Part shown: positions 1-64,000 of the stretch, in pieces
Layout of the letters: each line of letters starts with the position of its first letter
How positions within the stretch are numbered: the stretch's first letter is position 1
Source of the DNA: Candidatus Gastranaerophilales bacterium
GTDB lineage: Bacteria; Cyanobacteriota; Vampirovibrionia; Gastranaerophilales; Gastranaerophilaceae
DNA: 64,000 nucleotides
Reading direction: 5' to 3'
NCBI GenBank assembly: GCA_944323265.1
Contig: CALURX010000001.1
Span: 39,430 to 103,429, forward strand
Notes under the pieces: generated by a model
The model's database searches: none
Told to the model about the DNA's origin: nothing
The model's input: the letters and a program-made list of their open reading frames with translations, nothing else
Made by a program: the position numbers and the translations under genes

Positions 1-295
1 CAGAGATTCCTGAATTTGTTATATCTTTTATCTTTTGAGCAAATTCTTCTGATGTAAGCTGTTTTCCCTCAATCTCAAGGGTTATGACAAATGAATCAGG
101 TTTAATATGTGCTAAAATCTTTTCCCCTTCCTGATTGAGAACTTTTTCAACAAGATTCTCGTCTTTAATCTCAATCGGAGTAAGCTCTGCTATTTCAAGA
201 GAAGTATACGGAGAAAGACGCTTTAAAAACTCATCTATACCATCTTTCAAAAATTTTTCTTTAATTTTTCCAAGTGCTATTATCTTAATTTTCAT
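1..295 (-). CDS. rlmH: 23S rRNA (pseudouridine1915-N3)-methyltransferase, 3' end cut off by window edge
   Basis: Manual translation from ATG at 295: MKIKIIALGKIKEKFLKDGIDEFLKRL...VITLEIEGKQLTSEEFA, typical RlmH N-terminal half; not in the ORF track. Confidence 0.9.
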   Translation of the reverse strand, partial: MKIKIIALGKIKEKFLKDGIDEFLKRLSPYTSLEIAELTPIEIKDENLVEKVLNQEGEKILAHIKPDSFVITLEIEGKQLTSEEFAQKIKDITNSGIS

Positions 296-300
296 AAAAA

Positions 301-1140
301 CTAGTTTTGATTCATATATACACTTGTAGACGGGAACGCAAACTCTATACCTTCTTCACGGTAGCGGTGAATAATTTCTCTCAGCACTCGGCTTTTTTCA
401 ATAACATACTCGCTCCAGGGAGCTTTTGTTGTGTAACATACAAGCCTTACTGCAATAGAGCTTGGTGCAAGATTTTCTATAAAAGCAAGCTCTCCATCTA
501 AAATAGTTTCATCGCGCCTTGCAATATCCCTTAAAATCTCGCAGGCTCTGTCAATTTTTTCATTCGAGGTTCCGTATTCTATATCAACAGTTATATCAAT
601 CCGTCTTCTGTCAGTCTGAGAAACATTCGTTATTTCTTCATTGGCAAGTAAGTTATTCGGAACATTAATTGCAAATCCTTCCAGACTTCTGACTGTCGTT
701 GAGCGTAAATTTATATTTTCAACGGTACCTTCATATCCATTAAATTTTATGTATTCACCTATTTTATATACTCTATCTGCAAGTAGCCCAAATGAGCCAA
801 AGATATTTCCTATAGCTTCCTTAGCTGCAAAACCGACGGCCAAACCTGTAATACCGAAACCGGCTATTAGAGAGGCTACATTATAACCGAAGCTTTGTAA
901 AAAACCTGCAAGAAGTATGAATATAATTACAGCCTTAATGATTTTACTAAGTACAGGCATCAAATTTAATAGCGGCGTATCTGAATTTTTTGCCTTTAAT
1001 TTTGATTCAATATTATGCTGCAGCAAATCAATCAGCTTACATATTCCCCATATCAATATAAGATTGATTATAACCCCTATAATAAATGGAATATGTTTCC
1101 CTATAAAGCTAAATAATGATGCAAATAATTTTTCAATCAT
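301..1140 (-). CDS. mscS: Small-conductance mechanosensitive channel (MscS family)
   Basis: TM helices, GITGLAVGFAAKEAIGNIFG, GEYIKFNGYEGTVENINLRSTTVR, VPNNLL, GIEFAFPST. Confidence 0.9.
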   Translation of the reverse strand: MIEKLFASLFSFIGKHIPFIIGVIINLILIWGICKLIDLLQHNIESKLKAKNSDTPLLNLMPVLSKIIKAVIIFILLAGFLQSFGYNVASLIAGFGITGLAVGFAAKEAIGNIFGSFGLLADRVYKIGEYIKFNGYEGTVENINLRSTTVRSLEGFAINVPNNLLANEEITNVSQTDRRRIDITVDIEYGTSNEKIDRACEILRDIARRDETILDGELAFIENLAPSSIAVRLVCYTTKAPWSEYVIEKSRVLREIIHRYREEGIEFAFPSTSVYMNQN

Positions 1141-1153
1141 ACTTCCCTCAATT

Positions 1154-2338
1154 TTATTTTTGTTTTCTTAGTTTTTCTAATTCCTCCTGAAAAGGAGATA
1201 TAGAAGTAAGCTTATCCATTATACCAGGCATTTTACTTACTACAAAATCAATATCACTTTCTTTTGTGAATCTTGAAAGACTGAATCTTATTGAACCATG
1301 TAAGGCGGTAAATGGAATTCCCATGGCTCTTAAAACATGGCTGGGTTCTAAAGAGCCTGATGTGCAGGCACTTCCTGAACTTGCACAAACTCCAATATCG
1401 CTTAGGTGAAGCAGTATGAGCTCACCTTCTACGTATTCAAAACCAATATTTGTAGTGTTTGGAACTCTATTTTTTACTCCTGTATTAAGTCTTGCATTAA
1501 ATACATTTTTAATGATTCCGTCTTCAAGTTTGTCGCGTAGTCTTTTTACTTCGCTTAGCTCATATTTCAGAGCATCTTGAGCTAATTCTGCGGCTTTTCC
1601 TATACCGACAATATACGGAACATTTTCTGTTCCTGCTCTCAAACCACGTTCTTGGTGCCCGCCGTTTATAAGAGGTGTAAACCTTACATCAGGTTTTGCA
1701 TATAAAACCCCTATTCCTTTTGGAGCATGGAACTTATGACCTGAAATTCCAAGCAGGTCAATTTTTGTATCCTTTACGTTTATCGGAATTTTACCGGCTG
1801 CCTGAACAGCGTCAACAAAGAATCTTGTTTCAGGAGATTTTGATTTAACATACTCTGCAATTTCTTCTACAGGGTAAATAACTCCTGTTTCATTATTGGC
1901 ATACATCACTGAAACTAAGGCAGTATCCTTGCGGAGCTTAGATTTCAGCTCTTCAATATCAAGCTCGCCTTGAGAGTTTACCCCTATATAATCAACTTCA
2001 TAACCATTTTTTTCAAGTTCTTTATATGTGTTTAATACAGCAGGGTGTTCAACCTTAGTCGTAATCAAGTGTTTCTTTTCTTTATTACAGTTTACAACTC
2101 CCTTGATTGCAGTGTTTGCAGATTCTGAACCGCAAGAAGTAAAAAATATTTCTTTTTCATTTGCTGCCCCCAAAAAATCTCTGACTTTTGCACGAGCTTC
2201 CATAATTGCAGCAGCAGGCTTCTTTGCAAAGTCATACATGCTGGAAGGGTTAGCATACTCATCCTTCAAGAAAGGAAGCATTTCTTCTAAAACACGTTCA
2301 TCTATTTTTGTAGTTGCGTTGTTATCTAAATAAATCAT
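1154..2338 (-). CDS. nifS: Cysteine desulfurase NifS/IscS
   Basis: IYLDNNATT, SGHKFHAPKGIG (PLP Lys), SSGSACTSGSLEPSHVL. Confidence 0.95.
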   Translation of the reverse strand: MIYLDNNATTKIDERVLEEMLPFLKDEYANPSSMYDFAKKPAAAIMEARAKVRDFLGAANEKEIFFTSCGSESANTAIKGVVNCNKEKKHLITTKVEHPAVLNTYKELEKNGYEVDYIGVNSQGELDIEELKSKLRKDTALVSVMYANNETGVIYPVEEIAEYVKSKSPETRFFVDAVQAAGKIPINVKDTKIDLLGISGHKFHAPKGIGVLYAKPDVRFTPLINGGHQERGLRAGTENVPYIVGIGKAAELAQDALKYELSEVKRLRDKLEDGIIKNVFNARLNTGVKNRVPNTTNIGFEYVEGELILLHLSDIGVCASSGSACTSGSLEPSHVLRAMGIPFTALHGSIRFSLSRFTKESDIDFVVSKMPGIMDKLTSISPFQEELEKLRKQK

Positions 2339-3165
2339 ACCTGTTCAACCTCAAGATTTGCATCAACCTTGTCTTTTAACACTGATTCAACAAAGCTTTT
2401 TAAAGTCATTGCGGCATTTTTGCATCCGCTGCATACTCCTGTGAGCTTTACTTGAACCGTATTCCCTACAACATCAACAAGCTCAATATCTCCGCCGTCT
2501 TTTTGAAGCTGTGGTGATATCTGCTGGTCTATAACCTTGCTGATTTTTAGAATCTTTTGAGTTTGGGTTAACTGCGGAGCATGCCCTTCTTTTTTCAGGT
2601 AAGTATCAATAATATCCTTGATTACACCTCTGCAGCGCCCGCAAGCACCGCCTGCTTTTGTATAATTAGTAACTTCTTCAACTGTTTTGAGATTATTAAT
2701 TTTGATAGCTTCCCAAATTTGGTTTTCCGTTACATTAAAACAGGTGCATACAATCTTATCACCGCTCATGGAAACACCAAGCTCTTCTTCAATAACCTCT
2801 TCTCCGTAGTATTTTTTCAAGGCATCTTCTAGAGCCTCTTGCCCCATAACAGAGCAGTGCATTTTTTCCTGCGGCAATCCGCCAAGCTCATCTGCTATAT
2901 CTTTATTTGTAATCTTTTTTGCTTCTTCAAGAGTTTTACCGATTATCATTTCAGTCAAAATGCTTGAGGATGCAACTGCAGAGCCGCAGCCAAAAGTTTG
3001 AAATTTAGCGTCTTTTATAACATTACCGTCTAATTTTAAATATAATTTTAATGAATCACCACAGGCAAGAGACCCGGCTTCCCCAATCAAATCCGCATCA
3101 TCAATTTTGCCGACATTTCTCGGGTGTCTGTAGTGCTCTAATACCTTCTCCGAATATTCCCACAT
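2335..3165 (-). CDS. nifU: Three-domain NifU Fe-S scaffold (IscU-like + BFD-like 2Fe-2S + Nfu)
   Basis: MWEYSEKVLEHY, ACGD, FGCGSA, KMHCS, CTCF...GACGRC, GGDIELVDV...GVCSGC; start set to ATG 3165 rather than the track's upstream start. Confidence 0.93.
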   Translation of the reverse strand: MWEYSEKVLEHYRHPRNVGKIDDADLIGEAGSLACGDSLKLYLKLDGNVIKDAKFQTFGCGSAVASSSILTEMIIGKTLEEAKKITNKDIADELGGLPQEKMHCSVMGQEALEDALKKYYGEEVIEEELGVSMSGDKIVCTCFNVTENQIWEAIKINNLKTVEEVTNYTKAGGACGRCRGVIKDIIDTYLKKEGHAPQLTQTQKILKISKVIDQQISPQLQKDGGDIELVDVVGNTVQVKLTGVCSGCKNAAMTLKSFVESVLKDKVDANLEVEQV

Positions 3166-3242
3166 AATTACCTCTTTTGAAAGTTGAATTTTTCCAATAA
3201 TCATTTTACTACAAAAAGAGGAAATATAAATGCCTGATTTAA

Positions 3243-3449
3243 TTAGAACTTATTATTTACTACACTATCCCATGCTTTTTTAAAAGCTGATTTCAGCTTA
3301 TCTTTGTCAGCTATTATCTTTTTTATTTCTGGTTTTACATCTTTTTCAGTTGCATATAGAGAGGTCTGTTGCCCGATTTTCTTAAGATATCCCCTTGCAA
3401 TCCCTATAGCATTAGCTCTTCTGACCGTTTCTATAGAAATTCTTACCAT
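3243..3449 (-). CDS. Small hypothetical protein
   Basis: 68-aa ORF co-oriented and 2 bp from its neighbour in the murT-pdxJ run. Confidence 0.65.
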   Translation of the reverse strand: MVRISIETVRRANAIGIARGYLKKIGQQTSLYATEKDVKPEIKKIIADKDKLKSAFKKAWDSVVNNKF

Positions 3450-3450
3450 A

Positions 3451-3765
3451 TCAATTCTCTAACCTTTTCTCTTCGTTTTTTATAAACTCGCAATCAGCCT
3501 CAAGCCGTTTATCCTCCATTGCATTGATTAGCTCTTCAATATCTTTAATCTGCCCGAGCTCAAATCCTACTTCTGCCAATAATACACAATCGTTACATAG
3601 CCTGTATGCGCCATACTGAACAGAGCCGGCTAGAGATTTTGTTCTGCCGCAGGCGTCACAGGTAAAGTATTCATTTTCACAATCCGGATTTTCTTCTATA
3701 TCATCAAGACGCATTTGCTCAACAACGAGCTGCATTTCTTTAACAACATCTTCTCTCGATCTCAT
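3451..3765 (-). CDS. Hypothetical protein with CxxC...CxxC putative metal site
   Basis: FTCDACG...RLCNDC; SD-like GGGG upstream; operonic position. Confidence 0.7.
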   Translation of the reverse strand: MRSREDVVKEMQLVVEQMRLDDIEENPDCENEYFTCDACGRTKSLAGSVQYGAYRLCNDCVLLAEVGFELGQIKDIEELINAMEDKRLEADCEFIKNEEKRLEN

Positions 3766-3789
3766 ACTATTTACCCCTATTTACCCCCA

Positions 3790-4512
3790 TCATTTACCCC
3801 TCTCCTCGACCAGAGCTTTCATTTCTTTGACAGCCTGTTCTAAGCCGACGAATATAGAGCGTGCAATTATTGAATGCCCGATATTTAACTCAACAAGGTG
3901 CGGAATCTCATGCATTCTATGAACGTTTTGATAATTTAGACCATGTCCGGCATTAACTTTTAGCCCGAAATTTTGTGCAAAAAGTGCTGCACCTTTTAAA
4001 TCCGCAAATGCTTTTTCTTCATCAATTGTTCCATAAGCTTCTGAATATCTGCCTGTATGAAGTTCAATAAATGGGGCGCCTGTTTTTGAAACAGCTGATA
4101 TTTGCTGCAAATCAGGGTCAATAAAAAAGCTTACTTCTATTTTTTTCTCAATAAGCGGCTTTACAAATTCAATAGCTCTATCAACCTGGCCAGCAACATC
4201 AAGTCCGCCCTCTGTTGTTAATTCCTGTCTTTTTTCAGGAACAATACAAACGGCATGCGGCCTTAATTTTAGTGCAATAGCCTGCATTTCATCAGTCATA
4301 GCCATCTCTAAGTTGAGCCTTACTCTTGGAAGCATTCTTATTGCCTCTACATCTTCATCTTTTATATGACGTCTATCCTCACGCAAATGAGTTGTAATAG
4401 ATGCGACTTTACATTCTTTACAAATTCTGGCCGCTGTTAAAACATCCGGCTCTACTCCGCCTCTTGCATTTCTCAATGTTGCAACGTGATCTATATTTAC
4501 ACCTAATAACAT
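3790..4512 (-). CDS. pdxJ: Pyridoxine 5'-phosphate synthase
   Basis: LGVNIDHVATLRNAR, HLREDRRHI, TTEGGLD, IELHTG, NAGHGL, ELNIGHSII. Confidence 0.97.
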   Translation of the reverse strand: MLLGVNIDHVATLRNARGGVEPDVLTAARICKECKVASITTHLREDRRHIKDEDVEAIRMLPRVRLNLEMAMTDEMQAIALKLRPHAVCIVPEKRQELTTEGGLDVAGQVDRAIEFVKPLIEKKIEVSFFIDPDLQQISAVSKTGAPFIELHTGRYSEAYGTIDEEKAFADLKGAALFAQNFGLKVNAGHGLNYQNVHRMHEIPHLVELNIGHSIIARSIFVGLEQAVKEMKALVEERGK

Positions 4513-4513
4513 C

Positions 4514-5839
4514 TTATTTCTGTCCTTTCAAATTTTTATTCTTATTAATTTTTAATAACGCTGTATATGTAGGAAGTATTGTAATCTCATTCCCCTCAGC
4601 ATGTTTCATATATTCAATTGCCTCATCAATATCAGGGATAATTTTAATATCCTTAATATCAGCATACTTCAACCTGAGCGCCATGTCATTTGCCCGCAGA
4701 CCAGAGACTACAATTTGATTTTTAGCTTCCTTCAAAAGTCCGAAATCTGCGTCCCAAAGCCAAGAAACATCTCTGCCGTCTGCGTAATTATCATTTATTA
4801 TAATCAGAATATTTGAATCTAAATCAACCGTTTTTAGAACTTCATTTGCCCCTATCGGGTTTTTGATAAGTTGTATTAAAGTCCTCTTTCCGCCTAAATA
4901 CTTGACTTCACTTCTGCCAAAAGCTACTTTGAAAGAGGTCAGATAATTTTCAATGTCTTCAATTCCGACTTCCAGGCACAATGAAATTGCCGCAAGAGCA
5001 TTGTAAGCATTAAACAAGCCTTTAATAGGAACCTCAAAGCTTTTACCGTTAATTGTTAAAATAGAATAATCTTTATACAGCATAACATCGGCTTTATATT
5101 TCGGCTCCGGCCTTTTGTACCCGCAATCACAATAATAGTGTCCCTGCTGCGCAAAGAATTTCTTTTCATATTTCAAAGGCTGTCCGCATACACAGTTAAA
5201 AACCTCTTCGGTTGCGGATTTTGTTTTTAAAGATTCATCCGCATAATAGATGTTTTCCATTCCGTAATAGACCTTATTTTTGCCCTCAAAGCTTGCAACT
5301 AACGGATCATCTGCATTTAATAACAAAGTTATTTCAGGTTTTTTGTCGATTCCTTCCTGAATCAGTTTTTTTGTAGTAGCCAATTCTCCGTACCTGTCGA
5401 GCTGGTCGCGGAAAAGATTGGTTACAATAAGATAATCTGCATCTAAATAATTGTATATTTTTGAAAGATATGCTTCATCACTTTCAATAACCGAAAAATC
5501 CGTTAATTTAAATGGATTCAGCTCTGTTGCAAAAGCATTAACAACACCTGTGAGCATGTTTGCGCCCATAGCATTGTTGATTACGGATTTACCACTGCAT
5601 TCAAGCAAATGTGTAACTAAGCCGGAGGTCGTTGTTTTTCCGTTCGTTCCGGTTACGTTAATCTTTGTGTCAATGTATTTGTTACAATGTTTAAGAAAAT
5701 CAGGGCAAATCTTGAGAACCAGCATGCCTATAATTGATGTTCCGGAAGAAAGCCGAGATATTTTTAATGCCGTATATAACGCTTTTGCAAATATTAGCGA
5801 AAAATAAAACCGAAAATTGCCCAAGAAATAATCCTCCAA
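4514..5839 (-). CDS. murT: Lipid II isoglutaminyl synthase subunit MurT (Mur ligase + DUF1727)
   Basis: VTGTNGKTTT, GANM..G, TNLFRDQLDRYGE, CxC...CxCG, KNPIG, DGRDVSWLWDADF, PTYTAL. Confidence 0.88.
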   Translation of the reverse strand: MEDYFLGNFRFYFSLIFAKALYTALKISRLSSGTSIIGMLVLKICPDFLKHCNKYIDTKINVTGTNGKTTTSGLVTHLLECSGKSVINNAMGANMLTGVVNAFATELNPFKLTDFSVIESDEAYLSKIYNYLDADYLIVTNLFRDQLDRYGELATTKKLIQEGIDKKPEITLLLNADDPLVASFEGKNKVYYGMENIYYADESLKTKSATEEVFNCVCGQPLKYEKKFFAQQGHYYCDCGYKRPEPKYKADVMLYKDYSILTINGKSFEVPIKGLFNAYNALAAISLCLEVGIEDIENYLTSFKVAFGRSEVKYLGGKRTLIQLIKNPIGANEVLKTVDLDSNILIIINDNYADGRDVSWLWDADFGLLKEAKNQIVVSGLRANDMALRLKYADIKDIKIIPDIDEAIEYMKHAEGNEITILPTYTALLKINKNKNLKGQK

Positions 5840-5904
5840 GTGTATTTCAATTTCACTTATTCTAAAATATAATCATATAATAATACAAATATGAGTGGAT
5901 AAGT

Positions 5905-6276
5905 ATGATTTTTAAAGTTCTTATTACGATTGTTTTTATAGCAGAATTAATTATAACTTTTACGATATTATATTTTCTTTACAAGTTCGATAAGTTTATT
6001 CTTGAAATTGATAGTACGATAGAAACGGTAAAGCCCCAGATAAGAAGTGTTTCGGAATTAGTCAGAAAAATTTCGGAACAAATATACGAACTCACACCGG
6101 TGTGGGTTGATGAGATAAAAAAATCGCTGGAAAATTTACTCCTTGAACAAGCCAAGAGTATAATGACAGGAATTCTGTTTTGGACTATTAATATAAAAGT
6201 AGTAAAACAATTTAGAAAATCTAAAATATTTAAAACAGCGTCTAAGGGTTTATCCCTGCTTCAAAATGTGGTATAA
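5905..6276 (+). CDS. Hypothetical membrane protein
   Basis: N-terminal TM helix followed by coiled-coil; first gene of a plus-strand cluster. Confidence 0.7.
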   Translation: MIFKVLITIVFIAELIITFTILYFLYKFDKFILEIDSTIETVKPQIRSVSELVRKISEQIYELTPVWVDEIKKSLENLLLEQAKSIMTGILFWTINIKVVKQFRKSKIFKTASKGLSLLQNVV

Positions 6277-6312
6277 TACATAGGCATAGAAAACAGAAAA
6301 GAGGTATAACTT

Positions 6313-6627
6313 ATGAGCAAAGAAAAATCTTCAATAGGTTTTGGACTGGGGCTTTTGGCCGGAGTTGTCGGAGGTATAATCGCCGGTGTATTGTACGCGC
6401 CGCGTCCGGGCTCTGAAATGAGAGAAAAACTTAAAGAAACCGTATGTGACCTGGCAGAAAAGCACTCACCTGCTGTAAATGAAGCTAAAAAGCAGGCTCT
6501 TGAATCTATTGATTTACTAAAATATAAACTCGAAAAACAGTATAAAAAATTCGGCAACATGCTTAAATCAAAAAAAATGAGAAAAGCAAAAGAGCTTGAA
6601 GATGTATCAGATTACGATTTTAACTAA
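6313..6627 (+). CDS. YtxH-domain protein
   Basis: FGLGLLAGVVGGIIAGVLYAPRPGSEMREKL. Confidence 0.85.
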   Translation: MSKEKSSIGFGLGLLAGVVGGIIAGVLYAPRPGSEMREKLKETVCDLAEKHSPAVNEAKKQALESIDLLKYKLEKQYKKFGNMLKSKKMRKAKELEDVSDYDFN

Positions 6628-6642
6628 CATAAAGGATTATAA

Positions 6643-7011
6643 ATGGAAACAGCACAATTATATCAAAGTTTAACTTTTTTGGCTTACGCTACAGGTGTTA
6701 TTGTCATCCTTGTCGGTATAATGCTTGTTAAAGTCTTATTCGATTTATCAAAACTGACCAAAAATATCGACGAGACTGCAACAATAATAAAAACAGAATT
6801 AGAACCAACATTGAAGAATGTTAACAAGTCTGTGGCAATTGTTAGCGGAATAATAATTAAGGCAGATGAAGGGGTTAACAAACTCAAAGATGCAATAAAA
6901 AACTCCCCTCTTAATATTCTCGCAAAAATAACTTCTGTAGGCGGCACCATAACAAAAGGCTTCTTCAGCGGCTTATGTTCAGCATTTAAAATATTTAGCA
7001 AAAAGAAGTAG
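6643..7011 (+). CDS. DUF948/YoxC(YtxG)-like membrane coiled-coil protein
   Basis: TM helix then heptad region (LTKNIDETATIIKTELEPTLKNVN) between two YtxH genes. Confidence 0.65.
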   Translation: METAQLYQSLTFLAYATGVIVILVGIMLVKVLFDLSKLTKNIDETATIIKTELEPTLKNVNKSVAIVSGIIIKADEGVNKLKDAIKNSPLNILAKITSVGGTITKGFFSGLCSAFKIFSKKK

Positions 7012-7073
7012 GCTGAATCGGCGATACAAAAAGTTAAAAACAAAGTTAAACTACAAAAGAAGGAGAAAATATT

Positions 7074-7343
7074 ATGTCAGTAACAAGATTTTTAGCAGGT
7101 TTTGCAATAGGTGCAGCAATAGGCGCTGTAGCAGGAGTTCTTCTTGCGCCGAAATCAGGTGCAGAAACAAGAGAAATGCTCGGCGAAATGGCTTCCGATA
7201 TGGCAAAAAAGACTGATGAAACAGTAAAAGATATTCAAAGAAGAGCGGACAATATTGTATCAGATGTTCAAGAAAAGGGTGAAGAAATCATGGACAAGAT
7301 ACAAGAGCTTTTGAACAAGCAGAAAGAAAACCTTGAAGGTTAG
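7074..7343 (+). CDS. YtxH-domain protein
   Basis: FLAGFAIGAAIGAVAGVLLAPKSGAETREML. Confidence 0.88.
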   Translation: MSVTRFLAGFAIGAAIGAVAGVLLAPKSGAETREMLGEMASDMAKKTDETVKDIQRRADNIVSDVQEKGEEIMDKIQELLNKQKENLEG

Positions 7344-7363
7344 TGAATATCTAAAAAATGATT

Positions 7364-7389
7364 AAAAGAGAGCTCAGGCTCTCTTTTTT
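7364..7389 (+). terminator. Intrinsic terminator after the YtxH cluster
   Basis: AAAAGAGAGC-tcag-GCTCTCTTTT followed by T run. Confidence 0.85.
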
Positions 7390-7437
7390 GTTTGACTTAT
7401 AGAGATGTTTATATTATGATTATGAAGGATTTAATAC

Positions 7438-7524
7438 GCTCCAGTGGCGGAATCGGTAGACGCGTTGGACTTAAAATCCAATCGGGGTTCTCCCTCGGTG
7501 CCAGTTCAAGTCTGGCCTGGAGCA
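7438..7524 (+). tRNA. tRNA-Leu(TAA)
   Basis: Acceptor GCTCCAG/CTGGAGC+A, D arm GGCGGAATCGGTAGACGC, anticodon arm TTGGA-CTTAAAA-TCCAA, long variable arm, T arm GTTCAAGT; CCA not encoded. Confidence 0.97.
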
Positions 7525-7810
7525 AATTTAAAAGACTTACTTTCGAGTAGGTCTTTTTTTATTTTCCAGACGCTCGAGCCGCTGGCTCTCGCTTGCCAGA
7601 CTGCGACTGGGCAATCTTCGATTGCTACGTCGCTGATAATAAGTTTCGCCCTGCTCGTGTTGCTCGCCAGCAATACGACACCGGCTCAACTCCGAGCTGC
7701 CGCTTTCAAGTCTGGCCTGGAGCAAATTTAAAAAGGCTTACCTTTAGGTAGGTCTTTTTTATGCTCATGACGCTCGAGCCTACGGCTCGAGCGTACCCGA
7801 CTGTGACTGG
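7505..7810 (+). repeat. Degenerate 200-bp-period duplication starting in the tRNA-Leu 3' end
   Basis: TTCAAGTCTGGCCTGGAGCAAATTTAAAA at 7505 and 7705; terminator-like hairpins at 7531 and about 7733; GACGCTCGAGCC at 7569 and 7769; GACTG(C/T)GACTGG at 7599 and 7799. Confidence 0.9.
7531..7560 (+). terminator. Terminator after tRNA-Leu
   Basis: AAAGACTTACT-ttcg-AGTAGGTCTTT followed by T run. Confidence 0.85.
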
Positions 7811-7932
7811 ACAGTTAATGTCTGTAAGTCATAGGCCTAAACTACAGACTTCAAACGAGTTTTCTTTTCACATATATTAAGAAGTCGTTGGGTTTCTTCC
7901 AACGACTTCTCCAGACGCTAATTATTATAAAA

Positions 7933-8784
7933 TCATTGATTTTCCGCATTCTGTGGGGCGGCATCGTAAACTTTTTCCCCCCAGCTTTTATGACTAAAGT
8001 TATGCTGGTCATAATAGCCGGACGAAATGTTACCAACTTTCTCATATTCGTATGTTTCCGGATTCCATTTATATAGCAATCCACTATTAGTGTCTACTGC
8101 TTCGTCATCATTTAAACCCTTTAACATCGAGACGAGAGAATCTTCATCGTCAAAAGCCCTATCGCCTATGAGAGGTAAAGTGATAAGTGTGATAAAAAAT
8201 CTTTTCACTGCTCCTGTTTTAATGTCATCTATATTGTTTTTTGTGTAAAGACCACAATTTTTAGCTACAAAGTCCTTATTTGTATATATACTTTGTTTAC
8301 TTTTTGTGTAAGATTTTCTTCCAATTTCTTGGCCATCTTTGTTTCTTACAACAACATTATATGAATTTTCTTGTTCACTTAACCTTTCCTCGTAAGAATT
8401 GTCAGAGCGAACTTTGAACACATTATCATTTTCAACTGCTTTATCCGGTATATCGTCCTTTCCGGACAACGTAGCTTTCATTTTTGATAATAAAGAGCTT
8501 TGATAGCCCTTCATCCGCTCTAACATGGATGTCTTTAGTTCTGATATTTTTAGCAACGCTGAACCACATTCCTCTACTAATTTGGACTGTGCATCCTCTG
8601 ACAACGAGTCTTCTAAATACTTGTTGAATAAATCAGCAACTTCTTCCTCTGCTCCTGATAAAAGCTTAGCCAGTTCCTGATCTTCCTTAATTGTGTCGAT
8701 TTTGCCATTTTTGTTACCACCATTTTGAGCTAACATTTGAATTTCAGTGTTTAATTTTGTAATAATCTTATCAAATGCTGACAT
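7933..8784 (-). CDS. Hypothetical lineage-specific protein with an EF-hand-like loop
   Basis: 283-aa ORF with AGGAG SD; GNKNGKIDTIKE near N-terminus; no signal peptide. Confidence 0.8.
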   Translation of the reverse strand: MSAFDKIITKLNTEIQMLAQNGGNKNGKIDTIKEDQELAKLLSGAEEEVADLFNKYLEDSLSEDAQSKLVEECGSALLKISELKTSMLERMKGYQSSLLSKMKATLSGKDDIPDKAVENDNVFKVRSDNSYEERLSEQENSYNVVVRNKDGQEIGRKSYTKSKQSIYTNKDFVAKNCGLYTKNNIDDIKTGAVKRFFITLITLPLIGDRAFDDEDSLVSMLKGLNDDEAVDTNSGLLYKWNPETYEYEKVGNISSGYYDQHNFSHKSWGEKVYDAAPQNAENQ

Positions 8785-8831
8785 AACTACTCCTTTCTAT
8801 GTTTTTGTTATTAATAAGTTTTACAATTTAG

Positions 8832-8859
8832 TTAACGGCATAATTAAAAAGAAACTTTA
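8832..8859 (-). promoter_or_regulatory. Sigma28 (FliA/SigD)-like promoter
   Basis: Minus strand TAAAGTTT-N12-GCCGTTAA versus consensus TAAAGTTT-N11-GCCGATAA, about 50 bp upstream of ATG 8784. Confidence 0.55.
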
Positions 8860-8885
8860 GGGAGTAAAACTTAAAATGTGCAATT

Positions 8886-8944
<59 letters not shown>

Positions 8945-9073
8945 TGTTTGCGCTTATTGTAACAATATTATAAATTGCTTTACATTTGAATATATATTAA
9001 TAAAATGATACTAATCTGGTAGATTCTGGATTGCAGGTAGGTGGATTTCATTTAACCTACCTGCTTGCTTGTC

Positions 9074-9119
9074 TAAGACACAAAAAGACCTGCTTTCGAG
9101 CAGGTCTTTTTGTGTCTTA
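9074..9119. terminator. 21-bp perfect hairpin, bidirectional terminator for dapL and an opposing transcript
   Basis: TAAGACACAAAAAGACCTGCT-ttcg-AGCAGGTCTTTTTGTGTCTTA. Confidence 0.85.
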
Positions 9120-9127
9120 AAAACTTT

Positions 9128-10297
9128 CTACATAAACAGTTTTTCAAACCGCTCCATAGCTTCTCTTGTGTTTTCTTTGGAGCCAAATGAAGTTAAACGG
9201 AAGTATCCTTCACCATTTTTTCCAAAGCCTGAGCCCGGAGTGCCTACAACTTGCGCGTTTTCTAACAAATAATCAAAGAATTCCCATGATGTCATATTGT
9301 TTGGGCATTTTAGCCATATATAAGGAGAATATTTACCGCCGACATGCCATATATTACACCTTTTCAATGTCTCGGAAATCAATTTGGCATTCTCTTTATA
9401 GTAATTAAGATTTTCTTTAATTTCTTTTTGCCCATCTTCCGTAAATACCGCTTCTGCAGCTCGCTGGACTATATAGGGCACACCGTTGAATTTTGTTGTC
9501 TGACGTCTCAGCCACATTTTATTTAACTTCCCTAAAGCCTTTGGTACAATTGTGTATCCGCATCTTGTACCGGTAAATCCTGCCATTTTAGAGAGTGAAC
9601 AAAATTCTATAGCACATTCTTTTGCACCTTCTATCTCGTATATGCTGTGAGGAAGGCTGTTGTCGTCAATAAAGCATTCATAAGCCGCATCAAACAGGAT
9701 TACAGCTCCAAGCTCTCTTGCATAATCAACCCACTTCTTTAACTGTTCTTTGTTATACGCTGCACCTGTAGGGTTATTTGGAGAGCAAATATATATGATG
9801 TCGGCTTTTACACCTTTATCCGGCAGCGGTAAGAAACAGTTTTCCCCATTTGCATCAGCAAAAACAACTTTTCTGCCGGCCATAATATTAGTATCAACAT
9901 ACACCGGATAAACCGGATCAGGAACCAAAACCGTATTATCTTGTGAAAATAAGTCAAGAATATTTCCTAAATCACTCTTTGCACCGTCAGATATGAATAT
10001 TTCGTCAAGTTCCAGTTCAACTCCGTGGCTTAGATAATATTTTTTCACTGCCTCTCTTAAAAAATCATAACCCTGCTCTGGACCATATCCTCTGAAAGTT
10101 GCTTGAACGCCCATTTCATCAACAGCTTTGTGCATAGCGCCTATTACAGCTTTGCATAAAGGCAAAGTAACATCGCCGATACCCAGCCTGATAACTTTTT
10201 TGTCAGGATTCTTTGCTGTAAATTCATTAACCTTTTTTGCGACTGTTGAGAATAAATAACTTTGTTCTAAATTTTCATAGTTTTTGTTTATTTTCAT
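9128..10297 (-). CDS. dapL: LL-diaminopimelate aminotransferase
   Basis: SYLFSTVAKKV, IRLGIGDVT, GYGPEQGYDFLR, SDGAKSD, CSPNNPTG, SLSKMAGFTGTRCG. Confidence 0.95.
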   Translation of the reverse strand: MKINKNYENLEQSYLFSTVAKKVNEFTAKNPDKKVIRLGIGDVTLPLCKAVIGAMHKAVDEMGVQATFRGYGPEQGYDFLREAVKKYYLSHGVELELDEIFISDGAKSDLGNILDLFSQDNTVLVPDPVYPVYVDTNIMAGRKVVFADANGENCFLPLPDKGVKADIIYICSPNNPTGAAYNKEQLKKWVDYARELGAVILFDAAYECFIDDNSLPHSIYEIEGAKECAIEFCSLSKMAGFTGTRCGYTIVPKALGKLNKMWLRRQTTKFNGVPYIVQRAAEAVFTEDGQKEIKENLNYYKENAKLISETLKRCNIWHVGGKYSPYIWLKCPNNMTSWEFFDYLLENAQVVGTPGSGFGKNGEGYFRLTSFGSKENTREAMERFEKLFM

Positions 10298-10306
10298 ACT
10301 GCCCTC

Positions 10307-10840
10307 TTATTTTTTTAATATTTTACTAATAGGATGCTCTTTAACCATTTCCGACACAAAGCTCATAAAATCTTTTATAAAAGCTTGAATATTTTCAAAC
10401 TCTTCTACTGTTGGCATTTTCACATAACATTTTTTGACAATATTGTTATTATCAAAATTTTCATTAGCCTCTTTTACTATATTTTCGCCATCCTTTAAAA
10501 TTGTTGTCCATTTGGAAAATAAAGGTTTTTCCATTTTTTTTACTTCACCGGTTTCATTATTAACAAAAAAAGCTGTCTTTTTGTTAACACCAATAACAGA
10601 TTCACCATGCATCGTACCAACATTCTTACGCCCCTGCGTAAACCATCTGAAATCAGCAATTTTAGAATCTTTGCCAATAATTACTTTATCCAGAATCATT
10701 GCTTCAAAAAAATTATCCTTATTAGGATACACAGATTCCTGATTCATTTTATCCAACAGAGAGTGCAGATTTTGCATCCCATCTTTTGATAAATATCTTT
10801 TTGCCTGAAAATTTTGCCCCTGAATACTTTGAATTTTCAA
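10307..10840 (-). CDS. Hypothetical lineage-specific protein
   Basis: 177-aa ORF with SD; N-terminus MKIQSIQGQNFQAK. Confidence 0.75.
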   Translation of the reverse strand: MKIQSIQGQNFQAKRYLSKDGMQNLHSLLDKMNQESVYPNKDNFFEAMILDKVIIGKDSKIADFRWFTQGRKNVGTMHGESVIGVNKKTAFFVNNETGEVKKMEKPLFSKWTTILKDGENIVKEANENFDNNNIVKKCYVKMPTVEEFENIQAFIKDFMSFVSEMVKEHPISKILKK

Positions 10841-10886
10841 AACCTTCTCCTTAACTAAATCTATCTCTCCTTTACCCCTTTATCCC

Positions 10887-11411
10887 TTATTGGTCGGATT
10901 CTTCGTGTCGGCCTTTCATCATCTTTTCAAAATCAGAAGGTTTTATATTCTGGATAAAATCTTTAAATTCCTGTGCTTCTTCTTCATCTTTGGCAGAATC
11001 GGTTGATACAGAGCCGTTCATAAGAACATTTGCAGTAACAAATATCGGAGCTTCCGCTCTCATTGCAACAGCTATGGCATCAGAAGGGCGGGCGTCTATC
11101 TCTAAAGTTTCGCCGTCTTTTACAAGATACAGAGTTGCATAGTATGTATCTTTTTCAACATCGTTGATTTCAACCTTTTCAAGCTTGTAACCTGTTTTTT
11201 CGATAATATTAGTAATCAAATCGTGTGTCATCGGACGTGCTACAACAAGTCCTTCTATACATCTTATAATAGCGCTTGCTTCAGCAGAACCAATCCATAT
11301 AGGAAGCGCCTTTCTGTTATCTAAATCATGCAGTACAACAATCGGCGAATTTGTTCGGACATCCAATGCTATACCCATTACTTTCATTTCTATCATTTCA
11401 TTTGCCCTCAA
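10887..11411 (-). CDS. Bifunctional nuclease family protein (DUF151)
   Basis: LPIWIGSAEA, RPMTHDL, IDARPSDAIAVA. Confidence 0.92.
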   Translation of the reverse strand: MRANEMIEMKVMGIALDVRTNSPIVVLHDLDNRKALPIWIGSAEASAIIRCIEGLVVARPMTHDLITNIIEKTGYKLEKVEINDVEKDTYYATLYLVKDGETLEIDARPSDAIAVAMRAEAPIFVTANVLMNGSVSTDSAKDEEEAQEFKDFIQNIKPSDFEKMMKGRHEESDQ

Positions 11412-11470
11412 CCAGTGTGAACTTGAGCCTATTATAACATAAAAGAGAATTATATGATATAATCCAATGT

Positions 11471-12256
11471 ATGAAATTTAATGTTATATACAATCAGACC
11501 ATAACTAATTATAAGGACGTTCTATCAGCTGTTGAAAACGCTCTTATCAAAAGCAATATAGAGTTTCGTTCGTTTAATATAGACTGCATGGAAGATTTCG
11601 GGGATTTTACAATTGTTATCGGCGGTGATGGAACTCTTTTGAAGGCCGCAAGATTTTATTCTAAAACTAAGACACCTGTATTTGGTATCAACGTCGGCCG
11701 TTTAGGCTTTTTAGCACAAGCAGGGAATGGTGAGATAGATAATGCTATAAAAGCAATTCTGAAAGGACAATATTCAACAGAAGAACGCCTGATGCTTTCA
11801 GCAGGCTCGTCTCTAGCTTTAAACGATTTTGTAATCAAAGGCTGTTCTCCGAGCAGAACCTCAAAACTATTTTTAGAAATTAACGGAAAATTTGTCTGTG
11901 ACTATATTGCGGATGGTTTGATTATTTCAACTCCAACAGGCTCTACAGCTTATGGACTTTCAGCAGGCGGACCTGTATTATACCCGACACTGGATGCACT
12001 TGTAATCGTACCTATATGTCCGCATACACTAAACGCAAGACCTCTTGTTATTCCGTCAGATGAACAAATTACAGTTAAAACAGGAGATAAGCTGCTTTCA
12101 GTTGCCGCAGACGGTATTGATACAATGGAATGTGTTAATAAAATTGATATCAAGGCTGCTAAAGAGAAAGCAATACTTGCCTTTTTAAAAGATGACAGTT
12201 TTTATTCTGTATTAAGAAGTAAGCTTCACTGGGGCATTTCGCCCACTTCGATATAA
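11471..12256 (+). CDS. nadK: NAD kinase
   Basis: GGDGTLL, GINVGRLGFL, ALND, DGLIISTPTGSTAYGLSAGGP. Confidence 0.95.
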   Translation: MKFNVIYNQTITNYKDVLSAVENALIKSNIEFRSFNIDCMEDFGDFTIVIGGDGTLLKAARFYSKTKTPVFGINVGRLGFLAQAGNGEIDNAIKAILKGQYSTEERLMLSAGSSLALNDFVIKGCSPSRTSKLFLEINGKFVCDYIADGLIISTPTGSTAYGLSAGGPVLYPTLDALVIVPICPHTLNARPLVIPSDEQITVKTGDKLLSVAADGIDTMECVNKIDIKAAKEKAILAFLKDDSFYSVLRSKLHWGISPTSI

Positions 12257-12325
12257 ACAATTTCATACAAAAAAATGAACTCTAATTTTTGTTTGTCGTC
12301 TATAATGTAGAAGAGACACAGATAA

Positions 12326-13870
12326 ATGAAAAATAAAATTCGGATATTATTAATACTAATATGTTTGACTGTAGGAGTGAGGGCTTATGCAATACAGAAT
12401 ATTCAGATTGAAAAACATGCTTCACTCGGACTAAATGATTGTATTCGTATTGCTCTTAATAATAGTCCGGTTGTAAAAAGATATATATTAAACCTTGATA
12501 TAGCAAAATCTAGTGTAGGTGTTGCAAAATCTGCATATTTTCCGACCCTTTCCGCTGGTGTTGGGTATAGCCAAGGATTTGGGCACAGAAATAATAATAC
12601 AAGCTATAATACACGAACGCTGCCCGGATTCGATGCGTCTCTATCGCAGCTATTATGGAATTTTGGGAAAACCGGCGCTAATATAAGAATGGAAAAATTT
12701 AACAGAATAGCGGCGGAATTTGATTTTGACGAAACTGTTTTAACAACGATTTTTAATGTTAAACTTCAATATTATGCTGTATTAGCGGCAAGATCTTTGA
12801 TGGAAGTCGAAAAGCTTAACGTGCAGATAAATGAGAGAAACTACCAAAGAACTCTCGCGTATTATGAGGAAGGTATAAGATCAAAAATTGATCTTGTAAA
12901 CGCCGAAGTTAACCTTAGTGACTCAAAAATAGCATTAGTAAATGCAGAAAATACATATAAAAATGCCATTGTAAATTTAAACAATGCTATGTATGTAGCG
13001 TATGCTCCGGAGTATAGTATAAAAAATACCGAGACTTTTAACCTTTCAAACCCTTATGTTCCAATGAGTTTGAAGAATATTGATAAATATGACAGATTAC
13101 TGAAACTTCCGGAGGATATTTCGGATGCTACTTATGCAGTTAAAGCTGAAAAAAGTAATGTACTCGCAAACTATGTATTCCAAAAATATCCGTATACATT
13201 TGAAAAATCTGTAACAATAGCAAAAGAAAACCGGCCTGATTTAAAAGCTCTTGTTGCTACAGTTAATGCGATGAAACAATATGTTCTTTTGACCAAACGT
13301 CAATATTTGCCGGAACTTAGAGGCGGCGTCGGATACAGTTATGATAACAGCAGATTCTACTCCCAAAATGGAATGAATGTATCTTTAAATCTTGATACAA
13401 CATTTAATATAAAACAGGTTAAACATGAAGTAGATATTGCAAATTCAGAATTGAATCTAGCAAAAACAGAGGTTGAACTGCTTAATCAGAATATGTACTT
13501 TACAATCCAATCTGCTTATATTGATATGATACAGCTAGAAAAGCAGATACCGCTTCTGGAGACCAAAGTGCGTCAGACACTTGAAAACTTAGAGCTTGCA
13601 GACGGCAGGTATGAAGTCGGATTGGGCGATTATATCCAGCTTCAAGACGCAAGAGTTAATTATAACAATGCTCAAAGCTCTTATGTTCAAGCGGTTTATA
13701 ATTATAATGTAGCGCGTGCAACTTTAGAAAGGGAAATAGCGCTTCCTCAAGAAGAGACTTTGACGGTTGAAGACGTAAAAGACTATCAAAAAGACTTAAA
13801 AAAACAAGAAAAACAAGTTAAGAAAAATACCAAAAAAATTAAAAACACTGAAAAAAAGGATAATGTATGA
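12326..13870 (+). CDS. TolC-family outer membrane efflux protein
   Basis: Signal peptide, AKSAYFPTLS, YLPEL, RYEVGLGDYIQLQDAR. Confidence 0.9.
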   Translation: MKNKIRILLILICLTVGVRAYAIQNIQIEKHASLGLNDCIRIALNNSPVVKRYILNLDIAKSSVGVAKSAYFPTLSAGVGYSQGFGHRNNNTSYNTRTLPGFDASLSQLLWNFGKTGANIRMEKFNRIAAEFDFDETVLTTIFNVKLQYYAVLAARSLMEVEKLNVQINERNYQRTLAYYEEGIRSKIDLVNAEVNLSDSKIALVNAENTYKNAIVNLNNAMYVAYAPEYSIKNTETFNLSNPYVPMSLKNIDKYDRLLKLPEDISDATYAVKAEKSNVLANYVFQKYPYTFEKSVTIAKENRPDLKALVATVNAMKQYVLLTKRQYLPELRGGVGYSYDNSRFYSQNGMNVSLNLDTTFNIKQVKHEVDIANSELNLAKTEVELLNQNMYFTIQSAYIDMIQLEKQIPLLETKVRQTLENLELADGRYEVGLGDYIQLQDARVNYNNAQSSYVQAVYNYNVARATLEREIALPQEETLTVEDVKDYQKDLKKQEKQVKKNTKKIKNTEKKDNV

Positions 13871-15033
13871 AGATTCCTGAAATACTAAAAAAGAAACGCG
13901 GTATACTCGCAATTGTTGCTATTGTTTTGATATTAATTTTCATAATATCATCTCTTACCAAAAATAGAGTACAATACCAGACCGCCAAAATAAAACGCAG
14001 AACTATAACACAAGTAGTTGAAGCCTCAGGCACAATAAATCCTGTTAATACTGTTTCTGTAGGTTCAACGGTTTCCGGGCTTATAAGTGCAATATATGTT
14101 GATTTCAATTCAAAAGTTACAAAGGGACAGCTTCTTGCGGAGATTGACCCCAGAACATTTCAGGCGACTGTAGATCAAAATGCCGCTTCTATGGCATCTG
14201 CCCAGGCTGATTTAGCTAATAGAGAAGCAACTTTTGAGATGGCAGCAAAAACTTTAAGGCGCTACAAAAATCTTTATGCAAAAGATTTTATTCCCAAAAG
14301 TGAATTAGACCAAGCAGAAAGCGACTATAAAGCGAGCTTAGCTCAGGTGAATGCAGCAAGAGCAAAAATAAATCAAACACAGGCTCAATATAACCAGTCA
14401 CTTGTAAATTTGAATTATACCAAAATAACTGCGCCTGTAGACGGCATGATTATTTCTCGAGAAATCGACCTTGGTCAGCCGGTTGCAGCAAGCTTTCAGG
14501 CTCCTGAATTATTCACAATCGCGCAGGATTTAGAAAAAATGCAGATAGAGGTTAATGTATCTGAAGCTGATATTGGAGATGTCAAGGAAGGGCAGGATGT
14601 CACCTATACGCTTGACGGCTATCCGAATAGTACCTTTAACGGTAAAGTAACGCAGGTTAGAATTTCTCCTACTACTGTATCAAATGTTGTTACGTACTCG
14701 GTTATTGTAACCGTTGATAACAGTGATTTAAAGTTAAAGCCAGGCATGACTGCTAACGTTTCTATTATTACCGCCCAAAATAAAGATGTACTCAGTGTGC
14801 CGAATGTTGCATTAAAATTTACTCCCGAAACCAGTGGTAAAAAATATAAAACTCAAGGGTTATGGGTTAAAGATGGCCTAAAGCTTAAAAGAATTGATAT
14901 TACAACCGGAGCCAGCGATGATTCTTATACTGAAGTCAACGGAGACGGAATTTATGAAGGACAGCGTATTCTGGTAGGAATAAAAAGCGGAAAAAGTTCA
15001 AAGCAAAATGAATTTAGACCGCCTAGATTATAA
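13867..15033 (+). CDS. Efflux periplasmic adaptor subunit (MacA/HlyD-like)
   Basis: VGSTVSGLISAIYVDFNSKVTKGQLLAEID, ITAPVDG, VSEADIG, LKPGMTANV. Confidence 0.92.
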   Translation: MKIPEILKKKRGILAIVAIVLILIFIISSLTKNRVQYQTAKIKRRTITQVVEASGTINPVNTVSVGSTVSGLISAIYVDFNSKVTKGQLLAEIDPRTFQATVDQNAASMASAQADLANREATFEMAAKTLRRYKNLYAKDFIPKSELDQAESDYKASLAQVNAARAKINQTQAQYNQSLVNLNYTKITAPVDGMIISREIDLGQPVAASFQAPELFTIAQDLEKMQIEVNVSEADIGDVKEGQDVTYTLDGYPNSTFNGKVTQVRISPTTVSNVVTYSVIVTVDNSDLKLKPGMTANVSIITAQNKDVLSVPNVALKFTPETSGKKYKTQGLWVKDGLKLKRIDITTGASDDSYTEVNGDGIYEGQRILVGIKSGKSSKQNEFRPPRL

Positions 15034-15035
15034 AT

Positions 15036-15064
15036 AAAATCCGCCGTTTTGCGGCGGATTTTTT
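15036..15064. terminator. Bidirectional terminator
   Basis: AAAATCCGCCG-ttttg-CGGCGGATTTT between convergent genes. Confidence 0.88.
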
Positions 15065-15079
15065 ATATTTTTTATTTTG

Positions 15080-15550
15080 TTATGAACCAGGTTTTGTTGT
15101 TTCGGAATCAGGTTTCTTAGGAGTTTCGCCTTTTGGCGGCTCTGGTTTAACTTCAGGATTAGTTTCAGGAGCTTTTTTACCCTTTTTGAACCAGTTCCAC
15201 GGCAATAGTTTTTTGAACGAGAATTTATCTTTTTTCTTGGTTGTCAATTCAGTAATTTTGTTATTTGCATCATCAAGCTGCGTTGTAAGTTCCGTATTTT
15301 TTGCAGTAAGATTATCAATTTCTTGTTTCAGTCCTGAGACTTTCTTTGCTTTCATTGCACCATAACCAAGTCCGCCTAATGCAAGTATCCCTAATGCAGT
15401 GTATCCCAGCATATTGGAAGACGCATTTCTTTTTTCTACATCATTAGATTCATAAACCATAGGCATTGAAGAATAGTCTTCATATCCCTGCGCCTGATTT
15501 GGAACTGTCATAGCATAATCTACTGTTCCAACATTTTTAATCGGTTCCAT
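15080..15550 (-). CDS. Hypothetical single-pass membrane protein with coiled-coil and Pro/Lys-rich tail
   Basis: Internal TM ALGILALGGLGYGAM; start set to MEPIK (ATG 15550) behind AGAAAGG SD. Confidence 0.75.
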   Translation of the reverse strand: MEPIKNVGTVDYAMTVPNQAQGYEDYSSMPMVYESNDVEKRNASSNMLGYTALGILALGGLGYGAMKAKKVSGLKQEIDNLTAKNTELTTQLDDANNKITELTTKKKDKFSFKKLLPWNWFKKGKKAPETNPEVKPEPPKGETPKKPDSETTKPGS

Positions 15551-15693
15551 AAACAACACCTTTCTTCATGTAAATTTTACTACGCTTGTATCTATAATAA
15601 AACAGAAGCTGTCCAAAAATTGCCTTTCTTTCAGGATATTGTAAACAAAATGTTACATAAAAGGACGAAAAGTTTAATTTTCCCCCGCAAACT

Positions 15694-17463
15694 CTATTTA
15701 CTTCTCTGGAAGAATTTTGCAATGTCTTTATGCTCTATAATCTTTGATATAGGTCTGCCATGCGGACAGGTAAAAGGCTTTTCGCACGTACGCCAGTTTC
15801 TTATTATCTCCTGCATCTGGAAGTTATTCAAATATGTATTTGCCTTAACCGCGGCCTTGCAGGATGTCGTAATAAGAATCTGCTCCTCAATATTATCAAT
15901 ATCTCCCTGAATGTTCTCCAAAATATCCGCAAGAATTTCTTTGGGTGCAACTTTAGATAGAATTTGCGGAACTTTTCTGAATATGAGTTCATCTTCTGAG
16001 GTAAATTCTATTTCATAGCCAAACTTTGCAAGTTTATCCTTATTACTTTCTAAAAGTTCCCTGTCGCTTGGTGAAACTTTTATGACGTCTGAAATAAACA
16101 AAAGCTGGCAATCTATGTTTTTTGATTTTTTCAGCTTTTCATAAATATATCTTTCCTCTGCTATATGCTGGTCAACAATTTCCAGGCCCTCTTCGCGTTC
16201 AATAAGAATATATGTTTTTCTATATTGTCCTATAATCATCTCTTCCGGTTTGGTTGAAACAGTTTCCTGCATAATTCTTGCCTGTACAGATTCTACAGGC
16301 GCAGGTCTTTTAAACTCTTTTATTTCCGCTGATTTGGGTTTGTCAAAAACAATATTAGGGATACTCTTGTTTTCATCAACGTATATATCGCTTACAAAAG
16401 GTTTTTGATAAACAGGTTTGGGCGCCTCTGTCGGGAGCGGTATATCCTCTTTTTTAGCAGGAATTTTTTGTTCTGCAAGCCCTGATAAAGCCATATCTAT
16501 TGCAGAATGGATAAAATTGAACACCTGATTCGGATTTTTATACCGTACCTCTTTCTTTGTAGGATGCACGTTAACATCAACATCTTCAGGCGGAATCTCC
16601 AGATTTAAGATAATAAAAGGATATCTTGAAGATGCCGTTAAATCTTTGTACACAGTATCAATTGCTTTTTGAAATACAGGACATTTCACATTCCTAAAGT
16701 TTACATACATGTAATAATCTTTTTTACTTGCTCTGGTAAAATCCGGTGTGCTTACATATCCGGAAATTTTTAGTCCTGAAATTTTGTCCGTTTTATGAAC
16801 TTCTTTTAAGCTTTTTGATATTTCTTCCGAAAAAACTTCTTTAACAGTTTGAAGCAAATCACCTTGCCCTGTAGTCTTCAAGCTAGTCTTTCCGTTGTTT
16901 TTCAACTCAAATCCGACTTCAGGATGCACAAGCGATATTGCCTGTATTAGTTCGTTTATATATGCAAATTCGGTTTTAGAAGATTTTAAAAATTTAAGCC
17001 TTGCAGGAATATTGTAGAATAAATCCCGAATTTCCATAATTGTGCCGATAGCGCAGCCGGTCTGGGCTTTTTTTACCTCAGAGTTTTCACACTCGACCTT
17101 TGTTCCGTAATCAAAATCCTTTGTACGCGTAATACAGGTTAACTTAGAAATGGAAATAATACTTGCAAGAGCTTCTCCTCTAAACCCCATAGTCTTAACG
17201 GCATACAAATCTTCGCCGTCATGGATTTTGCTCGTTGCATGTTTTGAGAAGGCCAGAAGAATATCGTCCGGATGAATCCCGGAGCCGTTATCCGCAACTC
17301 TTATATCCCTGCAGTCATTAGAAATTTCAACGCTTATTTTTGTTGCTCCTGCATCAACTGAATTTTCAACAAGCTCTTTGACTACAGAATAAGGACGCTC
17401 TATAACTTCACCCGCTGCAATCTGGTTAATTACATTTTTTGATAACTGAACGATTCTTCCCAT
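15694..17463 (-). CDS. mutL: DNA mismatch repair endonuclease MutL
   Basis: IAAGEVIERP, KELVENSVDAGA, GFRGEALASI, DVNVHPTK, DQHIAEER, TCPHGRP. Confidence 0.97.
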   Translation of the reverse strand: MGRIVQLSKNVINQIAAGEVIERPYSVVKELVENSVDAGATKISVEISNDCRDIRVADNGSGIHPDDILLAFSKHATSKIHDGEDLYAVKTMGFRGEALASIISISKLTCITRTKDFDYGTKVECENSEVKKAQTGCAIGTIMEIRDLFYNIPARLKFLKSSKTEFAYINELIQAISLVHPEVGFELKNNGKTSLKTTGQGDLLQTVKEVFSEEISKSLKEVHKTDKISGLKISGYVSTPDFTRASKKDYYMYVNFRNVKCPVFQKAIDTVYKDLTASSRYPFIILNLEIPPEDVDVNVHPTKKEVRYKNPNQVFNFIHSAIDMALSGLAEQKIPAKKEDIPLPTEAPKPVYQKPFVSDIYVDENKSIPNIVFDKPKSAEIKEFKRPAPVESVQARIMQETVSTKPEEMIIGQYRKTYILIEREEGLEIVDQHIAEERYIYEKLKKSKNIDCQLLFISDVIKVSPSDRELLESNKDKLAKFGYEIEFTSEDELIFRKVPQILSKVAPKEILADILENIQGDIDNIEEQILITTSCKAAVKANTYLNNFQMQEIIRNWRTCEKPFTCPHGRPISKIIEHKDIAKFFQRSK

Positions 17464-17546
17464 ATCTTCCCTTTCTTTTCTAAAATAATATTATAACTCA
17501 ATTTTTTTTAGAGTATAATATTATTACAAATTAAGGAGGAGTATAG

Positions 17547-18677
17547 ATGGCAAAAGGTAATAAGAAAATAAAAGTAGCATTTCCTCATATGGGAACAATC
17601 TCAATTGCCTGGGCTGCGGGCTTAAAAAAAATTGGTGTAGAACCTTATATTCCTCCATATACAAGCAAGAGAACACTATCTCTTGGCACAAAAAATTCTC
17701 CGGAAGCAATATGCCTTCCGTATAAACTTATTCTGGGAAACTTTATAGAAGCTATAGAGGGCGGTGCAGATTATGTTGCGATGATTACGTCTCCCGGAAT
17801 ATGCAGACTGGGCGAGTATGGTACAAATATACATAATACGCTGAAGGATTTAGGATACAAAGCTAATTATATAGAGCTTTCTTTATATGACGGAATTAAA
17901 GGGCTTTATAAGTTCTTAAAAGAAATCTCCGGTAAAAATAACCCGATTCTTATTCTGAGAGCAATTAATATAACGATGAGAAAAATCTTCGCTATAGATG
18001 ATTTGGATAGAGCCCTTTCTTACTACAGAGCCCGCGAGGTAAAATTCGGAGAAGCTGAAAAGAATTACAAAAAAGCCCTGAAAATCATAGATAAAGTCGA
18101 ATCCACAATGGATTTGCATGAAGCTTATGAACGAGCTCTAAAAGAAATTGAAAAAACCGAAATAGATCCGAACCGAGAAGTTTTGAATGTAGATATTACT
18201 GGAGAAATCTTCCTCGTAAATGATGAATTTTCAAACCAGAATATAGAACGAGAACTCGGCAGAATGGGCGTTGAAACCAGAAGAAGCCTTACTGTCGGAA
18301 GCTTTTTGAAAGACGCAATTATCCCAAAAGCTTTCAGACCGCCTGAAACTCACCTTCAAAGAGCTGAGAGAATGGCAAAGCCATATCTTATGAGAGATAT
18401 CGGCGGAGATGCTCTTGAATGCGTTTCTGACGTTGTTTTTGCTGATGAAAAAGGAAAAGACGGCATAATTCATATCTCTCCGTTTACTTGTATGCCGGAG
18501 ATTATGTCACAGAATATCTTCCCGACAATGAGGGGTGAACATGAAATACCTATCTTAACCCTTATTATGGATGAGCAGACCGGGAAAGCAGGCTATATAA
18601 CAAGACTTGAGGCTTTTGTTGACCTTATGAGACGTAAAAAAAGAGCAAAACTTGGTAAAAATAAAACAAGAATATAA
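17547..18677 (+). CDS. 2-hydroxyacyl-CoA dehydratase/activase-related subunit
   Basis: VAFPHMG, ICLPYKLILGNFIE, GICRLGEY, ISPFTCMPE, DEQTGKAGYITRLEAFVD. Confidence 0.8.
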   Translation: MAKGNKKIKVAFPHMGTISIAWAAGLKKIGVEPYIPPYTSKRTLSLGTKNSPEAICLPYKLILGNFIEAIEGGADYVAMITSPGICRLGEYGTNIHNTLKDLGYKANYIELSLYDGIKGLYKFLKEISGKNNPILILRAINITMRKIFAIDDLDRALSYYRAREVKFGEAEKNYKKALKIIDKVESTMDLHEAYERALKEIEKTEIDPNREVLNVDITGEIFLVNDEFSNQNIERELGRMGVETRRSLTVGSFLKDAIIPKAFRPPETHLQRAERMAKPYLMRDIGGDALECVSDVVFADEKGKDGIIHISPFTCMPEIMSQNIFPTMRGEHEIPILTLIMDEQTGKAGYITRLEAFVDLMRRKKRAKLGKNKTRI

Positions 18678-18702
18678 AAAAAGAGCCGGCCGGCTCTTTT
18701 TT
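18677..18702. terminator. Bidirectional terminator
   Basis: AAAAAAGAGCCG-gc-CGGCTCTTTTTT between convergent genes. Confidence 0.8.
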
Positions 18703-18703
18703 A

Positions 18704-18931
18704 CTATTTAGATGCAGCAACCGCACATGCTATAGCTAGTGCAATTTCTTCATCAGCAGAAGAAACCTTGACTTTTTCTTGAACAACTTCCTCAGGAAAA
18801 TATTTGTTTACAAACTTCAAAATATAAGCATTTAAATACATTACCCAGATCATTATGACTAAGAATATGAAAACCGTTCCCATTCCGATAGTCATAACAA
18901 AAAGTCCTTCTTTTAACAAAGTTAAATCCAT
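18704..18931 (-). CDS. oadG: OadG-family (Na+-translocating decarboxylase gamma) subunit
   Basis: GMGTVFIFLVIMI TM helix; EEIALAIACAV. Confidence 0.8.
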   Translation of the reverse strand: MDLTLLKEGLFVMTIGMGTVFIFLVIMIWVMYLNAYILKFVNKYFPEEVVQEKVKVSSADEEIALAIACAVAASK

Positions 18932-19115
18932 CTTAATATTCTCCTCATAAAATCTTTCTTTATTATCTCTTAAAAGTTAAAAAAGAGCAATAATGTTCAT
19001 ATTTTTCTCTAAACTTATTATGCCTAACATGGCGTCATTACTATACATATAACCCTTGAAATTTTTATTGTTAATAGTAAAATTATTTTAAGGGGTTAGT
19101 TTAAAGAAAGGTTAG

Positions 19116-20507
19116 ATGATGCTTAAATTAAATTACAGAAACACTGATTCGATGATTATCGGAAGCGATAACGGATTAAATCTTAGTGAAGAATTTGCAA
19201 ATTATCAACAAACAATTTCTGATATTATAAAGAATTTAAACCAGCGCAAAGATAAACCGGGTCAGTGGCTTCAGTGGATGAATTTAGGCTATAATGAAGA
19301 GACTGTTTGGTACGTAAAAGAGTTTGCCTCAATGGTCAAGGGCAGATTTGATAATATCCTTGTTCTTGGAATCGGTGGCTCTGCTCTTGGCGGTATTGCT
19401 GTTACCGAAGCTTTGTTAAAACCTTACTGGAATCTCTTAACTCCTGAGCAGAGAGACGGACTGCCAAGAATTTTCTTTCTGGATAATATTGACCCTGACA
19501 CTATGAACAGTCTTCTGGGAATACTTGATTTAAAAAGAACTCTGGTAAATGTTATTACAAAATCCGGCTCAACTGCGGAGACAATGTCTCAGTATATGAT
19601 TATTAAAAATCTTCTCGAGAAGGAACTTGGAGATGATTACAGAAAAAATATTGTAGCAACTACAGATAAAAAAGTAGGCGTTTTAAGGCAGCTTGCCGAT
19701 CAGGAAGGCTATAAAACGTTTGTTGTTCCCGATGATGTCGGGGGCAGATTCTCTGTATTTTCAGCAGTAGGGCTTGTACCGTTTGCTCTTGTCGGACTTG
19801 ATATTGACCAAATCATGAACGGCATCAAAGATATGGATCTGGCTCTTAAAAATACAGATATTAATCAAAATATTGCAGCGCAAGGCGCTTTAATACAATA
19901 TTTATTAGATACAAAAAAAGGAAAGCACCTTTCTGTAATGATGCCTTATTCAAGCAGGCTTAAATATGTTTCGGACTGGTATGTTCAATTATGGGCGGAA
20001 TCTCTCGGAAAAGAAGTAAATAATAATGGAGAAAAAGTCAATATCGGCCCGACACCGATTAAGGCTCTCGGTGCAACAGATCAACATTCCCAGATTCAAC
20101 TCTATAACGAAGGTCCAAATGATAAGGTTATTACATTCATTCGTGTAGAAAACTTTGATACAACACTGGAAATTCCAAGGATTTTTGAATATACGGGAAT
20201 AGGTTACCTCGGCGGTAAGACTATTAATGATTTGATTAACGCGGAAGCTGATTCAACAAGAGTAGCCTTGGCAGATTATTCACGACCTACGATGACCATT
20301 ACACTCCCTAAAATAGATGAATATAACGTTGCACAGCTTCTTTATATGCTGGAAGTCCAGACAGCAATTGCAGGAGAACTATATAACATTAATACATTCA
20401 ATCAACCCGGAGTTGAGCAGGCCAAAAATTACACTTATGCGCTTATGGGAAGAGCAGGGTACGAAGAATCCGCCCATACGCTGCAAGAGAAAATGGCTTC
20501 AGTTTAG
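19116..20507 (+). CDS. pgi: Glucose-6-phosphate isomerase
   Basis: LGIGGSALGG, TKSGSTAET, VGGRFSVFSAVGL, QLWAESLGK, DQHSQIQLY, NQPGVEQAK. Confidence 0.96.
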   Translation: MMLKLNYRNTDSMIIGSDNGLNLSEEFANYQQTISDIIKNLNQRKDKPGQWLQWMNLGYNEETVWYVKEFASMVKGRFDNILVLGIGGSALGGIAVTEALLKPYWNLLTPEQRDGLPRIFFLDNIDPDTMNSLLGILDLKRTLVNVITKSGSTAETMSQYMIIKNLLEKELGDDYRKNIVATTDKKVGVLRQLADQEGYKTFVVPDDVGGRFSVFSAVGLVPFALVGLDIDQIMNGIKDMDLALKNTDINQNIAAQGALIQYLLDTKKGKHLSVMMPYSSRLKYVSDWYVQLWAESLGKEVNNNGEKVNIGPTPIKALGATDQHSQIQLYNEGPNDKVITFIRVENFDTTLEIPRIFEYTGIGYLGGKTINDLINAEADSTRVALADYSRPTMTITLPKIDEYNVAQLLYMLEVQTAIAGELYNINTFNQPGVEQAKNYTYALMGRAGYEESAHTLQEKMASV

Positions 20508-20526
20508 GCTAAAAACAAACCTGGCC

Positions 20527-21279
20527 TTAGATTTTATGTTGTCTTTCTGTTTGTAGAACTTTTTTTAGTTTCTCGCACAGCAACGCAAGCTTCTCTTCAA
20601 AACCAAAGTCTTTTGAATCATACTTTTTGTTCACATAAGTTATGTTATCAAGTTTCTCAATTTGAGCATCTATTTGAGGTTCAGCTTGTTTAACATTGCG
20701 TTCGCTTAACAGATTGTACCTAAAAAACTGTAATATATTTATCTTATCATCTGCTTTTTTATTTTGTAAAAAATTATCCAAACTCTCTTTGGTTAAAACA
20801 TTTTTCCCTGTAATATTTTGTGAATAAAAATTCCAAACCTCTTTACTATCTTGTATATGATTATTTATATAAATATTTCTTGCTAAAAATTTTGGATTAC
20901 AGATTTCATTAAAAAATGATTGGGTAATTTTTAAGAAGTTCTGGGCTGAACTTTGGCGAATGCATTCTCCCCATATATTATGAGGAAGATAAAGAACATA
21001 ACCTCTTATCTTTTTTTTAGCCCCAAGCAAAAGTGATAGTCTGGAATGGAAAGAATCCTCCGCATTTAAAACTTCAACGCCTATTTTACCGCCGGCTGTC
21101 TCTTTTAAGGCCGTTTTAAACTTAGAAGTCTTAATTTCACGTTCTACAAATTTATCATGCAAATTTTTATAGAATTGCAGATTTAAACTTACAGCCTTTT
21201 GCAGTCTTTCTTGCTGTGTTCCTTTTAGTACGGATAGCGGGAGTGATGTCCTGATTTTATTTATAGTAAAATTAGTCAT
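20527..21279 (-). CDS. Hypothetical lineage-specific protein
   Basis: 250-aa ORF directly downstream of rnpB; no recognisable motif. Confidence 0.7.
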   Translation of the reverse strand: MTNFTINKIRTSLPLSVLKGTQQERLQKAVSLNLQFYKNLHDKFVEREIKTSKFKTALKETAGGKIGVEVLNAEDSFHSRLSLLLGAKKKIRGYVLYLPHNIWGECIRQSSAQNFLKITQSFFNEICNPKFLARNIYINNHIQDSKEVWNFYSQNITGKNVLTKESLDNFLQNKKADDKINILQFFRYNLLSERNVKQAEPQIDAQIEKLDNITYVNKKYDSKDFGFEEKLALLCEKLKKVLQTERQHKI

Positions 21280-21326
21280 ATTAACTTAAATCATATAAAA
21301 ATATTTTTTGCTAGTATAATAAAAAA

Positions 21327-21679
21327 GAATAAAGCAGCTCATAAGCCGTGTTCTGTTCAGGATTTCTCCCTAATAATCATCTGTCTGGTACCGGAATTAC
21401 TCCCGGTCTCTAGCGATTTTTCAAGCATCGGCGGACACCTCAAGCGCTTGATTCAATCTTGCATCCGGCCGGGGTTTAGCTAGCCGGTACCTTCCGGTAC
21501 CGCTGGTGAAGCTCTTAACTCACCGTTGCACCATCGCTCTTACCTTATCGGCAGTGAGCAGTATATTTCCTGTGCCACTTTCCGCCAGCTCACGCTGCCC
21601 GGAGTTTCTCCGGCGGCCTGTCCTTGGATGCACGGACTTTCCTCACCCGAATGGGCGCGATTATCCGGCTGCTTTATTC
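21327..21679 (-). ncRNA. rnpB: RNase P RNA (class A)
   Basis: Minus strand GAGGAAAGTCC...GGAAAGTGGCACAG...AGCTAAACCCC...CAGAACACGGCTTA, with P1 GAATAAAGCAGC/GCTGCTTTATTC. Confidence 0.97.
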
Positions 21680-22735
21680 TTATTCATTATAGCATAACTC
21701 TTCTACATCTAAAACTGTTTTTAATTTCAGGGCATAAATATCCGGCCTGTTTAAGAGTGCAAGCTTTACTGCATCCTTCTCCGTTGTAACAATTTCACCA
21801 TCTATTCCGGCTATATCATCTTGTGTATACTGATGGTGGTCATCAAAAGTTATTTTTGATTTAATATTATAATCTCTTTCCAAGAATTTATAAAATTGTT
21901 CAGGCTGGCCGATTGCAGACATTGCTGTAATCTCTTTCCCCTTCTCAAGATGTTCTCCTGTCATAATATTATAAGCATAGTCCGGCTCTACCTTTGCAAT
22001 AAAAACCCTTGTTCCCTCTCCTGCGGGGAGGGTTAGGGAGGGGGAAAGTCGTTTTTCAAATATTCTTTTAAGCTTCTCTGCTCTTGTATGGTCTGTATTT
22101 TTGCTCACGATAACAAGTCTATCCAGCCTTTTAAAGCCTTCTGTTCCTTCCCTTAAGGGCCCTGCAGGAAGCAGATTTTCATTTCCGAACATTTTCTCTG
22201 AATCAACCAGAACAATATCCAAATCTCTGTACATTTTTCTGTGCTGAAACCCATCATCCAGAATTATTCTGGTAACTCCGAGCTCTTCTATGGCGTAATT
22301 GGCTGCCTTTACCCGGTTTGAGCAGGTTAAAACAGCGCACATATTTAGATTAACAGCAAGCCAGTAAGGCTCATCTCCTGCCATATCGGCTTTATAATAT
22401 AGATTAATTCCGTCTGATATTACATTTACTTTTTTATTATCTAATTTTCCGCCATAACCGCGAGAGATGATTGCGACTTTTTCGCCTTTTTCTACAAAAG
22501 ATTTTGCAATCTCTGCGACTACAGGAGTTTTGCCGACCCCGCCGGTTGTAAAATTTCCGACAGATATTACATAAGCTTTAACCCTTTGAGGCTTTAAAAT
22601 ATTCCTATCATATAATTCATTCTTAAGCCTGCTTCCAAATCCGTAAAAAACAGAACAAAGCTTAAGGAGGTTAAACAACAGCCCCTTTGGTTCTTTTGTA
22701 TAATGTAACTTTGTAATCTCTGTTTTTAAATTCAT
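21680..22735 (-). CDS. lpxK: Tetraacyldisaccharide 4'-kinase
   Basis: ISVGNFTTGGVGKTP, SRGYG, GDEP, LDDGFQH, LLPAGPLRE, FDDHHQY, TTEKDAVK. Confidence 0.95.
   Translation of the reverse strand: MNLKTEITKLHYTKEPKGLLFNLLKLCSVFYGFGSRLKNELYDRNILKPQRVKAYVISVGNFTTGGVGKTPVVAEIAKSFVEKGEKVAIISRGYGGKLDNKKVNVISDGINLYYKADMAGDEPYWLAVNLNMCAVLTCSNRVKAANYAIEELGVTRIILDDGFQHRKMYRDLDIVLVDSEKMFGNENLLPAGPLREGTEGFKRLDRLVIVSKNTDHTRAEKLKRIFEKRLSPSLTLPAGEGTRVFIAKVEPDYAYNIMTGEHLEKGKEITAMSAIGQPEQFYKFLERDYNIKSKITFDDHHQYTQDDIAGIDGEIVTTEKDAVKLALLNRPDIYALKLKTVLDVEELCYNE
22011..22048. repeat. REP-like GC-rich element within lpxK
   Basis: GTTCCCTCTCCTGCGGGGAGGGTTAGGGAGGGGGAAAG; related intergenic copy at about 50709-50745 (TTCCCTCCC...GGAGGGTTAGGGTGGGG). 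Confidence 0.7.
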
Positions 22736-22737
22736 AA

Positions 22738-23826
22738 TTATAATCCTGTTTTTGAATCAAGGTTAAAATAATCTACTAAATCAAGTATTGCCGAAATTTC
22801 TTTATAAAATTTCTCTACGGTGGAAGCATCACTCACATTTTTATAAAGGTCTCCAAGTTCAAAAAAATCTTTATCAGAATATATTGCTATCATAATGCTG
22901 TTATTATAAAACGAACATTTTACTGTATCTGCCCTCATTACATTTTTTAATTTAGTGAACTTTTCTATAAAACTTGGAGTTAGCAAATATCTTGCCTCTA
23001 CTTCGTCTTCAGAAAATACTTTAAAATGTTTGGCAAAGTCTGTACTTTCAAGTTTAATATCACTTTTGCTTTCTTTTTTAGTTAACCCCAGATTAGAATA
23101 TAAGTAAATAAACAGAGCACAAATTACACCGCTGATTATCCCCAAAATCAAGCCTTCCAAGCTGAAATGCATTTTGATTAAAAGTGTTACAAAACCCAGT
23201 ACAAAACCCAGCAATGCTTTAAATAAAGATGGAGAGCCTTCTCTTTGAGTAACAATTATTGTTCTTTGAGAGATATTCTTATTAGAATTAAATTTAATTA
23301 TCAGTCCTTTAAATACAATATTCGGGCGTGTAAAGCCGTCATTCCACACAAGCTGGCTTTCAGAAACACAAAATCCTACTCCTTTATATATCCCTCTAAA
23401 TTCATCATCATTCTTACGCTGCGTAAACTTGGAGAATAAGCCGCTTTCACCAAGTTCATTATCAGGCAACACCTCTGAAAATGCTTTATTCCTCTGCCAT
23501 AAGTTTATTTCTGCAAAAGCCTTAATGACTGCTGAAAAATAATCATTTTTCAATTTTGTAGTATATATTTTTTTTTGAGGATTGGCTAGAAACCATACAA
23601 CCATTAAAAATATAGTAACAAAAATTCCTAAAAATACCGCTTCTATAATATTTTTATTGTCATAATAAGCTAAAACTGCAAGCATAATGCCAAAGAGAGG
23701 AGAAAACAAACACATTTGAATTAAAACTTTCGATAACAGCTGTCTTCTGAAAATCTCAATATCTTCAATTTTGGGGTAAATGTCATTGAAATAAATATTA
23801 TAAAGACTCTCTTGTTTTTCTAACAT
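22738..23826 (-). CDS. DUF3137-like membrane protein
   Basis: Two TM pairs, FKGLIIKF, FKVFSEDEVEARYLLTPSFIE, DFFELG. Confidence 0.8.
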   Translation of the reverse strand: MLEKQESLYNIYFNDIYPKIEDIEIFRRQLLSKVLIQMCLFSPLFGIMLAVLAYYDNKNIIEAVFLGIFVTIFLMVVWFLANPQKKIYTTKLKNDYFSAVIKAFAEINLWQRNKAFSEVLPDNELGESGLFSKFTQRKNDDEFRGIYKGVGFCVSESQLVWNDGFTRPNIVFKGLIIKFNSNKNISQRTIIVTQREGSPSLFKALLGFVLGFVTLLIKMHFSLEGLILGIISGVICALFIYLYSNLGLTKKESKSDIKLESTDFAKHFKVFSEDEVEARYLLTPSFIEKFTKLKNVMRADTVKCSFYNNSIMIAIYSDKDFFELGDLYKNVSDASTVEKFYKEISAILDLVDYFNLDSKTGL

Positions 23827-24567
23827 CTAGCACCTGGTCCCTTCAACCATAAGCCGGAATTGCTCAAAATCTTCCATAGTATCAATGCCTACAGGAACAT
23901 TTTTTACTACAGCTACTTTAATTTTCATGCCATTTTGTAGCGCTCTTAACTGTTCTAGACTTTCTGAAATCTCACAAGAGGATTGCGCGAGCTGAGTCAT
24001 CCTGAAAAGAGCCTCTCTTTTATAGCCGTATATTCCCAAATGACCGTAAAATACCCCCTTATTATCCCCTCTTTCATAAGGAATTTTTGAGCGGGAAAAA
24101 TACATTGCATAATTATTTACATCAAAAACACACTTTACAAGATTTGGATTATTAATCTCATCCTCAGCTGTAATTTTCCTTACAAGAGTTGAAATATCAG
24201 CCTTATCATCATCTTTAACCCCTCTGATTACAAGTTCTATATTTTCAACTTCAATCAACGGCTCATCACCCTGCAAATTGATAATATAATCAATTTCCGG
24301 ATGCCTTTGTGCAACTTCTGCAATCCTGTCACTGCCGGATTTATGGTCTTTTGATGTCATTTCAACTTCCGCGCCAAAGTCTTTACACGCTTTATAAATT
24401 CTATCATCATCCGTTGCTATGATAACCCTGTCAGCAAGCTTACAGGAAGAGGCTTTTTCCCAAACCCATTGAATTATAGGCTTATTGCATGCTTTAAGCA
24501 GAGGTTTTCCTTCTAATCTTGATGAACCGTATCTTGCCGGAATAATTATTGCTGTTTGATTTTTCAC
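23827..24567 (-). CDS. kdsB: 3-deoxy-manno-octulosonate cytidylyltransferase
   Basis: IIPARYGSSRLEGKPL, SGSDRIAEV, NLQGDEP, HLGIYGY, ESLEQLRAL. Confidence 0.96.
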   Translation of the reverse strand: MKNQTAIIIPARYGSSRLEGKPLLKACNKPIIQWVWEKASSCKLADRVIIATDDDRIYKACKDFGAEVEMTSKDHKSGSDRIAEVAQRHPEIDYIINLQGDEPLIEVENIELVIRGVKDDDKADISTLVRKITAEDEINNPNLVKCVFDVNNYAMYFSRSKIPYERGDNKGVFYGHLGIYGYKREALFRMTQLAQSSCEISESLEQLRALQNGMKIKVAVVKNVPVGIDTMEDFEQFRLMVEGTRC

Positions 24568-24576
24568 TATAACTCC

Positions 24577-25443
24577 TTACTTTGTAGCATTTATAAAGAC
24601 AGCGTTTGTCTTAAGACTGATTTCTCTGCCGGTCAGATAATTTTGAACATCCTGCATATACTTTTCAACAGTTGCTTCATCAAAATATCTCAGATATCTT
24701 TCCTTTGTTGAAGGCTGATCCGGAGACGGCGGATTAATAAACCATTCTCTTACCATATTCGGCTGTACAACGTATTTTGAGCGGACTTCCTGTAATTTAA
24801 CTTCCGGAATAGAAAATCCAGCTATTTCCAGGTTCATTTTGAGCGTATTTTCATCAAAATTACAAAGAGAATCTGCGGGATTTTCCATTATCTCATTTTC
24901 TACACGCTTAAAATCCTCATATTTATCTACATAAGCAGGATCTAATATTTCCCAATAACGAGTATTAGAGCGAATTATAGGTTCAAAAGCACAAAGTTTT
25001 CCGCCGGGTTTAAGAACTCTGTAAATTTCATTAATTGCGGGCTGTTTGTTCACTACATGGACAAGCACTGAACGCATTAAAGCTTTATGAACAGAGCTTT
25101 CCGGTAACGCTATGTGTTCAACCGGACATTTTAATAGTTCATAGCCAGTTGTAACTCCCGAAGCATCTAGAATTTTCTTGCAATCATCAAGACAATCCTG
25201 AAACATATCGGAAAAAATCACTTTTCCTTTGCAATCCTGCAGCTCTAAGGCTTTAAAAGCAAGCATACCTGTACCTGTACCAATATCCAAAACAATATCA
25301 TAAGGCTTAATTTCTGCATATACAAGAATTACATCTCTGACTGCTTCCAGCCACTTCATTGTTTGAGCCTGCATTTCAGGTGTCTGTCCGGCAAACCGGT
25401 TTTGTTTAAGCCACTGGGTCCAGTTTTTACAAATCTCACTCAT
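24577..25443 (-). CDS. Class I SAM-dependent methyltransferase
   Basis: VLDIGTGTG, EIYRVLKPGG. Confidence 0.88.
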   Translation of the reverse strand: MSEICKNWTQWLKQNRFAGQTPEMQAQTMKWLEAVRDVILVYAEIKPYDIVLDIGTGTGMLAFKALELQDCKGKVIFSDMFQDCLDDCKKILDASGVTTGYELLKCPVEHIALPESSVHKALMRSVLVHVVNKQPAINEIYRVLKPGGKLCAFEPIIRSNTRYWEILDPAYVDKYEDFKRVENEIMENPADSLCNFDENTLKMNLEIAGFSIPEVKLQEVRSKYVVQPNMVREWFINPPSPDQPSTKERYLRYFDEATVEKYMQDVQNYLTGREISLKTNAVFINATK

Positions 25444-25557
25444 CTCTACTTCCTCAAATTTAGGGATTGCACCTGATTATTATACAATAATTACTAAAAC
25501 TTAGCAATAAAAAAGACCTTCCATTATGGAAAGTCTTTTTCTTGAAGCTTTTACAAA

Positions 25558-25812
25558 CTACACAGCGTAAACTGAAACTTGTTTTCTGTCACGTCTGTGC
25601 GGTTCAAACTTAACCTGACCGTCAATAAGAGCGAACAAAGTATCATCAGATCCGATACCTACATTGTTACCCGGATGGATTTTAGTTCCTCTTTGGCGAA
25701 CAAGAATATTTCCGGCTTTAACAATTTCACCGCCGAATTTTTTAACGCCCAATCGCTTCGCTTCGGAATCGCGGCCGTTTCGGGTTGAACCCATACCTTT
25801 CTTATGTGCCAT
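25558..25812 (-). CDS. rpmA: 50S ribosomal protein L27
   Basis: [26 protein letters not shown]. Confidence 0.98.
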
Positions 25813-25890
25813 TTTTATATCTCCTTTATTTTTAATCTAGATTAGCAGATTCACATTAAGGCATGATTTATGCCGTCAGGGAATCCTTAC

Positions 25891-26247
25891 TTATGCTTCT
25901 GTTGTTTCAGCAGCTTCAGCTTTAGCCTTGGAAGCAGTTGTTCTGATTTTATTAATCATAACTCTTGCAAAACCTTGTCTGTGGCCTTGTTTTTTTCTGT
26001 AGCCTTTTTTAGGTCTTTGTTTGTAAACAATGATTTTCTTTGCTCTGTCAGTTTTCAGGATTGTGCCTTCAACTTTTGCATTTGCAACATAAGGCTGACC
26101 TACTTTTGACTTTTTGCCGTTAACAATCATAACGACCTTATCAAAAACAACTTTAGCGTCTTTTTCTTCGCCTAACAATTCAACGTCAACATAACGTCCT
26201 TCTTCAACTTGGTATTGTTTACCGCCTGTTTCGACTATTGCGTACAT
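25891..26247 (-). CDS. rplU: 50S ribosomal protein L21
   Basis: MYAIVETGGKQYQV, GYRKKQGHRQ. Confidence 0.98.
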   Translation of the reverse strand: MYAIVETGGKQYQVEEGRYVDVELLGEEKDAKVVFDKVVMIVNGKKSKVGQPYVANAKVEGTILKTDRAKKIIVYKQRPKKGYRKKQGHRQGFARVMINKIRTTASKAKAEAAETTEA

Positions 26248-26444
26248 TTGTACTTCCTTTCTTTTTGAGGAATCGTAACCCCTGCTTTGCAGAATCTGGT
26301 ATTAAGTTTTACACCAATACCGCACCTTTTGTTTTAATTCCGCACCCGGGATTTTAAGCACGATTTACCTATCTATACACTATTTATACATATAGTTTTA
26401 ACATAAGCTATTTACGGCTGTCAAGGGCATGGAGTTAAGTTTTG

Positions 26445-26939
26445 TTACAAATCAACAAGCCAATCTGCAAGATTCCGAATTTCACCATAAGGCATATTTT
26501 TTAAGACAGGGGCTGTATCAAGATTTTCTTTTATCGGTTCTATGGAGATTTGTCCGTCATTATATACAGAGCTAAAATTTTTTCCAGTATTAACACAATA
26601 GGGAACTTTAACTATGTTGTCCCTGCATAAATAAGCAAGCCCATGCACTCTGCATATTATAGGTCTATAATTGTACACGCTACATTTTTTATCAATCAAA
26701 AATGGACATGCACCTCCTGACTGAAAATGCTTGAAATTTTCTTGAACAAGCCTTTTCATATCAAGACTTAACTCCGCAAACCCTTGCATTAAATACTCTA
26801 GCTCTATCTGCGAGATAGGATAATCTCCCTGCTCGCAGCATTCAGAACACCAGCATCTGCAGCAGATATAATCCTTTTGGACCTCAAAGTAAGATGCGAG
26901 TTTTTTATCAAACTCTTTCAGGAACTCTTGATAAGACAA
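26445..26939 (-). CDS. YkgJ-family (zinc/iron-chelating) cysteine cluster protein
   Basis: CRCWCSECC, ACPFL...CSVYNYRPIICR. Confidence 0.85.
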   Translation of the reverse strand: MSYQEFLKEFDKKLASYFEVQKDYICCRCWCSECCEQGDYPISQIELEYLMQGFAELSLDMKRLVQENFKHFQSGGACPFLIDKKCSVYNYRPIICRVHGLAYLCRDNIVKVPYCVNTGKNFSSVYNDGQISIEPIKENLDTAPVLKNMPYGEIRNLADWLVDL

Positions 26940-26959
26940 CAGGTACCTCTTATTTTTCT

Positions 26960-27631
26960 CTAGCCCTTATTACGACCCCAAAAGCGAGCCCAAAAACTTC
27001 TTGACGGATGGCTTTCCAATAGTTCAATACGTTTTGACAACTCTTTATTATGTTCTAAAAGTTCCTGAACCTGCTTTGCAAGGATTTCATTATCTCTCTT
27101 ATATCCGCCTGCTTCTATAAGACGATTTGCCATGTCAGAATTAGTTATATCATCGCTTATTTTCTTTGCAACAGCCTCTGCAAGCATTTGGAGTGTCTGA
27201 CTGGAGACATCCAGAGTAAAACTTTTGCCCTGCGGTATAATATTGGGCTGTACAGATTCATTTGTTTCTTGCGGAATTATCTCCGCACTTTTTACTACTG
27301 CCTGCTCCGGTGCTTCTTCAGTTTGCTCGTCAATATTTAAAGGCTGCTGAATCGGCGCTTCCTTTTTCTCTACCTTTGCCTCCATCCTTGAAAGCTTTGC
27401 AATAATCTGTTCATCGCTGTAGCCCTGCGCTTTTAAAGATATCCCTTTTTTTATTTTCTCCAAAGCTAAATCATCATAAAACTCCAGCCCATCTTCGTCT
27501 TCATATATTGATTCTATCTTCCAATCTTCCAAAAACAAGTCCAGAGAATGCTTATCAATATAATAATTCTCAGAATTTAAACTTTTCAAAATTGATTCTC
27601 TATTAAACATTCCCCACACCTCTTTCTGCAC
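26960..27631 (-). CDS. Hypothetical protein (MerR-like N-terminus, coiled-coil, amphipathic C-terminus)
   Basis: FYDDLALEKIKKGISLKAQGYSDEQII resembles a MerR wing; C-terminal SFWARFWG. Confidence 0.65.
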   Translation of the reverse strand: MQKEVWGMFNRESILKSLNSENYYIDKHSLDLFLEDWKIESIYEDEDGLEFYDDLALEKIKKGISLKAQGYSDEQIIAKLSRMEAKVEKKEAPIQQPLNIDEQTEEAPEQAVVKSAEIIPQETNESVQPNIIPQGKSFTLDVSSQTLQMLAEAVAKKISDDITNSDMANRLIEAGGYKRDNEILAKQVQELLEHNKELSKRIELLESHPSRSFWARFWGRNKG

Positions 27632-27653
27632 AAAACAAAGTCATCTATTCTCA

Positions 27654-28124
27654 CTAACCCCTTTTTCCGCTTAATCTTGCGATATCGCGTTCTTGGGTTC
27701 TTTTTGCAATGGATTCCCGCTTATCGTATAGCTTCTTACCCTTTGCAAGACCCAGCTCTATTTTAGCAAAACCATGAGTTAAAAACAATTCCAAAGGAAC
27801 AATTGTTACACCGTCCTTTTTAACTTTGTCTTGAATCTTTAAAATCTCACGTTTTTGCAGCAGTAATTTCCGCACCCTTTCCGGCTTATGGTTAAAACGA
27901 TTACCCTGTTCATAAGGCGAAATGTGCATTCCGTATAAAAAAACTTCATTATTTTCAATTTTTGCAAAAGAATCTTTAAGATTAATTGTCCCTTTTCTGA
28001 TTGACTTAATTTCAGTTCCTGTAAGAACAATTCCTGCTATGTACTTATCAAAAATCAAAAAATCGTGAAAAGCTTTTCTGTTTGTTGAAATTACTTTCTT
28101 ATCCATAGCTGTATTATAATTCAA
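27654..28124 (-). CDS. smpB: SsrA-binding protein
   Basis: NRKAFHDF, GIVLTGTEIKSIR, RKLLLQKREI, KGKKLYDKR. Confidence 0.97.
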   Translation of the reverse strand: MNYNTAMDKKVISTNRKAFHDFLIFDKYIAGIVLTGTEIKSIRKGTINLKDSFAKIENNEVFLYGMHISPYEQGNRFNHKPERVRKLLLQKREILKIQDKVKKDGVTIVPLELFLTHGFAKIELGLAKGKKLYDKRESIAKRTQERDIARLSGKRG

Positions 28125-29040
28125 ATTTGCATCCCTGCCAAGAGTTCCTCCTCAAAAACTCCCTGTCTATTTTATTAAGGCAGTCCAATTTTTTCCCAAT
28201 CCACCTTGGAGCAACAAGTTCAGTCCTAAGACCGTTACCTGCAAGCCGATGAATTGTAGTATTTTGAGGTAAGTATTCCAAAAAATCACATACTGTACTT
28301 ACGTATTCGTCTTCACTCATGAAACTTAATTCTCCGTTTTCATACATTTTAGCGACCTTTGTCCCTTCAAGAGCACACAGCATGTGAATTTTTACCCCTT
28401 CAGGTTCAAGTTTTGCAATAGTTTTTGCGGTCTGCATCATCTCTTCATAAGTCTCAAACAGGTTCAGTATCACATGAAGACAAATATTGATTCCCATATC
28501 TTTTGTTTTTTCATACATTTTGAGAAAACAAGCGTAATCGTGTCCTCTGTTGATTTTTTTTAAAGTCTTGTCATGCACAGACTGCAGACCATATTCAATC
28601 CAAGTATAATAGTCTGGTGTGAAAGAGGATATCAGCTTTAGCTTATCATCATCCACACAGTCCGGACGAGTACCTATTGAAATGCCTACAATGTCAGGAT
28701 GGTTAAGAGAGGCTTTATAAATCTTTTCCAGCTCACCAACAGGTTTATACGTATTTGAAAAAGCCTGAAAATATGACATAAATTTCTGGGCTTTAAAACG
28801 TTTTGCAAGAGTTTCCGCCCCGACTTTAACCTGTTCTTCAACACTAAGCCTATTTGAATGCGCCTGCGAAAAACTGCCTCCGTCATCACAAAAAATGCAT
28901 CCTTCGGTAGAAATCCGCCCATCACGGTTCGGACAGGAAAATCCGGCATCAATTGTAATCTTATAAACTTTTGCGCCAAATTTATTTTTTAAATGCTGGC
29001 TGTATTGATTATAGCGTTTATCCGTTCCATTAAATTCCAT
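28114..29040 (-). CDS. TIGR01212-family radical SAM protein (YhcC-like)
   Basis: DAGFSCPNRDG...GCIFC, YFQAFSNTY, GTRPDC, EYGLQS, IHRL. Confidence 0.92.
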   Translation of the reverse strand: MEFNGTDKRYNQYSQHLKNKFGAKVYKITIDAGFSCPNRDGRISTEGCIFCDDGGSFSQAHSNRLSVEEQVKVGAETLAKRFKAQKFMSYFQAFSNTYKPVGELEKIYKASLNHPDIVGISIGTRPDCVDDDKLKLISSFTPDYYTWIEYGLQSVHDKTLKKINRGHDYACFLKMYEKTKDMGINICLHVILNLFETYEEMMQTAKTIAKLEPEGVKIHMLCALEGTKVAKMYENGELSFMSEDEYVSTVCDFLEYLPQNTTIHRLAGNGLRTELVAPRWIGKKLDCLNKIDREFLRRNSWQGCKFEL

Positions 29041-29145
29041 ATAAAAAGTCTAATACAATAATTAATTGTAAACAACTCTTAATGTTCCGCCCAAAAAGTT
29101 CAAACATGGTGTATAATAAATTTATTAGATATAGGAGAAGGTATT

Positions 29146-29610
29146 TTGAAAGTAATTGAAGGTTTGCTAACTGTCACAAATGAAAAATTTTGCATAATAG
29201 TATCACGTTTTAATGAGTTTATATGTTCTAAATTATTGTCAGGAGCCTTGGATGAACTTCGAAGACACGGCGTCAATGACGATAATATTGATGTAGTGTG
29301 GTGCCCCGGAGCGTTTGAGATTCCGCTTATTGCAAAAAAATGTGCTAAAACTGGTCAGTACAGTGCTATAATAACGCTGGGAGCAGTTATTAAAGGTTCA
29401 ACATCACATTATGATTACGTATGTGCAGAAGTCTCCAAAGGTGTAGCTTCTGTTGGTCTTGAAACAGGTGTTCCTGTTATATTCGGAGTGTTAACAACCG
29501 ATAATATTGAGCAGGCAATAGAAAGAGCCGGAACAAAAGCCGGTAATAAAGGTTCTGATGCTGCTAAATCTGCAATCGAAATGGCAAATTTAATAAACAA
29601 AATAGGTTAA
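29146..29610 (+). CDS. ribH: 6,7-dimethyl-8-ribityllumazine synthase
   Basis: [35 protein letters not shown]. Confidence 0.97.
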
Positions 29611-29666
29611 TAGTGTAAATAATGTCTCATTCAACTGCGGCATTATTCAGGCAAAGGAGCGTGTGT

Positions 29667-30560
29667 ATGAGCGAAAATATTACAGAATACAGAAATGAAA
29701 ACACTAAAAATATCGATTTGTTATCAACAATAGATATTGTAAGAAAGATTAATGAAGAAGATAAGCTCGTAGCACTGGCAATAGAAGACGAACTTCCTAA
29801 TATTGCAAAAGCCATTGATATGATTGCAAAACAATTTTTGATGGGCGGCAGATTATACTACTTTGGAGCCGGAACATCAGGAAGAATAGGAGTGCTTGAC
29901 GCATCTGAATGTCCGCCGACATTTGGAGCGCCTGCAGATATGGTAACAGGTATAATTGCAGGCGGAGATACTGCTCTTAGAAATGCAGTAGAAGGGGCTG
30001 AAGATAATTTTGATTTAGGAGTAAAAGACGCCTCATGCCTGACAGATATGGATGTTTGCGTTGCAATATCAGCAAGCGGAAATCCTAAATATCTTTTGGG
30101 AGTTCTATCTCAAGCAGAAAAAGCCAACTGCAGAACAATTGCTCTTACCTGTAACCACAATGCGGCTATTCTTGAAGAAGCAGGACTTGGGATTTGCGTA
30201 GAAGTCGGCCCGGAAGTTATTGCAGGTTCAAGCAGAATGAAAGCAGGTACCGTGCAGAAAATGGTACTTAATATGCTTTCAACAGGCGCTATGATAAAAA
30301 TCGGCAAAACTTATGAAAACTTTATGATTGACTTAATGCCGACAAATGAAAAACTAAAAGATAGAGCCATCCGAATTGTTGCAGAGATTGCGGAAGTTAA
30401 TCATGCTACAGCCCTGCAGACACTTTTAGATTGCGGCTGGGAGGTTAAAACAGCTATTCTTATGCTCAAATGCAAGCTTAATAAAGAGCAGGCTGAAACT
30501 GTTTTAAAGAAAAACTGCGGTGTATTAAGAAGAGCTTTGAACAGTCTTACTAAAATTTAA
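29667..30560 (+). CDS. murQ: N-acetylmuramic acid 6-phosphate etherase
   Basis: TEYRN, GAGTSGRIGVLDASECPPTFG, GSSRMKAGTVQKMVLNMLST; start set to ATG 29667 after AAGGAG. Confidence 0.95.
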   Translation: MSENITEYRNENTKNIDLLSTIDIVRKINEEDKLVALAIEDELPNIAKAIDMIAKQFLMGGRLYYFGAGTSGRIGVLDASECPPTFGAPADMVTGIIAGGDTALRNAVEGAEDNFDLGVKDASCLTDMDVCVAISASGNPKYLLGVLSQAEKANCRTIALTCNHNAAILEEAGLGICVEVGPEVIAGSSRMKAGTVQKMVLNMLSTGAMIKIGKTYENFMIDLMPTNEKLKDRAIRIVAEIAEVNHATALQTLLDCGWEVKTAILMLKCKLNKEQAETVLKKNCGVLRRALNSLTKI

Positions 30561-33154
30561 CTAAAATAATCAATAACAGATTTAGTCATTATATCTGCAT
30601 AATTTTCCATAGTTTCAGGATTATTCATCCGCTCTCTGCCTTTGGGTGAACACATAAACGCTACTTCCCAAAGTACGGATGGAATATTCATGTTATTTTC
30701 GGCTTTTTTCATAACTAAATAATTAGCCTTGAGATTTTGTGCGCATTCTTGGTCACTATCAGTTTTGAAATTATTAACCATAATTTCTGCGAGCTTCCTG
30801 CTGTTATCCTTTTTGCCGGTAAAATAAACCTGCGTTCTGTCCTTAGGCGGCTGACCGTTTACCCAGTTTTTCTTATCCTGATTATTTACATGCACAGAGA
30901 TAAACATATCGGCCTTGTTATTCTTGTATCCGAGTTCTTTTGCAATAAGGTTAACGTGGCCTTGCAGGAAAATAACTTTGGCTCCTTGAGCACAGAGGCG
31001 GTCTTTTAGCCTGATCGCATTATCATAATTTATTAACCACTCGTCCTCAAGCCCATTTTGTCCTACAGTTCCAACATCGGTACCAGCTTGTGAATAACCA
31101 TGTCCGGCGTTCACAATAATTGTCTTGCCATTAAGCTTTCCTGATGCTGTGGGGTTAAATACTGCCCTAGTCGCGGCCACTATACCGTTAATTCTATGTT
31201 TTTCTCTTAACAATTCTCTGTTTTGAAGATTTGCTGTTCCACGCATGTCTACAATCTCAGTTGTAATTTTATTTTTATCATCATAAATAATTTTTTTCTT
31301 ATCTGCGGACACCGCATAATCAGAGTCATTATACACAACTTTTATTCTTTGTCCCGGCTCTATTAAATCTGATTCCAGCCCGTTTATATTCTTTAAAGCC
31401 TCAAGCTTTACACCTACTTGTTTTGAAATTTTATAAAGTGTATCTTTGGGCTGAACTGTATAAATATAACCGGGTATTTCGATAATATCTCCTGCATTAA
31501 TTTTGTCAACATCTTCAATATTGTTTAAGTCCTTTAAAATTTCTACAGTAAGCCCAAATTTCTTTGCAATCCTGAATAGATTGTCTCCCGGCTCAATCTT
31601 ATATCCAAGTTTTTGAATTTTAAGCTTTTGTCCCAGCTGAATTTTATTCTTGTCTTGAATATTATTATTTTTACAAATTATATCCTCTGTTGTACCGAAA
31701 GTACGAGCAAGCCTCCAGATACCGTCCCCTTTTTGGACTTCGTGTTCGTACGTTATCACCTGAAACATTCCTTCCTGCTCAATTTTTGTTTTAGGGCTGG
31801 ATAACAGACCTTTAAACTCGGACAAATCCTCTGATTCTACCTCTGCAATTTCATCTTCCTTAGGGCCGCTGCAGCTTCTAAAAAGATTAAATATAAAATT
31901 ACCGATAGCCGCAAAACCGGCTTTTATTCCATCCCATACTCTTGACCAGAAGCCTTTCTTTTGAGGTTTTGTTTCATTGTTTTCAGTCTTAGGTACTTGA
32001 ATTGTATCTGCAGGTTGTACAGATATTGTATCACTAGTAACTATCGGTGCTACAGAAGAAGTTTTCTCTATAGTAGAAGATTTAATATTCTTTAAGAACG
32101 GTACATTCAAGCTGCTTCCGATAGAAATTGATTCCGGATTCCGATTAACTCGTTTAAATTCTTCATAAAACTCTTTAAACGTAACATCATAAGTATTATC
32201 AAGTGAATCATATATTTTTTTTGCAACAGCAAAAACTCCCTTACCTTTAAAAGAATCATCTACTGTAAATTTCCAAGAGCCGGCACTTTTTGGCTCGGAG
32301 GAGATTTCACCTTTTGTAAATTGTTCATATATTTTATCAAGCTCTGTTGTATCTTTCTTATTCTTTTTATGGCACTCAACTGCTTTGTTATAGCAGGATT
32401 TAATAGCTTCTTTTGCCTCATCCAATTCTTTACCTGTTAAGTCTCTTGATGCCAGAATCATTCTATTTAAACTTCTTCGGTACAAACCAGGGTCTTCAAC
32501 TTTGTCAGCGTCAGACTTGCCTGAATATACATAGGCTAAATTCGCAATAACAGTAGAATAATCCTTGTTTTTTATGGCATTCATCAATACTTTATTTTTG
32601 CTAATTTTACTTAAACCCTTGTTATAATTAAGATCAATTAATCCCTCTTTGATTGAGGATGGTAAGTTTTCATAAGTATTTTTGCCAATCCTTCTGTTCA
32701 GAAGATTCTTTACTTCTTTAGAATAATTTTGGAGTTTTTTGCAGAAATTTGAATAAGCAGTTTCCTGTGTTCTTTTATTTTTAGTAAGTTCGCCAAAACC
32801 ATTGGTGTAAGTGCCGAATTTATCTTTATACGGCACTGTAATAGCTTCATAGTAGTAATACGGGTCGCCCTCGTAATATTTCATCAAATCTATAAGATGG
32901 CTCTGTGCCTTTTTAATAGCAGTATTGTCATCTTTAAGAAGCGACGGAGAGTATGATTTAATACCCATTTCATCAGCAGTACAGCGCAAGGTATCGATAA
33001 TATCCTCCGAAAGAAGCTGCTTTTTCACAATGCTGTCTGCAGGAGCTTCAAGAGTATATTCAAAAGTTTTTATGCTGTCAGGTTTTGTTGTTGCAGCTGT
33101 TGAAACGTTTGTAGTGTCTTTTATCTCATATATATTATGAACAGAAATACTCAT
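30557..33154 (-). CDS. Multidomain peptidoglycan hydrolase: GH24-like lysozyme + LysM repeats + Amidase_3
   Basis: PYKDKFGTYTNGFG...LIDLNYNKG; HEVQKGDGIWRLA, YKIEPGDNLFRIA, YTVQPKDTLYKIS; IIVNAGHG, DMFISVHVN, SVLWEVAFM; start set to MSISV (33154). Confidence 0.85.
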   Translation of the reverse strand: MSISVHNIYEIKDTTNVSTAATTKPDSIKTFEYTLEAPADSIVKKQLLSEDIIDTLRCTADEMGIKSYSPSLLKDDNTAIKKAQSHLIDLMKYYEGDPYYYYEAITVPYKDKFGTYTNGFGELTKNKRTQETAYSNFCKKLQNYSKEVKNLLNRRIGKNTYENLPSSIKEGLIDLNYNKGLSKISKNKVLMNAIKNKDYSTVIANLAYVYSGKSDADKVEDPGLYRRSLNRMILASRDLTGKELDEAKEAIKSCYNKAVECHKKNKKDTTELDKIYEQFTKGEISSEPKSAGSWKFTVDDSFKGKGVFAVAKKIYDSLDNTYDVTFKEFYEEFKRVNRNPESISIGSSLNVPFLKNIKSSTIEKTSSVAPIVTSDTISVQPADTIQVPKTENNETKPQKKGFWSRVWDGIKAGFAAIGNFIFNLFRSCSGPKEDEIAEVESEDLSEFKGLLSSPKTKIEQEGMFQVITYEHEVQKGDGIWRLARTFGTTEDIICKNNNIQDKNKIQLGQKLKIQKLGYKIEPGDNLFRIAKKFGLTVEILKDLNNIEDVDKINAGDIIEIPGYIYTVQPKDTLYKISKQVGVKLEALKNINGLESDLIEPGQRIKVVYNDSDYAVSADKKKIIYDDKNKITTEIVDMRGTANLQNRELLREKHRINGIVAATRAVFNPTASGKLNGKTIIVNAGHGYSQAGTDVGTVGQNGLEDEWLINYDNAIRLKDRLCAQGAKVIFLQGHVNLIAKELGYKNNKADMFISVHVNNQDKKNWVNGQPPKDRTQVYFTGKKDNSRKLAEIMVNNFKTDSDQECAQNLKANYLVMKKAENNMNIPSVLWEVAFMCSPKGRERMNNPETMENYADIMTKSVIDYFS

Positions 33155-33156
33155 TC

Positions 33157-33194
33157 TTTTTATATCCCTCATTTATTTTTATATCCCTCATTTA
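33157..33194. repeat. Perfect 19-bp tandem duplication of the ribosome-binding region
   Basis: TTTTTATATCCCTCATTTA twice (33157-33175, 33176-33194). Confidence 0.95.
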
Positions 33195-33335
33195 TATAAA
33201 GTAAATATTTTTTTATTAATTGACTTAATTTTACAAATATTTACAAAACTCAGGCTTTAATCTTAATTCTTCCGCAAACTCGCAGTTTTATAGTATAATG
33301 AAAAAAAGCGCTGACATAATTAAGGGGAAAAGCGA

Positions 33336-34337
33336 ATGAAATTAACTGTACTTGGGCCGGGTTGCTGGGGTTTGACATTAGCTTGGTTATTGAATGATAA
33401 CTTTGAAGATATAACTGTATGGGGAAGAGAGTGCGACCTATATGAAGACTTGGTCGTTAATAGACATTGCTCCAAGCCTCTTGAAGTTCAGCTGGATAAA
33501 AAGGTTGAAATCACGTCAGATCTTAAAAAAGCTATAAAAGATGCTGATATAATCCTTTCTGTTGTAGCTACATCCGGCGTAAGAAGTGTTTGCGAACAGC
33601 TTAAACAGGCAGGAATTAAACCCGAACAGCCTCTTGTTAACGCTTCAAAGGGACTGGAACTTAATACTCTTATGAGAATGTCGGAAGTTATTAAAGATGT
33701 GCTTCCCGAACAAAAAGTCGTTATACTTTCAGGCCCTACGCTTGCAAAAGAAGTTCTTATGGGTAAACCGACTGCAGCTTCAGTTGCTTGCGACGATATG
33801 GAAACCGCAGAGTTTGTTCAAAGGGCATGCAATGTTCCGAACCGTTTTAGGTTGTACACTAATTCTGATGTAATAGGTGTTGAACTTGGCGGAAGCCTTA
33901 AAAACGTAATTGCAATAGCGTCAGGCTTTGCTCACACGATGGATTTGGGCGACAATTGCATGGGAACGCTGCTGACCAGAGGTATGGCAGAAATTGTAAG
34001 ACTTTCCGTAAAACTTGGCGCGAATCCGTCTACTCTTTACGGTCTATCCGGCATGGGGGATTTGATTGCAACCTGCTCAAGCCCGATGTCAAGAAATTAC
34101 ACTGTAGGCGCTATGCTCGGAAAAGGTAAAAAAGTTGATGATATTCTTAAAGAACTCGGCTCAGTTGCGGAAGGGGTTAAAACTTCTAAGGCAGTTTGCG
34201 ACTTAGCTCAAAAGCATGGAATTGAGGTGCCTGTATCAAGCGCTATTTATGAAGCAGTTTATACTGATATTACGCCGCAGGAAGTGTTATCAAAACTTAT
34301 GAACAGAAAACTTAAGAAGGAAGAACGTTATGATTAA
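33336..34337 (+). CDS. gpsA: NAD(P)H-dependent glycerol-3-phosphate dehydrogenase
   Basis: VLGPGCWG, SGPTLAKEV, LGGSLKNVIAIASG, GMGDLIATCSSPMSRN, VAEGV. Confidence 0.96.
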   Translation: MKLTVLGPGCWGLTLAWLLNDNFEDITVWGRECDLYEDLVVNRHCSKPLEVQLDKKVEITSDLKKAIKDADIILSVVATSGVRSVCEQLKQAGIKPEQPLVNASKGLELNTLMRMSEVIKDVLPEQKVVILSGPTLAKEVLMGKPTAASVACDDMETAEFVQRACNVPNRFRLYTNSDVIGVELGGSLKNVIAIASGFAHTMDLGDNCMGTLLTRGMAEIVRLSVKLGANPSTLYGLSGMGDLIATCSSPMSRNYTVGAMLGKGKKVDDILKELGSVAEGVKTSKAVCDLAQKHGIEVPVSSAIYEAVYTDITPQEVLSKLMNRKLKKEERYD

Positions 34338-35259
34338 GTATGCCGTTAAATATCTTAAGAATGTTTTTGTTCCACTCAGGTGTCCTGATAACGTCAATCT
34401 GGATGACGGTGCTCTTGTTCTTGCAAGAACTGAAAAAGGAGAAGAAGTATTAAAAGCGTTTCTTGTTAATAAAGAAGTTGCCAAACTTTTTGAAGAATCT
34501 TCTAAAACACCTGAACCTTTTGAGTTTATAAGAATAATGACTCAGGAAGATATGATGCTTCTTGAAGAATTAAAAAAAGAAGAGGTTACCTCCTTTTTCA
34601 AATGCAAGGATTTGGTAAAAAAACATAATTTGAATATGAACCTTGTTCAATGCAGAATTACGTTTGATAAAAGAAAAATTTCTTTTTATTATACAGCGCC
34701 TGAGCGAGTTGATTTCAGGGAGCTTCTTAAAGATTTGACGCAGGTTTTCAAAAGAATGCGTATAGATTTGAGACACATTGGAGTTCGAGACGAATCTTCG
34801 ATTATGGATGGAACAGGGATTTGCGGAAAACCTTTTTGCTGTTCGTCTTATCTTAGAAAATTTGAATCAATAAACGTAAAGCTTGCCAAAGATCAGGGAA
34901 TGCCAATTGCTCCGTCAAAGATTTCAGGTACATGCGGACGGCTGCTTTGCTGTCTTACTTATGAATATTCAAACTACATAGAGGCTGCCAAAGGTATGCC
35001 GCCTGTGGGTTCAACTGTTATGACGCCAACAGGGCTCGGTAAGGTTTGCTATATACAATTTCTCAACAATTCCGTTGCGGTTAAGTTTGAAGACGGCAAG
35101 ATTAAAGAGTTTAATAAAAATGAAATTGAGATGGTTGATGCTGATGTCAACGTAGATATAGAGGTTTCCAGAATTACAAACTATTCTGAAGAAAAGGTTG
35201 ATGCAAAACAGCTCAAGCAGCTTGAAGACGACAGAAATAGTTCAACAGGCAATGTTTAG
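34330..35259 (+). CDS. PSP1 C-terminal domain protein (YaaT/RicT family)
   Basis: FYYTAPERVDFRELLKDL, IGVRDE, GICGKPFCC, KISGTCGRLLCCLTYE. Confidence 0.92.
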   Translation: MIKYAVKYLKNVFVPLRCPDNVNLDDGALVLARTEKGEEVLKAFLVNKEVAKLFEESSKTPEPFEFIRIMTQEDMMLLEELKKEEVTSFFKCKDLVKKHNLNMNLVQCRITFDKRKISFYYTAPERVDFRELLKDLTQVFKRMRIDLRHIGVRDESSIMDGTGICGKPFCCSSYLRKFESINVKLAKDQGMPIAPSKISGTCGRLLCCLTYEYSNYIEAAKGMPPVGSTVMTPTGLGKVCYIQFLNNSVAVKFEDGKIKEFNKNEIEMVDADVNVDIEVSRITNYSEEKVDAKQLKQLEDDRNSSTGNV

Positions 35260-35268
35260 TATAGGAGT

Positions 35269-36000
35269 TTGCTTATGATGTTAGAAAAAATTGAAAGACT
35301 GCAGGTTATTTCTTTGGGATTACTTATCGGTATTGCGCTTGTAATCTCAACTCAAATGGTATCGTCTTCGATATCAAAAAATGTTATTTCCGTTACAGGT
35401 TCAGCTTATGAGATTGTAAAATCTGATTCAGGAACGCTTAATTTTGATATTGTTGTAAAAAGGGCTAACAAAAAAGAGGCATATCTTGCAGTACAGGAAC
35501 AAACAAAAATTGTAGAAAAATATTTAAAAGATAAGAATATTAAAAATATTGAAAGAAAAACAGTACACGGGTTCTTTACATATAAAAGAGACGCAAGAAC
35601 CGGCGCTTACACTGACACTCCGGAAGCTTATAACATTCTCCAGCCGATTGCAATCAGCTCTGATAATGTAGAGTTAATCAAAGAAATCTCTACAGATATT
35701 ACAGGTTTAATTAATCAGGGCGTTGATATAAACGTATCTACACCATCTTATGATTATTCAAAACTGCCTGATTTAAAAGTAACTTTGTTAGAAAAAGCTT
35801 CAACCGATGCTAAAAACAGAGCAGCTTCTATGCTAAAACCTACCCATAACTCTGTAGGCCAGATTCAATCAGTAAGAATGGGCGTTTACCAGATTACACC
35901 GGTTGATTCAACAAACGTTTCTGATATGGGTATAAATGATACCTCTACTATAGACAAAAAGGTTACGGCTGTTGCTAATGTATCGTTTAAAATAAAGTAA
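35269..36000 (+). CDS. SIMPL-domain (DUF541) protein
   Basis: ISVTGSA, DAKNRA, GVYQITP, IDKKVTAV. Confidence 0.88.
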   Translation: MLMMLEKIERLQVISLGLLIGIALVISTQMVSSSISKNVISVTGSAYEIVKSDSGTLNFDIVVKRANKKEAYLAVQEQTKIVEKYLKDKNIKNIERKTVHGFFTYKRDARTGAYTDTPEAYNILQPIAISSDNVELIKEISTDITGLINQGVDINVSTPSYDYSKLPDLKVTLLEKASTDAKNRAASMLKPTHNSVGQIQSVRMGVYQITPVDSTNVSDMGINDTSTIDKKVTAVANVSFKIK

Positions 36001-36025
36001 TATAAATTATGAATGCATACTATTA

Positions 36026-36053
36026 ATGTAACTCAATACATATTCTGTTACAT
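36026..36053 (-). repeat. dif-like recombination site A (left inverted repeat)
   Basis: Reverse complement ATGTAACAGAA-TATGTA-TTGAGTTACAT; 24/28 identical to site B. Confidence 0.8.
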
Positions 36054-36133
36054 TAGACACTTTATTCTACCATATAATTTAGTATTGGCGCAATATGTAA
36101 GAATTTTTCTTTTTGTTTAATTTTGCCCTTTCA

Positions 36134-36168
36134 TTTTATCTTCTTTTGCGCAGAAAAAGAAGATAAAA
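36134..36168. terminator. 14-bp A/T-rich hairpin inside the IR-flanked segment
   Basis: TTTTATCTTCTTTT-gcgcaga-AAAAGAAGATAAAA. Confidence 0.5.
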
Positions 36169-36199
36169 CTGAAGCAAAAGTAAAAAAATGCTGTTATTT

Positions 36200-36229
36200 T
36201 TGACATTTTTGCTATTACTCAAATATGCT
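36200..36229 (+). promoter_or_regulatory. Sigma70-type promoter facing the pilin/adhesin gene
   Basis: TTGACA (36200-36205) -N18- TATGCT (36224-36229). Confidence 0.6.
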
Positions 36230-36242
36230 TTGTTATTGGCTT

Positions 36243-36361
36243 ACACAGAATCTGCCTCGCACGCGATTATTTGCTTCGCTCATACGCGTGCGAGGCAGAT
36301 TAAAGCTTTGTATAAGAAGACTGATTTCTATACAAATACGTCTGGCCTGCAATCCCTGTGT
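36243..36361 (+). ncRNA. Candidate structured 5' leader RNA (multi-stem junction)
   Basis: P1 ACACAG/CTGTGT; 17-bp perfect stem 36249-36265/36285-36301; 8-bp stem TTTGTATA/TATACAAA. Confidence 0.4.
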
Positions 36362-36393
36362 TCTCAGTGCTAATTCCCTATATGTTTACCCAA

Positions 36394-36421
36394 AAGTAAC
36401 AGAATATGTATTATGTTACTT
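36394..36421 (+). repeat. dif-like recombination site B (right inverted repeat)
   Basis: AAGTAACAGAA-TATGTA-TTATGTTACTT, 31 bp before GTG 36453; right arm resembles the XerD arm TTATGTTAAAT. Confidence 0.8.
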
Positions 36422-36452
36422 TTAATGCTATATAAAAGAAAGAGAGGAAGAA

Positions 36453-38087
36453 GTGAGAGAGAGACAAGGCTTTTCATTAATGGAGATGATGATTGTGCTG
36501 CTTATAATGGCGATAATAGCCGCAGCAACAGCACCTATTGTAAGTAAGAAGATGACCAAGAGTGCATCAGGAACAAGCGCAACCCCCTGGGTATTTACGG
36601 GAGAAGGAAAAAATATTGCCTACAATATGGGCGGTTTGAGTAATGCTACTGCTATAATCGGTGCAGCAAAGGTTCCTGAAGGAACAAATGCAAGACTTTA
36701 TATAGACTGCGGCGATAATACCGCTCAAATAGCCTTAGGAAGCGGAGATACAGCTGCGAATATTTTGGCAGACCCTGTAGGGAATCGTGTTGCTATATAT
36801 AGTGCAGAAAGTAACCTCTCAGTATCCAGAGATTCCGTAGCAATTGGTATGGGGCAAGGCTCTCTAGGTACAGCAGGCGTTGTATCAATTGGCTCAAAAT
36901 CCAGTGCCAGTGATACATATAATACCGCAATAGGTTATTCAGCAAACGCCAGTGGCCAATATTCAACAGCAATTGGAGCGTCTACTAAGGCTTCTAGTAC
37001 TTATTCAACTGCAATCGGTAATGAATCAGAGGTAACAGGGGAATTTAGTTTGGCAAGCGGTGCAAGAGCTAAAGCTGCAAAGGGATGTGTCGCAGTGGGG
37101 GCAAAAGCACAAGCAACCGGTTCACAAAGTATAGCTATAGGCGGCGGCTCTCCTACAGGCAATGGACCTGTTTCAACTCATACTAATTCTATAGCAATAG
37201 GAACTTTGGCAAAGGTAACTAATGTAGATTCTATAGCAATAGGTAATCAAGCGACTGTTTCAGGGGACAATTCTGTTGCAATAGGCTCTTTACCTTCTGC
37301 AGCGGCCAATTTGGCTATTGCAGTAGGTCAAAAGGCACAGGCTTCAGGATTTAATTTCATCGCAATTGGTTCTGGCAGTAATGCTGATTATCCGAGGGCA
37401 ACAAAGAGAGGAGCTGTAGCGATAGGTTATAATGCTTTTGCCACAAATGAACAATCTTATGCTATAGGAAACAACGCAAAAACAACTGCAAATAACCAAA
37501 TTGTCTTAGGAAGCCGTGATTATACCGTATATATTCCGGAAAATCTTATTGTGATGGGAACAACTATGCTTGGCGGTACCCCAGGAAGTCTTACGCATAT
37601 TAGAGAAGAACATTCTAATCATAATATTTTGACTGTTTATGGTGTAAGTGACAGTACAATGCGTAGTAACGATAAACACTATAGCGGGGTAACAATAGGA
37701 GGCATAACCTTCACCAGATATAGCTCTGACAGACGATTAAAGAATATCGGTAAAAAATATACAGCAGGGCTTGATGAACTTAAAAAACTTGATTTTTATC
37801 ACTATACTTTCAAAAAAGATAAAAATAAAATACCTCATGTTGGTGTAATAGCACAGGATTTACAAAAGGTATTTCCTGATGCTGTTACAAAAGCTGAAGA
37901 TGGTTATTTGCAAATCCGGTTTGAAGATATGTTTTATGCTGTTATCAATGCCGTTAAAGAGCTTGATAATAAACTAAGCAGCATTATCGCAAAAAATAAC
38001 GAACAGGATAAAATTATAAAAGCGCAGCAACAGACCATTGGGGAACTTGAAAAACGTCTAGCTAAGCTGGAAAAAGAAAAATCTTAG
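36453..38087 (+). CDS. Prepilin-type N-terminus + YadA-like head repeats + peptidase S74 tail-fibre chaperone + coiled-coil
   Basis: QG|FSLMEMMIVLLIMAIIAA (G-1, F1, E5); about 16 S.AIG repeats ending NQIVLG; SSDRRLKNIG...GVIAQDLQKVFPDAV...LQIRFEDM; C-terminal heptads. Confidence 0.9.
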   Translation: MRERQGFSLMEMMIVLLIMAIIAAATAPIVSKKMTKSASGTSATPWVFTGEGKNIAYNMGGLSNATAIIGAAKVPEGTNARLYIDCGDNTAQIALGSGDTAANILADPVGNRVAIYSAESNLSVSRDSVAIGMGQGSLGTAGVVSIGSKSSASDTYNTAIGYSANASGQYSTAIGASTKASSTYSTAIGNESEVTGEFSLASGARAKAAKGCVAVGAKAQATGSQSIAIGGGSPTGNGPVSTHTNSIAIGTLAKVTNVDSIAIGNQATVSGDNSVAIGSLPSAAANLAIAVGQKAQASGFNFIAIGSGSNADYPRATKRGAVAIGYNAFATNEQSYAIGNNAKTTANNQIVLGSRDYTVYIPENLIVMGTTMLGGTPGSLTHIREEHSNHNILTVYGVSDSTMRSNDKHYSGVTIGGITFTRYSSDRRLKNIGKKYTAGLDELKKLDFYHYTFKKDKNKIPHVGVIAQDLQKVFPDAVTKAEDGYLQIRFEDMFYAVINAVKELDNKLSSIIAKNNEQDKIIKAQQQTIGELEKRLAKLEKEKS

Positions 38088-38111
38088 CCGCTCACTTCGG
38101 CTATCCTTTCG

Positions 38112-38140
38112 AGTGCTGGAAATTTCCAGCACTTTTTTTT
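38112..38140 (+). terminator. Intrinsic terminator after the adhesin gene
   Basis: AGTGCTGGAA-at-TTCCAGCACT followed by T run. Confidence 0.88.
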
Positions 38141-38192
38141 GACTTTTATAATTACACAAGTATATAATATTATAAGTTGAGAGGATGGTTGT

Positions 38193-38861
38193 ATGAAAAA
38201 AATAGCAGCTTTATTAATATTTGCAGGGCTTTCGCTTACCCCTGTATGGGCAAAGAAGTATGAACCTGTGCCTTCAAATGTACAGCTGCCTGCAAAATAT
38301 ACTCAGGAATATATTGACAGTATTTCTGATGAATACAAAAATATTTCAGATGAACAGATTTTTCATGTCGCTTTAGATATGCTTAAAGATACAACAGGAG
38401 AGTTTTCCAGAAAGGCGCTTCTTGGTTATAACGTGACACAATATCCTGTAAAGGTTATGTTCAAGGATTTGTCTGAAATCAATGAAGCGTATTCTTCTTT
38501 TGACGCTATTGGCTGGAAGAAAAAAGGGAAATTGTATGTTTATATAAACCCTAAGCATGAGTACGCTCCACCTGGAGCTTTAGCAGCTCTGCTGGCACAT
38601 GAGGCAATTCATCAGGATGAGTATAATTCATTGAGTGAAGAAACTTATGCATGGACAATGGAGGCTGTTGTTTGGTCTGAGATTCTGCAAAAGTATCCTG
38701 AATCAAACAATTTGGAATCAGCACTTGTTACAAGAGAAAATGTCCTAAAACAATTGCTTGATAAGGGGGCTCATACTAATAAGTACATTAAGAAAACTGT
38801 TTATGCCAATGAAGGTTACAAGAATCTTCAGCTAACATCTCCAGGATTTGATTATAAATAA
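38193..38861 (+). CDS. Secreted hypothetical protein with HExxH (putative zinc metallopeptidase)
   Basis: Signal peptide ending VWA; LAHEAIHQD...EE. Confidence 0.7.
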   Translation: MKKIAALLIFAGLSLTPVWAKKYEPVPSNVQLPAKYTQEYIDSISDEYKNISDEQIFHVALDMLKDTTGEFSRKALLGYNVTQYPVKVMFKDLSEINEAYSSFDAIGWKKKGKLYVYINPKHEYAPPGALAALLAHEAIHQDEYNSLSEETYAWTMEAVVWSEILQKYPESNNLESALVTRENVLKQLLDKGAHTNKYIKKTVYANEGYKNLQLTSPGFDYK

Positions 38862-38931
38862 CTTTATAATTAGCATGCTGAGCTGCCATAAGTATATTGA
38901 TTACTTATCGTACTTGATGTTAAATTGAGAT

Positions 38932-40158
38932 ATGAAGAAAAAACATATACTTATATTTTTATTGTCCGTACTTATTTTAGTAATATTTAATAATGTGTTC
39001 TTGTCAATGTTTACCAGAACTAATGATTTTTTTGCAAAACAGGTTTTGGTAAATTCTGCAGAGATTGAGCCGCAAAAGCTGTTTGATAAAACTTGGAAAG
39101 TTATAAGTAAAGAGTATTATGAACCGAGCTTAAATCATCAGGATTGGTCAAAATGGAAAGAGCGTTATCATAATAAAATCAAGACTGATGATGACGCAAG
39201 AGTTGCTATTGATACGATGATTGCAAGTCTCAATGAGCCTTATACACGGTTTATGCCCAAAAAGGATTATCAAGACTTAACAACGTCTATTACTTCTAAA
39301 ATTTATGGTATTGGGGTTAATATCTATTCAAATTCCGGTAAAATAGAGATTTTTAATGTAATGCCGTCTACTCCGGCTGAGTTTGCGCAACTAAAACAGG
39401 GAGATATTATTACAGCTGTTGACGGCAAAGATACAAATGGTATGAATATTTCTGACGTTGCAGCTCTTGTAAGGGGGCCTGAAAATAGTGTTGTTGAATT
39501 AACGATTTTAAGAGACGGAAAGAAGCTTACAAAAAAAATTAAGAGAAAAGAAATAAAAATAAAAACAGTTAAAAGTTCTATAGTAGACAATCATATCGGC
39601 TATATACAGATAATAAGCTTTATGAGCGGGACTACTCCGAACGAATTTATGGAGGCTCTTGAAAATACCAGAAATACAGATAAGCTTATTATAGATTTAA
39701 GAGGAAATACCGGCGGGCTTTTGGATAATGCTGTATTTATTGCGGATATGTTTATCTCAAATGGCCCGATTGTTGATATAATTTATAGAAACGGTTATAA
39801 AAAATCAATTATGGCGCAAAATGATCAGTTTCCGCTTAATAAACCTGTGGTTGTTCTTGTTAATGGAGCAAGCGCAAGCGCAAGTGAGATTTTGTCTGGA
39901 GCGCTTAAAGATTACCACAAGGCAACGTTGGTCGGCAGAAAAACTTTTGGCAAGGGGCTTGTACAAAAAGTCGTGCCTCTTCCAAATGAAACAGGGCTTA
40001 ATGTAACAATTGCAAGGTATCTAACGCCTAACGGAACTGATATCAACAAGCTTGGTATAAAGCCGGATATTGAGGTAGGAAACGAGTTTGACTTCTTTAT
40101 TGATTCAAAAAAAGACGTGCAGCTTGAAAAGGCGAAAGAAATTTTGAACAAAGAATGA
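38932..40158 (+). CDS. ctpA: Carboxyl-terminal processing protease (S41, PDZ)
   Basis: GIGV PDZ loop, IDLRGNTGGLL, SASASEILSGAL, TFGKGLVQ, GIKPDI. Confidence 0.93.
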   Translation: MKKKHILIFLLSVLILVIFNNVFLSMFTRTNDFFAKQVLVNSAEIEPQKLFDKTWKVISKEYYEPSLNHQDWSKWKERYHNKIKTDDDARVAIDTMIASLNEPYTRFMPKKDYQDLTTSITSKIYGIGVNIYSNSGKIEIFNVMPSTPAEFAQLKQGDIITAVDGKDTNGMNISDVAALVRGPENSVVELTILRDGKKLTKKIKRKEIKIKTVKSSIVDNHIGYIQIISFMSGTTPNEFMEALENTRNTDKLIIDLRGNTGGLLDNAVFIADMFISNGPIVDIIYRNGYKKSIMAQNDQFPLNKPVVVLVNGASASASEILSGALKDYHKATLVGRKTFGKGLVQKVVPLPNETGLNVTIARYLTPNGTDINKLGIKPDIEVGNEFDFFIDSKKDVQLEKAKEILNKE

Positions 40159-41288
40159 AAAGAATTGTAGAAGAACTGGATGTATTAAAAAATAATGCTC
40201 AATTTAGGTGTATTCCTGACATTGAATCTAAATCAGACGGCAAAATTGTCGTAGACGGCAAAGAGTACGTAAATTTTGCTTCAAACGATTATCTGGGAAT
40301 CAGTACTAAGAAGGATTTAAGACAGGAATTTCTGCAGAATACTGATTACCTTATGTCAACTGCATCTGCAAGGCTGTTAACAGGAAGCTCTCCTGAATAC
40401 AGGCAGCTTGAAAATACCGTTGCGAAGCTTTGGAACAAAGAAGCTGCTCTTATATTTAATACAGGCTACCAATGTAATCTAGGCGTTATATCTGCGCTTA
40501 TAGGCAAAGGTGATGTTGTATTTTCCGATAAACTCAACCATGCAAGTATAATTGACGGTATGCAGCTTTCAAGAGGCGAGTTTTTTAGATATAAACATCT
40601 GGATTATGAAAATCTTGAAAATATACTTAAGGCTAAGAGGGGTCAATATAACAGGGCTATTATTGTTTCTGAATCCGTATTCAGTATGGATGGAGATGTC
40701 GCAGATATCGATAAGTTAATCGAACTTAAAAATAAGTATGACTGTATTTTGATGATTGATGAGGCGCACGCTTTTTGTTGTTTTGGAAAAAATTTTACCG
40801 GAGTATCCTTCGGCAAAGACGTTGATATAGTAACAGCCACATTTGGCAAAGCTGTCGGCTCTTTTGGGGCATTTTGTACTGCATCACGCCCGATTATTGA
40901 ATATTTAATCAATAAGGCGCGCTCTTTTATATTCTCAACCTCAATTCCGCCGATTAACATTGCCTGGTCAAATTGGCTTTTAACACATAAGCAGGACTAT
41001 TTAAAAGAACAAAGAGCAAAATTGGATACTCTGGTTTATGAAGTTCATACGATATTGAATCAACGAGGCATTATAACCCCTTCCGGCTCACACATTATAC
41101 CTATCCTTATAGGAGATAACGAAAAGACTGTAAGGATATCAGAAGAGCTACGTGCACAAGGATTTTATATTCCCGCAATACGTCCGCCTACAGTGCCTCA
41201 AGGCTCCTCAAGGCTACGTATTTCACTAACAGCGGACTGTAAGGCGGAAGATTTTGAAAGGGTTCTGGATATAATACAAAAAGACTGA
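40155..41288 (+). CDS. bioF: 8-amino-7-oxononanoate synthase
   Basis: NFASNDYLG, FNTGYQCN, SDKLNHASIIDG, SVFSMDGD, DEAHA, TFGKA, AIRPPTVP. Confidence 0.92.
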   Translation: MKRIVEELDVLKNNAQFRCIPDIESKSDGKIVVDGKEYVNFASNDYLGISTKKDLRQEFLQNTDYLMSTASARLLTGSSPEYRQLENTVAKLWNKEAALIFNTGYQCNLGVISALIGKGDVVFSDKLNHASIIDGMQLSRGEFFRYKHLDYENLENILKAKRGQYNRAIIVSESVFSMDGDVADIDKLIELKNKYDCILMIDEAHAFCCFGKNFTGVSFGKDVDIVTATFGKAVGSFGAFCTASRPIIEYLINKARSFIFSTSIPPINIAWSNWLLTHKQDYLKEQRAKLDTLVYEVHTILNQRGIITPSGSHIIPILIGDNEKTVRISEELRAQGFYIPAIRPPTVPQGSSRLRISLTADCKAEDFERVLDIIQKD

Positions 41289-41310
41289 CATAAAATAGTC
41301 AGTCTTTTTA
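41281..41310. terminator. Bidirectional terminator bioF/rpmB
   Basis: AAAGACTGAC-ataaaata-GTCAGTCTTT. Confidence 0.8.
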
Positions 41311-41330
41311 GTAATTTTCTTTGATAAAAC

Positions 41331-41522
41331 CTATACAGCCTTTTGTACTTTACCGGCTTTTAAGCATGAAGTACAAACTGTCATTTTCTTAGTTTGACCG
41401 TTTACATTAACTCTGATATCCTGTAAGTTTGGAGTTTGTCTTTTAACGATTTGTTTATGAGAAAATGTTAATTTAGCTGCTTTTAAAGGCTTTTTACCGC
41501 ATACTTCACATTGTTTTGACAT
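41331..41522 (-). CDS. rpmB: 50S ribosomal protein L28
   Basis: MSKQCEVCGKK, RQTPNLQ, VCTSCLKAGKV. Confidence 0.96.
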   Translation of the reverse strand: MSKQCEVCGKKPLKAAKLTFSHKQIVKRQTPNLQDIRVNVNGQTKKMTVCTSCLKAGKVQKAV

Positions 41523-41649
41523 AATTCTATTTCCTTCTTTCTACCAGTGTATTCTAAGTGTACATTAAAAGGTTTAATTTTACAAGTACAAATGTAAATT
41601 TATTGTAACAATTAATAAAATTTAATTATTTAGAAGTTTTAGCCTAATT

Positions 41650-42279
41650 ATGAACAGTATTAATTTTAGGGCTAGAAAAATAGCAGAAACAAAAAATATT
41701 TATAAGAAAGTTGCTACCGACATTGATTTGTACGAACTTACTAAACGAGATAACCTTTTTCTGGTAAAGCTTGCCGGATCGACTAATTTTTCAAAACTGG
41801 TTCCTGATATGTGCGAGTATTATCAGTATAGATGGCAGAGAGTATTTAATTATGCCATAGAATCAGCAATTAATCCCAATTATAGGGCTTTTATTGCTCT
41901 GCATAATAACAAACCCTGCGGTATTATGACTTGTAAGCAGGATGGTAATAATTTATACCTCGACAGTATATGCGATATTCCTGTCAAAGGAGGAAAACGT
42001 GTTAATTATACCGGCAGTACCTTGTTTTGTCTTTTATATAAAATAGCAGAGGAATTGAATGTAAAAGGCATTTCTTTGGCTGCTGTACCGGATGGTCCGA
42101 TTGATGTCGTATCAAAATACCTTGATAAAGGTTTTAAAATTATAAATCAAAATGAATTATATACTGACATGTTTTGTTCAAAATACAAAATTAGAGAGAA
42201 GTTGAAAGAACTTCTCTCTAATATATCATATAAAACTATAAAAAAATCAAAAGATGTCTCTCTGGATGAATTTATCTAG
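41650..42279 (+). CDS. Hypothetical protein, probable GNAT-like fold
   Basis: PCGIM...LYLDSI...GSTLF...ISLAAV...YLDKGF pattern; N-terminus MNSINFRA. Confidence 0.6.
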   Translation: MNSINFRARKIAETKNIYKKVATDIDLYELTKRDNLFLVKLAGSTNFSKLVPDMCEYYQYRWQRVFNYAIESAINPNYRAFIALHNNKPCGIMTCKQDGNNLYLDSICDIPVKGGKRVNYTGSTLFCLLYKIAEELNVKGISLAAVPDGPIDVVSKYLDKGFKIINQNELYTDMFCSKYKIREKLKELLSNISYKTIKKSKDVSLDEFI

Positions 42280-42803
42280 TAATCCGACTGTTCGTAGTCG
42301 TCTTCGTCTTGAAGCGATGACAAATCCGAATCATATTTTGAATCAAAGTCCTCCGGCAGGTACTCATTGTCCGGCCAGATTGTTTCCTCGTCAAATCTGC
42401 AGGCACTTAAGTTTTCTGCAGATGAAAGGTCTGAATTAGTTAAATCAGCACCTTGAAATATTGCACCTGCAAGATCCGCATCAGAAAAATTGCAGTAATC
42501 AATCTTTGAGTAGCTGAAATCTGTACCATTTAACACGGATTCATTAAAAGATGATTCAACAACATTTGCTCGTGTAAAGTCAACAGAAGTTAAGTCACAG
42601 CCGTCAAATTTAATTTCAGAAAGGTGCGCATCCGCAAATGATGAAGATGTCAGATCTACATTTATAAATTCTGCCTGTTCAATATTTGAGTTTGAAAAAT
42701 CTGTTTCACTCAAATCAATCCCGCCTTTAGCATTCTTAACTTCGTTATTGAATGCCTCTGTATCTGTCAGTAATAGGTTTATTAATTCGTCTTTTGATAA
42801 CAT
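42276..42803 (-). CDS. Pentapeptide repeat protein
   Basis: A(D/N)LxxA-type repeats (CDLTSVDFTRA, ADLAGAIFQGADLTNSDLS). Confidence 0.92.
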   Translation of the reverse strand: MLSKDELINLLLTDTEAFNNEVKNAKGGIDLSETDFSNSNIEQAEFINVDLTSSSFADAHLSEIKFDGCDLTSVDFTRANVVESSFNESVLNGTDFSYSKIDYCNFSDADLAGAIFQGADLTNSDLSSAENLSACRFDEETIWPDNEYLPEDFDSKYDSDLSSLQDEDDYEQSDY

Positions 42804-42817
42804 TTTTTACCTTTCTT

Positions 42818-43444
42818 TTATTTGATTAAGTTAACTTGCATTGCAAGCAGAACTGCCTGAGTTCTATTCGTAACTTTCAGCTTTTTAAATATACTATTTA
42901 AATGTGTTTTTACCGTAACATCTCTTACGCATAATTTGTCTGCAATTTCCTGATTGCTTGCGCCTTTTGCGACAAGAGCCAAAACTTCTTTTTCCTTAGG
43001 TGTAAGAGCATCAATATTAACATCTTTATTAAGCGTTTTTTCACCCTTAGGAGCAGCTTCCTGCTGCCATTTGCAGCGTCTTAACACAGCTTCGATTCGT
43101 GCTAACAGGTTTGGTAATATAAACGGTTTAACGATATAGTCATCCGCGCCAATCTTAAGTCCTGAAACGACTTTCTGATCTTCGCTGACAGCCGTAATCA
43201 TAATAACCGGAATATATTTTAAATCCTTGTTGCTCCTAATAGCCTTTAAGGTATCCCATCCGTCCATATTAGGCATCATGACATCCAGCAATATTAAATC
43301 AAACGCTTCTTTTTTTTCTGTTAAGATTTTCAGCGCCTCAAGTCCGTCTTCTGCAACCGTAACGTCATAGCCGTACATTGGCAAGGCATCTTTTAAATAT
43401 TTAGGATTATCATCTACAACCAGTATAGAGGCTATTCCGCCCAT
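42818..43444 (-). CDS. Response regulator, REC + LuxR HTH
   Basis: LVVDDN, LLDVMMPNMDG, DYIVKPF, LTPKEKEVL...NRTQA. Confidence 0.93.
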   Translation of the reverse strand: MGGIASILVVDDNPKYLKDALPMYGYDVTVAEDGLEALKILTEKKEAFDLILLDVMMPNMDGWDTLKAIRSNKDLKYIPVIMITAVSEDQKVVSGLKIGADDYIVKPFILPNLLARIEAVLRRCKWQQEAAPKGEKTLNKDVNIDALTPKEKEVLALVAKGASNQEIADKLCVRDVTVKTHLNSIFKKLKVTNRTQAVLLAMQVNLIK

Positions 43445-43447
43445 AAT

Positions 43448-44095
43448 TTACACCAATCTTTCTTTTAACGCTTTTAGCGCTGCTTGTAGTCTATCATCTA
43501 CTTCAAGTTTTTGCAAGATACTTGCAACATGAGCTTTTGTTGTATTAATACTTACAAATAGTTCATTTGCAATTTCAATATTGCTGCAACCCTCTGTAAT
43601 AAGCTTTAGAATTTGTTTTTCTCTTGAAGTTAAGCCATAGTCTTTTTCAGGTTTTTGAACCTCTTTGTTATCAGATTTAGTCGCTGCCTCAAGTACAATG
43701 TGCGCAATAGCAGGATCAAACCAGGCCGCGCCATCAAGGACAGATTGAACAACCTGTATAAGATTTTTAGGGTTAATCTCTTTTGAGCAGTATGCATTTG
43801 CACCGGCTTTAAGGCTGCTCAAAACCTCACTCTCATCGTTATGAGAAGTCAAAATAACTATTTTAATATCCTTATTAAAGGACTTAATCTTTTTGCAAGC
43901 CTCAATTCCGTTCATTCCCGGAAGCCCTAAATCCATAATTATGAGATTAATTTCGTTTTCATTTACAATGCTTATACCCTTTTCAGCGGATTCGGCTTCA
44001 TAAATTGTGCCAACAAAATCACAAGCCTCAAAGGCTGTTTTTAATCCAAATCGTGTAAGTTCATGATCTTCTACTATTAAAATATTACTCTTCAT
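43448..44095 (-). CDS. Response regulator, NarL/LuxR family
   Basis: ILIVEDHELTR, MDLGLPGMNG, LTSREKQIL...DDRLQA; start set to MKSNI (44095). Confidence 0.93.
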   Translation of the reverse strand: MKSNILIVEDHELTRFGLKTAFEACDFVGTIYEAESAEKGISIVNENEINLIIMDLGLPGMNGIEACKKIKSFNKDIKIVILTSHNDESEVLSSLKAGANAYCSKEINPKNLIQVVQSVLDGAAWFDPAIAHIVLEAATKSDNKEVQKPEKDYGLTSREKQILKLITEGCSNIEIANELFVSINTTKAHVASILQKLEVDDRLQAALKALKERLV

Positions 44096-45599
44096 AGATA
44101 CTTTGTCCCGGATGCACATCTGCTGCGTAATCTGAGTTCAATCTGGAGCATTTTATCAGTGATTGATTGGCAAGATCCACATCACCCTTTGCTCTTAAAA
44201 CCAGACTTAAATAATAATAATATTTAAAGTTATTTACGTCAATATAATAAGAATTATTTAAATAAGTCGTTGCCATGGTATAATTCTGGTCTCTAATCGC
44301 CAAATTAGCCAATCCAAGCCATATATCGTTATTTGTAATGTCAATTGCTGCAACTCGCGGCAAATAGTAATCTGCTTTTTGAGGGAACACCTTAAGTGAT
44401 TCTACAAGCAAATCTTCATCATACTGATATTTTTTGAGCAGTTTTTCATACATTTTTTTTGACTTCTTGTCTTTTTCAAGCGCAAGATAGGTCTTTGCTA
44501 TTCCAACAGAAGGCTCTGCATCTTTAGTAAGCCTTTTTGCTTTTTTATAATATTTTAAAGCATCGTCATACTTACGGTTGTCGTAACTTAAATCTGCTAA
44601 AGTAATTGCGGCCAAGTAATTATCATTATCTTCCCTGAAAGCTCGGCCTGCAAATTCCTGCGCCTTTAAAGGCTCATCATTTTCATAATAGATTCGCCCC
44701 AGAAGCGAGAATATTAAAGGGCTGTACTGTTTTGCCTGTAATACAGCTGATTGAAGGACTTTTGTTGCAAGGAGGCTCTTATCCTGCAGGTGATAATAAT
44801 ACGCAAGATGGTAATCCTTCAGTGGTTCGGCCTTGGAGGTTTTATATAATACATATTCTTCTACAGAACGAACTTTTTTCTGGAAATCTATAGTTACAAA
44901 GTTTGTTTTCTTAATCTTTTCCAGAACTTTAAGTGCCTGCTTTGGTTTATTTAAATCTGCCAAAACTTTTGCTTTTAAGGACAGATAATTGATATTCTTA
45001 TCGTTTTCGACAATTGCATTATTTATATATTTAAGCGCCTGCTGCAAATCATTGGATTTGTAAAATCCAAGCGCTATGAGATAGTTTTTATAATCACTTT
45101 CTTCTGCCTGAACACTGTTCAGAAGCTCCGATGTGGTTTCTATTGCCATATTGTTATACATAATATTAGAATAAGCATCCGCAAGATAAATTATATCTTT
45201 CTGTTTCAGCATTCCGGAAGGATAATAATAGTTTCTTATATCCTGAACATAAGAAGACGTAAAAGCATTATTATCCAGCTTGTTTATTAAAGAATCGGAT
45301 AAATCAAAAAATCCGCACTCTGCCATCTTCATAGAATAAACAAGAAATACATAGTCATCATGCGCAGCTCTTTTAATTAAATCATTAAAATCATCATACG
45401 AGGCCTTTACGTTATTCTGCGCAAACCTGTTTTCCGCAGATGCGTACTTTGCTTTAACAAAGTTATCTTTAATAACCATATCCATATTAGCAACAGTAGT
45501 CTCCGCCTTAACCTGGAGCGGCTTCATTCCGGTTTCATTTGCTGCCAGAACCGGGCTTGAAAGTGCTATTAATGCTAATATAACTATATATTTACTCAT
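44085..45599 (-). CDS. Secreted tetratricopeptide repeat protein
   Basis: Signal peptide ending VLA; multiple TPR-like helical repeats. Confidence 0.85.
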   Translation of the reverse strand: MSKYIVILALIALSSPVLAANETGMKPLQVKAETTVANMDMVIKDNFVKAKYASAENRFAQNNVKASYDDFNDLIKRAAHDDYVFLVYSMKMAECGFFDLSDSLINKLDNNAFTSSYVQDIRNYYYPSGMLKQKDIIYLADAYSNIMYNNMAIETTSELLNSVQAEESDYKNYLIALGFYKSNDLQQALKYINNAIVENDKNINYLSLKAKVLADLNKPKQALKVLEKIKKTNFVTIDFQKKVRSVEEYVLYKTSKAEPLKDYHLAYYYHLQDKSLLATKVLQSAVLQAKQYSPLIFSLLGRIYYENDEPLKAQEFAGRAFREDNDNYLAAITLADLSYDNRKYDDALKYYKKAKRLTKDAEPSVGIAKTYLALEKDKKSKKMYEKLLKKYQYDEDLLVESLKVFPQKADYYLPRVAAIDITNNDIWLGLANLAIRDQNYTMATTYLNNSYYIDVNNFKYYYYLSLVLRAKGDVDLANQSLIKCSRLNSDYAADVHPGQSIYEE

Positions 45600-47262
45600 G
45601 CTCTAAATCTATACCTACATAATATTTGTTAAAAACTTCTAACAACTTGTTACTACAATTATTTACTATTGAGTAATATAAATCAAGTAGGTTGTATTTA
45701 TCCAATGTAACTTTATCCTCATCATCAATAGTCATATGAGTTTCTGTGACAAATACTCCAACGATTTTACTCAATTTTATTAACAAAAATTTATCAACCA
45801 CTTTTGGATCAAAATGCGAGCCAGCGCCATTCATTATAATCTCAATGACTTTTTCAATCGGCATCTTATCACGATAGTGACGCTTTGAAGTTATTGCGTC
45901 AAATACGTCCGAGACTGCTAAAATTCTTCCACCAAAAGGTATTTCTTCTCCTTTGAGATGCCTGTAATAACCGGTACCATCATATTTTTCGTGATGTGAG
46001 CAGGCAATCTCCGTGATTTCTTCAAAATCTTTAGAAGTATGAATCTTCTCTAATATATGATGTGTAATTTCCACATGCTCTTGAATATGCTTGTACTCTT
46101 CAGGCGTAAGCTTGCCTTCTTTTTGCAATACAGAATCTCTAATGCCGATTTTCCCTATATCATGAAGAGCTGCAGCCTTTTCAAGCACATACAAATCATG
46201 TTTTTCCATACCAAATTCCTGAGCAATAAGAGTAGCAAACATTCTTACTCTGGAAGAATGACCGGCTGTAATTTTGTCTCTGGCATCGATAGAAGCTGCA
46301 AGAGTGTCTATAAAGCTGTCCAAAATAACTTTTTGCTCTTCTAAGAGTTTTTGCTGTCTTTCAAACAACTGGGCATTTTCCAATGATATACCGGCGCTTG
46401 AGGCTATTGCTACAAGCAAATCTTCATCATCCGGTGTAAAATACTCGTCGAATTTATTAAGAACCTGAAAAACACCTATTATTTCCTGATTATAGTTTTT
46501 TATGGGCATACAGAGTATTGTTTTCGTCTTATAGCCTGTCTGTTTATCTACATCAGAATTAAATCTATCGTCATTATAAGCATCTTTTATATTAATAGTT
46601 TCGCCGGTTTGTACAACATGCCCCGCAATACCTCTGTCCGCGGGAATCCTCAATTCTTTGGTATCCAGACCTGTAGCAACTTTTGAATAAAGTTCATTGT
46701 GCTCTTTGTCATACAGAAAAACCGTACACCTGTCTGCATTAAGAGCTGTTTTTGTTTCTTCAGCAATAGTTTTAATTAAAGAATCAATATTCTTTTCAGC
46801 TGCAACTGCCTGGCCAATATTAACGAGAGAAATTAGCGGATCTTTTGTCTGTGTACTATGGCTTCCGTAATGACTTATGGGCGGACATTTTAACATTGAA
46901 TTGAGTTTTTCAAAAAAATCAGTTTTTTGATACTTAATAGAGAGTTTTCTGGCTTTATTGTAGTTTATTGCATATAACGTTGTATTTTTCTCGCTAAAAT
47001 TTACAAATCCTAAAATCATTTCATGAAAAATATGCGTCAGAGGATCTTTTGTTTGGTCCACAAGAAAAGCTGTATCATTCATAAATTGGTAAAAAGTATC
47101 ATAATCTTTTTTCAAAAAAGCAATTAACGCCAGCATTGTCAGGCAGATTGCTGTGTCGTCCTGATATATTTCTTTATGTTTTTCTATACTTTGTTTTACT
47201 TCGTCATACTCGCCATTGAGTATTTCAGATACTGATTCATAAATGAAATTCTCTAAGGTCAT
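45592..47262 (-). CDS. GAF + HD-GYP domain protein (putative cyclic dinucleotide phosphodiesterase)
   Basis: LNADRCTVFLYD, GIAGHV, NKF...F; HDIGKIGI, HHEKYDGTGYY, VSDVFDAITSKRHYR. Confidence 0.9.
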   Translation of the reverse strand: MTLENFIYESVSEILNGEYDEVKQSIEKHKEIYQDDTAICLTMLALIAFLKKDYDTFYQFMNDTAFLVDQTKDPLTHIFHEMILGFVNFSEKNTTLYAINYNKARKLSIKYQKTDFFEKLNSMLKCPPISHYGSHSTQTKDPLISLVNIGQAVAAEKNIDSLIKTIAEETKTALNADRCTVFLYDKEHNELYSKVATGLDTKELRIPADRGIAGHVVQTGETINIKDAYNDDRFNSDVDKQTGYKTKTILCMPIKNYNQEIIGVFQVLNKFDEYFTPDDEDLLVAIASSAGISLENAQLFERQQKLLEEQKVILDSFIDTLAASIDARDKITAGHSSRVRMFATLIAQEFGMEKHDLYVLEKAAALHDIGKIGIRDSVLQKEGKLTPEEYKHIQEHVEITHHILEKIHTSKDFEEITEIACSHHEKYDGTGYYRHLKGEEIPFGGRILAVSDVFDAITSKRHYRDKMPIEKVIEIIMNGAGSHFDPKVVDKFLLIKLSKIVGVFVTETHMTIDDEDKVTLDKYNLLDLYYSIVNNCSNKLLEVFNKYYVGIDLEHE

Positions 47263-47343
47263 TGAACTCTCTCATTTCTATTCTGTTTGTATTATAATGA
47301 TATAATAAAACTTATATTTTGGCAAAGGGGGAGGGATAAATAA

Positions 47344-48039
47344 ATGGCAAAAATGGATAAAATCTCTATACTAATACCTGTTTATAATGAAAAGGACTCT
47401 TTGCAAGAGATTCTAAAACAGGTGGAAGATGTTGATTTCGGCTTAGAGAAAGAAATTATACTTATTGATGACTGCTCGACAGACGGAACAAAAGAGCTAT
47501 ATAAAACAATGCCTTATAAGGTTTTATACCACCAGCGGAATTTGGGAAAAGGTGCTGCATTGAGGACAGGGATTATGTCTGCAACCGGGGATATAATTAT
47601 CATTCAGGATGCCGATTTAGAATATAATCCCAAAGATTATAAACCCCTAGTTCACTTAATTATAACAAATTCTGCTGATGTAGTTTACGGCTCTCGCTTG
47701 GCAGACACCAGAAACAGCGGGAAATTCTTACTTTTAAGTTATCTCGCAAATGTTACGCTTACCTACATGACAAGACTTCTCTATGGTACATATCTTACTG
47801 ATATGGAAACTTGTTACAAAGCCTTTAGAGCTGATTTAATCAAGGGGATTACAATAAAATCAAATCGTTTTGATTTTGAGCCGGAAATCACAGCAAAGGT
47901 CCTCAGAAAGAAGAATACTCGCTTTATGGAAGTCCCTATATCATATAATGCAAGAAAGACTGAAGAAGGTAAAAAAATAACCTGGAAAGATGGTGTCCAG
48001 GCCATTTTTGCTCTTATAAAATACCGTTTTACTGATTAG
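47344..48039 (+). CDS. Glycosyltransferase family 2 (DPM-synthase-like)
   Basis: [42 protein letters not shown]. Confidence 0.92.
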
Positions 48040-49309
48040 TATTCTTTTTCACCCAATTTTCCACAACTCTTAAAGGTGCTCTTGTTATTGCAAGCGCCCA
48101 GGCCGGAATATTTTTGGTTATGACGCTTAGTGCTCCTACATTTACGCCCTCATCAACCGTTACCGGAGCAACAAGAACCGAGTTTGAACCTATTTTTACG
48201 TTATCTTTAATAATTGTTTTGCTTTTCTCTTTTGTGAGCGGGTTATAATTTGCAGTAATCGTGCCGGCACCGATATTTACCCCTGAGCCGATTTCACTGT
48301 CACCTAAGTATGTTAGATGACAAGCATTTGTATGGGATTTTATGGTGGTCTTTTTAACCTCTACAAAGTTTCCTATTTTCACATTGTCTTCTAACACAAC
48401 ATCACCTCTCAGGTGTGCAAATGGACCGATTTTGCAATTCTTGCCTATTTTGTTTTTGCCGTTTATATAGCATGAAGGATAAATTACTGTGTCGCTTTCG
48501 ATTACTGTATCCGGGCTTATCCAGGTTGTGACAGGATCAATTATTGTAACTCCGTTTTCAAGGTGTTTGTTTATTATCCTTTTATTCATTAATTTTGCAG
48601 CCTCTGCAAGGTTTGCCTTTGAATTTATACCGAAGATTTCTTCATTATTTTTTATTGTATAAGAGTTTACGGAGAGCTTTTTAGAGTTCGCCCACTTAAC
48701 AATATCTGTAAGGTAATACTCACCCTGAGCATTGTTATTCTTAAGCTCTGCAAAAGCCTGCCTGATTTTACCCCAATTAATGCAGTATATTCCGGCATTA
48801 ATCTCTTTAACAAGCTTTTCTTCAGCAGTAGCATCCTTCTCTTCTACAATAGAATTAATAGTACCGTTGTAGTTTTTAATAATTCTGCCGTAATTTGTCG
48901 GATTTTCCATAATAGCACTCATAACAGTCAAATCAGATTGTTTAGATTTATGGAAATCAACAAACTCCTTAATAGTTTCGGAGGTTATCAAAGGAGTGTC
49001 TCCGCATAAAATAATAACATCTCCGTCATAACCGCTGAGTTCCGGTCTTGCCATACTCACAGCGTGTCCTGTTCCCAGCTGCGGAACCTGTAGTATACAT
49101 TTTGAATTTCTGCAATTCTTAGAGATAAATTCTTCAACCAATCTTGCCTGATGCCCTACTATAATATAGTTTGCATCCACAAGACCTGTATTATTAACCG
49201 CCTCAATAACATATTCAACAAGCGGTTTATCAAAAATTGTATGCAAAACTTTCGGCGTTTCGGATTTCATCCTTGTACCCTTGCCTGCCGCTAAAATAAT
49301 TGATTTCAT
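48029..49309 (-). CDS. glmU: Bifunctional UDP-GlcNAc pyrophosphorylase/GlcN-1-P acetyltransferase
   Basis: [51 protein letters not shown]; start set to MKS (49309). Confidence 0.95.
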
Positions 49310-49505
49310 CATTACTACTTCTCCCTTTGGCTCAATTATAACACAAAGTATTATTAAAAAATCTTCATAATTTATTTGCAATTTAAAAATGTTTATAATA
49401 ACATTAATTCATACGCCGATTTTATTAGAATGTGTTTAATCCACATTCTATTTTAAATAGGTTAAAAAATAGCAATAACAACAAGGAAAATAAAGGAATA
49501 CAAAC

Positions 49506-49673
49506 ATGGGTATCAAAGGTAAAAATGACAGAATGGTAGTTCTAGCTTGCGAAGACTGCAAGGAAAGAAACTATACAACAGTTAAAAACAAAAAGAACAG
49601 CAAGGACAGAATGGAATTAAGCAAATATTGTCCGACTTGCAAAAAACACACAACTCACAAGGAAACAAAATAA
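49506..49673 (+). CDS. rpmG: 50S ribosomal protein L33 (Zn-binding form)
   Basis: Manual translation [55 protein letters not shown]; not in the ORF track. Confidence 0.96.
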
Positions 49674-49742
49674 CAGTGAACGGTGACTAGTGAATAGTGA
49701 GTAGAATTCTGTTCACCATTCACTAGTCACATCACTGGCTAA

Positions 49743-49815
49743 GCGTCCTTAGTTCAGTTGGTAGAACGTCGGTCTCCAAAACCGGATGTCGAGGGTTCGA
49801 GTCCTTCAGGGCGCG
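49743..49815 (+). tRNA. tRNA-Trp(CCA)
   Basis: Acceptor GCGTCCT/AGGGCGC+G, anticodon loop CTCCAAA, T arm GGTTCGAGT; canonical rpmG-trnW-secE position. Confidence 0.97.
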
Positions 49816-49842
49816 ATTTATAAAATATAAAGGTTATTTAAA

Positions 49843-50043
49843 ATGAACGATACTTTAGAAACAGCAAAGAAAAATATCATAACTTATTTTAAAGGCGTAA
49901 GAACTGAATGGGGCAAAATTACATGGCCCGAAAAACATCAGGTTGTTATGGAAACATTCTTTGTTGTTGCAATTGTTTTTATATTCACTGTTTTTATTTA
50001 TGTTGTGGATATTATATTCAATGCACTATTATCTAAATTATAA
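49843..50043 (+). CDS. secE: Preprotein translocase subunit SecE
   Basis: FKGVRTEWGKITWP followed by TM helix. Confidence 0.95.
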   Translation: MNDTLETAKKNIITYFKGVRTEWGKITWPEKHQVVMETFFVVAIVFIFTVFIYVVDIIFNALLSKL

Positions 50044-50082
50044 TTAACCGGTAACCGCATAAAACCATAAAGGGTAAGAATA

Positions 50083-50694
50083 ATGAGTGAAAAAGACGAA
50101 AACATTGTAAATGAAGAACAGATGGAAGAAACTCAGGAAACTGAGAATCATAAAACTTCAGACAAGAAAAATCAAAAGCGCTGGTACATAGTACACACTT
50201 ACTCCGGCTATGAAAACAAGGTAAAAAGCAACCTTGAAAAACGTATCGAATACATGAACATGGCTGATAAAATCTTTAGAGTAGAAGTTCCTCAAAAGAC
50301 TATTACCCAGATTAAAGGCGGAAGAAAGCAGGAAAAAGAAGAAAAAATCTTCCCTGGCTATGTCCTTGTTGAAATGATTATGGATGAAGACAGCTGGTAT
50401 GTTGTCCGCCATACAGCAGGTGTTACAAAGTTTGTAGGTTCTGCAAAGAAACCTATTCCTGCAAAAGACAGCGAAATTAAAAAGATTATTCACCGCTCTA
50501 CAGCTCAAACCCAGAAGATTGAAATGGATATTAAAGTTGGCGAAAAAGTCAGAATTATATCCGGTCCGTTTGCCGAGTTTGTTGGTGATATCACAGAAGT
50601 TTATCCTGATAAAGCTAAACTCAGAGCAATGGTTTCAATCTTTGGACGTGAAACTCCAGTTGAGCTTGAATATAAACAAATTCAAAAATTATAA
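50083..50694 (+). CDS. nusG: Transcription termination/antitermination factor NusG
   Basis: WYIVHTYSGYENKV, IFPGYVLVEM, GPFAEF, IFGRETPVEL. Confidence 0.98.
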   Translation: MSEKDENIVNEEQMEETQETENHKTSDKKNQKRWYIVHTYSGYENKVKSNLEKRIEYMNMADKIFRVEVPQKTITQIKGGRKQEKEEKIFPGYVLVEMIMDEDSWYVVRHTAGVTKFVGSAKKPIPAKDSEIKKIIHRSTAQTQKIEMDIKVGEKVRIISGPFAEFVGDITEVYPDKAKLRAMVSIFGRETPVELEYKQIQKL

Positions 50695-50775
50695 AACGCA
50701 TCTTGCGCTTTCCCTCCCTTTATAGAAGGAGGGTTAGGGTGGGGGCGAGCCCGTAAGGGGTTTTAGTACAAATAA

Positions 50776-50807
50776 CGTGGAAGGGGATGCCCCCCGCTAG
50801 CACCACG
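50776..50807 (+). promoter_or_regulatory. L1-binding-like translational operator before rplK
   Basis: CGTGG-AAGG...CCGCTAGCA-CCACG directly before AAAGGAG; resembles the GUGGGAG...ACCAC L1 site. Confidence 0.7.
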
Positions 50808-50822
50808 AAAGGAGAACACAAA

Positions 50823-51257
50823 ATGGCAAAAAAAGTAGTAGGAAAAATTAAACTGCAAATCGAAGCAGGTAAAGCAAACCCATCACCTCCGGTTGGTCCT
50901 GCGTTGGGTCAGCACGGTGTTAACATCATGGATTTCTGCAAACAGTTTAATGCAAAAACTGAATCTCAAGCAGGCTACATTATCCCTGTTGTTATTGATG
51001 TATATGAAGACAGAAGTTTCACTTTTGTAACTAAATCACCACCGGCTCCTGTTTTAATTAAAAAGGCATTGAATATCCCTAAGGGTTCAGCTGTGCCGAA
51101 TAAAACAAAAGTCGCTGAAATTACAAGAGCTCAACTAGAAGAAATCGCTAAAATCAAAATGAACGATTTGAACGCTACTTCTATGGAAGCTGCTGTAAAC
51201 ATGATTAAAGGCTCTTGCAGGGCTATGGGTGTTACAGTAAAAGAAGAAAATGCGTAA
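50823..51257 (+). CDS. rplK: 50S ribosomal protein L11
   Basis: [29 protein letters not shown]; start set to ATG 50823. Confidence 0.98.
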
Positions 51258-51400
51258 GCCGGTGTGAAGTCCGAATTCAGCGGCGGTGAGCCGGTGAAAT
51301 GAGGACAAACACTACGACACCGCCGTTGCGGAATGAACGTTAGTGAATGCAGCGAAGCAATCTTTGATTGCACAGGCGGTTATTTGGGAAACTAGACAGA

Positions 51401-51430
51401 ATGGAAGGACTTGTTGTCCGCTAATACCAT
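51401..51430 (+). promoter_or_regulatory. Second L1-binding-like operator before rplA
   Basis: ATGG-AAGG...CCGCTAATA-CCAT before GAAAGGA; same layout as the rplK site. Confidence 0.6.
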
Positions 51431-51444
51431 GAAAGGATAAAGAA

Positions 51445-52170
51445 ATGTCAAAAATAACTAAAAAACAAAAGAAACTTCAAGAATTGCTGGCAGATTTTAC
51501 TCAACCGGCCAGCGGTCGTGATGCTCTTAATAAATTACAAGAAGTATCAAAAGAAGTTGCTAAATTCAACGAAACAGTTGAATGTCATATGAGATTAGGT
51601 ATTGAAGTTAAACACGCTGAACAGCAAATCAGATCTACTGTTGTATTACCGGCAGGTCTTGGTAAAGAAGTTCGTGTTTGCGTTATTGCTAAAGGACCGA
51701 AGGTTAATGAAGCAAAAGACGCAGGTGCAGATTTCTACGGCACAGAAGATATTATTGATAAAATCGCTGGCGGCTGGTTTGAATTTGATACATTAATTGC
51801 TACTCCTGACTGTATGGGTATGCTTGGTAAATTAGGTAGAGTTTTAGGTCCAAAAGGTTTGATGCCAAACCCTAAGACTGGTACTGTTACTTTGGATATC
51901 GCAAAGGCAGTTAAGGATGCTAAAGCAGGTAAAGTTGAATTCAGAGCTGATAAACAGGGTATGATTCACTGTCCTATCGGTAAAGTTCAATTTGCTCTTG
52001 ATGATTTGGTTAAAAACTATGGTACTTTAGTTGATGCTGTACTTAGAGCTAAACCTTCTGCAGCAAAAGGTACTTATGTTAAGTCAATCTATTTGACTAC
52101 AACAATGGGACCAAGCATTAAGATTGATTCTAAGAATTTACAAGCAGAAGTAAAAGAAATTGTTGGTTGA
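51445..52170 (+). CDS. rplA: 50S ribosomal protein L1
   Basis: [31 protein letters not shown]. Confidence 0.98.
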
Positions 52171-52235
52171 TATTTACGGCTGGCCTTCGGGCTGGCCTTT
52201 TTTTTTATCGTTGTTGTGTATTATAAGGAGCAAAT

Positions 52236-52649
52236 ATGGAAATCGAATTCGGTGCACCAAGATTTGAAAATATCAGGAGAAATGCTCATTGGACCCATGC
52301 CCACCTTGATACAAGATTAAGTTGGGATGTAGATTGGACTAAAGATGCTGTATCTCACCTTGAAGATTGCAAGGAAAACCCAACAAGAGGGCTGCTTGCA
52401 AGACACGAAGCTGAAAAAAATGGAATTTATTATCCATATTTTTATGAAAGAAATAAGAAAAATATGCTAAGAAATCATAAAATTAGTCAACTGAGTGATG
52501 AATTTGATTCTCAGCTAAAAAAAATGTACCCCAAAACATTAAAAGCAAGAATGTTTTTGATTGAAACAGAAAGTGTTGTTCTAGGTACAGTAAAAAAACA
52601 TTCTTCCTTCTTAAAAAAAATTTTATTCAGGGCTTTTCACAAAAATTAA
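52236..52649 (+). CDS. Hypothetical lineage-specific protein
   Basis: 137-aa ORF with AAGGAG SD; N-terminus MEIEFGA. Confidence 0.7.
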   Translation: MEIEFGAPRFENIRRNAHWTHAHLDTRLSWDVDWTKDAVSHLEDCKENPTRGLLARHEAEKNGIYYPYFYERNKKNMLRNHKISQLSDEFDSQLKKMYPKTLKARMFLIETESVVLGTVKKHSSFLKKILFRAFHKN

Positions 52650-52852
52650 CCGCGTGTATTAGTGTTCTCAAATACTATTCTGCTTTGGCTTAAGGCAAGC
52701 ATTTTTAGTGAGCATTCGCCTTCAGTGCGCCCGATAACTCCTATGCTGGATAGCCTTGCTGTGACAAATTCATTTAAGTCTTCCGGTGAAATATATAGAG
52801 GACAGGTTTTATTACATTCTCTCTCCGGAGAAAAAGGACAGGTTTTAATCAT
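52646..52852 (-). CDS. Small Cys-rich hypothetical protein
   Basis: TCPFSPERECNKTCPL...GECSLK; overlaps the transketolase stop. Confidence 0.7.
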   Translation of the reverse strand: MIKTCPFSPERECNKTCPLYISPEDLNEFVTARLSSIGVIGRTEGECSLKMLALSQSRIVFENTNTRG

Positions 52853-53678
52853 CTCCGAGCTCCTTTAACGCTTGTTTTAGCTGTTCTTCATTTGGAGCTT
52901 TTCCGTGCCATGAAGCTTGGTTTTCCATAAATGAAACGCCCTTGCCTTTTATTGTGTGGGCAATTATTGCGCACGGTTTTGTGCACTTTTTGGCCATTTC
53001 TATAGCAGAATATATTTCATCAAAATTGTGTCCGTTGATTTCAATTACATCCCAATTGAACGCCCTTAATTTATCATTAAGGTTATCAAGTGCCATGACT
53101 TTTTCTGTTTCGCCATCTATTTGCAATCCGTTTCTGTCAATTATTGCAATAAGGTTATCAAGTTTTCTGTGTGCGGCCTGCATAAAAGCTTCCCAGCAAG
53201 AACCTTCCTGCAATTCTCCATCACCAAGATATACAACGACATTTGCAGGATTGCTATTTAATTTTAAACCTAAAGCCATTCCGCAGCCAACAGACAAGCC
53301 TTGCCCGAGAGAGCCTGTTGATGTTTCAATTCCTGGAATATAGTTTTTTGCAGGATGCCCCTGTAATTTAGAATTAAATTTCCTAAATGTCATAAGTTCA
53401 TCTTTATTAATAATTCCGTGGTTTGCTAAAATAGAATACATTAGAGGTGATGCATGCCCTTTTGATAAAATAAATCTGTCTCTTTTATCAAAATCAGGCG
53501 ATTTATCCCAGTCTTTAGGGGTATTAAGCGATTTTGCATACAATACAGTCAGAATATCAGCTCCAGAGAGAGACCCTCCGGGATGTCCTGATTTTGCATT
53601 GTAAACCATTTTTACAATGTTTTTTCTAACTTCATTGGCGATTTTTTTAAGCTCGTTCTTTTCTGTATCAGTTAGCAT
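52845..53678 (-). CDS. Transketolase N-terminal (TPP-binding) subunit
   Basis: SGHPGGSLS, LSKGHA, LQGHP, GSLGQGLS, GDGELQEG, WHGKAP. Confidence 0.95.
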   Translation of the reverse strand: MLTDTEKNELKKIANEVRKNIVKMVYNAKSGHPGGSLSGADILTVLYAKSLNTPKDWDKSPDFDKRDRFILSKGHASPLMYSILANHGIINKDELMTFRKFNSKLQGHPAKNYIPGIETSTGSLGQGLSVGCGMALGLKLNSNPANVVVYLGDGELQEGSCWEAFMQAAHRKLDNLIAIIDRNGLQIDGETEKVMALDNLNDKLRAFNWDVIEINGHNFDEIYSAIEMAKKCTKPCAIIAHTIKGKGVSFMENQASWHGKAPNEEQLKQALKELGDD

Positions 53679-53699
53679 CTTTTACCCCTATTTACCCCT

Positions 53700-54419
53700 C
53701 TATATCTTATTATTACTGCTGAGAACCTTAATCAAAAACAAAGGAAGCGTTGGAAATATTCTCTTAAATCTGGAAGGCTGAGATATTGTTCTATATAACC
53801 ACTCCAAACCTAAAATTTGGAATATTTTAGGCGCTCTTTTGATATATCCAGACCAAACATCAAGGCTGCCGCCAACTCCGATCATAAGCGCTGGGTTCAG
53901 AAGCTTTTTGGCATTATAAATAAATTGCTCCTGCTTTGGTGAACCTAGTGCAACAAGAATAAGTTTAGGCGATTTTACTTTAAGTTCATTATAAATTTCT
54001 TCGTCGTTATTAAAATACCCATTATGGTAATACACTATATTTAACCCGCTGATTTCTTTTTGAAGATTGGTGACTGCTTTTGTTATCACTTCCTCTTTTG
54101 AGCCGACAATAGCAACCGGAATCCCACTGGAGGCAGCTTCTTTAAGCAGTCTTTTAGCAAAATCAATTCCCGGAATTCTTGCTACATCTTTCCCTATTAA
54201 TTTTAGTGCTATTTTAACCCCGACACCGTCAGGAATAACCATTTCCGCTTCTTTGATTATATTCGCAAAATTCTGGTCTTTTTCAGCAGTCTGAAACATT
54301 TCAGGATTAATAGTTACAACCTGAGAAACCTTATGACCGTCAATTAATTCCTTTGCGGTAGTAATAGCTTCTTCAAACGTATAGTTATCAATATTAAGAC
54401 CCAGTAATTCAACACCCAT
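53700..54419 (-). CDS. WecB/TagA/CpsF-family glycosyltransferase
   Basis: TINPE, IPDGVGV, RIPGIDF, LGSPKQE, GVGGSLDV, LEWLYR. Confidence 0.93.
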   Translation of the reverse strand: MGVELLGLNIDNYTFEEAITTAKELIDGHKVSQVVTINPEMFQTAEKDQNFANIIKEAEMVIPDGVGVKIALKLIGKDVARIPGIDFAKRLLKEAASSGIPVAIVGSKEEVITKAVTNLQKEISGLNIVYYHNGYFNNDEEIYNELKVKSPKLILVALGSPKQEQFIYNAKKLLNPALMIGVGGSLDVWSGYIKRAPKIFQILGLEWLYRTISQPSRFKRIFPTLPLFLIKVLSSNNKI

Positions 54420-54491
54420 AATTTCATTATACTTGAAAAATAAAAAAATGTGTTTTAAAATTCATTATACGCAAAAGAAAGGAGTTTTATA

Positions 54492-54806
54492 ATGAAAAAA
54501 TTACTTACAATGTTTGCAGTTATTGCATTAACAGCATCGCTTGCCGCAACAGCTGCTGAGTCTAGATTAGAAAACTACGTAAACAAAAAACTTTCTCCGA
54601 TTACAGACAAAGAAAAAGAATTCAATGAAAAGATGGAAGCTCAGCAGAAGGCAAATGAGCAAAAGCAGGCTGAGTATAAAAAACAACAGGCAGAAAGACA
54701 AGCAAAAATGGAACAACAAAGAAAAGAAGCTCAAGCAAGAAGACAAGCAACCAAAGATGCTATCCAGGCAGAAAAAGACTACTGGAATAATATGATTAAG
54801 AAATAG
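54492..54806 (+). CDS. Secreted coiled-coil hypothetical protein (paralog 1)
   Basis: Signal peptide, then AESRLENYV...SPITDKEKE, Q/K/E-rich helix. Confidence 0.8.
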   Translation: MKKLLTMFAVIALTASLAATAAESRLENYVNKKLSPITDKEKEFNEKMEAQQKANEQKQAEYKKQQAERQAKMEQQRKEAQARRQATKDAIQAEKDYWNNMIKK

Positions 54807-54817
54807 AAAGGATTGAA

Positions 54818-55171
54818 TTGATGAAAAAGTTTCTTACAGCGGCAATAATAGCTATTTTAACTTCTTCAATGGCAGTAAACGCTGCAGAATCACGTGTTGA
54901 AAAATTTGTTGATAATTTAATTTCACCAATTACATCAAAGGAAAAAGAGCTAAATTCTCAAGCTGAGGCTCAGAGGAAAGCAAGAGAAGCAAGACAAGCT
55001 CAGTATGAAAAACAACAAAAGGAAAGACAAAAAGCTATAAAAAAACAGCAGAAAGAACGTGAAAAAGCTTTGAAAAAGAAACAAAAGGAAGCTCAAGCAA
55101 GAAGGGAAAATACAAAAAACGCTATTGAGGCTGAAACAAACTTTTGGAAGTCATTGTTTAATAATGATTAA
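54818..55171 (+). CDS. Secreted coiled-coil hypothetical protein (paralog 2)
   Basis: Signal peptide, then AESRVEKFV...SPITSKEKE. Confidence 0.8.
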   Translation: MMKKFLTAAIIAILTSSMAVNAAESRVEKFVDNLISPITSKEKELNSQAEAQRKAREARQAQYEKQQKERQKAIKKQQKEREKALKKKQKEAQARRENTKNAIEAETNFWKSLFNND

Positions 55172-55174
55172 TCG

Positions 55175-55203
55175 AAAAAGGAAGGTTATGCCTTCCTTTT
55201 TTA
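55175..55203 (+). terminator. Terminator after the paralog pair
   Basis: AAAAAGGAAGG-ttatg-CCTTCCTTTTT. Confidence 0.82.
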
Positions 55204-55218
55204 TTGTATAATGATTTT

Positions 55219-56502
55219 ATGATTGAGAGATATTCAAGAGAAGAAATAAAAAAGATTTGGGATTTAGAAGTCAAGTTTGCGTATTATTTAAAAGTAGAAT
55301 TGGCTGTTTGTGAGGCTTATTATCAACTGGGTGTTATTCCCGGTGAAAATTTAAGGGAAATACGAGAGAAGGCATCTTTTACGGTAGAAAGAATTGATGA
55401 AATTGAGCGGGAAGTTCGTCATGATGTCATAGCGTTTTTAACGGCGGTTAACGAATCTTTGGGCGCTGAAAACGCGAAATATATGCACATGGGCATGACA
55501 AGCTCTGATGTTATAGATACAGCGTTTGCTTTGCAGATAAAAGACAGCTCAGAAATTATATTAAAAGACTTGGCAGAACTTATAGATGTTCTTAAAGAAC
55601 TTGCTTTCAAGTATAAAAATACTGTTTGCATAGGACGCTCTCATGGGGTTCATGCAGAAGTCACGACATTTGGGTTTAAACTTCTGAACTGGCTGGATGA
55701 AATTACTCGTGCGAATGAAAGCTTTAAAGCTGCTTTAGAAGAAATTACAGTCGGACAAATATCCGGCCCGGTTGGAACTTACAGCAACATTCCTCCGGAT
55801 GTTGAAGAAATAGCTTGCAAAGAGCTGGGCTTAAAGAGCGCTAAAATTTCAACACAAATTATATCAAGAGACAGACACGCAAAATTTATGGCCTCTTTGG
55901 CTCTTATAGCAAGTCTTATAGAACAGTTTGCAACAGAAATAAGACATTTACAGAAAACAGAGGTTAGAGAGGTTGAAGAAGGTTTTGGTGTTCATCAAAA
56001 GGGCTCATCAGCTATGCCGCATAAGAAAAACCCTGTTTTATGCGAGAATTTATGCGGACTTGCAAGGGTTGTACGCTCAAATGCGCTTGCGGCATTCGAA
56101 AATATTAATCTTTGGCATGAAAGAGATATTTCTCACAGCTCTGCTGAAAGGATTATATTTCCAGACTCTTTGATTCTTATAGATTTTATGCTTCACAGGT
56201 TCTGCAGCGTTATGAAAAACCTTGTAGTTCATCAAGACAATATGCTTAAAAATACTCATCTGTATGGTGGTATTGTGTATTCACAGAAGGTTTTGCTTAA
56301 GCTAATTGAAAAAGGGCATACAAGGGAAGACGCATATAGAATTGTTCAAAAACACGCTTTAAATGCCTTAAATGGGGGTAATTTTAAGCAGGAGCTGCTG
56401 GAAGATAGAGAAGTTAACCTATCCGCCGAAGAAATTGAATCCTGTTTTGATGTAAATGATTATCTAAAAAATATTGATATCGTTTTCAAGCGCTTTGAAT
56501 AA
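55219..56502 (+). CDS. purB: Adenylosuccinate lyase
   Basis: MIERYSREE, RHDVIAF, HMGMTSSD, GRSHGVHAE, GSSAMPHKKNP, ERDISHSSAER; start set to 55219. Confidence 0.97.
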   Translation: MIERYSREEIKKIWDLEVKFAYYLKVELAVCEAYYQLGVIPGENLREIREKASFTVERIDEIEREVRHDVIAFLTAVNESLGAENAKYMHMGMTSSDVIDTAFALQIKDSSEIILKDLAELIDVLKELAFKYKNTVCIGRSHGVHAEVTTFGFKLLNWLDEITRANESFKAALEEITVGQISGPVGTYSNIPPDVEEIACKELGLKSAKISTQIISRDRHAKFMASLALIASLIEQFATEIRHLQKTEVREVEEGFGVHQKGSSAMPHKKNPVLCENLCGLARVVRSNALAAFENINLWHERDISHSSAERIIFPDSLILIDFMLHRFCSVMKNLVVHQDNMLKNTHLYGGIVYSQKVLLKLIEKGHTREDAYRIVQKHALNALNGGNFKQELLEDREVNLSAEEIESCFDVNDYLKNIDIVFKRFE

Positions 56503-56742
56503 ATTATCCATAACAAACAAAAAGCCGCAATCTGTTGCGGCATTAACTCACGTTAGATAAAGGAGTGGAGGAGAAAATAAAGAAAAGAGATTATACTTTA
56601 TATATTCCACATTTAAATTTTTTATAACACTTTTATATCAAAAATATGTAAAATTGTTACAATTCTTAACAATTTAAACTCTTAACATAAGCTTTGATTC
56701 AAATTTTATTTATTGTATAATTCCTTTATGGGAGGATAAAGA

Positions 56743-57489
56743 ATGATTAATGTTGCAGTGTGCGGCGCAAACGGAAAGATGGGGCAGGAGGTAGTTAGGG
56801 CGGTCACTAATGCAGAGGACATGTCTCTGGTTGCCAAAATTGATATTCTTGACGGTCAGTTTGCTTCAATAAAAGAGGCTAAAGATTCCGTAAATATCGA
56901 TGTGTTGATAGACTTTACACAGCCCAAATCAATATATGAAAACGCTTTGTACTGCTTAAATAATCAAATCCCTATAGTTATAGGAACAACAGGTCTGAGC
57001 GATGAACAGATTAGTGAACTGAAGTCTCTTTCAGAAAGTGAAAAGACCGGCTGTCTTATTGCACCAAACTTCTCCACTGGTGCGGTATTAATGATGAAAT
57101 TTGCCCAGATGGCTTCTAAATATTTTAAAAACGCGGAGATTATAGAACTTCATCATAATCAGAAAAAGGATGCTCCGTCCGGAACTTCCGTAAAGACCGC
57201 TTTAATGATGGCACAAGAGAACCCCGATTTTACATCCGGTAATTGTCCGGAAGTTGAGACAATAAGAGGTGCCAGAGGCGGTGTATCATATAATAATATA
57301 CATATTCACTCGATGCGTATGCCCGGATATATAGCTTCTCAGGAGGTTTTATTCGGAGCAAGCGGACAGATACTAACAATAAGGCATGATTCAATGAATA
57401 GAGAATGCTATATGGATGGTGTTCTGCTTGCAACAAGATATATTAATACACATAAAGAGTTTATATACGGCCTTGAGAACATACTATAG
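56743..57489 (+). CDS. dapB: 4-hydroxy-tetrahydrodipicolinate reductase
   Basis: GANGKMG, VIGTTG, APNFS, IELHHNQKKDAPSGT, IRHDS. Confidence 0.96.
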   Translation: MINVAVCGANGKMGQEVVRAVTNAEDMSLVAKIDILDGQFASIKEAKDSVNIDVLIDFTQPKSIYENALYCLNNQIPIVIGTTGLSDEQISELKSLSESEKTGCLIAPNFSTGAVLMMKFAQMASKYFKNAEIIELHHNQKKDAPSGTSVKTALMMAQENPDFTSGNCPEVETIRGARGGVSYNNIHIHSMRMPGYIASQEVLFGASGQILTIRHDSMNRECYMDGVLLATRYINTHKEFIYGLENIL

Positions 57490-57497
57490 GAGAAGAC

Positions 57498-58514
57498 ATG
57501 AGAAAACCAAGAATTGCAATTTTAGGTGCGACAGGTGTAGTCGGAAGAGAGATTACAAAGATTACAGATGAGCTCAATGTAGAGTTTGAAAGTATTAAAT
57601 TTTTATCCAGCGCAAAAAGTGCAGGAACAAAGATTAATTTTCAAGGCAAGGAATACACGGTAATTGAAGCTGTGCCGGAAGTTTTTGATGATGTTGATAT
57701 TGTTATGGCATCAGCCGGCGGTTCTACAAGTTTAAAATTTGCACCCGAGATTGTAAAACGAGGCGGAGTTATTATTGATAATTCTTCTGCTTTCAGGATG
57801 GAAAAAGACGTGCCGCTTGTTATTGCCGGTGTAAATGATGATGATTTGCGCAAGCATAAGGGAATTATTGCAAACCCGAATTGCTCAACGTCTCAATTAA
57901 TGCTTGTTTTAAAGCCTCTTAATGAAATAGCCAAAATTAAACGATTAATAGTGTCTACGTATCAAGCTGTTTCAGGAGCAGGGCTTGCAGCTATTAATGA
58001 ATTGAGAGAAGATACTATCGCTAATCTTGAGGGCAAACCTTTTGAAAATAAATGCTTCAAAAAGCCAATTTCATTCAATGTTATTCCTCAAATAGACGTC
58101 TTTTGCGATAATGGGTATACAAAAGAAGAGATGAAAGTTGTAAATGAGACTAAGAAAATTCTCCACCTGAGCGATGACACACCGATTTCTTGTACGGCAG
58201 CGAGAGTGCCGGTCTTTAACGGTCACAGCGAGGCTGTTGATATAGAATTTGAAAAGAACATAACTCCGGATGAAGTAAGAGAAATTTTGAGTAATTCTTT
58301 TGGGGTTAAGGTAATCGATAATCCTGAAAATTACGAATATCCGACAACTCGTGATGCAAGTGGCGTTGATCCGGTATTTGTCGGACGTATAAGAAAGAAT
58401 CTGGCTTTCAATAATGGTATATCTCTCTGGTGCGTTGCTGATAATCTTAGAATAGGTGCAGCTTTAAATACAGTAAGATTATGCAAAAAAGTTATTGAAA
58501 TGCAATTGTTTTAA
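57498..58514 (+). CDS. asd: Aspartate-semialdehyde dehydrogenase
   Basis: GATGVVG, IDNSSAFRM, ANPNCST, RVPVFNGHSE, DNLRIGAALN. Confidence 0.97.
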   Translation: MRKPRIAILGATGVVGREITKITDELNVEFESIKFLSSAKSAGTKINFQGKEYTVIEAVPEVFDDVDIVMASAGGSTSLKFAPEIVKRGGVIIDNSSAFRMEKDVPLVIAGVNDDDLRKHKGIIANPNCSTSQLMLVLKPLNEIAKIKRLIVSTYQAVSGAGLAAINELREDTIANLEGKPFENKCFKKPISFNVIPQIDVFCDNGYTKEEMKVVNETKKILHLSDDTPISCTAARVPVFNGHSEAVDIEFEKNITPDEVREILSNSFGVKVIDNPENYEYPTTRDASGVDPVFVGRIRKNLAFNNGISLWCVADNLRIGAALNTVRLCKKVIEMQLF

Positions 58515-58525
58515 GGGGACAGATT

Positions 58526-58729
58526 ATGAATATAAAGAAGATTGCAGCAAATATTTCGATTAAACCGACTGATAGAAAAATAAAAAAAGCAAAACAAATG
58601 GCAGAACATTCAGGAGTTTTACCTAAAGAAATGCCAATAGAAAAGAAGTTCTTTTTAGAGCCAAATTCAGACTCGTTTGAAAGAATTAAAGACAAGATTC
58701 AAGTAAGCATAGATCAAATGAAAAGGTAG
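58526..58729 (+). CDS. Small hypothetical protein
   Basis: 67-aa ORF with AAGGGG SD filling the gap between asd and the next gene. Confidence 0.55.
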   Translation: MNIKKIAANISIKPTDRKIKKAKQMAEHSGVLPKEMPIEKKFFLEPNSDSFERIKDKIQVSIDQMKR

Positions 58730-58735
58730 GAATTT

Positions 58736-59203
58736 TTGGGAAAACTGGTCTCACAAGAAGAAATAATCAATATTGTAAGAAACGGTCAGGCAGAGGGCAA
58801 GACATTTGCCGCTACAAACGGCTGCTTTGATATCCTCCATGTCGGGCATGTCAGATATCTTCAAAAGACAAAGTCTCTTGCAGATTATTCAATAGTTATG
58901 CTTAATTCAGACAAGTCAGTAAAGATGATAAAAGGCGAAAACAGACCAATAAATTGCGAGCAGGACAGAGCAGAAATATTAAATGCTTTGATATGTGTTG
59001 ATTATGTGGTATTATTTGAAGAGAAGTCACCGGCAAAACTGCTGGAAGCTATAAAACCTGATATCTATACAAAAGGCGCTGACTACTCTTTGGAGACTTT
59101 GCCCGAACGAGATATAGTTATAAAAAATAATATAAAAGTAGTGTTCATAGACTTTGTTCAGGGAAAGTCAACAACAAATGTTATAAATAAGTGTGTAGGA
59201 TAA
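58736..59203 (+). CDS. rfaE2: D-glycero-beta-D-manno-heptose 1-phosphate adenylyltransferase (RfaE domain II)
   Basis: TNGCFDILHVGHVRYL, LNSDKSV...KGENRP, KGADY, GKSTT. Confidence 0.9.
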   Translation: MGKLVSQEEIINIVRNGQAEGKTFAATNGCFDILHVGHVRYLQKTKSLADYSIVMLNSDKSVKMIKGENRPINCEQDRAEILNALICVDYVVLFEEKSPAKLLEAIKPDIYTKGADYSLETLPERDIVIKNNIKVVFIDFVQGKSTTNVINKCVG

Positions 59204-59218
59204 ATAAAGGAGTGTACT

Positions 59219-60319
59219 ATGAAAACTTTCACATTGGAACAGATAGCACAAATTACCGGCGGAATGCTTTCAAAGGCAAAAGATGTTGCCATCACAAGAA
59301 TAGCGCCTCCGCTTCTGGCAGATGAAAATACATTAGCGCTTGCTCTTGGAGAAGAAGAGATTGCAAACTTAAGCTCTACAAAAGCAAAAGCTGCTCTTGT
59401 TCCTTTGGGAGTTAATATAGACGGATTTTCTACAATAGAAGTAGAACGTCCTCGTTTGGCTATGATGAAACTTATATCAATGTTCTATGAAGAGCCGCAT
59501 GTAAATTCCGGCATTCACCCGACTGCAGTTGTTCATCCTTCTGCAAAAATCGGCGAAAATGTTTCATTGGGGCCAAATGTAGTAATAGGTGAAAACGCAC
59601 AAATCGGAAACAATACAAAAATTCTTGCAAACGGATATATTGGAAACGGTGCAATAATCGGTGCAGACTGTTTCTTCCACCCTGCTGTATGCGTAGGAGA
59701 TAGAGTTAAAGTCGGAAACAAGGTTATTCTTCACCACGGTGTATCTCTGGGTGCTGACGGATTCAGCTTTGTTACAGAAAATCCTAATAACATTGAACAA
59801 GCAAGAAAAGACGGCGAAATTAAGGAAAATGACGTTGAACAAGTAATATTTAAAATACCTTCAATCGGTTCAGTTGAAATCGGTAATAACGTTGAAATTG
59901 GTGCAAATACTGCAATTGACAGAGGTACAATAGAAAATACCACCGTCGGCGACAACACAAAAATTGATGACCTCGTAATGATTGGCCATAACTGCCGTAT
60001 CGGAAAAGGCTGCATGATAGTATCTCAAGTTGGTATTGCAGGAAGCTGTGTAATCGGCGACAGAGTTGTTATAGCAGGTCAGGCTGGACTTGCTGATCAT
60101 ATCAGTATCGGTGATGATACAATTATTGCAGCTCAATCAGGTGTTACTAAGAGTTTCCCTGCAAAATCTATTGTAGTTGGCGCTCCTGCTGTTCCGAGAA
60201 AAGAATTTATCAAACAGCTTAAAATAATGAAAGACGCCGGCGATTTGATAGCTAAGTTCAAAAAATACGAACCGCTGTTACGCTCTTTTGAAGAAAGCGT
60301 TGGGGCTGAAAAGCACTAG
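59219..60319 (+). CDS. lpxD: UDP-3-O-(3-hydroxyacyl)glucosamine N-acyltransferase
   Basis: Hexapeptide repeats, GADGF, VEIGANTAIDRG, KIDDLVMIGHN, QVGIAGS. Confidence 0.95.
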   Translation: MKTFTLEQIAQITGGMLSKAKDVAITRIAPPLLADENTLALALGEEEIANLSSTKAKAALVPLGVNIDGFSTIEVERPRLAMMKLISMFYEEPHVNSGIHPTAVVHPSAKIGENVSLGPNVVIGENAQIGNNTKILANGYIGNGAIIGADCFFHPAVCVGDRVKVGNKVILHHGVSLGADGFSFVTENPNNIEQARKDGEIKENDVEQVIFKIPSIGSVEIGNNVEIGANTAIDRGTIENTTVGDNTKIDDLVMIGHNCRIGKGCMIVSQVGIAGSCVIGDRVVIAGQAGLADHISIGDDTIIAAQSGVTKSFPAKSIVVGAPAVPRKEFIKQLKIMKDAGDLIAKFKKYEPLLRSFEESVGAEKH

Positions 60320-60331
60320 AAAGGTTAATAA

Positions 60332-61168
60332 ATGGTTACAATAAAGAACGAAATAAAGACATTTGGAAAATCTTTAATGAAAAACCGTAATTGTGATGTG
60401 CTTATAAAGCCGTCCAGAGGCGGTAATATCAGAATATTTTCCAAGGGCTCTGATGTTCCGTTTAATGTCTGCATAGAAAATTTGTATTCGACAGAGCACT
60501 GTGTAACCCTTTGCAGTAAGGAGCACAGAACTCTACTCGGTGATTATAAATACAAAGTAATGCTATGCGAACACTTTATTGCAGCCTGTGCAATCTGCGG
60601 TATAGATTCTATTGACGTATACCTTTCTGAAACGGAAATGCCTATCTTTGACGGCAGCTCTAAGGTTTGGGTTGAATTATTCAAACAAGCGGGTATTGAT
60701 GGGGTAAATAATGACCTTTATACAGTAAGCGAGCCTGTATATTACCTTAATGGAAAGACCAGCCTTGTGATTCTTCCTGACAAAGAGTTAAGAATAACTT
60801 ATGCAGTTAATTACGACCATCCGGATTTACGCCAAAGATGGGTTACGATGGATAATAATAACCTCGATGAAATCATTGAGGCAAGAACTTTCGGCTTCTA
60901 TAAAGACCTTAAAAAGTTCCAGATGCTGGGTTTTGCAAAAGGTGTAACGATTGATAACACAGTCGGCTTAAAGGACGAAGGTTTCACAACTGAATTACGT
61001 TCTGAACTTGAGCCTGTAAAACATAAAATACTGGATTTAATTGGGGATTTGTACCTCACAGGAGTTTCCCCTCTTAATATGAGAGCCCAAATATTAGTAA
61101 AGGAAGCAGGGCATGCTGTCCATACAAAAGTCGCACAAATATTGAAAAATAAGTTAGTTAAAATATAA
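60332..61168 (+). CDS. lpxC: UDP-3-O-acyl-GlcNAc deacetylase
   Basis: CEHFIAA, EMPIFDGSS, ARTFGF, EPVKHKILDLIGDL, AGH. Confidence 0.92.
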   Translation: MVTIKNEIKTFGKSLMKNRNCDVLIKPSRGGNIRIFSKGSDVPFNVCIENLYSTEHCVTLCSKEHRTLLGDYKYKVMLCEHFIAACAICGIDSIDVYLSETEMPIFDGSSKVWVELFKQAGIDGVNNDLYTVSEPVYYLNGKTSLVILPDKELRITYAVNYDHPDLRQRWVTMDNNNLDEIIEARTFGFYKDLKKFQMLGFAKGVTIDNTVGLKDEGFTTELRSELEPVKHKILDLIGDLYLTGVSPLNMRAQILVKEAGHAVHTKVAQILKNKLVKI

Positions 61169-61179
61169 GGAGAAAAATT

Positions 61180-61635
61180 ATGATTGAAGAAGTAAAAGAA
61201 GGAGAAGTTATATCATTAGATATTCAGGATTTGATGCAAATGCTTCCGCACAGATATCCGTTTCTTTTGGTAGACAGAATCACAGAATGTGTTCCGGGAA
61301 AATATGCTAAGGGATACAAAAACCTTACAATGAATGAAGAATTTTTCCAGGGTCATTTCCCTGGCAACCCTGTAATGCCTGGAGTTTTGCAGCTTGAAGC
61401 TCTTGCACAATGTTCTGCTCCTGTTCTTATGACACTTCCTGAGTACAAAGGGAAATTGACATTATACGCAGGCGTTGACAATGTAAGGTTCAAAAACATC
61501 GTAAGACCTGGTGACAGATTTGATATGGTTATTGAATTAGTTAAGGTAAAAGGTCCTATCTGCAAGAGCCATGGTGTTGGCTATGTTGATGGAAAAGTCT
61601 GCATTGAAGCTGATATGACAGTTGCTTTAAAATAA
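61180..61635 (+). CDS. fabZ: 3-hydroxyacyl-ACP dehydratase
   Basis: LPHRYPFLLVDR, FQGHFPGNPVMPGVLQLEALAQ. Confidence 0.97.
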   Translation: MIEEVKEGEVISLDIQDLMQMLPHRYPFLLVDRITECVPGKYAKGYKNLTMNEEFFQGHFPGNPVMPGVLQLEALAQCSAPVLMTLPEYKGKLTLYAGVDNVRFKNIVRPGDRFDMVIELVKVKGPICKSHGVGYVDGKVCIEADMTVALK

Positions 61636-61732
61636 AGTTTGGTATTAAAAACTGTAAAGCCTCATCTTTTTTAAGGTGGGGCTTTTTTCGTATGCGGGGG
61701 AGGTTTGGTAGCTGCTTTTTTACTAAAAAACA

Positions 61733-61764
61733 ACAGAAGCGGATTTAACCAAATCCGCTTCTGT
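61733..61764 (-). terminator. Hairpin terminator downstream of the 61801-63693 gene
   Basis: AACAGAAGCGGATTT-aacc-AAATCCGCTTCTGTT. Confidence 0.75.
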
Positions 61765-61800
61765 TTATGTGTAAAATATAATTAGTTATGAATTAGGGGG

Positions 61801-63693
61801 TTAGTTCTTTTTAGAAGAAGCAACAGCGTAACCGCCGAGTCCGAGAACGATAGCTGCAATAGCTGCGTTGAGCCATCTGTTTGGTCCCTTGATCTTGCTC
61901 AAGTCTTTTTCAAGAGCTTCTTTAGCGGCAGTCTTAGCTTTAGAAACGGCTTCTTCTTTATTAACAGCTATGCCTTTGTCTTTAAGGATTTTTTCTAATT
62001 CTTCCTGAGTCAAATCCTTAGCCTTGAGACCTAATTTCTCAGCTTCTTTTTCAGCCGCTTCTTTTGCCGCTTTTAAGTCTGTTGCGGCTTTTTTACCTTC
62101 AATCGCTTTTTTAGCTGCTTCTTCTGCTTTTGTTGCAATTTCATCAGCAGAAAGTGTTGATTTAGCGCTATAGACACCAGGGAATTGTTCAGCTAATTGT
62201 TGTCTTGCTCTGAGAACAGCTTTATCATTAGCAATCGCATCAGCTATCTTGTTATCAAATTCCTGTATAATCGCGTTATTTCTTACACAATTTGCTAATC
62301 GGTTTTGTATAGCCTTGTTTTGTCTTGTATAATTGTTATAAACACTTTGTCTTGCCTGAGCTTGTGTCAAAGCTTCTTCTACTGTTGCAGTGCCGTAGTT
62401 TCCTTTCAAGCCTGCCGGTAGAGTGGTACTTCCTGCCTTTTTAGCCGCATCCAATGCCTTGATGTCATCAGCATAACCGAGAGCACCTTCAGTCTTAATC
62501 TTAGCTAAATCCAATGTATCAGTGGCAGTATTATATAAACCTGTCTGTTGCGCTAGATTACCCTTAATACTTTTTTCGAAAGTTCCGTCAAAAGCTTTGA
62601 GTTCTCTATCTATTGCAACTGCTTTTTGTGTTTCAGCAAAAATCTGATCTGCGGCTTTTGTTCTTAAATTTGCAATACGCTCTTTTTCAGCTTTTAGCAG
62701 CTCATCATAAGCTTTTTCTTCAAAAATTACTGTCTTTGTTACATTACGTCCGGTAGCAGCATCTTTAACCGTTACGACAGTTGTCTTCATACCTGATGAC
62801 ACTTTTTCGCCCGGATTTAAGTCTCTGCCAATTGAAAGTATTTGTTCATCTGATAATTTTGTAATATCAGGATAATATTGTTTTGCAACATCAATAGCTC
62901 TTTGATATTGAGCAGTCGGTTTTGAACCGCCCAGAATTGACCAGGTAGTTTTATTATTAAAATATTCTACCACTTTGTCATCAGACATTCCTGCGGTATC
63001 GTGGATTGCGGCATTAAAACTCTGCGCAATCTTAGTCGAATAATTGGCCTTATCTGCTCTCAAGCCTGCATTCAGAGTTGCTTCAAGAGAAGCTTCAGCA
63101 TTACGTAAGTTGCCTGTCAATGTATTATACAAGGCTTCTACTTGATTACCCGGGATCTTTTTGCCTTTTAGTTTTCCAAAAGCGTATTCTGTCGGCAACT
63201 GTTCTGTTGTAATCTTATCAAAGGCTTTGATATCTTTTGTTGTAATATCCGCTACAGTGCCTCTTCCTAATTTTTTCTTTTCAGTTTCAACAAGATTTTT
63301 TAACTCATTGTCATAAGCTTCTTGTGCTGATTTTAATTTTTTAGCAGCTTCATTATCGGCAGGGAGTTCTCCTGCAGCTGTTTTGTGGGATTCTTTGATT
63401 TCTTTAACCTTAGCTTCCCACTCTTCGCCGGCTTTGTCTACAGCTTCTTTATGCTGTTTTGCCGTTTCCCAAAAGCTCTTGTTGTCTCCGCCCTTGTTGA
63501 TATTTTTTTCCAAAGTATCATTTGATTCTTTCAAAATATCTTCATAAGAAGAGTATTTTGGTTTGGTAACCCCAATCGGAGATAAACCGCCGGCTACAGC
63601 ACCAATAGCTGCTCCTCCTAATGCATAAGGCATTGTGTTGTCTTTGCGTTTTACCTGTGGGTTTACCGCTTGAATTGCTAATTCATCTGTCAT
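61801..63693 (-). CDS. Large helical hypothetical protein with N-terminal glycine-zipper and C-terminal TM anchor
   Basis: YALGGAAIGAVAGG near N-terminus, Ala/Lys-rich body, WLNAAIAAIVLGLGGYAVA at C-terminus; AGGAG SD. Confidence 0.82.
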   Translation of the reverse strand: MTDELAIQAVNPQVKRKDNTMPYALGGAAIGAVAGGLSPIGVTKPKYSSYEDILKESNDTLEKNINKGGDNKSFWETAKQHKEAVDKAGEEWEAKVKEIKESHKTAAGELPADNEAAKKLKSAQEAYDNELKNLVETEKKKLGRGTVADITTKDIKAFDKITTEQLPTEYAFGKLKGKKIPGNQVEALYNTLTGNLRNAEASLEATLNAGLRADKANYSTKIAQSFNAAIHDTAGMSDDKVVEYFNNKTTWSILGGSKPTAQYQRAIDVAKQYYPDITKLSDEQILSIGRDLNPGEKVSSGMKTTVVTVKDAATGRNVTKTVIFEEKAYDELLKAEKERIANLRTKAADQIFAETQKAVAIDRELKAFDGTFEKSIKGNLAQQTGLYNTATDTLDLAKIKTEGALGYADDIKALDAAKKAGSTTLPAGLKGNYGTATVEEALTQAQARQSVYNNYTRQNKAIQNRLANCVRNNAIIQEFDNKIADAIANDKAVLRARQQLAEQFPGVYSAKSTLSADEIATKAEEAAKKAIEGKKAATDLKAAKEAAEKEAEKLGLKAKDLTQEELEKILKDKGIAVNKEEAVSKAKTAAKEALEKDLSKIKGPNRWLNAAIAAIVLGLGGYAVASSKKN

Positions 63694-64000
63694 AACTAAT
63701 TACTCCTATATTTTACAACGTACTATTTCTATTCAATTTAATCCCATAAATTCTTACATCTTATCTGGTTTATATATATAAACACACGTGAGAAATAAAA
63801 ATTGCTAATTTTTTTTGTAAATTTTTCGGCTCAGCATGCCAACAAATCCTTAAACCATTATACTTGCTGAATTTCAGCTTACAAATTTGTATTTACAAAA
63901 GTTAACAAATTTAGTGAATTTTGTGAATAGTAACTAGTGAGGAGTGAATAGATTTTTTATTTCTTCTGAACTTCTAAACTCTTATTTTCCACTCTTCAAT

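What the first reader, a model, noticed from the sequence alone, without database searches (positions are those of the whole stretch)
36453..38087. Chimeric type IV pilin / YadA head / phage tail-fibre S74 chaperone protein
Seen: a class III signal (G|FSLME), about 16 tandem ~14-aa AIG repeats ending NQIVLG, an SSDRRLKNI motif near 37722 that starts an S74 domain, and a terminal coiled-coil; there is no autotransporter beta-barrel. Known: YadA heads and S74-chaperoned fibres are trimers, S74 cleaves itself off after folding, and pilins are inserted as monomers into the filament. Inferred: a trimeric phage-fibre-like adhesin displayed on a type IV pilus or T2SS pseudopilus by three pilin anchors, which is an unusual assembly route.
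Basis: partly seen in the sequence, partly recalled or inferred. Interest (0 to 1): 0.75.

Follow-up and report, generated by a model that had tools for sequence, protein, structure and literature searches.

The report
Prepilin-signal trimeric fibre adhesin, self-cleaving chaperone
A gut non-photosynthetic cyanobacterium (Gastranaerophilales) encodes one member of a large, uncharacterised, multi-copy family of surface-fibre proteins that join a type IV pilin export/anchor signal to a YadA-like adhesin rod and a phage-type self-cleaving trimerisation chaperone, probably under an invertible-promoter switch.

Summary
ORF 36453-38087 (+, 544 aa) has a class III prepilin signal (MRERQG|FSLME), 16 x 14-aa YadA-like head repeats, a peptidase S74 domain starting at Ser425, and a C-terminal coiled coil. 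It has no autotransporter barrel.

It is not a one-off chimera. The architecture defines a family of 603 clusters (50% identity, E<=1e-30), with 439 loci in species-representative genomes. All named ones are Gastranaerophilales/Melainabacteria gut MAGs, with up to 7 or more copies per genome, in housekeeping context and never in viral contigs. Mature Glu5 and Pro22 and the S74 Asp426/Lys430/Asn431 never vary (Ser425 is Cys in 2 of 120). The segment just before the cleavage site is hypervariable.

The model shows only the alpha1N helix plus a flexible linker, with no globular pilin domain. The architecture is already listed in a 2021 modular-pilin survey, read there as "peptidase". Precedents exist: CofB trimeric tip pilins and Bdellovibrio MAT S74 fibres.

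The trimer and self-cleavage reading is well supported by homology. Display on a type IV filament is plausible but untested; the machinery exists in the lineage, not in the window.

Side finding: paired inverted recombinase sites bracket the upstream region, and this site type inverts elsewhere. Verdict: new variant of a known kind, interest 0.6.

The parts
36025..36054 (.). Distal recombinase-type site (AATGTAAC-TCAAT-ACAT-ATTCT-GTTACATT): palindromic arms around an asymmetric 4-nt core
   Evidence: It is one of only two GTAAC-N14-GTTAC sites in the 64-kb window. Its core ACAT is the reverse complement of the partner's core ATGT.
36055..36392 (.). Bracketed ~340-nt segment, a putative invertible promoter segment. 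It holds promoter-like TTGACA-18-TATGCT at 36200-36229 (+) and a perfect 17-bp GC-rich hairpin at 36249-36301
   Evidence: (hairpin z = -7.5). Only this orientation was seen in four metagenomes.
36393..36422 (.). Gene-proximal recombinase-type site, the inverted copy of the distal site, about 30 nt upstream of the GTG start
36442..36448 (+). Shine-Dalgarno GAGAGGA
   Evidence: sequence
36453..36470 (+). Class III (prepilin) leader peptide MRERQG, with predicted prepilin-peptidase cut after Gly6
   Evidence: Leaders of 5-9 aa predominate in the family.
36471..36548 (+). alpha1N-type hydrophobic helix FSLMEMMIVLLIMAIIAAATAPIVSK, with mature Phe1, Glu5 and Pro22
   Evidence: Glu5 is 118/118 and Pro22 is 120/120.
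36549..36614 (+). Ser/Thr/Gly-rich linker of low model confidence, containing the invariant P45-W46 motif
36615..36824 (+). Conserved N-proximal beta-rich domain (degenerate beta-roll turns), residues ~55-124
   Evidence: entropy 0.8-1.6 bits
36825..37529 (+). 16 x 14-aa YadA-like head repeats (left-handed beta-roll), ending NQIVLG at nt 37494-37511
37530..37724 (+). Conserved neck (TVYIPENL) followed by the hypervariable tip segment (residues ~366-424), which becomes the C-terminus after S74 cleavage
   Evidence: entropy 3.2-3.3 bits; length 58-272 aa across the family
37725..37928 (+). Peptidase S74 / intramolecular chaperone domain, with catalytic Ser425 and Lys430
37929..38087 (+). C-terminal coiled coil (about 7 heptads; N515, Q518 and Q525 at core positions) and the stop codon
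38111..38140 (+). Intrinsic terminator-like hairpin (10-bp stem) followed by a T-run

Best explanation
The gene encodes one member of a Gastranaerophilales-specific, multi-copy family of trimeric beta-roll fibre adhesins that use a class III (prepilin-type) N-terminus instead of an autotransporter anchor. The proposed mechanism, with the status of each step, is as follows. (1) The precursor is inserted in the inner membrane by its alpha1N-type helix, with the rest in the periplasm (inferred from the signal type). (2) The C-terminal S74 domain plus coiled coil brings three chains into register and nucleates folding of the tip and the YadA-like beta-roll from C to N, doing the job that the beta-barrel anchor does in autotransporter adhesins (inferred by homology with phage fibres, MyRF and Bdellovibrio MAT fibres). 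(3) Once trimeric, Ser425/Lys430 cut the chain at S424|S425. This releases a ~14-kDa chaperone and exposes the hypervariable tip as the new distal end (residues shown conserved; cleavage itself inferred). (4) A prepilin peptidase removes MRERQG and methylates Phe1 (inferred). (5) The three alpha1N helices, on flexible ~20-residue linkers, are taken up by a type IV filament machine as a tip or priming complex and carried through the secretin, as for the CofB/TcpB trimer (inferred, and the least certain step). (6) Copies differ in repeat number and tip, and expression is probably switched by inversion of the promoter segment between two recombinase sites (site anatomy shown; inversion shown for this site type elsewhere, not at this locus).
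For: Domain calls are above curated thresholds. The beta-roll is modelled at pLDDT 90-98, and its best PDB matches are the TAA heads BpaC, CbpF, EibD, YadA, BoaA and UspA1. The C-terminal 130 aa match the extreme C-termini of more than 25 tail-fibre PHROGs. A family profile aligns SDRRLK onto MyRF (S587A)DLRAK592 and onto the SDERLK and SSDRRIK motifs of tail-fibre structures; that dyad is experimentally essential and active only in the trimer. Ser425 is 118/120 (2 Cys), and Asp426, Lys430 and Asn431 are 120/120. Mature Glu5 is 118/118 and Pro22 is 120/120. Both ends are conserved while the pre-cleavage tip is hypervariable. The family is large: 439 loci, all named ones Gastranaerophilales/Melainabacteria, with 7 in each of two MAGs, and 603 clusters at E<=1e-30. 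The context is chromosomal housekeeping with no recurrent partner gene, and no full-length member occurs in 2.9 M viral contigs. A Secretin / T2SSE(MshEN) / T2SSF operon and a PilT-like ATPase occur in MAGs that carry the family. pilA, B, C, D and T are reported for Gastranaerophilus termiticola. Metagenome depth is 3-5x over the conserved end modules only. Precedents are the CofB trimeric tip initiator and the MAT fibres. For the switch.
Against: There is no experimental or expression evidence, and no RNA runs were served. The window has no pilus machinery and no second pilin. No family gene sits in a pilin operon, and only 1 of 81 loci lies near a secretin-PilB-PilC cluster. The AlphaFold model lacks alpha1C and the globular pilin domain that normally packs into filaments. 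Ala, not Gly, is at -1 in 54 of 80 family N-termini, which is suboptimal for classical prepilin peptidases according to general knowledge. The tip and S74 region are low-confidence in the monomer model, and no trimer model could be run. No inversion was observed at this locus, and no recombinase was found in the window or in about 1 Mb of lineage DNA.
Confidence: 0.55

Rival explanations
1. The class III signal serves only as an export and anchoring device. The trimeric fibre would be processed by the prepilin peptidase but not built into a filament. It would stay anchored by alpha1N or be handed to the surface in another way, as archaeal 'bindosome' sugar-binding proteins carry class III signals without being pilins.
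For: There is no globular pilin domain in the model. The genes are scattered, not in pilin operons. The lineage has other large non-pilin-looking proteins with prepilin-type N-termini, such as the 496-aa A|FTLAELLIV protein, which also sits behind the same paired sites. Ala at -1 is common.
Against: Glu5 is invariant (118/118). In type IV pilins it is needed for subunit-subunit contacts in the filament rather than for leader cleavage (general knowledge), so its strict conservation points to assembly with other subunits. A rod of about 10-15 nm anchored in the inner membrane of a diderm (Lpx genes) could not reach the surface. Yet the hypervariable tip and multi-copy repertoire look like a surface-exposed molecule.
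Confidence: 0.25
2. The N-terminal helix is an uncleaved signal-anchor. The protein would be a periplasmic, inner-membrane-tethered trimer with a structural or envelope role, not an adhesin.
For: The window has no machinery. There is no direct evidence of processing. The helix is short.
Against: The full prepilin signature, including Pro22 and a short basic leader, is conserved across hundreds of sequences. Periplasmic structural proteins are not expected to show a hypervariable distal tip, variable repeat number, 7 or more paralogues and switch-like upstream elements.
Confidence: 0.1
3. It is a prophage or tailocin tail-fibre gene, or a degenerate trimeric autotransporter that has lost its anchor.
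For: YadA-like repeats plus S74 is a recurring phage and giant-virus fibre cassette.
Against: Neighbours are core housekeeping genes. No full-length relative occurs among 2.9 M viral contigs, where only the S74 module matches at 28-45% identity. The prepilin N-terminus is conserved family-wide. The ORF is intact, with its own SD and terminator. The C-terminus is a complete S74 domain plus coiled coil, not a truncated stalk.
Confidence: 0.03

Closest known systems
Modular type IV pilins (Raynaud et al. 2021, PMC8179133), including the InterPro architectures IPR012902-IPR030392 and IPR012902-IPR008640-IPR030392 tabulated there
   Same: An N-terminal class III motif is followed by domains not specific to pilus biology, and the module is presumed tip-exposed. 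This exact domain string is listed in their Dataset S1 (29, 4 and 3 proteins).
   Different: Their defining example, PilB, has a complete pilin module joined to the extra module, whereas here the model shows only alpha1N plus a linker. They read S74 as 'peptidase activity'. Here it is read as a trimerisation chaperone that removes itself, which implies an obligate homotrimer.
CofB / TcpB, homotrimeric minor pilins that initiate and cap type IVb pili (PMC6048534, PMC5207764)
   Same: Three pilin-type N-termini belong to one C-terminally trimerised adhesive module placed at the pilus tip, with a flexible linker between the anchor and the trimer.
   Different: CofB has a full pilin domain and trimerises through beta-repeat and H-type lectin domains without proteolysis. 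It is a single gene in the pilus operon. Here there is no pilin domain, the fold is an S74-chaperoned beta-roll, and there are many scattered paralogues.
Bdellovibrio MAT (mosaic adhesive trimeric) fibres (Caulton et al. 2024, PMC10769870)
   Same: Both are cellular, multi-paralogue families of phage-like trimeric fibres. Both have a conserved beta-rich N-domain right after the signal peptide and variable tips. Many MAT members end in S74 with SDxxxK, with proven self-cleavage (S782A blocks it).
   Different: MAT fibres have an ordinary signal peptide, an unknown surface anchor, beta-helix shafts and a length of ~1000 aa. Here there is a prepilin signal, a YadA-like beta-roll, ~500 aa, and a different phylum. 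Sequence homology of the N-domains was not tested.
Trimeric autotransporter adhesins (YadA, BpaC, EibD, UspA1, CbpF)
   Same: The head repeats and the predicted left-handed beta-roll fold match.
   Different: There is no C-terminal beta-barrel anchor and no Sec-type signal. The polarity is reversed: the anchor is N-terminal and the free end C-terminal, as in phage fibres.
Phage tail fibres and tailspikes with a C-terminal intramolecular chaperone (endoNF, T5 pb1, phi29 gp12), and MyRF
   Same: All share the S74 domain with a Ser/Lys dyad, a C-terminal position after a trimeric beta structure, and a following coiled coil.
   Different: This is a cellular gene with a membrane-anchor or prepilin N-terminus in place of a virion-attachment domain, and folding would occur in the periplasm.

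Membership tests
Type IV pilin / type IV filament subunit | Class III signal peptide: short basic leader, Gly (or Ala) at -1, Phe at +1, Glu at +5 | tested here: met
   MRERQG|FSLME. Pfam N_methyl and TIGR02532 score above their cut-offs. Glu5 is 118/118. The -1 residue is Gly in 26 and Ala in 54 family N-termini.
Type IV pilin / type IV filament subunit | About 21 hydrophobic residues of alpha1N, with a helix-breaking Pro22 | tested here: met
   The sequence is FSLMEMMIVLLIMAIIAAATAP22, and Pro22 is 120/120. The model has a helix at residues 9-26.
Type IV pilin / type IV filament subunit | A long alpha1 (~53 aa) packed on a globular beta-sheet pilin domain | tested here: not met
   In the AlphaFold2 model the helix ends at about residue 26 and is followed by a low-confidence Ser/Gly linker, then the beta-roll. 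No pilin-domain hit appears beyond the N-terminal ~40 residues.
Type IV pilin / type IV filament subunit | Processing by a prepilin peptidase, N-methylation, and incorporation into a filament | not testable with these tools
   This needs biochemistry or proteomics.
Type IV pilin / type IV filament subunit | Cognate machinery (PilB/C/D, secretin) in the genome | tested here: inconclusive
   None is present in the 64-kb window. Related MAGs carrying the family do have it: a Secretin-T2SSE-T2SSF operon in L040 and a PilT-like ATPase in L029. pilA, B, C, D and T are reported in G. termiticola.
Trimeric autotransporter adhesin (type Vc) | YadA-like head repeats forming a left-handed beta-roll | tested here: met
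   YadA_head scores 84 bits. Foldseek finds BpaC at 1.5e-8, and also YadA, EibD, BoaA, UspA1 and CbpF.
Trimeric autotransporter adhesin (type Vc) | C-terminal 12-stranded beta-barrel membrane anchor (YadA_anchor) | tested here: not met
   There is no hit at E<=1. The C-terminus is S74 plus a coiled coil.
Peptidase S74 / intramolecular chaperone auto-processing domain | Domain profile match at the C-terminus of a trimeric beta-structured protein | tested here: met
   PF13884 scores 59.7 bits against a cut-off of 22, covering the full profile length. The region matches the C-terminal ends of more than 25 tail-fibre PHROGs.
Peptidase S74 / intramolecular chaperone auto-processing domain | Catalytic Ser...Lys dyad (SDxxxK) | tested here: met
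   S425-D-R-R-L-K430 aligns to MyRF S587/K592, which equal endoNF S911/K916. Ser is 118/120 (2 Cys) and Lys is 120/120.
Peptidase S74 / intramolecular chaperone auto-processing domain | Trimerisation-dependent autocleavage and release of the chaperone | not testable with these tools
   This needs expression and SDS-PAGE or MS. A trimer model was not available, and the monomer model is low-confidence in this region.
Bdellovibrio-type MAT fibre family | Multi-paralogue family with a conserved N-domain after the signal peptide, variable tips and an S74 terminus | tested here: met
   This is an analogy of organisation only.
Bdellovibrio-type MAT fibre family | Sequence or structural homology of the N-terminal domain and beta-helix shaft; Sec-type signal peptide | tested here: not met
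   The signal is class III and the shaft is a YadA-type beta-roll. Homology of the N-domains was not tested because no MAT sequences were in hand.
Invertible promoter (inverton) controlled by a tyrosine recombinase | Two inverted recombinase sites with matching asymmetric cores flanking a short intergenic segment upstream of the gene | tested here: met
   The window sites are at 36025-36054 and 36393-36422, with cores ACAT/ATGT. All 14 family-associated pairs and 2 further pairs have reverse-complementary cores, of 4 kinds. In about 971 kb of lineage DNA, 26 of 30 sites lie upstream of family genes.
Invertible promoter (inverton) controlled by a tyrosine recombinase | Both orientations present in nature | tested here: inconclusive
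   For this site type the answer is yes: L163 and L194 have identical flanks, and their 769-nt interiors are 100% identical only as reverse complements. For family elements, a homologous end motif is proximal in 5 loci and distal in L007. At the window locus only one orientation was seen in contigs of 4 runs.
Invertible promoter (inverton) controlled by a tyrosine recombinase | Cognate recombinase encoded in the genome | tested here: inconclusive
   Recombinases of ~200 aa (PF00589) accompany the sites in Clostridia-like loci. None was found in the window or in about 1 Mb of Melainabacteria loci. Whole genomes were not available.

The most novel reading that the evidence does not exclude
A previously unrecognised way of arming a type IV filament. 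An obligate homotrimeric, YadA-like beta-roll fibre lacks any pilin globular domain. It is folded in the periplasm by a phage-type S74 chaperone that then cuts itself off. Its three bare alpha1N helices prime or cap the filament. The fibre is encoded as a repertoire of 7 or more tip-variable paralogues, each switched by promoter inversion at recombinase sites of the same type that flip flagellin switches in gut Clostridia.
Probability: 0.3. Interest if true: 0.8.

Novelty: new variant of a known kind. Interest (0 to 1): 0.6.

Why it matters
Gastranaerophilales are widespread, uncultured gut relatives of Cyanobacteria, and nothing is known experimentally about their surface. This family, with hundreds of clusters and several copies per genome, is probably their main variable adhesin repertoire.

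Mechanistically it would show three things. First, the S74 chaperone can replace the autotransporter barrel as the trimerisation nucleus for a YadA-type head. Second, a class III signal can carry an obligate trimer. Third, 'S74' in pilin-like proteins should be read as a folding device, not as an enzymatic pilus function as currently tabulated.

It gives a simple experimental handle: cleavage on SDS-PAGE, with S425A as a control.

The associated paired sites suggest phase variation in this phylum. They also link it to a recombinase-site system shared with flagellar switches of other gut bacteria.

Tried and rejected
- Exact look-up of the window protein's contig found nothing on record.
- Source names for homologues: none carry a name.
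- RNA-seq evidence: no run was served.
- Rfam scan of 35500-38500: only sub-threshold chance hits.
- Recurrent neighbour gene or operon partner: none. The largest neighbour cluster occurs in 5 of 81 loci and looks like flagellin.
- Prophage origin: rejected.
- Second pilin-like ORF in the window: none, even with a loose motif.
- Strand-change joints at the paired sites in four chicken-gut runs: none. Only contigs were available, and these drop minority forms.
- blastn comparison of inter-site segments between paralogues: all in the same orientation except one 38-nt match.
- Consensus promoter scoring of the interiors: ambiguous, so no firm ON/OFF call.
- Motif and tblastn searches for a recombinase in the window and lineage loci: negative.
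- A MITE-like reading of the paired sites was considered. It is disfavoured because the sites are near-exclusively upstream of prepilin-type genes, mostly (9 of 14 pairs) at about 72-85 nt from the Phe1 codon, with matched cores. The same site type also flanks segments that demonstrably invert.
- A trimer structure prediction could not be run, since the tool models monomers only.
Full report
OBSERVATION. The ORF lies exactly where stated: 36453..38087, + strand, 544 aa, GTG start. A GAGAGGA ribosome-binding site lies 5 nt upstream, and a 10-bp-stem terminator hairpin with a T-run lies 24 nt after the stop. Pfam finds three families, all above curated cut-offs: N_methyl (residues 1-26), YadA_head (8 stretches, 84 bits) and Peptidase_S74 (425-479, the whole profile, 59.7 bits). 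NCBIfam's IV_pilin_GFxxxE domain also passes. Nothing resembling an autotransporter anchor appears even at E<=1. The repeat count is right: 16 units of 14 residues between ~125 and ~359, ending ANNQIVLG. The SSDRRLKNI motif begins at nt 37722. The last ~50 residues form one helix with an unbroken heptad register, with N515, Q518 and Q525 at core positions.

IT IS A FAMILY, NOT A ONE-OFF CHIMERA. A search of 5.8 billion proteins returned at least 119 full-length relatives at 40-60% identity, all with the same architecture and all unnamed. An exhaustive search of 1.84 billion cluster representatives gives 603 clusters at E<=1e-30. In one-genome-per-species collections there are 439 loci. Every named one among the 80 fetched is a Candidatus Gastranaerophilales, Melainabacteria or Vampirovibrio MAG from gut or rumen, and several carry many copies; two MAGs have 7 among the fetched loci alone. 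The window itself comes from a chicken-gut organism. It is ordinary chromosome: IscS/NifU, MurT, MutL, LpxK/KdsB/LpxC/LpxD (so a diderm), GpsA, S41 peptidase, BioF, ribosomal proteins and so on. Relatives also sit among housekeeping genes, and 81 loci share no recurrent neighbour. Among 2.9 million viral contigs there is no full-length member. Only the S74 module matches, at 28-45% identity, and many of those alignments start at residue 424 or 425. The prophage reading is therefore rejected.

WHAT IS CONSERVED AND WHAT VARIES. Many gene callers started relatives at the internal MEMM. At the DNA level, however, every family ORF in the loci keeps [G/A]|FSLMEMM in frame, behind a short basic leader. 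In a 120-sequence alignment, mature Glu5 is 118/118 and Pro22 is 120/120. The P45-W46 motif is invariant. Ser425 is 118/120 (the other two are Cys), and Asp426, Lys430 and Asn431 are 120/120. The residue before Ser425 is hypervariable. Column entropy is 0.3-0.8 bits over residues 1-60 and 440-500, about 2.2 bits in the head, and 3.2-3.3 bits over 381-420. The head varies from 123 to 372 residues and the tip segment from 58 to 272. Metagenome contigs laid on the gene show 3-5x depth only on the two conserved end modules, and assemblies break there. That is what several paralogues or strains sharing end cassettes would give. About half of the assigned start codons are GTG or TTG, which is compatible with a low-abundance product.

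STRUCTURE. The AlphaFold2 monomer model (mean pLDDT 76) has a helix only at 9-26, then a low-confidence Ser/Thr/Gly linker to ~54, then a beta-rich region. From ~130 to ~370 this is a beta-roll at pLDDT 90-98. The tip and S74 part are poorly modelled, as expected for an intertwined obligate trimer modelled as one chain, and a long helix spans 493-543. The best PDB matches are the TAA heads BpaC, CbpF, EibD, YadA, BoaA and UspA1. The best viral matches are phage and giant-virus fibre proteins with YadA-like repeats and/or S74. PHROG families phrog_5668 and phrog_1980 cover repeats plus S74 together, so that cassette is phage-like. There is no alpha1C and no globular pilin domain. The protein is a class III signal/alpha1N fused directly to a fibre, not a canonical pilin.

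S74. A profile of the family's C-terminal module hits the MyRF ICA domain (7dc3, E=3.6e-6), placing SDRRLK on (S587A)DLRAK592. It also hits tail-fibre structures with SDERLK (8jov) and SSDRRIK (6f45), and phi29 gp12. In MyRF, S587 and K592 correspond to endoNF S911/K916. They are indispensable for cleavage, which occurs between P586 and S587 and only in the trimer, and the C-terminal triple coiled coil drives trimerisation (PMC8326128). By homology the cut here is S424|S425. It would release a ~120-residue chaperone and leave the hypervariable segment as the distal end of a ~418-residue mature chain.

HOW IT PROBABLY WORKS. The polarity matches phage fibres, with the anchor at the N-terminus and the free end at the C-terminus, and is the reverse of autotransporters. 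In TAAs the C-terminal barrel sets the trimer register. Here the S74 domain plus coiled coil would do so in the periplasm, while the chains are tethered by alpha1N, and would then remove itself.

The strict conservation of Glu5 and Pro22 argues that the N-terminus does more than anchor. According to general knowledge, Glu5 matters for subunit contacts in filaments rather than for leader cleavage.

A homotrimer with three pilin-type N-termini on flexible linkers has a direct precedent. CofB forms a trimeric initiator complex at the tip of ETEC type IVb pili (PMC6048534). The required machinery exists in the lineage. L040, from a MAG with 7 or more paralogues, has a Secretin / MshEN-T2SSE / T2SSF operon, and L029 has a PilT-like ATPase. 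pilA, B, C, D and T are reported for Gastranaerophilus termiticola (PMC5877343).

None of this is in the 64-kb window, and no family gene is embedded in a pilin operon. Filament display is therefore inferred, not shown. The main rival is that the class III signal is used only for export and anchoring. The lineage has other large prepilin-type proteins that do not look like pilins.

WHAT IS ALREADY KNOWN. Raynaud et al. 2021 (PMC8179133) surveyed InterPro for 'modular pilins'. Their Dataset S1 lists IPR012902-IPR030392 (29 proteins), IPR012902-IPR008640-IPR030392 (4) and a two-head version (3). Their text interprets S74 as a possible peptidase function of pili. Caulton et al. 2024 (PMC10769870) described Bdellovibrio MAT fibres. 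That family has 21 paralogues, 13 ending in S74 with SDxxxK, proven self-cleavage, a conserved N-domain after an ordinary signal peptide, and variable tips. I found no paper that combines the intramolecular chaperone/S74 with pilins. The thing is therefore a new variant of known kinds: catalogued but uncharacterised, and in my reading misinterpreted.

SIDE FINDING: A PROBABLE INVERTIBLE SWITCH. Two 30-nt sites (AAWGTAAC-N14-GTTACWTT) at 36025-36054 and 36393-36422 bracket almost the whole upstream intergenic region. They are the only two such sites in the window. Each has palindromic arms around an asymmetric 4-nt core, and the two cores are reverse complements (ACAT/ATGT), as in lox/FRT-type sites. 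The same paired arrangement precedes 14 of 70 family genes. All 14 pairs have reverse-complementary cores, of four kinds (ACTC/GAGT, ACAT/ATGT, ACCC/GGGT, ACCT/AGGT), which is covariation. In about 971 kb of lineage DNA, 26 of 30 sites are upstream of family genes. The other four form two more pairs, one directly upstream of a different 496-aa prepilin-type gene.

A metagenome scan for the exact arms found at least 120 further stretches in other, higher-GC gut bacteria. Most commonly the sites flank a ~770-nt segment encoding a ~200-aa tyrosine recombinase (PF00589), next to csrA and a flagellin gene. In that set, 33 locus pairs have the same flanks but an inverted interior. In the case checked by hand (L163 vs L194), flanks and sites are 99-100% identical, and the 769-nt interior is 100% identical only as its reverse complement. 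So this site type does invert DNA in nature.

For the family itself, inversion is not shown. Contigs from four runs show one orientation at this locus. No recombinase was found in the window or in about 1 Mb of lineage loci. However, a 15-19-nt end motif that abuts the gene-proximal site in five loci abuts the distal site, in reverse complement, in L007. Outward-reading promoter-like ends face away from the gene in 9 of 12 elements, including the window's. I regard phase-variable expression as likely, at about 0.6, but unproven.

VERDICT. Novelty: new variant of a known kind. Interest: 0.6.

Noticed in passing
window 36025-36054 and 36393-36422 (interior 36055-36392); also loci L001-L003, L007-L009, L011, L013, L015, L017, L018, L029, L063: Paired inverted recombinase-type sites (GTAACNNAAT-core-ATTNNGTTAC), with reverse-complementary 4-nt cores, bracket the segment upstream of this gene and of 13 other family genes. 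This is probably an invertible promoter. No flip was seen at this locus.
   Followed up: partly
metagenome loci L128-L247, e.g. L163 1013-1829 vs L194 8909-9725; L135 1631-4281; L146 11238-13676: In Clostridia-like gut bacteria the same site type flanks a ~770-nt segment encoding a ~200-aa tyrosine recombinase, directly upstream of csrA and a flagellin gene. Both orientations occur between otherwise identical loci, so this looks like a self-encoded flagellar inversion switch. A shorter form (~115-nt interior) lies beside a recombinase gene in L136, L151 and L143.
   Followed up: partly
window 36249-36301: A perfect 17-bp GC-rich hairpin with a 19-nt loop sits inside the AT-rich bracketed segment (DNA fold z = -7.5). 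No T-run follows it on either strand, and its role is unknown.
   Followed up: partly
L001 5187-6677 (-) = L008 1208-2698 (-); also L018 9305-10060, L024, L031: The same lineage has other prepilin-type proteins. One is a 496-aa protein (A|FTLAELLIVLGI...) with a PEPEPEP linker, also preceded by a site pair. Another is a group of 230-265-aa proteins (G|FTLAEVLITLGIIGVVAALTAP...) that may be the ordinary pilins or pseudopilins.
   Followed up: partly
L068 6013 and 7728 (+): Two family members lie in tandem in one Cyanobacteria-bacterium MAG (UBA1186).
   Followed up: no
window 38193-38861 (+): The downstream gene encodes a 222-aa protein with a signal-peptide-like N-terminus and an HEAIH (HExxH) motif but no Pfam hit. 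It may be a small secreted metalloprotease. It is not conserved next to other family members.
   Followed up: no
window 30557-33172 (-): An 871-aa protein combines a phage-lysozyme-like domain, three LysM repeats and an Amidase_3 domain, making a large multi-domain peptidoglycan hydrolase in a housekeeping context.
   Followed up: no
proteins P0133 (6235 aa), P0184 (3614 aa), P0251 (5067 aa): These giant relatives in the representative search carry many YadA-like stretches. P0251 matches the S74 module at its extreme C-terminus (4896-5004), so very long S74-terminated fibres also exist.
   Followed up: no
window 42818-47262 (-): A cluster encodes two LuxR-type response regulators, a TPR protein and a GAF-HD(HD-GYP-like) protein. 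It may be a signalling module, and no relation to the target gene is evident.
   Followed up: no
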